This document shows, piece by piece, positions 1 to 64,000 of a stretch of 64,000 nucleotides of DNA. The translations under genes and the position numbers were made by a program. The first letter of the stretch is position 1. Each line of letters begins with the position of its first letter. The stretch lies in the NCBI GenBank assembly GCA_000165425.1, contig CT868252.1, positions 372,001 to 436,000 of the forward strand, written 5' to 3'. The notes beneath the pieces are model-generated. The model did no database searches. It saw only the letters and a program-made list of their open reading frames with translations, and was not told the origin of the DNA. This DNA is from Paramecium tetraurelia (taxonomy: Eukaryota).

Positions 1-2687
1 GATAATAATAAGATACAGAGTACAATTTTATTAGCCAAATTATAATTTCCAATACAATTTCTTAATCTTTACTCATTGTATTCATTGTGTTACAAAAATT
101 GAGCAATTGTTACTTTTGATCTTTTGTTGTTATTGAATTGATTTATTACTTAATAGACTGAATAGATTTATTAATCATTTTGAATTAATTCAACCCTTGA
201 ACTAAATTAATCTAACTGTATTAATTGATATAATTAGGAAGCCATAAACTTTTATAAGGGGAAATTAGGTTGAATAAACAATAATTAGTTAATGAATGGA
301 TCATTAACTTTTAGAACTGAGTAATTCTTATTATTATTCTTGTTAATCTATGCAATTAAACTCAATTCCAAATAACTAGGAATTTCTCCCTAATTCCCCA
401 ATTGGTTATTAACGAATATCTATTTATATTACTCTTCCTTTAAACTCCAAAATCCACGACCCAATATTTTTAGAGTATGATCTCCAAAGTTTTTAACTAT
501 TTAATTCCAAAAATGATCCCATCTCAATCTTCCTTCCAATTAGGGATGAATCTTTGCAATCTAATCAAATATTTATTCATGATATTTTGTATCATTCTCT
601 GATAAATTTGAAAAATATGCAGATTATGAAAATAGATTCTAAGTTTCATCCAGAAGGTAATTAAAATATTCAAATCTAATCTTCTATCCTTAATTGTTTT
701 CCAATAATTTTAATAAAAGATAAAATTTCTTATGTTTCAATGCACTTTCCACTAAAGTGATGTGTTTTCCAAATCCTAAGTCTCCCTTAAAACATTTATT
801 CATCAAATACAATATTAAGATATGGGAATTTCTTTCATTTTCTTAAACTTACTCTAAGGATTCAAAAATATTCAAATTTAACTTTGTGTAGTTTTCTTTA
901 AAAAATAATATTGCCAATAGTTCAACAAATAGAGTATTATTAAACTAACATTACGACTAGATAGAATAGTTCGCTTTAAATGCCTACTTCCATAAATCTA
1001 ATTCAAACCAAGAATCATTAAACCCTTTGACAATTGAATCATATATATGCTCTTATTAACTGACAAATTGTGTGTCTAAATGGAAATTCAGATTTGCCAA
1101 AAAGTCCAAAAGTTTAATCCTATTCGTTAAACTAATTTCGTATTGGATATCTATTTTTTAACAGCAATTTATGATAATCCATTTTGGTCCTTGCAGATAA
1201 TATTGGGACAACAAATTGGGATTTTATGTTTATTTTCCAACTGATTTCTCATGCTACTATTCCAATTGATTTAGATCTTATTTTATCTATCTAATTTAAT
1301 TATTATATTTAGTGATATGTTTTGCATCTATAATTTTATGAATTAATTCCTCTAAGTTTATTTTACCCAAGTATTCTTAATATTCACTTAATGTTGAAAA
1401 TCTACTTGTGTCCAATCTTTAAAATTAAAAGAACACCTAATTCATTTTTTCAGTTATTTAAATTAATCGAACACATAATTACTAGGGAAAGATTACTTCT
1501 TGAACTGTTATTAAGGTATCCTCTAATTTCTTAATTTTTTAGTATGTCAATTGCATCATATCATAAGTTACTTAAAGTGATTTGTATCTCACCACTTCAT
1601 TCTTTTCTTCTTACTTGTAATGAAAATCATTCAATTATGTATCTGAAAGGAATTAAAAGAAATTCAATAAATTTTCAAAAATGTTTTATGGTTAAAATTT
1701 ATCAAATTCAGCTGGTTTATAGGTTTCTTCAAAAATGTATTTTTTATAATACAAGAGTGGGTTTTTAAATTGTTCATACATAGTTAATTGAGGGGATATA
1801 TCTTTCGAAAAGGAAGCCTATAGATCCCCATAGTATTATGGAATAACACTATCTAGATGATCAGTGCATTGTAAAGCCAAGTAGTGTTTGGCAAACTCAA
1901 TCTTATCGATGACTAAATCGGATTATACAACTTTTGCAGTAATGAAGAAATAAGAGTACTATTTCCTCAACTCCTTGTTTTTTGATTCATAAGACGAAAT
2001 TCTAATTACAAATCCAGGAGGAAGTTGTAGTTGGAAGATCAAAGACTTAAGTACATACGAAACCAGATATCTTTGATAATAAAAGATTTCTTCATTGTTT
2101 TTTAGTCTTTTGATTTAATACCCTTTAGCCTCCAGCATTGATATTAAGTTCTGATCTCCTTTAATCAGCGATGTAGCTGCTTCTTTAGTAATGGCATGAA
2201 TGGTTTGCAAAGGGCATTTTAGGAGTGCTTTATCCTCATAGTATGTATTTTCTTAAGCAATATAATTTTTTAATTATGATAGTATCTCATGTAATGGAGA
2301 TATAGGATGAATAATTTTAGATATATCTTGGAGAAGTTTAATGTCGGCTGTTAAGACTTCTTATACTAGATCCTTTAAATTTTCTATTTATGGTTTTTTC
2401 AACTTTCTTAATAATTCTTAGAGTTTGTTGCAAAATATAAGTTCATTTTACTCAATTTAATGATCTCTTTTATCGGCTTACTGTAAATTTGAGATCAAAT
2501 TTTGAATGATATTAGAATCATTGGGACTCTTTTTGGCTAACTTCTATTGTTCTTCTAAAAGATCGGAATATTAGAATTTAAGTTGGGATAATAAAAATTT
2601 AAGCTTAACTCTAAAATTGCTCAGTTTTTGAGGTTAAGCTTGGAGTAGATCATAAAAAGTGTTAGCGAATTGTTCTAATTATTTCAT
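1..2687 (-). CDS. Large hypothetical protein, 3' end runs off the window
   Basis: Code-6 ORF from ATG at 2687 (MKQLEQFANTFYDLL...) traced open to about 1320 and apparently continuing to the window edge; no family recognised. Confidence 0.75.
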
Positions 2688-3559
2688 TATAGTTGGTATT
2701 CCTTATCTAATAAATTTATAATTGAAATTAATTAAATGCTAAAAGAAAATTAAAGATCAATTTAGTAAATTGAGTTATCGAAAGAAAAAAGAAGAAAGAG
2801 AAGAACAAATATAAGAATGAAATGATATAATGTGTATTAAAAGGGAAAATGCAAATAAGAATATAGGAGAATTTGATAATAACATTAAGAGTTAAAATAC
2901 AAGCAGTTAATCATTAGGATAATATTAAGGTAAGGAAACGATGAGAAATTGATTAATATTTCACTTAAATATTGCAAATTTGAATAATGAAAAAATATGT
3001 TATTGATGCTAACCCCTTCTTGATAGTGATAAATTAGTAATAGGAGCTTGAATTTCATTTTAGATATGCTTTTTTGCAGTATTATGTATAAGGAATTTAA
3101 GGTTTTGATATCTCACAATTTAGATTCAATATAAGTAAAGCGCTATTTAATTAATTAGAAGTTAAGTTAATATGATTTTAATAAATAAGTCAGATATTAT
3201 ATCTTTACTAATTCTTTCAAGGAGGGTTAAATTAAAAGAGAAGTAGATTGTGAGCAGCTATCAAAATTATTTTAAGATTTCATTGCAGCTGGTATAAGAA
3301 ATACTTGTTCAGAAGTTGGTACACTTATAATCTATATTCTTCATGGATGTTTACAATTAAAAGTGATGATTACATAATTGAGGAATATTATTCCAACTGA
3401 GTAAGGAAGATAAAAGAAACTAATAAATTTGACTCTAAACTAGAATATTAACAGCTTGAACATTCAATATGTATTCTCAACAAGTATATTAATATATTTT
3501 TATAACAAATAATTGTGACTCTAAGCAATTGCAATTGATTAAAATTAATTCTTTAATTA

Positions 3560-4693
3560 ATGAATAATAAGGAAGAAATTGTTCTTGGATATTTAGAACA
3601 AGCAGATGATATCCTAAATGTAGATGATGAATTGCCTTCCTATGCAAATGGATTGCCTGTAGACGATATTAATTTAATTTTAGTATTTCTTAGAGAATGA
3701 AGATAAGTTCGAATCAATTAAATGTTAATAATGCAGTAATCAAATGAAAATGTTGCTTTAAGTATTTTTCTAATCCTACTCTTAAGATATATGCTCCTTT
3801 GAATAACAAGCATGCCTCTTTTAGAGAGATCTATGTGTTTCTTTGCTTAAATGAACAATGTTCTAAACACAATAGCAGTGTTAGAGTTTTTAGAATGCAA
3901 TCGTCATAAAAACCTTAACTTTTATAATCCAAAAATAAAGACTATATACTTTCTCCATAAAACAAATCATTTATAATTGACACTGAGATTATAAGTGCTA
4001 AGGAGAACAATAATGAACTCTAAGTAGCTGAAGAACTGTTACCAACTAATTTAGATGATGAGGACAAGGATGTAGATTTGAAGAATGTGAAATTCGATAA
4101 TGAAAATAAAATCTATGACAATTATTTAAAGAGTACTGAAGAGAAAGAAAATATTGAAGACATAGATGGATTGGAGAATGATTAGCAAAACAATATTGAT
4201 GGTTGTTTTCTGATTTACTAACAGTATTTATTAGATCTTAATTAGTTTTCTGACCTAATATTAGAATCATGTCGTCAGATATTGTTTTGATTCTCAAAGT
4301 AAACCACTCTGGTTTAGTGATAAAAAACAGCCTTAGATTGAGTCCAAATGTCCACATTGCAAAAAGAATAAGATTTTCGAATTCTAAATTAATAATTCAA
4401 TTCTTACTTACTTCCCTGAATTGTACAATCTAGAATGGGGTTCTTTATACATCTACAGTTGTCCTTCTAGTTGTTCTGTTGGTGGTTAAATACTAGTTGA
4501 GGAGACAGTCTATGCTCATTCAGATGAGTAAGAATTTATTAGTCCAAATCTAAAAGTGGATCCAAATACCAAACTAGTCACCATCAAATAGGATACAAAT
4601 AAATCAAATAAATAAAAACAATAAATTTAATAGCAATAACAATAACAAATTCAGTAAAAGATTGATGAACAAGATGAAGAAGATGATTGGTGA
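3560..4693 (+). CDS. TSR4: PDCD2/TSR4-like uS5 chaperone (PDCD2_C domain)
   Basis: CQQC...LLQIYAPL...REIYVFLCLNEQC; C-terminal VVRYC...CPHC...FEFQI...LEWGSLYIYSCPSSC; three tiny introns. Confidence 0.85.
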
Positions 4694-4748
4694 TTAAATT
4701 CTATGTATTTAATTTAGATATTATATTAATATTTGATCTATAAAATAA

Positions 4749-5933
4749 TCAGGTTTCAAAAATAACTAGCATTTCAGGATCTAATGTTGCTCCTTACAAT
4801 AACTATAATTTTTTCTCTGCAGTAAAGTCACTTGGAAAATATTAAGTTGATGATTTCTCTAATTCGAGTAATCCCATTTCTTTATATGCCTTAGCAACTA
4901 GTTCTGAACAAAAATATGTTCTTTGCTTGTCCTCTGGCTGAGGAGCTTAAGGAACAATTAATGAAACCTTCTATAATAGTTTGCCAGGATTAAGACCGTA
5001 TTCCTTTCCCAAATTGTTTTTAATAAACTCTCTTAATTTATTTTACACTTCTGGAGTTTACCTCTTGGCATAGTTTAGTCTTCTGATACAAATCTTTTCA
5101 TATTCATTAACAAACTTCTACTCTGTTAAGTCACCTTAAGGTATAATTATTTTGCTTACTCCACAGGAATGTGCCTACTCCATTTGAGACTGCCTCGAAA
5201 ACACACAATTATCCATTGTCCCTATAAAGCAAACAGACGTGATCAAATTCACAGAGAGTAACGGCTCTTAAAACCTTTGTCATATTGTCTTTCGATTTGA
5301 ATAATGCTATATCTCCATCTTAACAATCACTTAATACTTTTGTATTTTTTAATTAGGTGTTCTTCCAAAATCTGGGTATTTGATTTAAAAATCTCAATTA
5401 TTTTAAACTTCCAATTGAGTCGTTTAATTGGATCTTAATTTGCAAGGCCCATAGATGGGTATTTTCTGGTTGATCAGATTGAAAAACAAATTCTTTTTAA
5501 GTGCCTTTAGGGATTATCCTAAAAGATAGCATTTATGATACGTAAATTAAATAGTTTGATTTCTCTCATTTAGAACTCCTTTGAATTCAAATTCTTATAA
5601 ATCGAAGTCTAGAGCTCCCTCCAGTTCATATTTATTATCTGATTTGTAGTATGAGAAAACTCGATTTTCCAATTCACAATATTTCCATTGAAATCCAATA
5701 AAAAAATGAGGACTTTTCTTTTAAAGTCTCCCCTTCATGGGTGTACAATTCTATTTCCTCTTGTAAAAAACGTTAAACCAAAAATCATTAGGATTTTTTT
5801 TAATGAGGTTATTTTAAATGAACTCGTTTTCAATTACTTAATTCTGTTAATGACCTTTATCTTATCGAATCTTGGATGAAATTGCAAAACCCTTCTAAAA
5901 CACGTCACTCCCATAAATACTATTTTGATTCAT
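4749..5933 (-). CDS. PH domain + permuted papain-like (NlpC/P60, YaeF/YiiX-type) amidase
   Basis: PH: MKGRLQKKSPHFFIGFQWKYCELENRVFSYY; amidase: GDIALF...FDHVCLL...FEAV...YFCSELVAKAY...FPSDF; intron about 5136-5160. Confidence 0.8.
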
Positions 5934-6250
5934 CAAATAAATAAAATAATGAATAATCACCAAAGAAACAGAACCTTAGGTGATTCTAAATAAATAAAAT
6001 GCCAAATATCATAATTAATTGCCATAATTTTGACAATCTTAGGATTTTTAATGTAAGATAGAATTACTAAAATAAATCTATTTGGGTATTCATAAGTATA
6101 AGATCATGAATTATGAAAGAACAAGCGATGTTCTAAAGAGAATTTCGTATTGTTGTCTTGGAATGAAATGAGCAGTATAAATTAATAAAGAATATTATTG
6201 AGGGAATCCTGTATATTATTTATATATATATATTTATTATTAATATACAG

Positions 6251-6813
6251 ATGAGAAAATCAAATAAAGTAGTTTAGAATAGAATTGAGAAAGTGAATTC
6301 GGAATTGTTGACTCTGACTTATGGGGCCATCGTTTCTCAAATAATCAAGGATAGTGACACCGTGATTGAGGCTAACGAATAATTGGAGAAGATGGGATTT
6401 AATATTGGACAAAGAATCATTGATGAATACCTTTCGAAAGCAGAAATCAAGTAATGCAGAGATAAGATCGATGTTGCAGAGAATATTGGAAAGGGAGCCA
6501 TGTAAATGTTTCTTGGGGTGACTGCTGAAGTAGAAGTGTTACCTGAGACCGACAAAATATTCACTTTTAACTTGCATTTCACTGAAAATCCTTTGAATGA
6601 TTTTGTAGAGTTGCCAGAACATTTGCAAGGACTCAATTACTCGAACATGATTGCAGGAGCCATTAGAGGAGCTTTGTCAACTGTATAGTATATCAATTCA
6701 TATAGATTCATTGGATAGCTACTTGTAGATTCTTGAAGGATCAATTGAAAAATGATGATAAAACTATTTTATAGGTGGAAATGATTAGAGAGAAGTTCAA
6801 AGACGATGAATGA
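6251..6813 (+). CDS. BET3: TRAPP complex subunit Bet3/TRAPPC3
   Basis: VNSELLTLTYGAIV...MGFNIGQRIIDEYL...ENPLNDFVELP...YSNMIAGAIRGAL; one intron. Confidence 0.95.
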
Positions 6814-6837
6814 TTAATATAATATATATTTTAATTT

Positions 6838-7345
6838 ATGTCAACATATAGGGGGACATTTGAACACGACTCATTTTTGGGATGGCTGAACTTATTGAAG
6901 ATCAGAAGATTACAGTTTCTCTATGATGTTGGTGAAAGACCACCTTATCCAGTAATCATTAGTAAGCCTACTGTTGGAGATGTATATTAATATCATATAT
7001 TGCAAAGGTATTGAAGAATTTGAACAAGGCAGATTTCGGTCTATTTGCAACTGTGACATTTTTGGGTTTCTTTGCTGCCAGAAAAGCCACTTTGGGATTA
7101 ACTACTACTGAATTTGTTAGATAGAGAGGATTCTCGATTGCTTGGAATTCAATTATGATGGCTGGTGCTTTGTTTGCTTGCATGAATAGTAACAATAGAC
7201 TTACTGTACATTCCTATTAATAATGATTTAGGGATTTGTGGACAATGGATTACAATGGAGAAGAAAGGAGCAAAGATTAAACAAATACGATTTCACATCT
7301 GAATTCGAAGAAGGCACTATTTGGAAATTCTTCAGATTAAGATGA
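6838..7345 (+). CDS. Mitochondrial complex I NUXM/21-kDa (20.9-kDa) subunit family protein
   Basis: PPYPVIISKPTVGDVLKNLNKADF, two hydrophobic helices, NSNNRLTGFVDN; two introns. Confidence 0.7.
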
Positions 7346-7445
7346 CATTAAATCATATATTCAATGCATATATTTTCATTATTATTTTATTGGTATCAAT
7401 ATTATATTATAATACAATTCATTAAAAATTTTAATTATTGATTTA

Positions 7446-7926
7446 ATGCAATAGCAATAGCAATAATAGTAAGAGATGCTGAAGAATTTGACTAATTAAT
7501 AAGTTGTGCAATACAATAAAATGAGATAAGACTATGCTGAAATATCCAGAGTCTATATTGATATTGAAGATGAGAAGAAGGAACATACATTAGTTTTGGA
7601 TGCAATCAAAAATATTGATCCAAAGAGAAGGTGATTCACTCTATCTATTCTAGATGTTGGAGATTGATTGGTGGAGTTCTTGTCGAAAGATAATTGGAAG
7701 ATGTATTGAAATCATTAAAGGAAAGTTTAGAATTGCTTGAAAAGACTGGATAAAATTACAATACTGCTCTGAAACAGAAGTATGCAGATTATTTTGAGAT
7801 TATTTTAGAGAAAAAGAAGTACTTGAATTCGAATTAACTCATAATTTGAGACCCTAACAAAATCAACAATAAAAATAACAATAGCAACCTGTAGAATCAT
7901 CCAAAACATAAGGAGTCTTAACTTGA
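7446..7926 (+). CDS. PFDN2: Prefoldin subunit 2
   Basis: EKKEHTLVLDAIKNIDPKRRCWRLIGGVLVER; two introns. Confidence 0.9.
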
Positions 7927-8497
7927 AACATAATTGTCTTGTATATTCACAATATTAATAATAATATTCAATATTTACAATTCATATTTAAATTCTTATA
8001 TGGTATTAAAATAGTCTGATTTATAAATTGTTTAATAATAAAATAATTTTAATCATAACTCCTTTATTGCTATAATGATGACAATAAATATTGGCAATTC
8101 TTTCCTCCCCATTACTCTTTATATATCAAATCAACCTGTTTTTTATAACAATAGCTCTTATTTGTAGAACTAAATTTTTATTCGCATCATCAATCATCAT
8201 TTTCTACTTAAGCTGCTCTATCATAATCAAAAAAAGATTCCCTTCTTTTGTTAGTATTAGAGAACTTTCAACTAAATTTGTACCATTCACAATGAGTAGA
8301 TATACTTATACTTTGATCCCCCTTTTCATACTCTCTCTAACAAGTTTCCAGTTATCTTATAGATTTCTAATATCTTGATTTCTCTAAGTAAATATAAGAT
8401 CCAAATAAAGAACTATTAATTTACGTTAATTATCACTCTATCCAGGGCTGCATCTCAAAGTAATTATATATCAATATTTATTATCGTTTTTTTAACA

Positions 8498-9848
8498 ATG
8501 AATTAACTCATATTTTCGTTATTGATTGTCACAACTCTCTGTGGCTAAGAGTAAGGTAGTTTCCTTTAAGAAAAACAAGATAACAAAATATTCACCATAA
8601 AATTAAAGGAAACTCATAAAACTGTATGCTATCCATTTGAAATCATAGGTTACAGCAAAAGAAATGTATGATTTTCTATCAACTAAACAAACATATTTTC
8701 GCTAACAGACTCCAATTGATATTTAGGAAATAGAATTTGGTGGGTATGTTCCAAAACCACAATAAAAGGAGTAAAAAAAGGAAACATCTCTAAAATTACA
8801 CAATTTTAAGAATACTTAATTTACTGGACCCATAACAGTAGGCGATCAAGAATTCTAAGTGATCTTTGATACTGGTTCTGCAAATTTTTGGATAGACTCT
8901 GCCAAATGCAAGAATGAAGGATGCAAACAACATACACAATATAAACCAAGTCTCAGATCGAAACATTTGGGATATGCTTTGAATGTCCAATTTGGTACTG
9001 GGGATTTAAATGGAGAAATTAATTCTGATGTTGTGAAATTGGGTGAAATAGAGGTTGAGGACTAAAATATTGCAGAAATAATAGAGGAGAATGGTTCAGT
9101 TTTTTAAAATGTATGAAAGTTAAATAATTGCAAAGTCAGGATTCGATGGTATAGTGGGATTAGCTTATCCAAGTATGGCAGCCTATAATTTTAATCCATT
9201 GTTTGACAATATCATCCAGGAGAAGAAATTGAAATCTAATCAATTCTCATTTTATATGAGTAACTAAGTCAATAGCTATGAATCCTAAATTACCTTTGGA
9301 GGTTATGATGTCACAAAACTTGATGGTCCAGTTCATTATCATCCAGTTATTGATAAATACTATTGGATGATAAAGGCTGAGAATATATTAGTGAATGGAA
9401 AAGATGAGGGATTCTGTCCTAAGGGTTGTAAATTGGTAGCTGACACTGGTACTTCCCTCATTACAGGTCCTTTTGAGGATTTGATGAAACTATTAGGTAT
9501 TTCAATAGATCCATATTAGATTTAACCAATATCAATGATGATTGCTCTAACTTAAATTAGTTGCCTAAATTAACATTTAAGATTGATGGAGTTGAATACG
9601 ATCTAGAATCTAAAGACTACATTATGGAATTAAAGGATGATGGTACAGAAATACCTTTAAACAATGATGTATCAGCATCAGCATTCCTTTAAGGGACTTC
9701 AAGACAATGTATTGGAGCCTTTATGCCATTGGACATTCCAGATCCTCAAGGACCTGCTTGGATTTTGGGTGATATTTTCTTAACAAAATATTTAAGTATT
9801 TATGATAGGGATACAAATATGGTTGGATTTGGAAAGGCCAAACATTGA
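8498..9848 (+). CDS. Secreted pepsin/cathepsin D-like aspartic protease (A1)
   Basis: Signal peptide; catalytic IFDTGSANFW and VADTGTSLI; FDGIVGLAYP; WILGDIFL; tiny introns. Confidence 0.95.
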
Positions 9849-10508
9849 TTTAATCAATTTATATACAAAATATCATAAACTCAAAATCAATAGTGATTTG
9901 GTAGATCACCATATAAAACTGTTTTTATTCTTCTGGAAAATTTAAATTACTTTAATTGATGTTGTAGATAATCTATAAATAATTATTCAATTTTCTTTGA
10001 ATTTTAGTATGTCTCTTAAGCCAATTTTTTTTACAGCAAATAAATAATCAGATACAAGAGAAGTGCTGAATTAAAGCCTATATTATTATTGTCTTGAGAT
10101 GATTATATTACAAAATATCATTTTGTTATTTTTTAGTCCTATTTTGACATCATTTTGGTGCGATCTAGTGATGAAGAGTGACATTACATAGATAATAAAT
10201 CATTTGGAAAGTGGCCATGTGGTTTGAGTATCTGAATTAATTTTAGATGTAAATATGTGCTTATGCGAATGCAATGTTATTAATAATAATTTAAACTTGT
10301 TGAAATTCACATATGTGGCTCTAGTCATTGGAATATAAATTAAATGACTTTTTGGTAAATATTATAATTAATATGTCTAAGAATTTAGAATGATTTTTCC
10401 TGATTTCTGACAATTTTACATTAAATGTAAAAATTTTAGTGCGCATTATTTTTTAATATAAAAATTGGAAGCAGAATCTTGTAAATTGCAATAAATATAT
10501 AATCTTTA

Positions 10509-12037
10509 ATGAAAGCAGCTCCACGCATCTATGAAAATCAACCAACAGAGAAAGTTGATAACGCAGACTTCTTTATCTAACAATTTTACATCGAGTGTTT
10601 GGCCACATTTTCTTATTACATTGAATCCAAAGGAGAGGCTGCCGTAATTGATCCCTTGAGGGATATTGAATAATATGTGTAATACTTGTATATCTATGGG
10701 AAGTGAATTGGCCAAAGAGAGAAATGCTAACATAAAATGGGTGCTTGAGACACACTTCCATGCAGATTTTGTGAGTGGCCACCGAGAATTAGCAGCTATC
10801 ACTGGAGCAACCATAGTATATGGTCCAACTGCAGTTGCTAACTTCCCTATGAAACAAGCCAAAGATGGGGAATTGTTACCGCTCGGAACAGTCTAGATAA
10901 GAGTGGATCACACTCCAGGACACACAATGGAATCCAGTTGTTATGTTTTAGTTTCCAAAGGAAAAGACCATTCAGTCTACACAGGGGATACCTTATTTTT
11001 GGGGGAAGTAGGCAGACCTGATTTGGCTGTGAAGAGTGGAGAATTGACAGTTGAGATGTTGGCTGCACATCTCTATGATTCATTAAGAAATAAGGTTATG
11101 AAGTTGAATGATGATGTAATCGTCTATCCTGGACATGGTGCAGGTTCATCATGCGGAAAGGCCATTGGAGCAGGAAAGTTTTGCACTATTGGAATTTAAA
11201 AATAGAAAAATTATGCTTTGCAACCCATGTCAAAGGAAGACTTCACTAAATAGGTTCTTGAAGGCATGCCAAAGCCCCCTCAATACTTTTTCCACGATGC
11301 AAAACTTGTAAATTTATATATCTCATAACATCTAGAATAAAAGTGGACCAGCTGATATCACTCTTTTATTAAATGAAGTTTAAAAGGCACTGACATATGA
11401 ATAATTCATGGGTTTTGCCAAATCAGGAGCAACCATCCTTGATACAAGACCAAATGTTGCAGAAGGAATAATTGATGGAGCCATCAATGTTACATTTATG
11501 TCAGGATTAGTCAACTTTGTAGGAGCTGTCATCAAACCAGATACTAAATTAATAATTATAGCCAACTAAGGTGATGCTTAAGACACAATCCTTTAGATTG
11601 TTCAAGAATTGGATATGATAATATTTTAGGATACTTGTAAGGAGGATTTGAAGTTTATAAAAACAATGGGGGACCATTAGCAACTACTGTCAAATTAGTC
11701 AGTCTAGTTGAGTTTTGCGATGTCAAAGTCGACCCAGGTATTGTAATATTTAATATCAATAGAAAAACATGCATTTTTAGATGTCAGAGGACCAGGAGAA
11801 CATAAGGAGACTGGTTTTATCAAAGGAGCTATAAGAGTTCCATTACCTGAAGTGGAAGCTAATCTTGCAAAAATTCCTAAGGATAAAATTGTCCATGTTT
11901 ACTGTAAAACAGGAGGAAGAGCAAAGATTGCTATGAGTCTTCTCGTTAGAAATGGTTATAAGAATCTTGTGATTACATAAGAAGGAGGCTTCCCTTAAAT
12001 GAAAGAAAAGTAATTGGTGGAAGTTGAGAATGTTTGA
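10509..12037 (+). CDS. MBL-fold persulfide dioxygenase-like domain fused to tandem rhodanese domains
   Basis: ETHFHADFVSG, HTPGHT, TGDTLFLGEVGRPDL, YPGHGAGSSCG; C-terminal rhodanese LDVR...VYCKTGGRA; three introns; two apparent +1 insertions near 11593 and 11604. Confidence 0.9.
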
Positions 12038-12233
12038 TAAGCATATATATTCATATTAAAAGTATTTTAACAAAATTAATAACTTTCATCTTTTAGTTAA
12101 ATTGGATTCAAAAGGAATTCAATAAAATTAATTTAAAATTATATGAAATTATAAAGGAAAGCTATGAATAGATTTCTATAAGCTTTGCAAAATTAAAATA
12201 TAGATTATAATTTTTGTACACAAACCAATACTC

Positions 12234-13323
12234 TCATTATTATTTGCATTCTGGTTTTTCAGCTTTTCCTTTTTTATCCTTATCAGACTTTTTGCTGTCA
12301 CCACTCTTCTTTCTTTACTATAAAAGTTTCTTTTTGTCATCACCCTCATCATCATCATCTTCTTCGTCCTCGTCATCCTCGCCGTCTTCATCTTCATCAA
12401 CATCCTCATAATCTTCATCATCTGGATTAATTCCTAAGAAATATTCCAAACTATAAGGAAGGACTTCCTCTGCAATGGTCTTTCCAATTTCATAATCTTC
12501 ATCAATATTCTATAAATTCTCATAATTATAAATACTCCAGCTTTTCCTTCTTCTTCTCCTTCATCCTTATCTTCTGAATTCTTGAAGAAATTGAAGAAAC
12601 TCAATTATGTTTCCTTCTTTTTGATGGTTCTTGAGGCTCCAGTCTTCTTATTTTTTTATTTCTAACATATTAACACATAATTACCTTCTCTACTATCTTA
12701 ACTGTAACATCTTTGCCTTCATTCCATTCTATCACAGTTCCTACTGTACTTGTTGGGAAGTCTTTGCCTTCTTCAATGATGAATTTCTTTGTCAATTCTT
12801 TGTTTTTGAAATATTCGTTGTCCTTGAATGTAAATCTAAGGGTGAAGACTTCAGTGTCAGCTGAGGTTTCCAAAACAATTGAGGTTAAGTGTTTAAGGAT
12901 GTCCTTATCCTTTTCTCCAAAGACGTGAGATAAATTATCGCAATTTGTTAAGACGGTTCCCCAATAGTTATCAATTGGTTCAGCTTTTTAGGCAATTTAT
13001 TAGGCTTCTTATAATTCAGCTTCGGAAAAGAATTCCTTGAAAAGTTCTTGTTCTTCTGCACTTACAGCTCTTTAGCCATTAATGAGAGATTGCTATTCTG
13101 CATAAATTGGAAGGGATTTGATATCATATTGTTTTTAAAGAGCATGGATCTTCTCATCACATTCCTTGTCCAATTTCTCCTTTTATAGATAATGATGTTA
13201 GATAGCAATTGCCTTGAGTCTATCCTTAAGAGGAAGCTCTCTAATCTTATTTTCCAAGGTTTGAACGTGTAATTCATGTCCCTCCTTTGCTTCATTTGTA
13301 GTTGGTTAAGCTCCGCCTTCCAT
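12234..13323 (-). CDS. NAP1: Nucleosome assembly protein 1
   Basis: FTLRFTFKDNEYFKNKELTKKF, GTVIEWNEGKDVT, SFFNFF, EDYEIG, acidic tail, C-terminal ECKQQ*. Confidence 0.93.
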
Positions 13324-13446
13324 TAATTTATAAAAAAATGTGGATTTAAATATTTCCTATATTAAGGGGGTATTTAATTTTTGGAAAAAGTTTATCATAA
13401 CCTAATCATAATTTCCTAATGCTTGAAATCATTAATTTTTATAGAA

Positions 13447-14251
13447 ATGTAATATCAATCTGTTCCCCAAACTGAATATCATGATCAAAAAGCTTCAGTC
13501 GATTCATCCTTGCTCGGAGATGCTTAAAAGAATTTCGCCAAAAAGGTCTTCTCTATTGTCGGCTTTTAACTTCTGGCCACTTCAGCAGTAGCATACTCTG
13601 CTATGAATTATAATTTTATTGCTGAATTATGTGAATACCTCTATATACCAGCTATTATTGGGTCAATCGTTACAGGATTGTGGATTTACTTAAGCCCATG
13701 TAAATTTAAATTTTTATTTATTTCTATCAAGCCTCAGCAAGAAGATTTCCAAAGAATTATATTTTACTCAGTGTCTTTACCCTCAGTGAAGCCATCGCAT
13801 TAGCCATTACATGTTCTGCAATTGGTGATCCTGAAATCATTTTCCAAGCATTCATAATAACAACCGGTATCGTTATTTCTTTGGCCACGTATGCTATGAC
13901 AACTAAAAATGATCTCTCATATCACGGAGCTGCTAGTAAATATATTCGATTACAAATTTTAGTTTTCCTACTCTCATTCGGTTGTTTGATGGCTGGTCTC
14001 ACCTATTTTATCTTCAGAAGCTCTTTTGCATATTAAATTTATTTGATTGGAGGTGCTATAAGTTTAGGATTCTATTTGGTATTAATTCATAATTAACTTA
14101 GGTATACGATATCTAATTGATCATCGGAGACAAATAATTAAGATTAACTGTTGATGATTACGTTTTGGGATCCATTATGATTTACACAGATATAATCAAA
14201 ATTTTTATCAGAGTTGTCAAAATATTAATGAAAGAGAAGAAAGAGAAATGA
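13447..14251 (+). CDS. Bax inhibitor-1/Lifeguard (TMBIM) family membrane protein
   Basis: NFAKKVFSIVGFQLLAT...YLVYDIQLII...TVDDYVLGSIMIYTDIIKIF; three introns. Confidence 0.9.
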
Positions 14252-14652
14252 GCTTTATTCAATCTTCATTAAATTCAATTGCAATATTATTATTGTAATC
14301 TCATTTCCATAGCCCATTATTATGTATCTCCCATTATCTATATTCATTATATGTTTAAATAGAAATCCTAGTTATTCATTCTATATTTAAATCTTTCTTC
14401 TATAATACAATTTCGATCAACACAAGACAATTAACAAATATAAGACTGAAGATGAGAAATCTATCACAACAAAATTAACTAATTAGATCTCAAATATAAA
14501 TTCTATAATTTTCTTAATTAAGTTAGAATGAGAACTTTAAACTTATAAATAATGATAGATTTCGGAAAAGAGTTAGAATTCAGTTGATAAGAATTCTAAA
14601 TTAAATAGTTTTAATTATTATAAATTTTATTTCTTTACCCTCAACTTAATAA

Positions 14653-16034
14653 TCATTTAAGATGAATAAACATAGATGTTGGATTTTCTAAATATGTTTT
14701 CCAAACATTATTAAATCTTGCTACAGTTGCTCCATCAATAACCCTATGATCGCAACCGAAACTTAGGTTCATCTAAAATAAATCTTGAATCATTACAATT
14801 TTCCTTGGAACAACATTCATCTTAGCATCATATCTTGGCACAGTCATCAATCTACCAATCCCAACTATACACACTTATGGGGCGAGAATAAGAGGACCAG
14901 TATAAGTACCACCAATAGTACCGATATTGCTCAAACAAATTGTGCCTCCAGATAATTCATTAAAACTCAACTGTCCCTTTTCTCCTAAAATTCTTAGTCT
15001 ATACTCCATTAAGAATTCAAAGTTACCTATTCAATTCATCTTGTATTTAACTAATCGACAGATTCTATACATTTTTGATATTAGGCACCACTAAACCTTT
15101 AGGAGAGTCCAAAGCCACAGACACATTATGAGATGAATGTTATGTATATTCGAATTATTTTGTTGGATCATATGTTGAATTCAATATAGGATATTTGGTT
15201 AATGCCAAAGAAAAGGATTTAATGAGTAGTGTCATGAATGTGATATTCTTTTCTTTTTTCAATTATTCTCTCATTTATGCTAATTCTGTGAGATCAACCT
15301 CTTCCTTTAAGTATAAGTGAGGAATAGAGTTGGCTTCAGTCATTGACTTTTGCATTCCCTTTTGAAAATCTGACATTTTGATGACAGTGGAAGCGGATTC
15401 GCTTTTAATGTTGATTTTAGTGGATGATTATGGTTGTTCTTTTGGTGATTATGTTTACTTTTCAAGATCTGTCTTTAAAATTCTTCCATCTTAACCACTG
15501 CCTTAAATCTTGTTCAAATCTATTCCTTTTTATTTTGCCAAATGACGGACAGCTGGTGTTGCTAATTTATGATTCTACAGATAATTAATCTAAATGTACT
15601 GAAGCATTGTTGTTAGTTTATATGGTTTAATGTACTTCTTATTATTTTGTGACTTCTTATTTCACTTAATGATGTTGAGTCTATGGTGTTGCTGATTCTT
15701 GATTATCAGATTCAATCTCTATTTCTAAGAAATCTCCACCCACTAAACATGTTTCATCCTCTTAGTGGAACAACTTATGAATCTTCCCTGTGTAATTACT
15801 TGGAATTTGAGTGAACATCTTATCTGTTGAAACATCCGCAACAGGATCGAACTATTATCAAAAAAATGACGTACTTCATTCACATGATCTCCTATCTTAA
15901 CATGCCATTTTTTAATAGTGGCTTCCTTGATCTCTAAAATCATGATAACATTTACTTTCCCCTAAATCAGGCAACTTGAAGATCTTCACTGCACCAAAGT
16001 AATATCTACTCAAAAATCGTGAATATATATTCAT
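14653..16034 (-). CDS. DBT: Branched-chain 2-oxoacid dehydrogenase E2 (dihydrolipoamide acyltransferase)
   Basis: Lipoyl domain FKLPDLGE...VSTDK, E3-binding ATPAVRHLA, catalytic [13 protein letters not shown]. Confidence 0.9.
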
Positions 16035-16492
16035 TATTTTAATAATTAATTATTCTTAACATGATACTCATTATAAGTTAGTTTTACAAATTCTCTTGTG
16101 ACCTTCCCTTAGATGCAAATGTATGTCTTACTTTTATAATTAAAATTTCATCATTTAGAGGTGGGCACTTTCATAATATTTTTATTGCCATACTTTTCAA
16201 TATATTTTTTTGACAGTATAACATCAAAGAGAATCAAATTCTTTATTATACCAAAAATTCACAATATTTAAACTATACATATAAATGGTTATTTTATAGC
16301 ATTGCATTTTTAAATTCATACTTAACTTTAAGTTTAAATCTGCATTATATGATGCAAATACTTCTCTGACTGATGCATAAAGTCACTTTTTAAATATTTT
16401 TATTTGGTCTTATAAGTTTATTAATAAAATTTCATTAAAAAATTAACATTTAGTAATTTGCATTACATAAATAATAATAAATTTGAATTCAA

Positions 16493-16958
16493 ATGCTTGA
16501 TAATTGGTATGTATTTTCCAACCATTTTTTAGTGACTCCATTAGAAAGGGACTTCTCTACACTCCAACTATGGGAGAATAAGTTGATGAGGATATCGCAG
16601 CTTCATTTGAACAAAAAAGAGGAATCAATTATTAACATGAATATATGAGACTATATATTGCTAATGTTGTCCTGACTCAATAACTAAAAGAATTGTTATA
16701 AGAAAAAGGGGATTTAGTATCCAAGATCAATAGACTTGAAGTATTTTCATCCTAAAATATTAGGAAGCAGAAATATGCAAAACAAATTATAGAAAACTAG
16801 ATTTTGAGGAACCCAAAAAATCTGAGGGACCCTCAAAAAAATAAATGGGTACTTTATTAATAATTATCATTAGTTCAGAAGGTTCAACTAAATACAATGA
16901 TGAAAATGCAGTACCAAATCATTAGTATCAAACTAGAAAATTAATTAAGAAGAATTGA
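16493..16958 (+). CDS. Small coiled-coil protein of a ciliate-specific family
   Basis: Four-exon ORF with canonical tiny introns; EYMRLYIANVVLTQQLKELLQEKGDLVSKINRLE...GSEGS. Confidence 0.65.
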
Positions 16959-17230
16959 GTTATTTAAATTGATATTATTATTCAATTCTGCAAAGAATTC
17001 TTCTCTGGATTAAATAATTAAATATATATATTATTTTTTATTTAATTCTAATTCTATTGAAAAAATCATGCAATATTAATTATTTTTATGATATATCTTT
17101 ATTTATTTTCAATAAGCAGATGTATAATTTAAGCTATATTAATTTTCATAAAAAAATAGATAATTATTTATATTAAAAATAAAAGTAAATTAGATTATAC
17201 AAAATATATTATTATGATATATCGAATAAA

Positions 17231-18841
17231 TCAAGAAAAGGGATTAGTTTTCTAATTATCCTGCCATTATAAATTATAAGTGTATGGATTATCCTAAACA
17301 GCCCTTTTAGAAAGATCATTATCAAAATCACAAAATGGATTTTATGATCCAGGTGGCTGCATTCTATTTAATGGAGTATCAAACTATTAGATTGGCTATG
17401 GTTATTATAAACTCACTCGTTGATTTATATATTGTTAACTAGTAAAAGGATTATTATTGCCAAAGTTAGTGGGGCTTACTATTGTACTTTAAGAATAAAA
17501 TTGTTGTTATGACCTATTTTGAATTTGACTTTATCTCATATCAGTCATCATCTAAAACCCAACATCATCAAAGGATTACTAGAAATTTTGCTAGTTAGTA
17601 AAATTATTGCCCATAGATTATCTTTGAGTTGGAGTCATTGGAGCCCCAAATTATTATTATTAATTCACAAAATTACTTGAAAAGTTATTCATCTATGTAT
17701 TAGTTTATTATGGAAGCATTTAACTATTTTAATATCCATTGGGGTTAATAACTTAACTTTGGCCGAAAGGATTAAATTTGTTATTTATGTCCCATTAAGT
17801 ATTTTACTAAAGAGGCGCAAATTATGACTATATTTAATTCCCTTTTTCCTTTTCTTTTTCTTTTTCCTTCTCTTTTTCTTTCTCTTTCTCTTTTTCTTAT
17901 TCCTTTTCTCTTAGTTCCTTTAACTCTTTTTCTTTTTATTATTCTCTTTCTAATAATGTTGCCATCTCTTTTTATTCTTTCAATAAATCAATAATAGGTT
18001 CTTGTTCAGGATACTTAAATTTATTAAAAGCCTTTAGATTCTTTTTCAAAATAGATTTCGCATTCATATACAAATCATAATTAATATTAACAAACTAAAT
18101 AATTAATATTATTATATACTGTGTCTAGACTTGAATTTATGATTTTGAAATAACTTCCCAGTAGTTTGTTCATATTATTTAATATCTCTGAAAGTCTTTA
18201 TTTATAGTTGGTCTCCGAACTGGAAAGCTTACTTTGATTCTAATAGTATTATCTAATTCAATACTCTTCTAATTTTATCAGATAATTTGAAATCTTCAGG
18301 TTGGCCTTTCTGCAAAGCATTCGATTTATTTTTTTCTAATTCTTCTACTTTCATTTTGTAATGATCATAAATTAAACGAGTCTCTTAGAAATTGGCTAAT
18401 TGTACTTTCAGAGTTTCAATCATTTGAAACCAATCCAAGAAATTTTTATTTATTTCTTAAACTGGTTCATTCTAATTTTATTGGTTTAGATACTTTTGAT
18501 CTAAATAATTCTGATAAATTTCCAAACATAGATGCTACTTCGATGCCAATTCTTTTGTTTGTGTCTGTTTCTCTTTCAAAAAGCTTAGATGATATAGCAC
18601 TGATCCTTCCCATATGTCCATGCATTTCTATGAGATTTTTATAAATATCTACATTAGAACAAGGCACTAACATTACTAAAGGATTAATTTAATCCTTTAA
18701 TATATTAATCTATTTCATTTATCTTTTGTTTCTTTGCTTCCAATGCTGGGTCTACTGTCACTTTGGCTCCCCACCATTCTTTAATCTATAAATTAATTTA
18801 AATTTAACTTTTTAGCCTGTTCTTGAAGCAAAACTTGACAT
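17231..18841 (-). CDS. BAR-domain-like protein with charged coiled coil and NPF-rich tail
   Basis: N-terminus SRTGQKIKEWWGAKVTVDPALE, RLIYDHYKMKVEEL; E/K/R repeat 17840-17950; four NPF motifs. Confidence 0.7.
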
Positions 18842-19387
18842 TAATAATTTGAATAAATTTATAATTCAATAAAGTTAGAAAATAAATATTTTGGGACGAA
18901 TAATTTAACAGATTAAGATTGAAGATACATTAGTTCATTAATCTACATTTCTTGTAATTTAAGTAGCGTTTAACTCATTTATTGTGCATAATTCAAAAAT
19001 TTATTACTGTTAATTGTTATTTATTTATAATACTCTAATTATTTTTGATAAATTGGTAATGCTGTCTAACCAACCTTAAAAATCTATTTCTAATTTATAA
19101 CCCATTAACTAAATATCGAATCTTAAGTTTGTTAATAAGGATTTGACAGAGAGAGCCATGCGAAAATTTGAAAGACTAAATATGCAAAAATAGTGTCATC
19201 TCTGTTATAAGAATATATTATTAAGAATTGATAGTAAATTGGCTAATGTTCGCAGTCTTTTTAGTGAAAAGAAAAGATTTAATTTTTAAATTTAGTAATT
19301 CTAATTATCTTAGATTAGAGAATAGAAACTGTTAAAGCCCTTATGTTCTGAGATTTAAGTAGTTTGTTGTATTATTTTAACTCATTT

Positions 19388-20014
19388 TCATTCTTTTTTG
19401 ACTTTTTTATTAAGCAATTAAGCCAACGGATTTATTTGTAAACTGTTATGGTGGATCTATTTAACTTACTCACCTAAATGCTTTTTATGTTATGGCCAGA
19501 AACCATATTTAATTATGAATTCTTTCTTTTGGTTTTCATATTCCTAGACATATTTTATAGTAATTAACTTGTCTCAACTTTTTATATTCATCGGCAGCTT
19601 TCTCTTTTAAGGCCGAATTTGAACCCCATTCGAATTTAATAGTGCTATCTATCTAAGTTCCACTGTACTCTGGATGGGTCATCTCAAGATCCTACCTCAA
19701 TTGTTTTTGGAAGCTTGGGGACATTATAAATTATTAAACATTATCATAATTGGAGGAGGAGGTTAGGGCACAGGGACTCTTTCAGTATCGCTTAAGTTCA
19801 CAAAACCATTTTTTTAAAAGTACTTTTGCTTATTCATTTTCTCTTTAACCTTCCATTTTGAGCTGATCAATTTAGTAAGTTCCTCTGTTGTTCGTTTAGG
19901 GTATTATTATTAAAGAAGAATGAATTGTTCATCATAAAATTTACGATATGCAGAACTTTACTTGATTGGTTTGGGTTAATCGAGTTGCAATTATTTGAGT
20001 CTCTATTTTTACAT
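19388..20014 (-). CDS. Tandem HMG-box protein
   Basis: SSAYRKFYDEQ...YPKRTTEELTKLISSKWK and PPPPIMIIFQKQLR...HPEY...IKFEW...EYENQKKEF; two introns. Confidence 0.7.
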
Positions 20015-20279
20015 TTTTAAATAAAATACTAAAATTAAACAACTATTTAATTTGTTCTGAAAATAAAGATTACTAGGTACATATTTATAAGACAGTGAAA
20101 TGAAAGGGCAGTGTTAACAATGAGAAGATTTTCACAAATAAAATGATTAAATAAACAATGTAAAAGGGAATTCAAAAATAAAGATATGCACTCGAATTGT
20201 TGCCATCTTCTTGAGAATGAATAATAATTAGGTAGCAGTGTCATTATTATTTATTATTTATTTAATTAAATTTATCTAT

Positions 20280-22003
20280 ATGAGTGAATCAAGTAAATAA
20301 GATAATAATACATTTAGACTCCACTCTCTTTTATGCTGGAATTACATTGGCATCTGGATTGATCACAGATTTTCTTATAAATCGATTAAATAAGAAGGAG
20401 GTAATAGAAGATCCAAAACCTCTAAGAAGCCTAACACTCAGAAAAAGATCATTTAGTAATATTAGATATTAATATAGTCAACTCAAAACAGGCCCCAGTT
20501 CCAGAATCACTCTTAAACTCTGAGAATCCATTGCTTGATGAAATCAAATTCTTAAACAGTGCAACTTGTGATATCGAGAGAGTCAATCATCTTTCACTTG
20601 GATTAGATGATGAATTTCCAAATATTAAATCACCATTATTGGGAGAAGGCAATTTGAGATCAGTCTTTGGAGGAGGTGGATTTTTACCAGATGACGCCTT
20701 TGTATATTGTGGATCTTATGTAATTAACACAGCTGTATTTGGTCCTGGTAAAAGAATTGAGCAGACAAAGAAATGGTTGAGGGCAGGACCACGTAAATCA
20801 TTATTTTTCGATCCAAAAACAGTGAAAGTATAAATAGTCTAATGCCTAGGCTGCAATAGTGACATGTGGAGGATTATGTCCAGGATTGAATGTGGTAATT
20901 AGAGAATTATTTATGTCCTTACATTACAACTATGGAGTTTAAGATATCTATGGAATAAAGTATGGATACAAAGGATTTTATTCTTATGATTGGATTAAAT
21001 TTGATGCAAACTATGTTAAAAACATTCATAATTTGGGAGGAACTATTTTAGGTTCATCAAGAGGTGGATTTGATTTAAACAAGATTGTAGAGGCTATTGT
21101 TAATCATGGAATTAATCAAGTGTTCTGTTTAGGAGGAGATGGTACTCATGGAGGAGTGTTGGAATTGTTTAAGGAATTAAGAAAGAGAAAGCTTAAGATA
21201 TCAATTGTGGGTATTCCTAAAACTATAGATAATGACATTGCTATAATAGATGAATCTTTTGGTTTTGAGACAGCTGTTGAAGTAAATATTATAAATACAT
21301 AACAAGGAAGCAATAAATGCAATTAGATCAGCATATGTTGAAGCCAATTGTGCAGAAAATGGTGTTGGATTGGTCAGACTAATGGGTAGAAATGCTGGAT
21401 TCATTGCTATGTCTGCTTGCAACAAATGCTTCTAGAGATGCTCATGTTTGTTTGATCCCAGAATTCAGATTTGAATTGTATGGAGAGAGAGGTCTTTTGG
21501 AGTACTGTTACTAGAGACTCAAGAAGAAGGGCACTTTGGTTCTTGTCATTGCTGAAGGAGCAGGAGATGCTATGTTGGATTATAAAGTTAATGTGGTTGA
21601 GACTGATGCATCAGGTAACAAAAAATCTTAGGATGTTGGTGTAATTGTGAAAGATGAACTTACTAAATATTGCAAAAACAAAGCAATGAGTATCACTCTT
21701 AAGCATATCGATCCTACTTACATGATCAGAACAGTCCCTGCTAATCCTCATGATAAGATTATGTGCACTTAATTGGCTCAAAACGCTGTTCATGGTGCTA
21801 TGGCTGGTTTTTCAGGGTTCACTGTTGGTCATGTCAATAACAGATTAGCTTACATTCCCATTGAAGAGTTACTCTCAGGAAAATATTCCAATAGAGTTGT
21901 TGCTGACAGCAGAGAGTGGTAGAGACTGTTAGCCAGTACTGGTTAGCCATCATTCTTGAATAATGAGGAATAGATGATCTAATAAAAATAATAATAAATT
22001 TGA
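20280..22003 (+). CDS. PFK: ATP-dependent 6-phosphofructokinase (plant/kinetoplastid-like group X)
   Basis: [56 protein letters not shown]; frameshift near 21418. Confidence 0.93.
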
Positions 22004-22052
22004 GAATATTAATAAAGCATATCTATTAAAAACACAATTTATAACATTCTTT

Positions 22053-23025
22053 ATGAATAATATTCGCGAATCAAATGAACTATAATTTATTAAGAGAAAA
22101 TCACCCTATCTATTACAGGAAGCACCGCAAAAACTCGTCAAAATATCAACCATGTCTTAAATTTAATTTAAAGAATTTCTTGAATCTTTATCACTCAACT
22201 TTACCCAATTAACTCAGAATCTACAACAAATGCTCACTCTATATAATGTTCAAATATTTCTTGAAAATGAAAACGATTAACTCCTTACAAACTCTGATGA
22301 TGACTCATTTACTAAATCTTAATAAAGACTGGTTGATTAAAACTATCTGTAAACTTGGAGTCAATCATCAATTTCTGGCCTGAAATTTCACAAGTCTTAA
22401 ACAAACCTCTCAAAGAGGTCAAAGCCTATTGGATTAGTCTGCAAGATAACTGGACCAACGAATAAGACAACAGGGTTGATTTAATTTCGAAATTAATAGC
22501 TAAATTGGCTAGAAATAGCTTTGAGGCTTGACAAGAACAAAACAAAATTGTAAACACAGATGGAACAACATAATAGACCCTAGTTTATCAAAAGCCCCAT
22601 TCACTATTTAGGATGACATCTTACTACTCTAAAAAGCTATTTAATTAAACTTCGATTGGAAGAAAATATAAAAGATTATATAACCAAAAAGAAGTCAAGC
22701 AGATCTTATTTCAAGATTTATCAAATTATAATCTGAATATAACAATATCGACAATCTTATCTAAAGAGTTCAATTTGCAATTGCTCAATTACCTAAATAT
22801 GATAAAAATTCTATGCGGATTCTGCCCCAATAATCCAGTATCATTGAAAAGTCGATGGTAGAATATGAAACACTTTCCATCCTAGATCTTAATTTATTTG
22901 ATGCTATGTCGCTACAATTCTGTCTTGTTAAGCACAATTAGATATATTTTGTTACTCTTGAATACATGCAATAGTTGGTTAATTTGAAGTTAAATTAAAG
23001 AAAACTATTGCAATTTATAAAATGA
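22053..23025 (+). CDS. Myb/SANT-repeat protein, frameshifted four times as assembled (errors or pseudogene)
   Basis: Stitched: WTNEQD...NWLEIALRL-TRTKQNCKHRWNNIIDPSLSKAPFTIQDD...DWKKI. Confidence 0.7.
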
Positions 23026-23547
23026 TGATTATTACATAAAATTAATAAATAACAACATTATTAATACTCATATCCAAAGGACACTCTTGAGTTCATATTC
23101 CTTAATTGTATATCTAGGCTAATCGCTATTTAATTCTAAAACCTATAATTTGAACTTGTAAATCTTCTCAATTAAACCAATAAGAATAGATTAGTTCTTG
23201 GGTTAAAAAACTTTCTATAATATATGAAGGTTTTATCATTAATTTTTTATAAAGAAATGAAAATAGCTTCAATTTTGATCAAATAAATATTATTATTAAT
23301 TATATTTATTTTGATATTTCTTATAATTATTTTCATTTAATTCATTTTATTAATAATTCTTAAGCTGGAAAGTAATGATTCAGGTTCCAGCTTTATTTCA
23401 AATTTGTGCTCTATTTAGTATTTATATTAATCTCAATCTTTAAGTAAATTAATTACAGTTTAAAATACATTTAGTATATTATTTTGTAAAAATACTTTTA
23501 GTATATTTTAGTGATTAAAGATGTTATAAAAATATAAAAATTATTCA

Positions 23548-26263
23548 TCATAGTTAGATACAGTGAGTATCCTAAACTTTAAAAAACAAGTTGGGCATTC
23601 CTGTGACCTCATTAAAATCTTCATTTATCATTCCTAAAACATGTTATTTACTATTAAATACCAAAAATAAAAGGAGGTTTCATTATATAGCCTTAGGCAT
23701 TTTAGATGTCAACCATCTTTGGTCTATAAGCAGTACTAAACCTCCCTAATCCAATTACATTTTCTGAAAACTTAACCTTACTATTAACAATGAATTAGGG
23801 AATATAAAGATTTTAATCAATTGGCACCTAAGCTCCACATTAATTAAGAATGGACTAAATCTTTTGCAATGAGATTTCATCATTATCTATAACATATTTC
23901 ATAAATTTACATTCAAACACAAAAATGCTTGTACTGCTTTAATCAGTCGATATTAAATAAACCTTTATGCTTCCTGAATCAGACATGAAAACCTTTGCAT
24001 TATCAGCATTTTAAGCAACATGAAATCCATTATAGATATGCCTTTGATGCTGAGCTAATTTACACTTTGCCCATCTATAACATTCTTTACAAAAACTGCT
24101 AATCACTTTATTTGATGAAAGAGAAACTTCAGAAATGAACGGATTAAGTTAATCGAAACCTTCAAAATATTGTTTAGTGTATGCATGAAACTCATCACTA
24201 GTTTGTTCTTGTAATTTAATTCCCTTAAATCCAAATTCCTAATGTAAGAATATTATAATACTGAGCTTATAAGATTTTCTTTGTGCTAATGAATGATTTC
24301 ATCATCTAAATCTACTTTAGTATTCAGAGTTGTCAGACAGTACAATGAAGTAAATGCATCAGTGCTTAATATTGTATTATTATCGCAAGTAAGGTAAAGA
24401 TGTTATAAAAATATGGGATCAAACTATTTCGGCTGATCTAAATCAGAAGGTCTTCTAATGGCTAAAATAGCTTAATATTTTACCCATTACTGTGAATCTT
24501 GTTTCAGAATTAACACTTTGTACCACTTTCCACTTGAATCCTAATTCTTTCAATTTAGTTGTAATTTCCTTATTGGCTTAGAATGAATCATTCTGATTGT
24601 AATGGTACAAAGACATTCTAATCTCTAAGCAAGGGTCGATTTCCCAAATGAATTGTAGAATAACTTTAAGTAATTTTTGAAATTACAATGGATCTGCTGT
24701 CGAAAAGTGACTTAATATCAATTTTCTCTCTTAAAGTGACTAATCTAAATAGCACTATCCCAAAGCCAACATCTAATCCTTAAAATATATTCCTAAACAA
24801 AAACTATCATCTTATTAATCATATTGATTTTGCATTAATTAAATTTCTCCTCTCCATGATTTTTTGAAATCTTCATTGATGTTATTTAAATGATCAATAA
24901 CATTTTGATCACTTAGTTGACACTTCTTTACTTTAAATGTGTCATCATCTTCTGTAAATAAATTTTGTTGTTCAACTGTAGGACCAGCCGCATGAATTGA
25001 AGAAGATTGCTTTTAATCAGATTGAGGAGGACTCTATTATGCTTATTACTTATGATTAGAATCATGTGGTGTAACTTTGACTGAGTTTTATTTCTAAGGA
25101 GTGGCACTTCCTTATTTATTTATTTATCTTAATGGGATATTTTTAGGTACTGAATTTTGTTGCTGATTACTGATTTCATTTTGATCGTGATGCTTATATA
25201 TGATTCGCTATATTACTACATCAATTTACTTTTTGATTTTAACTTTGTTCTTATCTCTTAGGAGGTCTTATGCGTCCTGGTTGAATTGCTTTTTCTGGAC
25301 TCATTTGAATTTTGTCCTTTGAGTTTGCTTGATTGTGAATAGATCTATCATCTTTGCAAATTGAGTTAACTTCGTCTTGTATCATAATTTCACAATTTTT
25401 AATTCTTTTCAAGAGAGGCTTAGAAATGAACTAGACAATCTTGTTGGGATCTTCAGCTGATTTGGTTATAGCAACAAAGAAAGGATCTGGTTTGATTGAA
25501 AATTGATAATAGTTTGATAGAATTGAATTGGTTATGTATTGAATGTCCTTTCTCATCTAGAAATGAATGTAATGTAATTCTTACCTTGATCAAATAGTTT
25601 TCTCTTAGGTATAGATAGGGAAGTGAAATGCTCTCATGTGAATGGATGTTAACCAGGAATTTCATTAGGTATTGTCTCCAACCAAGGATTTGTTCTACTA
25701 CGTTGATTGAGAGGATCCTGAGATGTGTTATTAATTCTGCACTCTTTTGAAGGAGTTGCTCATCTCCAGGGTTGTCTTAAATTTAGTGGATGTGATTAAT
25801 CAAGAAGGCTAAGCACTTTTCCCTGGCTTCGACAGCTTGCATACATAGCTTATTTATTGAGTGTGCAATACTTAGATATGAGATTTCTTTTGCTACATTT
25901 CTTCTATTTCAAATTGAATTGCTTAATTATTTTTTGGTAGTGTTTGCAGACACATCAAAAACAACTATCTAAATAACATGTCAATTGATTTTACCTATGA
26001 AACTCTGGGATATTGTAATAATCTTGAATTTCAATTAACTTTGATGTGTTGTGGATCTACTTTGGCTTCTATTTTTCCACGGATTCATTTTTATTTTAAT
26101 TTTAAACATAAAATCTATTATTCCAATTTTCTTCCTAAGTGGATCATCAAATAGTGAATACTTTCTTCTTTAACTAATTCATAACAATTAGATGTCGAGA
26201 TTTCGTATTGACTACTTGTTCTTGTTTGGATTTGCGCTGTTCCAAAAATTATTGTTCAAACAT
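23548..26263 (-). CDS. Hypothetical protein with helical N-domain, low-complexity linker, GNAT-like and serpin-like segments
   Basis: Multi-exon code-6 ORF with GT-AG introns that restore the frame. Confidence 0.75.
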
Positions 26264-26477
26264 AAAATATATATATAATAATTATATATTAATATTTTAT
26301 AACTGTTTAATTAATTGCTCTTATCGTGCTCTCCAGTTGGGGGGGATGTTTCAACACTCTAATAGTTGAGATCGAAAATTATCCTTTATTTTAATATCAT
26401 TATAATTATTTCTTATAGCCATTTAAAATGATTTATGAACTAAGATTTTGTGCGTATAATTAATTTAAATAATTAAA

Positions 26478-27002
26478 ATGAAGGCAATGTGTCCATTACT
26501 CAGACGAGATAGCTTTAGTGAGGAGGAGCAGCTATAATAACACAGTGAGTGTGATTAAGTTGAATTTTAGCTAACCAATAACTGGTGTTAAGCTGAGGCT
26601 GACACCGACCCCAATATTATAGATTAAAAAAGCCCCTCAATTAAAAAGAAAAGACAAGGCCGATACAAGAATGTTCCCTACACCTTTGGTCGACACTTCA
26701 GAAATTGGATTGTGGCTGAGGTCGAATCCATTCGCTGTCCAGTTGTTTAAAAATTCATTTCAAAACGTAAGACTAATCCTAGGTATCATGACAGTTTTAA
26801 GGACTTTAATGAACTATTCCAACACTCAGGTATTGGTAGATAACTAGGTTAAATCTTTTTTGGACAAAAGAAATGGGTATAATACTTACTGGGCAATGAA
26901 AGAGTAGATGGATTCTAAATATATTTTGAAGTTGAAAGATCATACTACGAAGCCGCCATTAAGGGAACTAAAATCACTGAACAAAAGGTGAGAAATCTTT
27001 GA
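26478..27002 (+). CDS. Hypothetical ciliate protein (174 aa)
   Basis: Intronless ORF with basic KKKRQGRYKNVPYTFGRHF segment. Confidence 0.75.
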
Positions 27003-27219
27003 TAAACTTTTATTATTAATTTTTTGGTTGTACATTCTTTAATGTATTATATAATTTAATAATCCTATATCTTATATCTTTAATCAGATTAAGTGATTAA
27101 ATCAATCATAATTTTATTATATAAAAATATCAATCTCAAATTCGCAGCATATCTAAAGATTTAGATGAGAATTTAGAATGTAAAAAAAATAAGTAAATAT
27201 ATTATTGGGTTAAGTAAAA

Positions 27220-28641
27220 TCATTATAAATATGGGGTTTTTCTAGAACTTAGTACTTAGGAATATGGTTCTGATCTAGCACTTATCGTAGTAACTCTTAT
27301 TGATTATTTAGTTTCTGAGCTTTCATTATTTTAATTCTTGAGTGTTTGCAATGGTAATCTCTTGCAACTATGTCCCGATGGCTACTTCGAATCATTAACA
27401 TGAAAGTATTCAGTTTGTTGGGAATGCGAAGACACAAATTTACTCTTCTGATGTTCCCCTTGTATATTTTCTATCTCCAACACTGAAGGATTGTTCCTAA
27501 ATGTTTAAAGCTAATCGACTTCTAATGGGTGTAACTGTAACTAGTAATCATTATCCTAGTATTTGTTGACAACATCATACAATAACTTTTTAGCTTCTAT
27601 GGTTTATTAATCACTTAGATATAAATAATAATGGCTTACTTTTAGATTTTCTCGATTTCTTTCTGGATATCCAATTCTACTTCCAAAAAGGTTTGGTCCT
27701 TTTCATCCTTCTCTTGGATAGATTAGGGTATCTATGAAATACTATTCTAAGTCCAAGTGTTGGAGACCTCAAATTAACATTATTGCAAATAAGGTATAGG
27801 CACTCTTTGCTGGATTGTAGTGGATTGTAGGGCTTAGAATGTTTATTCGGCCAATATTTTATAGGCTTCGATATCTCCATTTTATTTCTTTTTTATTTCC
27901 ACACACTTTCCATTTTGAAATATTCCTTAAATCATCTTCATTTCACCCTATTACATAAATATCAAATTTACACTAATGAAAAAACAACCTAAACCATCGT
28001 ATTTATTCTCTTTGAAACCCCCAGTATAAATATCTCCATTCATCCAAATCTAACCGATGTTTGTTAGACTTTAATCATGAAAAATTCCTATCCTTTTTTC
28101 AGTTGTAAACATATTCTCTATACCCAATCCCAACTGTTTTCCTCTTTTCATTCTCCCAAGGAATGTCTCTGTGATTCCTATTGAAGTACATTGATTCCTA
28201 TCCAAGATTTCCTCTAAATCCAATAACCTATTTTAGAATTCATCTACTTTTGAATACTCATATAATACCTAACAAAACATCAACAGATTCTAAATTTGTA
28301 TCGATTTGAATCAAGTCTCCTCTGCGATATTGAGAAACTGTTTATCCCTTCAAACATTTTCCATTCAATTATCCATATTCAAATCTATAAAATTCACTCT
28401 AACTAGAACAATAGGGTGGAATAGGATACGTATAATTAACACATAAACCATGAAATTTGTTATTCTTGAATTAAGCTCTTATGATATTGTCATTGATCAA
28501 TATAATCCCCTCTCCATGAATCATATCCTTGTACCATTCACCAATATAAATAGATCCTGTAGGCCACCAAAATATTCCTATTCCTTCCTTAATCCCATTT
28601 TGCAAGGTTCCCTAATAAATTCCATTTCGATATGCAATCAT
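27220..28641 (-). CDS. MORN-repeat protein
   Basis: YQGTLQNGIKEGIGIFWWPTGSIYIGEWYKDMIHGEG and further MORN-like repeats. Confidence 0.85.
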
Positions 28642-29016
28642 TTAATTAATATTGCTGTTAAATTTTTTATTATAAATTTTAAAATCAACCTGATCCACAA
28701 ATCCATCCATACCTGATAATCAATATTCATCAAGCCTAAATTATGTAATAAACTATAATGTTTACTCCACATTCTAATGACAAACCTTCAATCGGTCGTT
28801 TTTGGCAATATAAATTTATGTGTAAACATTATAATAAATTAACATCATAACAGAAAATCATGGGTAATGGTTAATAAGTAGATGAGTACAATTTTAAGAT
28901 TGAATTTGGTGAATATCTTAAAGAGATTTATTATCTATCATATTTATTTATTACTACATTAATATATTGTATTTAATTAATTATTAAAATTTTAACTTAA
29001 TTAGTTATATATATAT

Positions 29017-29166
29017 NNNNNNNNNNNNNNNNNNNNNNNNNNNNNNNNNNNNNNNNNNNNNNNNNNNNNNNNNNNNNNNNNNNNNNNNNNNNNNNNNNNN
29101 NNNNNNNNNNNNNNNNNNNNNNNNNNNNNNNNNNNNNNNNNNNNNNNNNNNNNNNNNNNNNNNNNN
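29017..29166. other. Assembly gap (150 N)
   Basis: Run of N. Confidence 1.
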
Positions 29167-29677
29167 CACCGTCAGCCTTTTTGAATCCAAATAATCTTCT
29201 CAATTTGGTCAATCTCTTTGGACCCAATCTTCTTGGGACATTTTGATCTGTAAGTCCAGCAATTTCATTTGCTCCCTTCTTGACGACTTATAAGGCAAGG
29301 ACTCTAATGTCTTAACCGACAATGCATCCTCTAATTGATTTTCTCTTCATTTCACCGTCTTTTCTTGGTCTGTAACCTTTGTGACCCTTTCTCATGAGAA
29401 TTCTCACTCTGCCCTTGAATAAGACACCTTGTCTCATTGGAAATCCTTATTTGTCATTACCACCAGTGATTTTCAACACATAGCCTTTGTATTCTTCACC
29501 CAAATTGTCAGCTTCAACAACTTGACCCATTCTCTTATCAAAAAAGATTGAGCTAAAAATTATATATAAAATGTTCTTACCATTTCTTGTCATCGTCAAT
29601 TTCGACTGTCTTTTGAGCTCCTGTCAAGGGGTAGGATATGTTAAACTAAATAAAATAGTTTCAATAGTTACCTTCAT
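29167..29677 (-). CDS. RPS6: 40S ribosomal protein S6 (eS6), 3' end lost in the gap
   Basis: [14 protein letters not shown]...DKRMGQ...[16 protein letters not shown]...RKSIRGCIV...PRRLGPKR; two introns. Confidence 0.97.
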
Positions 29678-29742
29678 TAAAATCTTTGGATTTTTTTAAA
29701 AATTAGATTTAAAAATGAATGTGAGGCATATTAATAAAATAT

Positions 29743-31083
29743 ATGAGTGAATCAACCAATCAAAACTTGCCCTCAATATAACCACTTGAGTTAGATACCA
29801 GCGACACTCCCAACCCCAAGTTCGCAGAAAACACCTCAAAAAGCAAGGAAAATAAATCTACTGTTTCCTAAGCAGCACTTAACTTATACAAATGTTGTAT
29901 AGGCTCAGGTATTTTGGCAGCACCCTTTACTTTCCGTGAAGGAGGCTATTTACTCACTTCTTTCTGTTACTTTTTGATCTGTATCCTCATGATCTACTCC
30001 CAATTAGTATCTATGCACCTAATTTGTAGATGTTACTTCCGAGAATTGTGGATGAAATCAATCAACCCAATTTAGGTTTCTCCGAAATCACTCGCATAAT
30101 CTTAGGTGAGAATTACGTGTACTTAAACAAATTATTTATAATTGTCATGCAATGGGGATGTTGTGCATCATATGTTTTATTTTTTATGGAATTCTTAGAA
30201 TATGCAATATACCATCATCAAGATGTCATATTCTCTCATCAACTAATCTATTTGTCGATTGCCATGTGCATCATCATCCCACTAGTATTCATTAACAACA
30301 TGACTTTATTCACTAAATTTAGCACTATCGCAAATGTAACATATAATAGTAATCAAGAGTCTTATCATCATTTCACTCATTGCTTGCATAGTTTACTTTA
30401 ACATTGAACTTGTCAAGGAGGTTAATTATAATGATATTCCAGTTGCTAGATTTAGCAATCTCCCGCTAGTTATAGGAGTGGCTCTTTTTTCTTTCGAGGC
30501 CATTGGAACACTCTTGGATGTCAGAAAATCCATGTAAGAACCAGCCAAATTCCCCAAACTCATGACTTTAGTGTTCTCTGGTTGTACAATGCAATTCTGG
30601 ATTTTTGGGCTTCTTGGTTCGTTGAGTTATGGAGATACAACAAACGAGATTATCTTGTTCTCTTTGGGGAATGGTGCTGAAGCATTTCAAATACTCTACG
30701 CCATCGCTTTAATAATCACATTGCCTTTGCAGTTGCTTCCAGCTTTTCACTTGATCGAAAGAATTAAAATTGCAAAGCACTTTACTCGAGAAGGAACTTC
30801 AGGTTTTTTATTGAGAAGAACTTTCTTAAGATTACTTCAAGTTCTGGCCATTGCAGGATTAGCCATAGCCATTCCTTAATTCGCTCTCTTGATCTCCTTT
30901 ATTGGTGGATTGTGTGGAGCTGTTCTTTAATTTTTTTTTCCTTTAATGTTCTATCTGAAATGGACTTGGCGATTTAAGCCATCAGAATTGGAAGGCCAAA
31001 TTTACATTTGTTCAATGATTCTAGGTTGTATTCTAGGTTTGGTCGCAGTCGCAGATTCTATTTACGAAATAGCCACTTAGTGA
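29743..31083 (+). CDS. Amino acid transporter, AAAP/SLC36-AVT3-like
   Basis: NLYKCCIGSGILAAPFTFREGG, FSFEAIG...SMQEPAKF, many TM helices; two introns. Confidence 0.9.
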
Positions 31084-31238
31084 AAATACATTTCTATATT
31101 TACATATATATCTGTACAAAATATTTGTTATAAATCTTTGTTGAAAGTGAGAGAAAATAGAGAAAATCAAAATTTTATTTAAAATTACGGAATAACAGTT
31201 TATATTTTGTATTTGAATTTGTAAATAAATAGTTTATT

Positions 31239-33641
31239 ATGTTTAATCATAAATCAAAAAGACCGTCGTTATTGTACATTGAATGCAAATCAAGAGATCT
31301 ATCGAGAAGGAACTCACGATTGAGTGATATTTTTGATGATACTATTAATAAATAGAATATCCAATAATAATAGAGATAATTGTCAACCACAAGCAAAAAG
31401 CCTGCTAGTCCCTCTTTGAATACCATGTATAGACAGGCCATATCTGATTAATAAGTCTTATAGGATCAGACTCAAATGCTGATTGAAGATTTGAATGGGA
31501 AATTGTTACAGAGGGCAGAATTCATTGGGTAGATTGAGGAATTAGAGGAATTAATAGATTATCATAAGAAACACAGTTGTTTTGAAATAGCTTTTGTAAT
31601 TCGAATTGAAAAGTTAGAAATTCTTATTCAACAATAATAAAAATACTCCAGAAATGCAACCGAATTATTAAGATAAAAAGAACTCTATTATGATGAGTTG
31701 AATAAAATAGTTTATTAAGAGGCTCTCAATGCCTTAGGAATGTACTTGAAACAATGGGGTACATTATTAATTATAATTTTTGAAAGGACAACAGTTTGAT
31801 CTCATTCAAAATAATTATGGACCTGAAACATATCAATAATTGGTAGCTGAAAAAGAGTAGGAATTTATTTAAAACATGACAATTTTATATGATAAAAAAA
31901 TAAGAGGAATTACATAATTATTCAGAAATTATCAATACATTGATAAATCAATTAAAAGTAACGTTGAATTTGTAGATACCAATCTCAATCAAGAATTGTA
32001 TAATGTAAAGTAGGCAATCAAGCAAAATTAGGAATTGATTTAGAAAATACTAAGAATTCATTTGGAAGAAGGTATATCATCAAATCTAAATGAGAAGATG
32101 CAAACCTTAGAATTAAAGAACATTAGATTGGCATAAAAATTAAATGAAATTGCCAGGAATTAAACATCTACACAAGAGAAAATTAAAACTAAGAAAGAAA
32201 CTGAAGAACTTTATCACGGCAATCTGACTGGCTTTGATGATATATCATATATTGATTTTGACGAACTCCAAAATGAGAGGTCTAATTCCTAATAGAAATT
32301 AAGAGATTTTAAAGGATAACATAATAATAGTTAAACCTAAAGTTTTTTCAATTATCATGGAAGTCAAGAAACTTAATCCAAGTTGAATTAGTTTCAATAA
32401 ACATATTAATCTAAAAATTTTGAAATGGAAACCAAATACTCTGAAGGATAATGCACTTCTGAGGATTCAACATTGCAACACTTTCAAGAGTTAAATTTGG
32501 CCTTAATTCAGTCAGGTAAATCTCTTGATGGCCACACAATGAAGTTTCAACCATAATAATCATTAACCATTTAAGATAATTTATCACCATAGTAAAATAT
32601 ATTTTTACGGTTGCAAACCATAACTGAAGAATAACTAAGTTCTAAAAGAAACAGATAAAAGATGGATCAGAAACAAAAGATCGACCCAAGTCCTGTGAAC
32701 ATAGATCTTAAGAATATTTTAAATTTAAAAACAATTAAATAAATAGACAATTCTACTATCCCGTTAACAGACTAAACTAAAAGATTTTCAAATAATGAAG
32801 TATAATCTATGGATTAGTTCAAAAATTAGATTGAAATAAATTAGAAATACAAAAAGATGCCATCTTCAAATGGGTCATTATTTTTCAGTAATCAAGTTTC
32901 AATACCCTCATCAACTTAAAAAAATAAAAATGAATAGTTTTTTAAATCAAAAGATTCTTTGTCAGAAAAGTTATCTAAGCAAAAAAAGTCCAAATCTTTT
33001 GATTCAACATCCAATAAAGAACAATTAAAATCATTCATTGCAAATTCATCAACTAATAATGGACAAACAAAAGAAATTTAAAAAGTTTAGAATACTATAA
33101 ATTAATTAACACCAATTGAATAGGAAATTCTGAAAATACTTAAACCATTATAAAAAGGGTAGTAGATTTACAAAAGATTCTCAACTACCAAACCGAACTT
33201 AACTAAATAAGAATTTGATCCATTTACTTGCTCAAATCCTGCTAATTGTGGGTTCTGTCCAAGAATCATCTGTCTATCCAAAAACCTAGATAGTATTGAA
33301 TTTAAGAATTAGATGAGAGTAAATGTAAATTTATATTTATTATCTAGTAAGTTGATGCTACAATAAAGTTAGAGGAAATTATGAGAGCAATGATTCCAAG
33401 CACTATCCAATAATCAATTTCAATAAAGAAACAAATTTAATGCAAATACATTTTGAGTAAATAGGAAAGCGCTGTTTGTAAGATTTTGTTTTGGCCTATG
33501 TCTCTTATAACTTAAAATGATGGGCGGATTGAATTACTCTTTAGTAACGAGTAAGTCTTAGAATAATGGTAGGCAAACCTACTCTTTCTAAAAGATAATA
33601 TAAAAACTCTTCAATCCATCAATAAAAAATTAAATTAATGA
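31239..33641 (+). CDS. Coiled-coil protein with C-terminal PH-like domain
   Basis: Long ORF; C-terminus GQQIYKRFS...ICLSKNLDSIEF...MSLITQNDGRIELLFSNEQVLEQW. Confidence 0.7.
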
Positions 33642-33712
33642 TTATGAAATGAATTTAGTAAATTAGTTATCTAAATATTAATTGATTATTAAATATATCC
33701 AAATAAACAAAG

Positions 33713-34145
33713 ATGCCTATCTATAATGAAGTTTGGGAAGAAGAAGGTACTCTTGAAATCTTTACTATTAGATTTCATGTTTAGAAACATGATTAATTTA
33801 TAAACATTAACAAAAAACCATGTGAAGTTGTTGGATAATCTCAAATTTGAGTTTGTCGAATATAAAGTAATCATACATGATATGGTAGGCCAATCAATTA
33901 TTAGCTTGTCATCTCTATGATAGAATGGCACAACATTGCAAGAATCAATTCGGTCTATTTGAGGACTCATTTGTACCAGAATGTCTAGATGCTAGAAATT
34001 ATTTCTAATTATGTGTAAGAATGAATGCCTCATATGGCTTAGCCAAAAAGTATTTCCCAGAGTAATCAAATAAGCTTATTTTAGATATTTCTTAACAAAC
34101 GAATACTCAAGACCAAATCCCAATTTTAAAGAATTAGGACTTTGA
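33713..34145 (+). CDS. Twin CX9C mitochondrial protein (120 aa), candidate complex I NDUFB7/NDUFS5-type subunit
   Basis: CHLYDRMAQHC-x14-CLDARNYFQLC; three introns. Confidence 0.7.
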
Positions 34146-34472
34146 TCCATTCATTATAAAATTTAATATAATTATTATTATAGAAATAGAAAGGCTTTAC
34201 TTTTGTTATTTTATTCTCTTTAATAAATCAAATCAATATCTATATATATATTAAATTATACTCTATTAATTCAAGATTCATAATTTTTCTATTATAATTC
34301 AAATTACTTAATCTGATACTAATGCAACCACATCATATTAATTTAATTATTGAAAGAAGGATTATAAGAATAAAAATTTTGATTTCAAGAATATAGGCGA
34401 AGATCTCTTAATGATATTAATAATTAATCTACTTGTAATTATTTTAATAAACATAAGTTAAATACTCGAATT

Positions 34473-35666
34473 TCACATTTTAATAGGATCTTCTCCTTAA
34501 TACTCAGGGCTTGCTTCATTATTTTAATATTTTATTAAAAATAATGCCAGCAAAATAATTAATGGAATTGATACCTATAATACAAGTGTTTCTTGCTAAT
34601 AAAGAGTAGATTTTTCATATTAAAAACATCTCTCATCAAACTAATTCTAAATAGTAACAAAGTTTTCTTTAAAATCGAATTACACTTTCTTATTCTCGAA
34701 GAATGATGATCCCAGAACTATTGATTAGATATTTTTCGTTATAACAAACTTAAGCATCTGCCAACCATCGAACTCTTATACATATTGATTTGGGGATAAA
34801 ATGATTGGATGTTCTTCATTTTCTTTATTGAAAAATTTTAAATCATACTTCGAATCTAATTTAATATTAGTACTTTCATTTAAACCTCTGCCTGCCAATA
34901 TAAATTTACCCTCGACATTTATAAAATTGAATCCCGCTTTTTCAAACTCTGATTATAAATTACTAAAAACCTAATCAGGAAAATGATTGAATTCTGAGTT
35001 TTATTATATTTTCCCAAATTTTAATTCATCTTATGTGTCATTAAAACGAGGATCGAACTTAAAGAGTTATTCTTGTCCAAGATTAAGAAAAATTAAGTGA
35101 GATGATATATCAATCTAGGTATCTCCAAATTTCAAGTAATTTATTTATATTTATGTAGTGTAACTTTTTTTTGATAAAATTGGTGACAATAATACTTTTT
35201 AGAGAGGGATGTCTTTCAAATTCATTTATAATGAGGTTTCAAATGTTTTATCTGTTTTACTTTAACATAATTAAAAGCCATCATTCACAAAAGAATTTAT
35301 ATGATGTACAGGATTCGACAAAGATAATAGAGAAGAGGAGTGGTTCTAATTTTAATCATTTAAATATATTAAAGGCTAAAGAACCATTGATTAAGTGTCC
35401 AAATCATACATTTTAATTTCAAAGTAATCTAGTTCTGTATTACCTAAATAACACTGACGTCTAGTACAATCCTTACAATTTTAAGTGCACTTTGAGGTTT
35501 AAATTAAATTCAATTAGCTAATGTATAAACTTAATTCGAAGAATAATTCAATTTCGAATCCATTCATAGTTTCCATTTTGAGCTTACCATCATCTTCTTT
35601 TATTTCAAATATCCTTGACTAGCATAGTTAATTGTTTATAATGACCAATAAAATTATAAAAATCAT
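34473..35666 (-). CDS. Type I membrane protein, possibly a degenerate pepsin fold
   Basis: Apparently intronless 398-codon ORF with signal peptide, CxxxCxxC cluster and C-terminal TM VSIPLIILLALFLI. Confidence 0.7.
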
Positions 35667-35701
35667 TTTATAATTAATATTATGTAGCAATTTAATATAA
35701 A

Positions 35702-36922
35702 TCATCTAATATTTTTATTTAGGCTTTTTGATAGAGTTTCTTGAATTCTTTTATTTAAATTAATAAGTTTTTAGTCTACAGAATCTGTACTCGTAGTTTT
35801 AATTGTAGTATTATTATTGATAGAACTGGTAAATTTATTATTATTGTTACTGATCTCTCTATTCTCTTAACTTAATGTTAATTAGTCATAGGCCTTATAT
35901 ACTTGTTATTGTTATTATTATTGTTATTGTAACTAAAAAGAGGAATTTAAAATCGATGATTTATTACTCAAGCCAAGATCCAAATTAGTAAATTGCATAT
36001 CCTTCAAATTGCCTAATAACTACTACATCTCTAACCAATCTGGTCTTTAATTAAAATCAATAAGGAGCATCTTTTTGAGTGTCTAGTCAACTCTCCCGGG
36101 ATAAAGCGATCTCAATTAATCCAAACAATCATTCAGTTGAATGACACTGATACTTCCTGTTTCAAAGAGATAATCACAGTTTTTGAGAAGACATAGAGAC
36201 AAAATGATCATACTAATTCATATAGAAATAATAATTTACCCTAATCCAAATACGTCCTACTTAAATCTATTGACTCGAAGATTGCCTCCTGATTCTGGGG
36301 ATTTGTATTAGTTTTCAAATAGATGAGGTGCTCTGGCTCTGAAAGGACTGACATCTTGAATTCGGTAGAGCAAATATTCTTCATCGAAGTAGACTGATTC
36401 TAGTGTCAAGGCAGAGTGGGTGATTCCTCTTTTTTGGAGAAATATAAAGGCCTCACATAATCCTGAAATCATCTTCCATATTTCTTCCTCAGGGACATAT
36501 TCTTGTGTTTTCGATCTTTTCTCAATCAACTATTTAATGTCCAAAGGGAGGTACTCATAGAAGATTTTGAGTTGCTTGCTTTGGCTAAATTTGTCGCTTT
36601 ATTCTTCAAAGAAGAGGAAAGAGACCAGATTTGGGTGTTTCCATTTGGTTCTTTCTTGTATAGCACTTACTTCTTCGGATCCCACAGTATTGGTCCAACA
36701 ACACAAATACTTGGCAAAAGGATCCAGTCTATAGATGGAGGATGTGGGAGAGATATCAATAACATGATTAATGGAAGTGTATGCTGTGATCATATAATCC
36801 TTTGGATTTTCATTGGGTTACCGGGGTCTAGGTTCATTCTGCACGACTGGGTTATATGATTGTGTAATTTTGTGTAAAGGGTAGGGCTATTGTCTCTGAG
36901 CAACACAATATTCTGGGTACAT
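35702..36922 (-). CDS. Protein kinase-fold protein (pseudokinase)
   Basis: KHPNLVSF, IFYEY, EEEIWKMI, ITHSALTLESV (no HRD), YKSPE, DVFGLG, QRPDW. Confidence 0.85.
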
Positions 36923-37484
36923 GTAATAAATTTCTGTTAAAAATAAAATCAAGTATAAAATAGTTTTTAATTTGAGAAATTTTCTATTTAAGTACAACAA
37001 CCTAACTAACTCAAGTGTGAATGATTGATTACATATAAAAAATGGATGTTTTATGAGAGCATGAATATTAGTATCAATGTATTAGGCCCGATAAGAACGA
37101 ATGGAAAAGATTTAAGCTAGGAATTTCAAACAGTAGAGTAAGATAAAGAGTAGATTATCGAAAATTCTTCATAAATTGTGTAAGAAGAAGGAATGAAACA
37201 TATTAGAATATCAAACAATCAAAATATATATATACTGAAGAGCATGAATATTAATATGAACATGTTAGATCATATTCTTAATAAAAATGAATCCAAATAT
37301 ATCAATTTACAATAAAGCAAATAAAATTATACTTTTCTGTAAAGTACTTCCATCTCCTTTAATAACAAATCAATTTATTGAATAACAATCTATACGACAG
37401 ATCTCAGAAGACAATGGAGAAAACAATGGTTATGGATAAAGTAGAAGAAATTATATAAGTGAATATTATATAATTAATTAATTA

Positions 37485-40400
37485 ATGAATCCTCGGAGAG
37501 CATAATCAAGTGGAAATAGAGCTTCGTCTGCTGTTAAGCGAGTTGCTATGCCGAATGGGTACACATTGTACAATTAGAGCGGGCAGAAATTTCATTTACC
37601 CAATATGAAGAAGTACTGCAGTTATATGAATGTAAAAGTGCATCGCAACGTTCTATCGAAGAGACTGATAATAGGGCTAAAACATCAACATTATAGCCCT
37701 TGCATAGCGAAGTATAGACAATAGTGCATCAAAGACCATAGAGTACGATAGAAGTAAAATAAATTTGAAATTGATTTAGACTCCTGCAGTAATGATGAAT
37801 AAGTACATCAATTACAGAATAGCATAGCCATATTCATGCACAGTGGATGTGAATGCGCGTCTATGGGAAGCAAGTAAAAACACAACCATAGGATTGAAAA
37901 GAGTGTCATCTGCTGTCAAGAAAGAGGAAACTGAATATCAAATGGATTGCGAAACGATAAGCGGCACTCTGAAGCCCTATGAATTTCTATCCTCTCTCGG
38001 AGGTAAGATGATTTCAAACTAACCCTCCAAATAATAATCAATTGATGTGTCCAGATAAAACAATGCACAGCAACCTCGTCCCTAAACTGTGACATCAATT
38101 GGAAAGATGGACTTCACTATTATTTAAGAACAATAGCAGAGACTACAATCTGCTCAACAAACATTATCCAGACCACCTATTTCTAAACGACCTATGACAT
38201 CTATTCAGAGACCTCAATCTTAGGCTTTTGATGTAGCCGAAAGCAAACGAGTCAAGTAAGATCGCATCCAAAGTGCTACTCTTGATGTATTTCAAAAACC
38301 TGCTACAAAACATAAAAAATAAATTACAGACATGATTGATTAATAAGTTTTAAGACCTCAAAGTAATTGGAGTCATCAAAGGCCTATCTCCTCAAAAACC
38401 ACTGCTCCACAGTCCTTCTTCAAGATATATACTAAATTCACTAATGTCAGTGCTCTTGATCTACCATATGAAGAACTCTTCGATAGAAATGAAAGAACTG
38501 TGGCAGCTACGTTTGCAAGATTCGGAGATCTAGGCTATTATTCACCAATCTAAAGGATTGGAGTTTATATGCAATTTTCAGCAAAGTTGAAAAAGGAACA
38601 TTTGCTCAAGATCATCGATTTGTAAAAAACAATGAGTTCAGCTGAAAAGACAGATGGAGAAGTACCAATCTAATTGGCTATTGTGAATGAATTGTTTCCA
38701 AAATAAGGAAGAGACAAAACAGGTATCAATTCAGGAGCTAATGATGCTTTGACCAGAGAACCAGTGTCACTTTGTTTATATCCTGAATATTTTGATGACA
38801 ATGATGAAAATATAGATCAAATGGAATTGTCTCTTAGGAAATTCAATGAGATGCTGGCTGAAATGAATGGCAATTATGATCCATCTCTTTTATGTAAAGA
38901 CTATTATATCCACATCGATAGAGAGTTCTGGCCAGAAAACATTCTCAAAGAAGTACTCATCTCAGAAGAAAGATATCGTAATTACATATCTGGTGACCAT
39001 ATCAGAAATGATGAAGTTCCAAAATTCAAAAGAGAATGGATTTTAAATGCATTCAATTTGATTAAACCAGAATTATTACGAAATGAAGATTGCTCAAGAT
39101 TTATTGTTAAGGAGATCTTGGAATTATTTAGAGAATACATGAAGAGAGCAATGCTGGATTATATACTTAGGTCACCAGAAGAAAGAAAGAGACTCCACAT
39201 CACATTACTCCCAAGAACTTTCATAAATTCAGCCTAGAGAATAGCCAGAGAGGGAGGTTACAACATGAAATTATTCCCAGATTGGCATGATTTTGTGTAG
39301 CGAGGTAAAGATTTCTGCAAAAACAACCTTACTTTGATCTCAACAATAAATTAAGGATTGTCCGATTGGATCTAAGATTTTAACAGTTTTAAATTATGTG
39401 ATTTAAGCAAAATGAAATAAGTGGCTAGATTGGGTTATACCTTTACATTCCAGGAATTCCAAAGAGTTCAAACCATCTACAAATTGAATGTTCTGTGTCT
39501 CTTAGAACACGTATGGTTTAGAGGAGTTATGCTGATAATTAAGCTCTAGAAGTTCTTAAGGTAGAAGTAATACAAAAGTTCATGGACTATTACTGGGCCT
39601 AAGTTTAAATAATAATCATTAAGATAAACAGTCCTTGAAATCATCCCAGAGGAGGATTTTATAGATGAGGATAACGTGATTTATAAGGGCGAAGAACAAT
39701 CTTGCTACATATCTATTAAGGAGGCCTTGCAATTCTATGCTTCTAAAACTACTCAACCGTACAACTTTGATCGTTTCAAAGATTCCTGTCAAGCACTCAA
39801 TGCCTTTACAGAATACCATGTAATGTTACAAAACCCAAATCCCATAGAGTCAGATAAGTTGTCTTAATTCTAATTGGAGGATGTTAGGTAATAGCAAGAT
39901 GAAATACTGTATAAGAAATTAGAAAAGGAGTAGAGGAAAGCAGTCACATCCAATGCTACTGTTTTATTGCAATTGCAGCTGAGAGGTTACATAGATAGGT
40001 CTTTACAGCATTTTGAATAGCACATTCTCAATATCGAAATTCCTAAATCATATAATATCGAGCTAAGTGATACTAATTTTAGTAGTTTGATCCAGGCTTT
40101 TCAAAGTATGAAGGACAGAGAATTCATACCTCCAAAGTGGAATTTGCTCTCACAACCTTATGATCCTTTCATCCGATTGGAATTGGTGATAGAAAATGAA
40201 TTCGTTAAATTGAAGGAGAATGAAGAATCAGTTAAGAATGAATTTGTGGATGCCTTCAGAAGTATCATAATCTCATTTGATAAATTCCTTACATCCAAAA
40301 TTTGCCAAAGTCACTTACAATCCCAAAGAGACTATCTAACCAGTTCCATTGAGAAATTTCTAATTTAATTTTGACCAAGACATGGGAGGTATGACTAAAG

Positions 40401-43400
40401 AGGACTTCTAGAAGTTCTTCAAGTCCTTTTGGCCACAAGTGAAAGTGGAGGAAAAGTAATAGAAAGAACATCCAGAACTATTGTTGGCATCTGAGGAGTA
40501 GAGAGAAGTGTATTAAGAGAAAAAGTACATGACAATTGCATCAATAGAAGAAGGGTGTTATTTGGCTCAAGAAGCTAGGATTTTAAAACATGTTAGTGAA
40601 CATTACAGGAAGACTCTGCAGGTCCTTGACTATTTCTAACAATTCACTTAATTCTTCAACAAGGTCTACGAGAAGGAAATCAAATCATTGAAGAAAGCTA
40701 TCTCAAATGAAGAATTCAAAATGTATATGGAGATTCTCAATAAATATAGAAGTTTATTGGATAAAATTCCATCAACGATTCAATTCCCTCTATTTCAAGT
40801 AAATTGTGAGTCTGTATGTTCAAGTGTCAAATAAATGATCAAAGAATACAAGGATAAACTGTTCATCAATTTTGAATCTGTTTTGATAGATCAATCTAAA
40901 GTGATATCTGATAGATACTTACAGATTAGTACATACATCAGAAGATCACTTAAAACACCTGAAGATGTGGAAGCCATGGACAAGTACATTACAGATGTTG
41001 GGTAGGAGAGAGTGAGGATAAAAACTAATACGACAGATATCTTTATTAAAGTTATGTTTCTATTGAAGCAAGATTATGTTATTAGTGAATAGTTGCTATT
41101 GTTATCAGAAGAATTGTATCATAGACCAGCTCAACTCGACAGGGAGTTGATTGAATAGGAGGAGAAACATCAAATTGAGAGAGGCAGATTGGAGGAAGAA
41201 CTCAAGAAGCAGAGATCCCAATTTGAGGAGAGAGTGGCTAAGTATTGTGTTGAAATTAAAAATCTTGACTCCTTCACTGAAAGATCGTAATACAAAGGAT
41301 ATGTTAAGGACATAGAAGAATTCGAACAGAGATTAGCTGATGCTGCTACAGAAATGCAAGAGATTATATAAAAGGAATTGACATTATTTGGATATCCATC
41401 TCAATTTGAAAATTTTGTGAAATTGCAGACTTAAATATTGCCATATTCAGAAATGTGGAAATCAATAGGGTTGTATATGGATCAAAAGAAGAAATGGATG
41501 AATGGCCCTATTATGGATGTTAATTACGGTGATGTAGAGACGATTTTGAAGAATCAAAAAAAAGGAATAGTTAAACTCAGCAAATTGTTCAAATAAAATA
41601 CCATTCCATTCAGAGTCTTGGGGGAGTTCACAGAGGATGTTGAAATCATGAGTTAAAACAGTAAGACTTTAGAAGTACTCTCCAATCCAGGTCTACGTGA
41701 AAGACATTGGAAATCAGTTTAAACTATTATAGCATAGACTTTCAACTATAAGGAAGTGTCTTTGAGGGAGTTGAATAATTGGAAGGTCGTAGAGTTTATT
41801 AGGGATGTGGAAGAAATTTCAGAAAATGCAAGCAAGGAATTCACCCTAGAAAATGCATTGGTCAAAATGAAAAGGGAATGGGATAGCATTAAATTGGTTG
41901 TTTTGAATTACAAGGGAAGAGGAGTTCTTATCCTGTAGGGATAATGTGTAGAGGAAATACAAACCTTATTGGATGACCATGTTATCAAATCCTAAACAAT
42001 CAGAGCTAACCCCTTGATTAAATTTATGGAGGAAGATGCCATAAGATGGGAGAAATTAATGATGTTTATATAGCAAATCTTAGATTTATGGATTAAGGTG
42101 TAAGGTATGTACTTATATTTGGAACCGATTTTCAGTTTTGAGGATATAATAAAGACATTGTATGATGAGAGTGAAAAATTCAAGAAGGTGAGTAGTAATT
42201 GGAATATAATTACAAAGGCTGTTGAAATGGAACCGTTAGCATTGAACTTAGAGAAGATTCCAAATTTAATGGATATCCTATAAACATCATTAAGATTAAT
42301 AGAGGAAATACAGAAAGGATTAGAGAATCATTTGGAAATTAAGCGATTGGAATTCCCACGCTTCTTTTTCTTATCAAATGATGATTTGATTAACATTTTG
42401 GCAGAAACAAGAGACCCTCTGTTAGTGTAACCTCATATGAGAAAGTGTTTTGAGGGGATTGAGGAATTAATATTCAATTCAAATACAGATATTTTAGGAA
42501 TGAAAAGTGTCGAAAAAGAAGAAGTCAACTTTGATAATAAGGTATCCCCGAAAGAGTTCAAGAATTGTGTAGAGAAATGGCTGCTGAAGGTAGAAGAAGA
42601 GATGAGGAACAGCATATCTCATTTAATTAGATAATGTTTTGGAGAATTACAAGAATTGCCAGTGTTAATCAAATGGATTCGTAGATGGCCTGGCCAATGT
42701 GTATTGACTTGTGCTTGCATTAATTTTACCAATTAAATCGAAAGTACTATAAGAACTGGAAAGACTCTTAATAAATTTGGGAGTGATAGAGTTAATCATT
42801 TGAATGAGATTGTATCTTAGGTAAGGGAATCTTAATAATAAAATGAAAGATTATTGTTGTCCGCTCTTATAGTGTTGGAAGTGCATAATAATGATATTTT
42901 ATAAGATCTGATAAAATTGGAAATGAAAGACACAAATATATTCGAATGGACTTCATAATTGAGATATTACATGTAGGAAGACACAAGTGTTTCAGTCAAG
43001 ATGGTCTAAACTTCTATTCCATATGGAAATGAGTATTTGGGTATAGGTAGCAGATTGGTTATTACTCCATTAACGGATCGATGTTATAGAACTCTAGTTG
43101 GGGCATTACATTTGAATTTGGGAGGAGCACCAGAAGGACCAGCTGGTACTGGTAAGACAGAATCCACAAAGGATTTAGCCAAAGCAGTAGCAGTATAATG
43201 TATAGTATTTAACTGTGGTGAGGGATTGAATACTCATGCTATGGCCAAGTTCTTTAAAGGACTAGCAAGTGCTGGTGCTTGGTCATGTTTTGATGAATTT
43301 AATAGAAATAGAATTGGAGGTCTTGTCTGTCATTGCATAATAAATCTTATAAAATTCAGTAAGCTAAGTCAATGTCGATTGAATCATTTTAATTTGAAGG

Positions 43401-46400
43401 CACAGAAATACATATTCAATAATCATGCAACATCTTTATTACAATGAATCCTGGATATGCAGGTAGATCAGAATTACCAGATAATTTGAAAGCACTCTTT
43501 AGACCATGTGCTATGATGGTACCAGACTATGCTCTCATTGCAGAAATATCTCTATATTCATTTGGATTTGTTGAGGCAAGAGCATTGGCTAAAAAGATCG
43601 TTGCTGTATATAAATTATGTTCAGAATAACTGTCAAGTCAAGATCACTATGATTATGGTATGAGAGCAGTCAAAGCAGTTTTGACAGCTGCATAATTACT
43701 CAAACGTAAATCTACTGAAAGAGAAGACATTCTTATTTACAGAGCCATTGGTGATATCAATTTACCAAAGTTCTTAACTAATGATGTGATGTTATTCAAT
43801 GGCATTATGAGTGATCTCTTTCCAGATGTCAAAGTGCAACCAGTTGAATATAAGAATCTGTAAGAAGCTATGAATTCAGTCTTGTAATCTTAGAACATGC
43901 AGATTGTACCTAACTTCAAAAGAAAAGTGTTACAATTATATGAGATGATCAATTGTAGACATGGACTAATGTTGGTTGGACAGACTATGAGTGGCAAAAC
44001 TTCTTGTTATTAAGTATTAGCATCTACTCTAACCTACTGCCATAAAAATGGGTTGTAAGATGAAAGATGTGTTTAATATCATGTGCTAAATCCAAAGTCA
44101 ATTACATTAAACTAATTATATGGATACTCTGATCCTGTCAGTAAGGAATGGACAGAAGGAGTATTGGGTGAAATATATCGTAAATGTGCTACATCCACTT
44201 CTTAGGATCGACAATTTTTGGTCTTCGATGGCCCTGTAGATGCAGCATGGATTGAAAATATGAATACAGTCTTAGATGATAATAAGAAACTGTGTCTAAT
44301 GAGTGGAGAGACCATTGCTATGACTGATAGAATGACAATCATCTTTGAAGTTCAGGATTTAACATAGGCATCTCCTGCAACTGTTAGTAGATGTGGTATG
44401 GTATATTTACAGCCTGATTAACTGGGATGGTTTAATGTATTTTTGAAATAATTACAAGAAGTTCAAAATGTGGATTAAGGCATTCTCATGAGAATTTCAG
44501 ATCTCTTTGAAACCATTATGGAAAAAGCTCAAAAATTCATTAAATAAAAATGTCATGAATATGAATCTGTACCAGAAAACTCATTTTGCATTCATACCTT
44601 ATCAATGTTGATTCAATTGATCTAAACACATCCTGAAGCTATAAAGAAACAAGCAGATCCTAGCATTCTGATTGATGCATTCTTCGTGTATTCTGTTGTA
44701 TGGACAGTCGGCAGTTCTGTGGATGAAATAGGTAGAAAACATTTTGATTAATATCTCAAAAAACTAATTAAGGAACCTCTCAGAAATGAGAATAAAAAAG
44801 ATGTTGTCATCAAAATAGACAAGTAATCCCAGATTCCAGAATTATCAAATACCAACATCTATGATTTCTTCTATGATTCTGAGTTACTCAAATGGAGAAT
44901 GTGGAAAGAATTGCTTCAAGATTCAAAAATACCAGAAAATATAACCTACCAGGAGATACTGGTTGAGACCTCTGAATCCTTAAGAATCACAGCACTAATT
45001 GACAAATGCATAAATCGTCACTCCCCCTTGTTGATAATTGGTCCAAGTGGAGTTGGTAAGACTTGTTATATCCGAAAACACATATCATAATTGTAAAACT
45101 ACTTAAATATATTTGTCAATTTCTCAGCCACTACAAGTGCTAACAAAACACAAATGATTATTGATTCTAAGGTCGAAAGGAAAAGAAAAGGTTTTTATGG
45201 GCCACCATTGGGATTCATCGGACTCATTTACATCGATGATTTAAATATGCCTGCCCCCGATAAATACGGTACTCAAGCTCCTTTGGAGTTGATAAGACAA
45301 TTTTTAGGCACCAAAGGGTGGTATGGACATGACAGATAATTCATGAACATCTTGGATTGCAACGTTATTGCATCAATGGGATTGCCAGGAGGTGGAAGAA
45401 GCTTTGTGACATAGAGATTGTTGAGATTCTTTTAAATTGTATCCATTGTCACTCCTGACACCAACAACATTGTACACATCTTCAATTCCATTATCTCTTG
45501 GCATTTGAATAATATTAAAATAGAAAACACAGATAATGACATTAGGAAGAGTTTCCAATATGCTATTGAAGCTACAATTGATTTATATACATAGATTCGA
45601 GACTAATTAAAGGCAACTCCACGAAAGTCATGGTATATCCTTAATATGAGAGACATCAGTCGAGTAGTACAAGGGATGACTTTGGTGATAAATTCAAAGG
45701 AATTATCACTTGATCATAAGAAAGTTTAGAGATTATGGCTTCATGAAACCACAAGAACCTTTTTTGATAGATTGGAATAGGTTGATCATGAACAATATTC
45801 ATTAATGTTGGCAAACTCAATTAAACTAAAATTAAGAGATGATCTAAAACACATGATTAAACCATACGATGATGTTGCAACTACTAAATACAATATAAAG
45901 AGTTATGTTTGGTCAGACATTCTTTCAGAAGAACCAAATGTTTCAGAAAGAAAATACACAGAGGTAATGTCATCAACTAGAGTGTATTCAAAGTTGCAAT
46001 TCTATTTGGAAGATCTTAATTCCAATACAAAAAAGCCATTGAATTTGGCCTTGTTTGATTATTGTGTTGACCATCTCTTAAGAATCCAAAGAGTCTTAAA
46101 TATGACTTAAGGTCACATGTTATTGATTGGATTAGGAGGATCTGGTAGGTAGAGTCTAACTAGATTGGCATGCTTTATTAGAGAATAAGAATTCTTACAA
46201 ATTGAAGTAGGCAAAGGATATACTTATGAACAATGGAAAGAAACAATGTAGAAATTAATGATAAATGCTGGAGCAGACAATAAGGAGATAACTCTTTGTA
46301 TTTCAGATTCATAAATCAAGAAACCCTTTATTTTAGAGGATGTTAATAATCTACTTAATACAGGTGACATTCCAAATCTCTTTGGATAGGAAGATTTCAT

Positions 46401-49400
46401 TCCATAAATAGATAAACTTAGATTGAAAGCAAAGAAGGAAGGCAAATAGTAATTGTTTGATAATGGGAATAATGCTCAATTCTATGATTATTTTATTGAA
46501 TGTGTCAAGAAGAAACTTCATGTTGTTTTGGTTATGAGTCCCATTGGGGATACTTTAAGATCGAGAATACGCATGTTTCCGAGCATTGTAAATTGTGCAA
46601 CAATTGATTGTTTCCATTAATGGCCTGAAGATGCTTTAGAAGCTGTAGCTAGAAAGTTCTTAGAGGATATACAGATCAAGGATAGTCAATAAAGATTATT
46701 GGTTGCCTAGTGCAAATATATGCATTCATCATTACAGACTATTAGTGAGTAATTCAAATCTCAAGAAGGAAGACACAATTATGTTACTCCTAGTAGTTAT
46801 TTTGAGTTATTGAAGACATTTTAAGCTGTTTTGCATGTAGAGAAAACTAAGTTGGAAGATACTAGAAATATGTATAAGAATGGAGTCACCAAACTTGATC
46901 AAACTTCAGAGGAAGTTAAGAGAATGGAAGCTGAATTAATCGAAAAATAGCCTAAATTAGTTGAAATGAATATTGAAGCCAGTAAATTGGCAGTCATTAT
47001 CAAATAATAGGCAGATGCTATGGAACCTAAGAGATTGTAAGTACAAGAAGAGGAGGCTCGAGTTTCAGAATGTGTTAAAGAGGCTGAAATAATCAATTAA
47101 GAATGCGAGAAAGAATTATCTGTAGCAAAGCCTAAATTAAAATAAGCAGAAGAAGCTTTAAATACCCTATCTCCTGCTGATATTAATTCAATTAAGGCTA
47201 TGTTGAAACCACCAATCACTGTTAAGTTAGTTATGGAATCTGTTTGCGTCTTGTGTGGAGTCCCTCCTATAAGTATGCCTAAACCTGAGAATCCAAAAGA
47301 AAGGTTTATGGATTATTGGGAGGCGAGTAAGAAGTTTTTAGCAGACAAAGATTTCTTATAGAAACTGATTGGCTATGATAAAAATAATATTAAACCTGAA
47401 ATTATGTAGAAAGTCAGAAATAATTATGTCTCCAAGAAGGACGAATTCAATCCAAAAAGAGTTGAAAAGGCGAGTTCTGCTGCTAAAGGATTATGCGAAT
47501 GGGTTCTAGCTTTAGATGAGTATGAAAAGGTACTCACTATTGTTAGACCTAAACAAGAAAAGTATCTTCAATCACAATAGGAAGTAGCAAGATTGTCAGA
47601 GTCATTGAAAATTCTATAATAGGATTTATCTGTTTTAACAGCAGAGATTAATAAGTTAGAATTGGCTTATTAGGAAACTATGAATAATCAATAACAATTA
47701 GATAGAGATATTAAGGAGTGTGAAGTCAAGTTGCAGAGAGCTACAAAGTTGATGGAAGGATTGGGAGGAGAAAGAGAGAGATGGAGTAAGTCATCTGCCA
47801 TTTATGAATAGAGATTAAAATAAGTATTGGGAGATATCATACTATCATCAGGAACTATTGCATATTTAGGGGTCTTTAGTAATAGTTTCAGATAGAAAAC
47901 CATCAAAATGTGGATGGATAACTTGAAGGGTAATATGTAATTCTCTGAAAACTTTTCATTACAGAACATTCTTGGATAACCAATTTTGATTAGACAATGG
48001 AGAATGAATGGATTACCTAGTGATTAGTTCAGCATTGAAAATGGAATTATAATGAATAGATGCCAAAGATTCCCTCTTTTAATAGACCCACAAGGACAGG
48101 GCAATAGATTTATTAGACTAAATGAAAAAGATATAAAATTAGTTAAATTCACAGACAGTGATTTCTTGAGAACATTAGAAAATACATTGCAATTTGGATA
48201 ACCATTACTCATTGAAAATGTATATGAGGATATTGATTCAACTATTGATTCTGTCTTACTCAAGTAAATATTCAAAAGTGCTGGAGTTATGTCAGTCAGA
48301 ATTGGAGATAACATTATACCCTATAATAAATTGTTCAATCTGTTCATGACTACTAAATTAAGCAATCCTCACTACACTCCAGAAATAAGCACTAAAGTGA
48401 CAATTATTAATTTCACCATTACTCAAAGTGGATTAGAGGATCAATTACTAGAAATATGTGTTAGCAAAGAGTAACCAAATTTAGAAGAAGAGAAGAATAG
48501 GTAGATTTTATAGTAACACAAAAACAAACAGGAGTTGTAAAAAATAGAGGATCAAATTCTGAGAGTTTTAAATAAGGCTGAAAATATTTTGAATGATGAG
48601 GAAGCTATTTAAATTTTATAGACTTCCAAAGAAAAATCAAAAGATATTGAAGAGAAATAGGAGACATCAGAATATACAGAGAGAAAGATAGATGAAGCCA
48701 GAGTATAATACAAACCAATTGCTATTCATGGAGCTTTGCTCTTCTTTGCAGTTATATCCCTGGCCTAATTAGATTCTATGTATTAATACTCCTTATCTTG
48801 GTTATTAAATTTGTATTAGGAAGCATTCATTAAAAGTGAACCAAGTTAACGTATTCAATAAAGAATAAATAACATTAATAATATGACACTCCATTTATTG
48901 TATAATTAAGTTTGCCGGGGATTATTTGAAAAAGATAAATTGCTTTACAGTTTCATTATTTTGATCAAAATTCTTGAATAAAAGAAATAAATAGATTTTG
49001 AAGAATTTTCCTTCATTATCAGATAAATAACTATTCCCACTGAAGTACCTGAAAATCCTTACAAAGAATGGTTACCAAACCAAGCCTGGGCAAGAATATA
49101 AGTGCTAATCAAAGTGAACAAGAAATTATCATAAATTGTGGATAGTATGCATAATTTCCCTGAAGTCTGGATGGAATTACTCAACTCTCCTGAAGGTCAT
49201 TAAGTTAGATTGCCAGAACCTTTTGTTGTCATCACACCCATCTAGAGGATGTGTATTATTAAAGCGTTAGGACCTGGTAAACTACCTAAAGTGATACAAG
49301 ACTTTGTTGCTTCTGAATTAGGAGATAAATACACTTAACCCCCACCATTTTCACTCAATTAATCATTTTAGGGTAGCAATCCAAAATCGCCATTATTATT

Positions 49401-51197
49401 TGTATTGCCTGGTACTGATCCAATGAATGCTTTACTTAGTTTTGCTAAATAGAAGGATATCTAATTAAGATCTGTTTCATTGGGTTAAGGATAAGGAGTG
49501 ATTGCAGAAAAGGAAATTGAAGATGCAAAGTAATCAGGAACTTGGGTGATATTATAAAATTGTCATTTATATCCATCATGGATGCCAAAATTAGAAAAGA
49601 TTATAGAGGATATACAAACATAGAAAATGCACAATCATTTCAGACTCTGGTTAAACTAGTATCCCAGTGAGGATTTGCCTGCATCTATTGTTTAGAGTAG
49701 TGTGAAGATGACAAATGAACCTCCAACTGGAATCAAATCGAATCTATAGGTCAGTTATTCTAGTGCTCTTTATTAACAATTAGATTATTCAAATAAGAAA
49801 CTATCAAAACTATTTTATGCATTATCATTTTTCCATGCTATATTATAAGAGCGTAGAAATTACGGACCTATAGGATTTAATATCTATTATGATTTTAATC
49901 AATCCGATCTATTTATATCAATTAGACAACTTTAATAAATGGCTGCCAACGTCTCTATACCATTCCATGCATTACATTATCTAATTGGGGAATGCAACTA
50001 TGGAGGCAGAGTGACTGATGAGAGAGACAGGAGAGTGGTGAGAGCTCTTTTAGATGAGTATCTAACTGATAAAGTCACATAAGACACCTTCTAAATTCAA
50101 GATTTTCCAATCATTGAAGGATTATCATATGAAGAATATATTAATCAATTGAACAATCTGCCACTAGTTCAACCTACTCATCTTTTTGGATTCCATCCCA
50201 ATGCTGAAATCATGAAGGATTAACAATATACTGATGAGATCCTTAGGAAATTGTAACAAACTCTCGGATCCTCATATAGTGAAGGTTAATAAAATGATGA
50301 ATCCAAAAAGGCAGATAATGTCCTTAAATAATTATGTGAAGAGTACCTTGCAAATTTCCCTAGAAAATTTGATATGGAAATTGCAAATGCTAAATACCCT
50401 CATGATTATAAGAACTCTTTTAATACTGTTTTCTAATAGGAAATATCCAGATTCAATAAATTGATCTCAATCATTTAGTAATCATTTATTGACACTTTGA
50501 ATGCCATAAAGGGTTTAACCGCCATGTCTGATTAATTGGAAAAAATTACTCAATCATTTCTAATTGGAGCGGTGCCAGATTAATGGAAAAAACATAGCTA
50601 TCCTTCATTGAAACCATTAGCTTCGTATCTATAGGATTTCCTAAGAAGAATCAGATACTTCCAAAATTGGCTAGATAAATAGATCCCTTATGTCCATTGG
50701 ATCTCTGGCTTCTTCTTTACTCAATCCTTCTTGACTGCTGTCCTACAAAACCATGCGAGAAAATACTCAATAGCAATAGACAAATTAGACTTTGATTTCC
50801 AATTTCTTGAAGAGCCACAACTCAATTTTGAAATTAATTAATTACCTCGATAAGTTAACGGTAACCTATTATCATTTACATTATAGATGGCACTCTTATC
50901 TTTGGACTCTTCATTGAAGGATGCAGATGGGATTATGGTCGAGAAATGATTGTGGAATCTAATCCTAAAGTACTGACAACTCTGGCACCTATCATTTGGC
51001 TGAAACCTATATAAGGGGAAGTAGACACAAGAAACTAATATGTTTGCCCAGTCTACAAAACTGCTGAAAGAAGAGGTGTTCTCTCCACCACTGGTCATTC
51101 TACTAATTTCATTATGAATGTCAATCTGCCAACTGAATAATCATAACATCATTGGGTGAAGAGAGGCGTGGCTATGCTTTGTTAATTAACTGACTGA
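37485..51197 (+). CDS. Axonemal inner-arm single-headed dynein heavy chain (DNAH3/7/12-like)
   Basis: [11 protein letters not shown]-loops [24 protein letters not shown] and [53 protein letters not shown]; three apparent +1 frameshifts. Confidence 0.97.
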
Positions 51198-51399
51198 CTG
51201 AATACACTGAATTAATTCGATATATATTAATAACATTTTATATAATCAATCATTTTAGATTTTGCAAACTCATTTTAAATATAATAAAGTGATTCCTGTT
51301 AAAATTAAATTAATTCTATTTTAAATCAAGTTTTTCATCATAAATAAACTCATGTTTTCCTTTACATTTAATTATTATAATCTAGAAATTTAAATTATC

Positions 51400-51930
51400 A
51401 TGTATGCTAATACTTTTAAGCAATCCCAAGATTAAAACAATCCTAATCAACTTCCCTAGCCATTCTCTTACATTCCAGACAGTCCAACTTCCAAAGCTTA
51501 GAAAAAAGGAGAGCAAGAACTTTTTAAACTAAGCGTTAATAAGCAAATCAGCACTTAATCAGATGTCGAAAATATCGTTAATTCTTATTTAATCACGAAT
51601 GAAAAAAATAATCTTCCATTAACCAATCATAACAAATTTCTCTAGGTTTCAAATTTTCCTCTCAATGATAATTTTGAAAAGTACGAATATGAAAAACCCA
51701 TTAAAATCTCATAACCCTCTAAGATCTATTGTAAGTTTTGCAATACAAGAAAACCAACTCAATCACTCCTCAAAAATGGATCAAATACATATATCCTCGC
51801 TTGTATTTTATTCATAATTATTCTCCCCCTATTTTGGATTCCTCTGATATCCAAAAAATGCAAAGATTAAATCGAAATCTGTGTTGTTTGTAATCGACAA
51901 ACAAGCTATATTCCATTTAGATTGTTTTGA
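51400..51930 (+). CDS. LITAF-domain protein
   Basis: IYCKFC...hydrophobic ILACILFIIILPLFWIPL...CKDQIEICVVC. Confidence 0.88.
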
Positions 51931-52018
51931 ATATAGATTTTTGTATTATTAGATTAATCTAAAATAAATACCATTACAGAATTATTATATTGCAAAAATT
52001 GATATCAAAATTGTATTA

Positions 52019-52300
52019 ATGCAACCAAGATTTCAATTTGATAAATTAAAAGTTACAACAAGAAACCTACCATAAGACTCTCAATTTTCATAACATTCTG
52101 TCCAGTATTTCCCTTTTGATTAATTAGCTAAACTCTTATCTACAAATCATAAAAATAGAAATTTAGATGTATCTGCAACGATTATTAATTATCGTAATTA
52201 TCAAAGTAATAACATAATGGCAACTAATCATTATGAAAAATTTATCCTAATAATTTTTAATTATGATACAATAATAATGATAGTGTTCAAATTACTATGA
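52019..52300 (+). other. Short code-6 ORF (93 aa), possible small gene or relic
   Basis: ATG-to-TGA open frame filling the space between LITAF and kinesin; no motif. Confidence 0.25.
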
Positions 52301-52365
52301 TATTGGATATAGTTTTATAATTTTTAAATTAAATTAAACATTCATAGATGAGATAAATAATATTT

Positions 52366-54394
52366 TCAGTTATTTTCTTTTTAATCTATTACATTGATGT
52401 AAGTAGTTCCATATAAATTTATTGTTGTTACCTAGGGATCCACAACTCGTGACTTTTTATGAATACTAAGATTTGATAGATCTTTTGATAACTCTCTTGA
52501 ATCATCTTTTGAAATGGAATCTAAATTATACTCTATCTTTTTACTTAGATTTCTATATATTGAATGATGTTTTAAAGGCGATCTAACTGGTGAAGTTCCA
52601 AAAATACTACTTGCAGGAGATCTCTCTCTTGGAGATAATCTCTACTTAATGTGAGAAATATTAGCAAATCTTGGTCTGTCCTCAGCAGGTTATTATGTTA
52701 TCGATGCCTTCTTCTTAATTTAGGAATTATTAGTAGAAGATGAAAATGAAATAGGATATGATTGATCTGAATCTCCACTTGTAGTATATTATGATTAATT
52801 TTTTTGTAATTTAATGGATTCTATAATCGTTTTTTATTAAGCTATGATTAAATCCTTTGAAACTAATTCTTATTGTGATTTCTCTTGATCAGATTTCATG
52901 TCTAGTATTTATTTGGAAAGATCTGCAAATCTTTACTTCCAATAATTTATAGTTGATTATTACTCTTCTGTAATCTAAAGAAGTAACGACTTTAGAATAT
53001 TTTTTTATTATAGATTGGTTTTGAGTGCATTCTATAGTTGTTTTTCAATTATTTGATTTTCTTTTTGTGCAGCCAACAATTTCATATAATTTTCATCCTC
53101 CTATTTAGTTTCTTGTGTTTCTTCAATTTTTAAGGAATTTGCTTGAATTTACGATTAAATTTCCATAATTGAATTGTTAATCTCGTAATATTCTTCAACA
53201 TTTTAGTAGATATCATTGTAAATTTTAGTTAAATAAATTGATTTAGAGGAAGTATCTCCTGAATGTTAAGATTCATTAGTGGGAGACAGATCTTCTGATT
53301 TTGAATTCTGTTGAATTGATGTGACCTCTTTTTGAACCTGTCTCTTGATTTAAGTAGCTCTTTAAGAATAAGTCAATGTATTCAGAATCTCATCGTAGGA
53401 TTGCTTATTCTATTATACACATGCTATCATTATAGTTTTAGTGTTTCCCCCCAAAGAGTCCTGTAAGAGTCTGGTAAGCTTGGAATTTCTATATGGAATG
53501 TGTTAATTTTTCTTTGTTTTATCTGAGAGCATTGTTAGACAATGACTCAAGGCCAACAATGATTTGTTGATATTAGAACCTTCTTACTGGTTTTTTGATT
53601 TCTATTCTAAGTAGACTTTTTCAGAGCCTGCCAAATCTACAATAAACAATTTGGGAGTTAGAATTTAACTAATAATAATTATAATATTAATACTTATCAA
53701 TCTTATAGGATAGGTTTACCTGAATCACAGCGTGGGATCTAGAAGATGAGACATTGTATATAGTTTGGGCCAGACTTCTATTTTGATTGCCAAGGTTCAA
53801 GACCTCTTTCACTTCTTCGCAATTCTTACAAACCATTTACTATACTCCAGATATATATTATCCTCTTTAACTATCCTGCATAATTACTAATGATTTTTGA
53901 TTAGTATTTAAGAGATCCCTTATAGTTTCATTGTATATCTCAATAAAACTCACCTCCACCAATGCATTTGGGTAAGCACTAACTTAAATTGCTTATATAC
54001 TTTGTTTTTTCAACTAAATAATTTAAACATTAGAATGCAAGTCCCTCGTCTTTCTCATTGCCAAAAATAGTGTGTGTTTTCCCTGACCCTGTTATACCAT
54101 AAGCCAAAATCGTTGTATTATAGCCTTCAAGGAAATAATTGATATTATGCTATCACTTTAGATAAAAAAAGCATACTTAGAGAATCTCAGAAAAGATCTA
54201 AGCATTATTTTCGTTATTGAATATACGGTCAAAATGAAACTCTTTATTGTTTCTACCCTATTTGGTAATTACTATTCTCTTTTCATCCAACTCTTAAATA
54301 AGACTGTCCTGACTAGAAATTGCGAATATTATTACTTATTATCTAACAAGGGCTTTACTCTAAGATATACTTAAAAGGGTGTATTATTAGACAT
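52366..54394 (-). CDS. Kinesin motor protein (N-terminal motor)
   Basis: [53 protein letters not shown]. Confidence 0.95.
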
Positions 54395-54956
54395 TTAATT
54401 AGCAGTTAAATATTAAATTTATTTTAATACTATATATAATTTAGCATTTAAAGTAATTATATTAGCACTCTAATAGATGAGCATCCACGAAACTTGTTCA
54501 ACTTCGAATAAAGTTACTGATCATATAAAATGTTCCAAAAACCATATTGCTTACAAATTAAATAACATAAATTTAAATATGCCAACAGTTATAAAAATAA
54601 CATTAAGAAGAAATAAAAAACAATTAAATAGTTTAATTTCTATACCAATTCAAATTTATTTTAGATTTACCTAAATCTACTAGTTATTTTTATCTAAATT
54701 CTTCACACCTCTAATGGAATTAATTTCCGATTCTCTATAGATGATATTAATTCTTTCATTAATTTCAATGGATCACCAAGCAAACTTCTCTTACATCTTA
54801 CTAGATAAAGAAACTCATTTATATTAGGAGTAAGAATCTATAAAATTATCAAATCTAAAAGGTAGAAAAAACCATAGAATTGAAATCATCTTTTAGGTGA
54901 GAATCAAAAAAAAAGAATTTTAATAATAGAGTTCCAAACTTGGATTATATGTATAT

Positions 54957-55700
54957 TCATTTGAACAAAATATCTTCCAAGTCTCTGGCTTCGATAAGTT
55001 CTTTATATTTTGATCCCTTTTCCTTAAGTTCATCTATGCTCATTCCTTTGAGTTCTGAAGATATCAATTCCACTTTTTTATTTTTCAATGGACAAGGCTC
55101 ATCTTTAGGAGCTTAATAAGGTTTAGAATTCTTTCTATCCCATTCTTCTTGAATAGGGTCTTCTTCAATTTCTACAAAATAGGTCTTGCCGTTTTCGCAT
55201 CCATCCCAACCGCCACGACTGAATTCAAATGTCTTTTTCTTGTCCTCTGATTTTAAAATCAATTTGTATTGTCCCTGAAAAACAAAGGATAAACAATATT
55301 TCTCATCAATGGCCTTAGCCAATAATTATCCATCTTTGATTGGAAACTTTTCATTATAGTGTGAATACTTCACTGTAACTTCTCCATAAACAGGGACATG
55401 AATTTATGCAAACTCATTTTATTTGATTGGTTCCTGTTACAATTTAAATTGCTACTAATCAGGCTCTGATTTATCAGATAGAATGGACTCTGTTAATTGA
55501 ACAACTTTAGTTTCAGGAGGCTTTTGTTATTATTATTTTGCTTGTTGCTATTATGGGACATTGGCTTTTGTTTGTTTTTTTATAGGTTATTTGGGAGGAG
55601 GAGCTTAATATTTTGGCTTTTATTGTACTGGCTTGGGTTTGAGAGTGACCTTAGTTGAGGAACCTGTGGCCACTCCTTAAATTACTAATTATTATTTCAT
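54957..55700 (-). CDS. Hypothetical protein (247 aa): P/Q/K-rich N-terminus and globular C-domain
   Basis: Intronless ORF; GEVTVKYSHYNEKFPIKDG...IDEKYCLSFVF. Confidence 0.8.
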
Positions 55701-55703
55701 ATA

Positions 55704-57374
55704 ATGAATAATTAAAAGCTCATCAACAACACATATATAACGAAAAAGAGAATTTCTTCTGGTTCTTTTGGTGTCGTATATATGGGATAAGATATCAATA
55801 CTCGGAATTTTGTCGCAATTAAGGTTGATAAGGAAAACAAGGAAGAGTCTAGTCTTCAAAGAGAAGTAAAAATAAAAGTTTATTATCCTTTTAGGCAGAG
55901 ATTCTGAGAAAACTGCAGCATTTAAAACACATTCCAAAACTTTATTGGTCAGGAAGGGAAGTTGATTCAACATACTTAGTGATTCAATATTTGGGAAGAG
56001 ATTTGACCCATTACATTAAAAATTATCGAAAATTTTCATTAAAATGCGTACTCAATATTGCAGAACAAATGATAATAATCTTAGAAAGTTTGCACAAACA
56101 GTAAAGACATTATTTTTATATTCAGTAACGTAATTCATAGGGATATAAAGCCAGAAAATATATTGGTTGGCAAAGAAGATGAAGAAAATCAACTGTTTAT
56201 TGTAGACTTTGGGATTAGTAAGTTTTACAAAGATGAAAATGAATCACATATGTAAGAATGCCTTTCCTATTCCTTAGATCTCTAAGAGATAAACAACCAT
56301 TTATAGGGACCACTCGATATGCAAGTATCAATGCTCACAAAGGATTATCCTTAAGTAGGAGAGATGATATGGAATCCTTATGTTACATGTTGATCTACCT
56401 ATTAAAAGGTATTGATTTATGCACTAAAATATTAGGTTAGCTTCCATGGTAAAATCTTCAGTTTACTTCAGAAGAGGATAAAATAAATTAAGTTGGCCAA
56501 TTAAAAATGAAAATGGACACTAATGAATTGTGCTAAGGATTACCTATTGAATTTGCTAGATACTTGGATTATGTTAAAGGATTGCCATTTAAGTCAGAAC
56601 CAAATTATAAATATTGTTTATCATTGTTCAGAAAAATATCAAATGAGCATAATTACCTATCAAAAGAACTCATTTTTGATTGGATAATATCCCAGAAAAC
56701 TGATAGAGAAGGATAATCATCAAGCAGTAATCTCCTTAATAGCAAACCCTCTTTGTACATTATCATATTAAAACTCTTAGGTTTAAGAAATCCAAAGAAG
56801 ATCTTTCTTCCTGCAACAATCTTTTAGGTTCTCAATTAAATCAATCTATGGAGTAAGATATGAACTCCTTACTCAAAATGCCTGATAAAAAGAGATCGAC
56901 TCTCACACCTGAAATCAATCGCAAAAAAAACAGATTACAATCTATCAGCAGTAATAATGATACAGTTTCTGACAATGATTTCAATAACAGTGTTTTGATT
57001 GGAATACAACCTAGTATCTTAAGTAGACTAAGTAGAATATCTTATAATTCAAACTCAAAGTTTTAGAATAGTAAGTCCAATCATTCATGCACTCCAAACA
57101 CTAATCAACTTGACCATCTCATCTCTATTTCTCCCGATTCTAATTTGGAGAATCTGTTAAATGAATAGAAAAAAAGATCAAATCTTAGTCAATCCTTCAA
57201 TCCAATGCCTAAAGATGATGATACTACTATTGAATTCTAGAAGATGAATGAAGGAGACGAAGGAATAGAGAGGAAATACGTAGAGCTTAAACTTCGCTTT
57301 GTTAGAGCGTATGTAAATTTTGTATATTATGTAGTCGCTTTAAACCTGGACTCAACAATAACCTAAAATAATGA
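55704..57374 (+). CDS. Casein kinase 1 family kinase
   Basis: [46 protein letters not shown]; several tiny introns. Confidence 0.95.
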
Positions 57375-57455
57375 AAGTTTTTAGTATCAATTCTCTGCTT
57401 TATTTATATTAATTATAAATATCAAATCAATGACTATGACAATTCAATTACATTA

Positions 57456-58217
57456 TCACTCGACTTAAACGCTAAAAATATTACAAGGAACAATACTTTT
57501 GATTTTATTCCTGCCAAGATCGAAATGTACACTTTTTGAGTGAGAACACTATGACCCTAGTTCTTTCTATAACATCTCATAAAATTGGATGTTAACAGTT
57601 TTGAAATATTTCCTTTTTTAGGCTGGACTCATTAACAAATATGCAGGAACAGAACTCATTATCTCTTTTAAAATTTTCAATTTCTCTTAATTCCTTTTAA
57701 CCTCGCTATAATCTTCTCCTTCAATTTCTAATTCATATTACTAATTATCTTTATTTTTCTTTTTTAATTCTGCCTTTTTAAGTTTTTTCATTTTCTTAAT
57801 AATCTTCTAATATTTTTTTTTCGATTTTGAATTATAACTAATTACTCTTTCATCCTTTTATTGTTTCTCTACACTGAAATCTCCAGGATCTTTAATTTAC
57901 TCTTCAATTTGTTATTCTTAAACCGTTCTTCGCTCTTCCATAATAAAGAGATTTATGTATTGTTGTTATTGATTTATAATTTATCCTGTAAATTTTCAAT
58001 ATATTCTTTATAAATTCTATTCTTTTTTTCCTCAAAGGATTTCTTCTCAAAATTATAATACTATCCCCAACTTTTGGATAGTTCTTTTGTTTGTTTCTTA
58101 AATCAAAACTTTTAAGTCAGAACAATTTAAATTAGGATTGTGTATACTTTTATTCATAAAATTCGTGCTACCTAATAGATGTAGACTTTAGATTTAATTA
58201 TAGTATAAAAAAGCCAT
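57456..58217 (-). pseudogene. Degenerate ORF, possibly a decayed RRP1/Nop52-like gene
   Basis: 5' part does not join the downstream frame cleanly; K/E-rich; ends KSVHFDLGRNKIKSI. Confidence 0.35.
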
Positions 58218-58465
58218 TTATCTAATTTTCAAAATTTTTTTAATTCTTAATAGTATTATTTTATGGAATAAATAAAAATAAGTTGTAGAAAAGTACCAAT
58301 ATTATAACATTTAGAGTCACTAATGCACTTACACTATGCATTATATTATTTTTATATATTTCTATTAAGCTTTTGATATAATATTTAAGGCTTCCTCAGT
58401 ATATTATCTTACCATATTTTTTGAACGCAACAGATAACCAGAATTATGGTAATAAATTCAACCGA

Positions 58466-58538
58466 GCCGGTTTAGCTCAGTGGTTAGAGCTTTTGCCTTG
58501 TAAGCAAAGGGTCGAGAGTTCAATTCTCTCAATCGGCT
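58466..58538 (+). tRNA. tRNA-Thr(TGT)
   Basis: Acceptor GCCGGTT/AATCGGC, D-arm GCTC/GAGC, anticodon arm TTTGC-CTTGTAA-GCAAA, T-arm GAGAG-TTCAATT-CTCTC, downstream oligo-T. Confidence 0.96.
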
Positions 58539-58580
58539 GTTATTTTTATTTTTTAATTTTTATAAATGAATAATATTTCA

Positions 58581-61500
58581 TCATTCTAGATATTTGATGA
58601 ATTCCTTAACATCAATCGATCCATCCTCATCTCTGTCTAATGCTTTGAATATAAGTTCAACATCATCTTTATCAAGATTTTTAATTCTCATCTTTGAGAA
58701 TACTTCTTCTAATTCAGCTTTATTAATTTTTCCATTGGAATCTTTATCGAAGGCTGCAAAAAGTTGCTGAGGAGTATACTTATTCTTAACAGCCCTTGAT
58801 ATCCTATTGAAAACCTAAGATATCTTGATATCGAAATACTTCTTTTGCTTTGCCTATGGCTCTCTCCTATTCTATTTAACTCAAAGAACCAAAACCTGAT
58901 CTACTAGTCTATCCAAATATATCAGACTGTTATGGACCTCTTAGTTTACCCAGATCCAAGAATTAATTGTAATTTATCATTCCATTTTCAGGCAAAACCA
59001 CATATATCTAAAAATTAATATAAAAACTCACTGTTAAATCGTCAATTTCATTTGGAGTGAATCCGACTTTCTAATCTCTAAGAATTTATTTGAACTATGT
59101 CTCAGTTACATAGCCAGGCTTTTGGGCTTTAGCTTAGAATGCTAATTGAAGAACTCGGGCATTTTTGAAACATATTTCTTCCGCCTTTCGAGCAATCTTT
59201 TCTTTGTCTATTCCTTATTAATTAAATTATTAATCGTTTTTATCCTGATCAAGTGCAGGTTTTACAATTTACAAAAACTCTGATATACTAATATGGCCAT
59301 CTCTATTTTTATCGAATTCCATGAATAACTCATTTAATTCAAATTCATCAACTGGTACCAACTAAAAAAGAATATAGAATAAATTGCATTACAATTTTAT
59401 TTTTAAATATGTTCTTGAGCTCTACCTTTGATAAGTATCCATTGCCATCCAAGTCGATATCATTAAATAATTCTGGGACAGTTTTTCTATATTTTCTCAT
59501 ATAAGCAATTAGATAACCAACAACATAATTTTAAATATTTTATTGAGTAGGTTACGCCTTAATAATCTGCAGTCTATTATTGTACATATTTAATGTGTCT
59601 GCAAATTCAGAAATTGAAATTCTTCCATCATGATTAACATCGAAGAATGCTATAATCTGTCTGATATCATCATCACCATTTTGTAAATTTTTGTGAACTC
59701 CAAACTATATAAGGAACTTCTTCATTTCACCTGTTTCTATAAAGCTATTCCTATTCTCATCCATGAACTCTCTAACCTACATTAAGGTCCATTATCTTGC
59801 TTAACCATAATTAAGAATTGCAGTGATAGCTATATCAATTGGAGATTAAGATAGTTAAGTGTCTTATATACTTGGGAAGTTAGACTGCATTCTTTAGTTG
59901 CTGACTTATTAAAATGAAGATTGTGAATACATCTACTACTATTAAGAAGTGGGAACCAATTTAAAGTAGTTGGTAAATTCTCTAAAATTGATCAACTGGT
60001 CATTATTGATATCCATATAAAATTTGAGGAACTCTCGTAATTAAGCAATTGGTATCAGTAAACTATTTTACTAGAGATATCTTTGTAGTTCATCAATAGT
60101 TAATTGTCCATCAGGTTTCACAGAGTCTATCTCCATAAACAGTTCTTAGACTGATTTACCATATGAAAGTTTTCTTTTCAATAAATCATAAATTGAATTA
60201 TGAATCTATTCTAATTATGTTCTTTGCAATTGCATAGTGTTTTATTACATCAGTTAGTTTATTGATGACAATTCTTGTGTTTGATATTATGATTTGAACC
60301 CTGCTTCATACTATATGCTTTCATTAGATTGTAATCTGAAAAATTCCTAGAATTTCTATTGATTCAAAGGTTGAGGTAATTTAGAATAATAAACTTACAT
60401 TTCCTGAGGATTCATTTTGATATTTAAAACATTCTTTAAACCATTGGCAAAATCTTCATAGGTGATAATCTAATCTTGATCCCTGTCGAATACTCTGAAG
60501 GCAGTAATACCCAATAACCCTCTGGATCTCATTTCTGAACTTATTTTATGGGTGATATTTTCCTCCCAAGACTCTGCAATCATGGATCTCTATTAATTTA
60601 ATGTGTCCTCATCTTTAATGTCATACCAAAAGATTTTAACATAAACTGATGCAACTTTGTCTCCATCATCATTCTTAACTTCTGCTGCTAAGTCAACCAT
60701 TTGATTCTTTACTAAAGGAGCCAAATCAATCAAACAATATCCCACCTTGTCATTTGATCCTTCCACTAGCGGTTGATTATCATCAATGATGTATAGTTCT
60801 AATGGCATCCTATTGAATTGATTGACAACCAATTCATTGTATACAATATCATGAACCATTCTATAGTCCCATTTTGGATTAGATCCCATCTAAGTATTAG
60901 TATGAAAATCTTTGGTATCAAAATTATAGTAGATGAAACAATTAGATTTTTGAGGAAGAGATGTACCTTTTTCAATGCATATAACAAGCTTTCGTTTTCT
61001 AACTGCAACTATTCTCTTCAGCTTCATCCAAATCTTACATTTACAATTAATTTCTTTCCTTTAACAAACGAATGAAATTTGAAATTGGATATCTCATTCT
61101 TGCTTTAAATTCCACTATTCCTATCATCTAATTGTTGATTCCCCATGAAAAGTAAGAGATCCACTAATAACTTTACTTATAGTGTCATTCTTATTCTCAT
61201 AAACTAAGTCCTTCAATTAAATCAAACCTGACCCAATCTTTGTAGGTTCACTGCCTTAACTAACATAAAGTTCTAGTTTCAAATAATTGCTTTCAAGGTA
61301 TTGAATGAAGTTAGCATCAGCATCAACCTTAAAACTTATTTATAAATTATAAAAGCATGATGTTCCTTCTGATACACTTGTATGTTGCGTTTCATGATCA
61401 TAGAAATCAATTGTAACAAATGTCAATAGACTTCCAAGATCCAAATTTAATTGTGTAGAAGTCTTATATGAAGAAACTAACTCAGCAGGTTGATACTCTC

Positions 61501-63327
61501 CTTTGCCAACCCATAAATCAAAGAAATTCTCTCCTGGCGACAACATTTCATCTTTGTCAACTGAGAACACTGAAATAGAGTCATCATATTTGATTCCTTC
61601 GGCTTCATACAAAGTCTATTAAAATTCTGGCTTGAGTTTTCAGATCAGCTATCTTTGCATATTCATATGCTTTCTCATTGGCAACCTTTAATTCCAATCT
61701 TTAATTATTCTATTTAAGTTTAATGCATTTTGTCTTTTTCCATCTAGATATCCTATTGATTCTTGAGTAATGTTTATGTTTTTTCTAAATGTGCAGCCAA
61801 TTCTCCCTTCTCAAGTTTCAAGTGTTCAATCTCCTTTCTCAAATAAACAGGATCATCAGAATCCAAATAAGTACGATCTATAAATTCAATTTTTCTCCAA
61901 GCAGGATCTTCTCCAGTCCATTTCAAATTACCCAACACTTTTAAAAATTAATCATTATCCCAATAATTTAAATCTTTAAATGGAAGTAATTGCTAATCTT
62001 TTTCAGCCAACTTGATATTCAATTCTTAATTTCTTTCTTATAGTATTTTAAACTCTTTTTTGAGATTCTCAATATCCTCTCTTTTCAATCTATTTTCTGT
62101 TTCTAATTTTGCATTGGTTTCTCTCAAATTCTTTAAATCTGTAGAATTCCTTATCTACTCCTGTTCCATAGCTTTCATTTTGGCTTGTATAGTAGCTCTT
62201 TCATTGTATTCCTTAAAAAATGGGGATTCCATTAGAATTGCTAATCTCTCTTCAATTTCCTTCTTTTATCTTCTTGCTTCTTGTAAATCTGCTTGTAAAT
62301 CAACAACACTCTTCTATGCCAACTCCATGGATCTAACTTATCCTTCCAATAAATGATTCTTCTCTTTTTCCTCTCTTAAGAGCATCATGATTTCGCTCTG
62401 TCTTTTACGTTCATCATCCAATTATGATCTCATACCACTTAAATTCGATTCTAATTTATTGCATCTCTCCTGTAGAGTGACAAATTAAGCATTTTTCTAA
62501 CTTAACTCCTATTGATTGACAATCTTAGAATTCATCATTGCCTACAATTATCTGAATTAGGCTTCCTATTCAAGTAATCGTTTCTTTAATTTATCATTTA
62601 AATCTAACAATTATTTTATTTGATTTTATTAATCCACAAACTAACCTCCTCTTATCCCAGTCTATTCCATTTCTGGTCTATCTGCTTATACCAATTTCTT
62701 TTTTTTCATTGGTTAATGAGCCACAACAACTCTTTATGCTTAAGAAATAGCTTATATCTTCTATTTTAATTTTTCATTTTCAGTTTCCAAATTATTGACT
62801 TTCGATGCTAATTAATTATTTTATTCATTGGATTCTCCTGCACCAACGGTTTTATTCCCCATGAATTTTTACATTTATTATAATTTAACTTCCATAGTCC
62901 CATACATTTTTTCAAATTTTGCCTAATTTTCCTTTAGCTTTATATTCTCATCATACACATCCAAGAATAATTTCTCTTTTTCTCCCTCATTCAACTTATT
63001 AAATTAGTAGGGCTTCTTCTTTGGCATTGAGGCAGTTCTCTTAGTTGAAGATTCAGGTCTTTTAGGCAATGCTGCTTGTGGTTATTATTTAGGTTTTTAA
63101 TCCTGGGCAGCTAAACAAAAGTTAACCTTTTATCTTTACTTTTTATAACATTAAGAATTGCATCATCGCCATCAAAGTCATCATTATAAACATTACTCTC
63201 AGTTTATTGATCTGGAATACTACTTTGTTGTTTTTATTGCTAACGAAGCTCGTTTTGCCGCTCTTTTATATAAAAACAAAGAGATACTTAGATTCCCAAG
63301 GGCATTAGTCATCGCTTACTAATCCAT
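58581..63327 (-). CDS. RPGRIP1L: RPGRIP1L/MKS5-like transition-zone protein: coiled coil, two C2 domains, EF-hand array
   Basis: LSPGENFFDL...TFVTIDFYDHETQHT...FIQYL (first C2), second C2 GSNPKWD...YIIDD...VGYCLIDLAPL, about nine EF-hand loops; three apparent +1 shifts. Confidence 0.82.
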
Positions 63328-63349
63328 AATTTATAAATATATATTTAAA

Positions 63350-64000
63350 TCACATATATTTCAAATTCTTCAACAACCAAATTGTATATTTATAAATCAT
63401 CTCATACTATTACACTGATTGCACTAATAATGGTCTTTATTCTCTCAATCTCCTCACTATACTAAAGATTGAAATTTAAGCATCATTTTTTATGAGTAAC
63501 TGTTTTATATGACAGATTGCCAAAAAGGTTCCCGTTCTCCCTACTCCTGCACTACAATGAATCACTGGTGTTTTGTTATCTTGTGCTGCTTCATTGGCTA
63601 TTCCAGCCAGCCAATCAAGAACTTAATAGGAATCCTCCTTAACAATCCCGAAATCTGGCCAATCACACCATTAATAGTGACTTACTTTATGCTACTTCTC
63701 TTTTGTCTTCATAATTAGACTACTTTCGAATATATCCTTATTAGATTCTTATCTTGATATTGTGTCAATTTAATAAGGCCCATAAATAGCTTTTTCAGAC
63801 GGCCAATATTTTTCGCATTATATCTAAAGTAAATATCTTGCTGCATACTCGTTATCTATCGAACAGTTTGCAAAGCATAATTATTGCACCCACGTTATTT
63901 GTCCATATCATATGCCAAAAATCTTAAACTGATTAATTTACAGGGCCTTGAGTAGCAATATATTTTCTTTCTTCATCGTTTCCCCCTCTAATATAATTAG
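63350..64000 (-). CDS. Classical protein tyrosine phosphatase, 5' end outside the window
   Basis: WPDFG loop, VIHCSAGVGRTGT, LREQRPLLVQSVQQYEMIY. Confidence 0.93.

What the first reader, a model, noticed from the sequence alone, without database searches (positions are those of the whole stretch)
10509..12037. Bacterial-type MBL-rhodanese fusion domesticated with ciliate introns (HGT candidate)
The sequence (CLATFSYYIESKGEAAVIDPLRD...ETHFHADFVSGH...IVYGPTA...HTPGHTMES...GRPDLA...LYDSLRNK...PGHGAGSSCGK) closely resembles, from memory, Bacteroidetes MBL-rhodanese proteins. It has the CstB-like layout (persulfide dioxygenase, Cys-less rhodanese, catalytic rhodanese YCKTGGR) rather than that of eukaryotic ETHE1. 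It uses TAA/TAG-Gln and has three tiny introns, so it is a genuine host gene. It could provide single-polypeptide sulfide/persulfide detoxification in a bacterivore.
Basis: partly seen in the sequence, partly recalled or inferred. Interest (0 to 1): 0.7.

Follow-up and report, generated by a model that had tools for sequence, protein, structure and literature searches.

The report
Bacterial sulfide-detox enzyme adopted by ciliates
This is an intact, spliced and transcribed Paramecium gene for a three-domain protein that keeps the iron ligands and both catalytic cysteines of the bacterial persulfide-oxidising enzyme CstB; it was likely acquired from Bacteroidota-type bacteria early in ciliate history, and its family likely does the sulfide-detoxifying job that ETHE1, not found in this genome, does in animals and plants.

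Summary
The gene is real. Table-6 code and three 25-28 nt introns are confirmed by poly(A) reads. The protein is a type III (CstB-type) persulfide dioxygenase / Cys-less rhodanese / rhodanese fusion: Fe triad, shuttle-loop Cys-Gly, rhodanese Cys and both steering arginines are kept. One difference: Thr at CstB Q13, a change that inactivates CstB. It is one of 8 loci in the genome; three paralogs carry mitochondrial-type presequences, this one does not. Ciliate copies (Paramecium, Tetrahymena, Platyophrya) plus 14 unnamed rows form one clade (95/99) among Bacteroidota-type proteins, so the transfer is old, not Paramecium-specific; nested versus sister is unresolved (AU p=0.23). Four searches found no ETHE1/Blh in the genome, but SQR-like matches on 9 contigs. 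Likely role: glutathione-independent persulfide oxidation to thiosulfate downstream of SQR (untested). No paper found; this scan had earlier noted only bacterial relatives.

The parts
10509..12037 (+). Gene for a 482-aa type III persulfide dioxygenase-RHD-rhodanese fusion (matches public model GSPATT00012502001, which is 474 aa and skips the frameshift region)
10509..10678 (+). Exon 1: 20-aa acidic N-terminal extension (no mitochondrial-type presequence), start of MBL domain with C30 and T33 (= CstB Q13)
10679..10703 (+). Intron 1, 25 nt, phase 2; same alignment column in this gene and the 6 fully modelled paralogs
10704..11307 (+). Exon 2: PDO domain with Fe triad H74 (10753), H130 (10921), D152 (10987), H76, R161 and the CstB-type loop PGHGAGSSCGK with C207 (11152)
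11308..11335 (+). Intron 2, 28 nt, phase 0
11336..11737 (+). Exon 3: Cys-less pseudo-rhodanese (RHD) and linker
11594..11603 (+). Two spurious single bases in the assembly (11594, 11603) that give a false +2 frameshift
   Evidence: absent in 10/10 and 23/23 RNA reads and in contig X11
11738..11762 (+). Intron 3, 25 nt, phase 1
11763..12037 (+). Exon 4: catalytic rhodanese, R400 (11786), C439 (11903) in YCKTGGR, R444 (11918); TGA stop

Best explanation
The gene is an intact, transcribed ciliate copy of the CstB-type (type III) persulfide dioxygenase-rhodanese fusion, likely acquired once from a Bacteroidota-type bacterium before Paramecium, Tetrahymena and Platyophrya diverged, and it likely oxidises persulfide sulfur to thiosulfate in the cytosol. 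Proposed steps, transferred from S. aureus CstB (inferred, none assayed here): a small-molecule persulfide of any kind persulfidates loop C207 (C207-G208 mimics glutathione at the Fe site); Fe(II) held by H74/H130/D152 with O2 oxidises it to a C207-bound S-sulfonate; the Gly-rich loop swings to the rhodanese site, steered by R400 and R444; persulfidated C439 attacks and thiosulfate leaves without free sulfite. Persulfides would come from the genome's many SQRs. Paralogs with presequences would do the same in mitochondria, in place of ETHE1, which was not found. Shown: gene structure, expression, residues, predicted fold, clade, 8 loci, search-level absence of ETHE1. Inferred: chemistry, product, localisation, direction and age of transfer.
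For: Best solved relatives by sequence are the Alicyclobacillus MBL-rhodanese protein 3tp9 (E 1.5e-65) and S. aureus 3r2u (5.6e-54), far ahead of human ETHE1 (1.6e-12). AlphaFold model of the 96%-identical ortholog P0001 (pLDDT 94) matches 3tp9 over the whole length, TM 0.87-0.88, rmsd 2.4-2.5 A. Of 21 CstB positions examined, 16 are identical, including H56/H58/H119/D145, F148, R154, G194/196/198, C201-G202-K203, G206, R370, C408, R413; roles of these residues from PMC12934615 (parts 1-4 of 7 read). The type I motif HDYRG is replaced by the 8-residue-longer Cys loop. A Bacteroidota type III PDO (Zunongwangia) made thiosulfate with SQR in E. coli (PMC5702731, passages). Bacterial relatives lie beside TauE and rhodanese (Chondrinema), an SQR-like oxidoreductase (Bacillus) and in the cst operon. 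Genome: SQR-like matches on 9 contigs (21 matches; one checked, best PDB hit human SQOR E 2e-40); a type I PDO query that hits human ETHE1 at 2e-83 finds only the 8 family loci, best E 1.6e-9 (8 of 8 candidates). Tree: 22-row clade 95/99 inside a 38-row clade 100/97 whose 6 named non-ciliates are all Bacteroidota-type. Intron 1 shared by all three Paramecium subfamilies.
Against: This subfamily has Thr at CstB Q13, the canonical-PDO residue; CstB Q13T is inactive, and the 'invariant' L205 is Ile (Ile is also in named Bacteroidia, and position 13 varies Q/E/H/S/T/L in the family). No activity data. AU test does not reject ciliates as sister to, not nested in, the Bacteroidota-type rows (p 0.228); the sister pair has only 87/85 and the bootstrap had not converged (0.970). 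14 of 22 clade rows and 10 of 16 Bacteroidota-type rows carry no taxon. ETHE1 absence rests on capped six-frame searches of one assembly; a conventional glyoxalase II was not found either, which may mean missed genes. Localisation rests on a crude charge/moment count.
Confidence: 0.7

Rival explanations
1. Same origin and fold, but this cytosolic subfamily has changed chemistry: Thr33 restores the Thr-Asp-water network of canonical PDOs, so it releases sulfite, or it works mainly as a sulfurtransferase / persulfide buffer.
For: T33 aligns with the Thr of a type I PDO and with CstB Q13; Thr is found only in this subfamily (4 of the 42 rows). PMC12934615 ties the Thr network to sulfite release and reports Q13T CstB inactive.
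Against: The loop Cys, G198, R370/R413 and C408 equivalents needed for shuttling are all kept across four other Paramecium species and the ohnolog; the same paper says other features are needed to switch product.
Confidence: 0.17
2. Origin rival: not a ciliate-specific transfer but an older eukaryotic gene (for example alveolate- or SAR-wide) of bacterial origin, patchily lost.
For: 14 of 22 clade rows are unnamed; at least one subclade lies on a standard-code contig with 43-44 nt GT-AG introns whose taxon I could not fix. Hit lists were cut at 120-150 and dominated by bacteria.
Against: Every named eukaryotic row seen is a ciliate. A second group with eukaryote-like N-termini (P0400, P0343, P0403) is rejected as part of the clade (AU p 0.0015; group picked after seeing the FastTree).
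Confidence: 0.2
3. A glyoxalase II-like hydrolase or other MBL hydrolase, as several source annotations say.
For: JGI names 'hydroxyacylglutathione hydrolase'; best NCBIfam hit TIGR03413; no conventional glyoxalase II found in the genome.
Against: 64-67 bits against a cut-off of 200.8, and S. aureus CstB scores likewise (78); motif is THFHADF, without the last His of the binuclear THxHxDH motif (motif recalled); fused catalytic rhodanese and loop Cys have no role in that reaction.
Confidence: 0.04
4. Bacterial contaminant or frameshifted pseudogene.
For: 61-69% identity of the MBL exon to bacterial proteins; +2 frameshift in the assembly.
Against: Spliced poly(A) reads, frameshift absent from reads; 14 in-frame TAA/TAG; neighbours TRAPP, aspartyl protease, NAP, Bax inhibitor, 2-oxoacid dehydrogenase E2; orthologs in four other species.
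Confidence: 0.01

Closest known systems
Staphylococcus aureus CstB (type III PDO-RHD-rhodanese; PDB 3r2u; PMC12934615)
   Same: Three-domain order, His2Asp Fe triad, Cys-Gly shuttle loop, Cys-less middle domain, rhodanese Cys and two steering Arg; TM 0.89 over the solved part.
   Different: About 30% identity; Q13 is Thr, L205 is Ile, P200 is Ser, C20 absent, extra Cys30; eukaryotic, intron-bearing, 8 paralogs, no operon or CstR.
Bacteroidota type III PDOs (e.g. Zunongwangia ZpPdoIII of PMC5702731; Sediminibacterium, Bacteroidia, Chondrinema rows here)
   Same: Closest relatives: 47% over 461 aa; share the N-terminal CL motif and all catalytic residues; same 38-row clade (100/97).
   Different: Bacterial genes sit beside TauE/rhodanese genes; ciliate copies have introns, N-terminal extensions, many with presequence-like ends. 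ZpPdoIII itself was not in my alignment.
ETHE1 / type I PDO and BpPRF (PDB 4chl, 5ve3)
   Same: MBL fold, His2Asp Fe site, same pathway step downstream of SQR; BpPRF is also a PDO-rhodanese fusion.
   Different: 26% identity over 184 aa; GSSH-specific, release sulfite, lack the Cys loop and the RHD; whole-chain TM 0.45.
Alicyclobacillus acidocaldarius MBL-rhodanese protein (PDB 3tp9)
   Same: Best full-length structural match, TM 0.87-0.88; best sequence match in PDB.
   Different: 35% identity; bacterial; no function taken from a paper here.

Membership tests
CstB-type / type III persulfide dioxygenase | PDO - pseudo-rhodanese - rhodanese domain order in one chain | tested here: met
CstB-type / type III persulfide dioxygenase | Fe(II) facial triad H56/H119/D145 plus H58 | tested here: met
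   H74/H130/D152, H76
CstB-type / type III persulfide dioxygenase | Gly-rich loop with C201-G202, G198, K203, anchored by R154 | tested here: met
   C207-G208, G204, K209, R161
CstB-type / type III persulfide dioxygenase | Rhodanese C408 with R370 and R413; middle domain without Cys | tested here: met
   C439, R400, R444; no Cys in 218-384
CstB-type / type III persulfide dioxygenase | F148/L205 stack (called invariant) and non-Thr residue at position 13 | tested here: inconclusive
   F155 kept, L205 is Ile, Q13 is Thr; both positions vary among bacterial members too, so they do not define the family, but Q13T inactivates CstB
CstB-type / type III persulfide dioxygenase | Groups with type III proteins in a tree | tested here: met
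   inside the Bacteroidota-type clade of CstB-like fusions; type I/II rows were too distant and not included
CstB-type / type III persulfide dioxygenase | O2-dependent conversion of 2 RSSH to thiosulfate, no sulfite | not testable with these tools
   needs enzyme assay
ETHE1 / type I PDO | Single-domain GSSH-binding site (HDY motif region), no Cys loop | tested here: not met
Blh / type II PDO (NF040641) | Score over curated cut-off 625; N-terminal sulfurtransferase | tested here: not met
   46-48 bits
Glyoxalase II (TIGR03413) | Score over curated cut-off 200.8 | tested here: not met
   64-67 bits
Horizontally acquired bacterial gene | Host integration (introns, host code, host neighbours, expression) | tested here: met
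Horizontally acquired bacterial gene | Nested within a named donor group, narrow eukaryotic range | tested here: inconclusive
   ML tree nests it in Bacteroidota-type rows but AU p 0.228 for a sister position; 14 of 22 clade rows unnamed

The most novel reading that the evidence does not exclude
Ciliates have swapped the canonical eukaryotic ETHE1 for a Bacteroidota-derived CstB-type enzyme, retargeted it to mitochondria and expanded it into cytosolic, mitochondrial and catalytically dead membrane-anchored paralogs. They would run a hybrid sulfide-oxidation pathway (mitochondrial SQR, then self-S-sulfonating CstB) that is independent of glutathione persulfide and makes thiosulfate without free sulfite. 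The window gene's subfamily is a natural 'Q13T' variant that may have switched product.
Probability: 0.45. Interest if true: 0.78.

Novelty: new variant of a known kind. Interest (0 to 1): 0.6.

Why it matters
Type III PDOs are described from bacteria and archaea (PMC5702731, passages read), and the self-S-sulfonation mechanism only from S. aureus CstB (PMC12934615). A ciliate-wide, partly mitochondrial family in a genome with many SQRs and no detectable ETHE1 would mean that a major eukaryotic phylum detoxifies sulfide by a different second step than animals and plants. It is testable at once in Paramecium (RNAi) and Tetrahymena (knockout), bears on how bacterivorous ciliates tolerate sulfidic microoxic habitats, and supplies natural variants (Thr at position 13, a dead paralog) for the open question of what decides thiosulfate versus sulfite. 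The public 474-aa model of this gene is wrong by 8 residues.

Tried and rejected
Pseudogene by frameshift: rejected by reads. Contaminant: rejected. ETHE1, Blh, glyoxalase II membership: rejected. Search for ETHE1/Blh in the genome: PF00753 gave 14 matches of 20 candidates, 7 family loci and 7 others that I read, from recalled motifs and not from a call, as LACTB2-like (2), CPSF3-like, INTS11-like and cNMP-linked MBLs (3); TIGR03413 10 of 11 (7 family matches, 2 LACTB2-like, 1 degenerate glyoxalase-like); type I query 8 of 8 family; NF040641 7 of 8, all family. GTDB scan with a single protein returned only 1 locus, so the bacterial side of the tree is thinly named. ESM Atlas gave only bacterial clusters for P0001 and P0343: uninformative on eukaryote range. 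A profile search with the 35-row clade alignment added no newly named eukaryote among 120 rows. Placing the host of contig L056 by proteasome beta and laforin-like neighbours was inconclusive. FastTree put the divergent Tetrahymena paralog P0372 and P0363 outside the clade; the mixture model put them inside, read as long-branch effect. Rows dropped: of 416 proteins, 383 near full length, 189 after 75% clustering, 203 rows with named loci and models; 65 and 47 hand-picked for IQ-TREE. The greedy splice model of L004 failed at an apparent frameshift, so public model P0005/ortholog P0004 stood in. Literature: no paper held the term sets or the five accessions; one search gave a listing only, none of the 15 listed (of 46) naming Tetrahymena.

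Full report
1. Observation. The window (GC 24-34%) lies on contig C269 of a 72.09-Mb, 697-contig genome; the closest named record to this gene is the Paramecium tetraurelia model GSPATT00012502001 (P0123). The quoted motifs are all present under table 6. Three short AT-rich GT-AG introns lie at 10679-10703, 11308-11335 and 11738-11762. Laying two oligo-dT RNA runs (one study) and two contig sets settled this: both bases are left out in 10 of 10 and 23 of 23 covering reads and in the intron-containing contig of X11. RNA depth is about 7-32 and 29-108 across the gene and zero beside it. Soft-clipped ends at all three introns match the neighbouring exon; the formal joint table was empty. The corrected product is 482 aa, 94-98% identical to orthologs of P. 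pentaurelia, octaurelia, sonneborni and primaurelia. The public model is 474 aa and lacks 8 residues at the frameshift. Neighbours are eukaryotic.

2. What the protein is. Pfam gives MBL, a weak middle rhodanese and a strong C-terminal rhodanese. No NCBIfam model passes its cut-off. In the PDB the best sequence matches are 3tp9 (E 1.5e-65) and S. aureus 3r2u (5.6e-54); human ETHE1 follows at 1.6e-12. A model of ortholog P0001 (63-row alignment, pLDDT 94) superposes on 3tp9 with TM 0.87-0.88. I mapped residues on a plasmid-borne S. aureus CstB, whose numbering reproduces that of PMC12934615 (bioRxiv 2026; abstract, results, discussion and part of the methods read, parts 1-4 of 7; supplements not seen). 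Of 21 positions, 16 are identical, among them the Fe triad, H58, R154, the loop G194/G196/G198/C201/G202/K203/G206, R370, C408 and R413. The five differences are N10C, Q13T, C20 absent, P200S and L205I. Q13T deserves note: Thr is the canonical-PDO residue, the paper reports Q13T CstB inactive, and Thr occurs only in this Paramecium subfamily (4 of 42 rows); other members have Q, E, H, S or L.

3. The family in this genome. Exon 2 finds 12 matches at 8 loci. Splice models and trees give three subfamilies: A (this gene, C424, one on C202), B (the other on C202, C569) and C (C666, C14, C682). Intron 1 is in the same column and phase in this gene and all six fully modelled paralogs, so the gene was domesticated before they split. 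Subfamily C, the Tetrahymena protein P0165, the Platyophrya protein P0142 and several unnamed rows have basic, nearly acid-free N-terminal extensions typical of mitochondrial presequences; subfamily A has three acidic residues in its first 18 (a crude count, not a trained predictor). Four searches for ETHE1 or Blh found none. The most direct used a type I PDO domain that hits human ETHE1 at 2e-83 and returned only the 8 family loci at about 27-38% identity. A Bacillus SQR-like query found 21 matches on 9 contigs, in pieces as short as about 50 aa, which shows that intron-split genes at 30-50% identity are seen; one was checked and is closest to human SQOR. The searches are capped, so absence is likely, not proven; a conventional glyoxalase II was not found either.

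4. Origin. After the Paramecium orthologs, the 120 best hits are unnamed or Bacteroidota, at 61-69% over the MBL exon. Searching with an unnamed transcript-sized hit revealed a eukaryote-like set including Tetrahymena (3 species) and the colpodean Platyophrya. One member lies on a standard-code contig with 43-44 nt GT-AG introns and eukaryotic neighbours; its taxon could not be fixed. FastTree on 203 rows gave a 46-row clade (100) with the named ciliates except one divergent Tetrahymena paralog. IQ-TREE with LG+C20 gave 81 for a 29-row clade including it (65 rows, quick) and 95/99 for 22 rows (47 rows, careful; bootstrap correlation 0.970). That clade lies in a 38-row clade (100/97) whose six named other members are Bacteroidota-type (Bacteroidia, Bacteroidota, Sediminibacterium, Chondrinema, Ca. 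Kapaibacterium); Bacillota and Rhodococcus rows lie outside, as did Sphingobium in the 65-row tree. The ML sister is a Bacteroidia/Bacteroidota pair (87/85), but a sister position to all 16 Bacteroidota-type rows is not rejected (AU p 0.228). Union with a second, unnamed group with N-terminal extensions is rejected (p 0.0015; group chosen after the first tree). Eight of the 22 rows can be assigned to ciliates, 14 cannot. So one old acquisition from the Bacteroidota neighbourhood is likely; its exact donor and the eukaryotic range are open.

5. How it likely works. By transfer from CstB: persulfidation of loop C207 by any small persulfide, Fe/O2 oxidation to a bound S-sulfonate, swing to C439 steered by R400/R444, release of thiosulfate. 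PMC5702731 (passages) shows that a Bacteroidota type III PDO makes thiosulfate with SQR in E. coli and lists type III PDOs from bacteria and archaea; it surveyed prokaryotic genomes only. Bacterial relatives sit in sulfur-handling contexts. In Paramecium the SQRs would supply persulfides, the presequence-bearing paralogs would act in mitochondria in place of ETHE1, and this gene's product would act in the cytosol. Confidence 0.7 for the CstB-type role. Changed chemistry through Thr33 is the main functional rival (0.17); an older eukaryotic origin is a separate rival on history (0.2).

6. Novelty. The enzyme family and mechanism are known from bacteria. No paper in the held library joined ciliates, Paramecium or these accessions with persulfide dioxygenase, ETHE1, CstB or MBL-rhodanese transfer; the library lacks most subscription papers, and supplements of ciliate HGT surveys were not searched. 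This scan's earlier notes concern Bacteroidota loci only. I file it as a new variant of a known kind: a eukaryotic, partly mitochondrial CstB-type family in a genome without detectable ETHE1. Interest 0.6.

Noticed in passing
window 11594 and 11603; public model GSPATT00012502001 (P0123): The public 474-aa model skips 8 residues around an assembly-error frameshift; the true product is 482 aa.
   Followed up: yes
L004 (G000:C202, near 341477-341492): The subfamily A paralog also shows an apparent frameshift just after HTPGHTM in the assembly; its public model P0005 is 472 aa. Possibly another assembly error; not checked with reads.
   Followed up: partly
P0372 (Tetrahymena XP_001012739): Divergent paralog that has lost the first Fe ligand, the loop Cys and the rhodanese Cys and begins MGCSSS (myristoylation/palmitoylation-like, motif recalled): likely a membrane-anchored pseudoenzyme. 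P0363, P0358 and P0276 also lack the loop Cys.
   Followed up: partly
G000 contigs C690, C691, C54, C81, C19, C28, C41, C20, C18: SQR-like genes are expanded to about nine loci; L030 has a short presequence-like start and is closest to human SQOR in the PDB.
   Followed up: partly
P0400, P0343, P0403, P0401; also P0281: Unnamed CstB-type proteins with eukaryote-like N-terminal extensions outside the ciliate clade; may be further independent transfers into other eukaryotes. Taxa unknown.
   Followed up: partly
L047 (G000:C18:83180-83407): The only glyoxalase II-like gene found looks degenerate in its metal motif (THGRSNH); no conventional glyoxalase II was seen in capped searches.
   Followed up: no
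window 8526-9850 and L004 upstream; window 14653-15661 and L003/L004/L006 flanks: An aspartyl protease lies upstream of both this gene and the C202 paralog, and 2-oxoacid dehydrogenase E2-like genes lie near several paralogs: conserved synteny from whole-genome duplications.
   Followed up: no
window 10399: A third single base is left out in contig X11, upstream of the gene: probably another assembly error.
   Followed up: no
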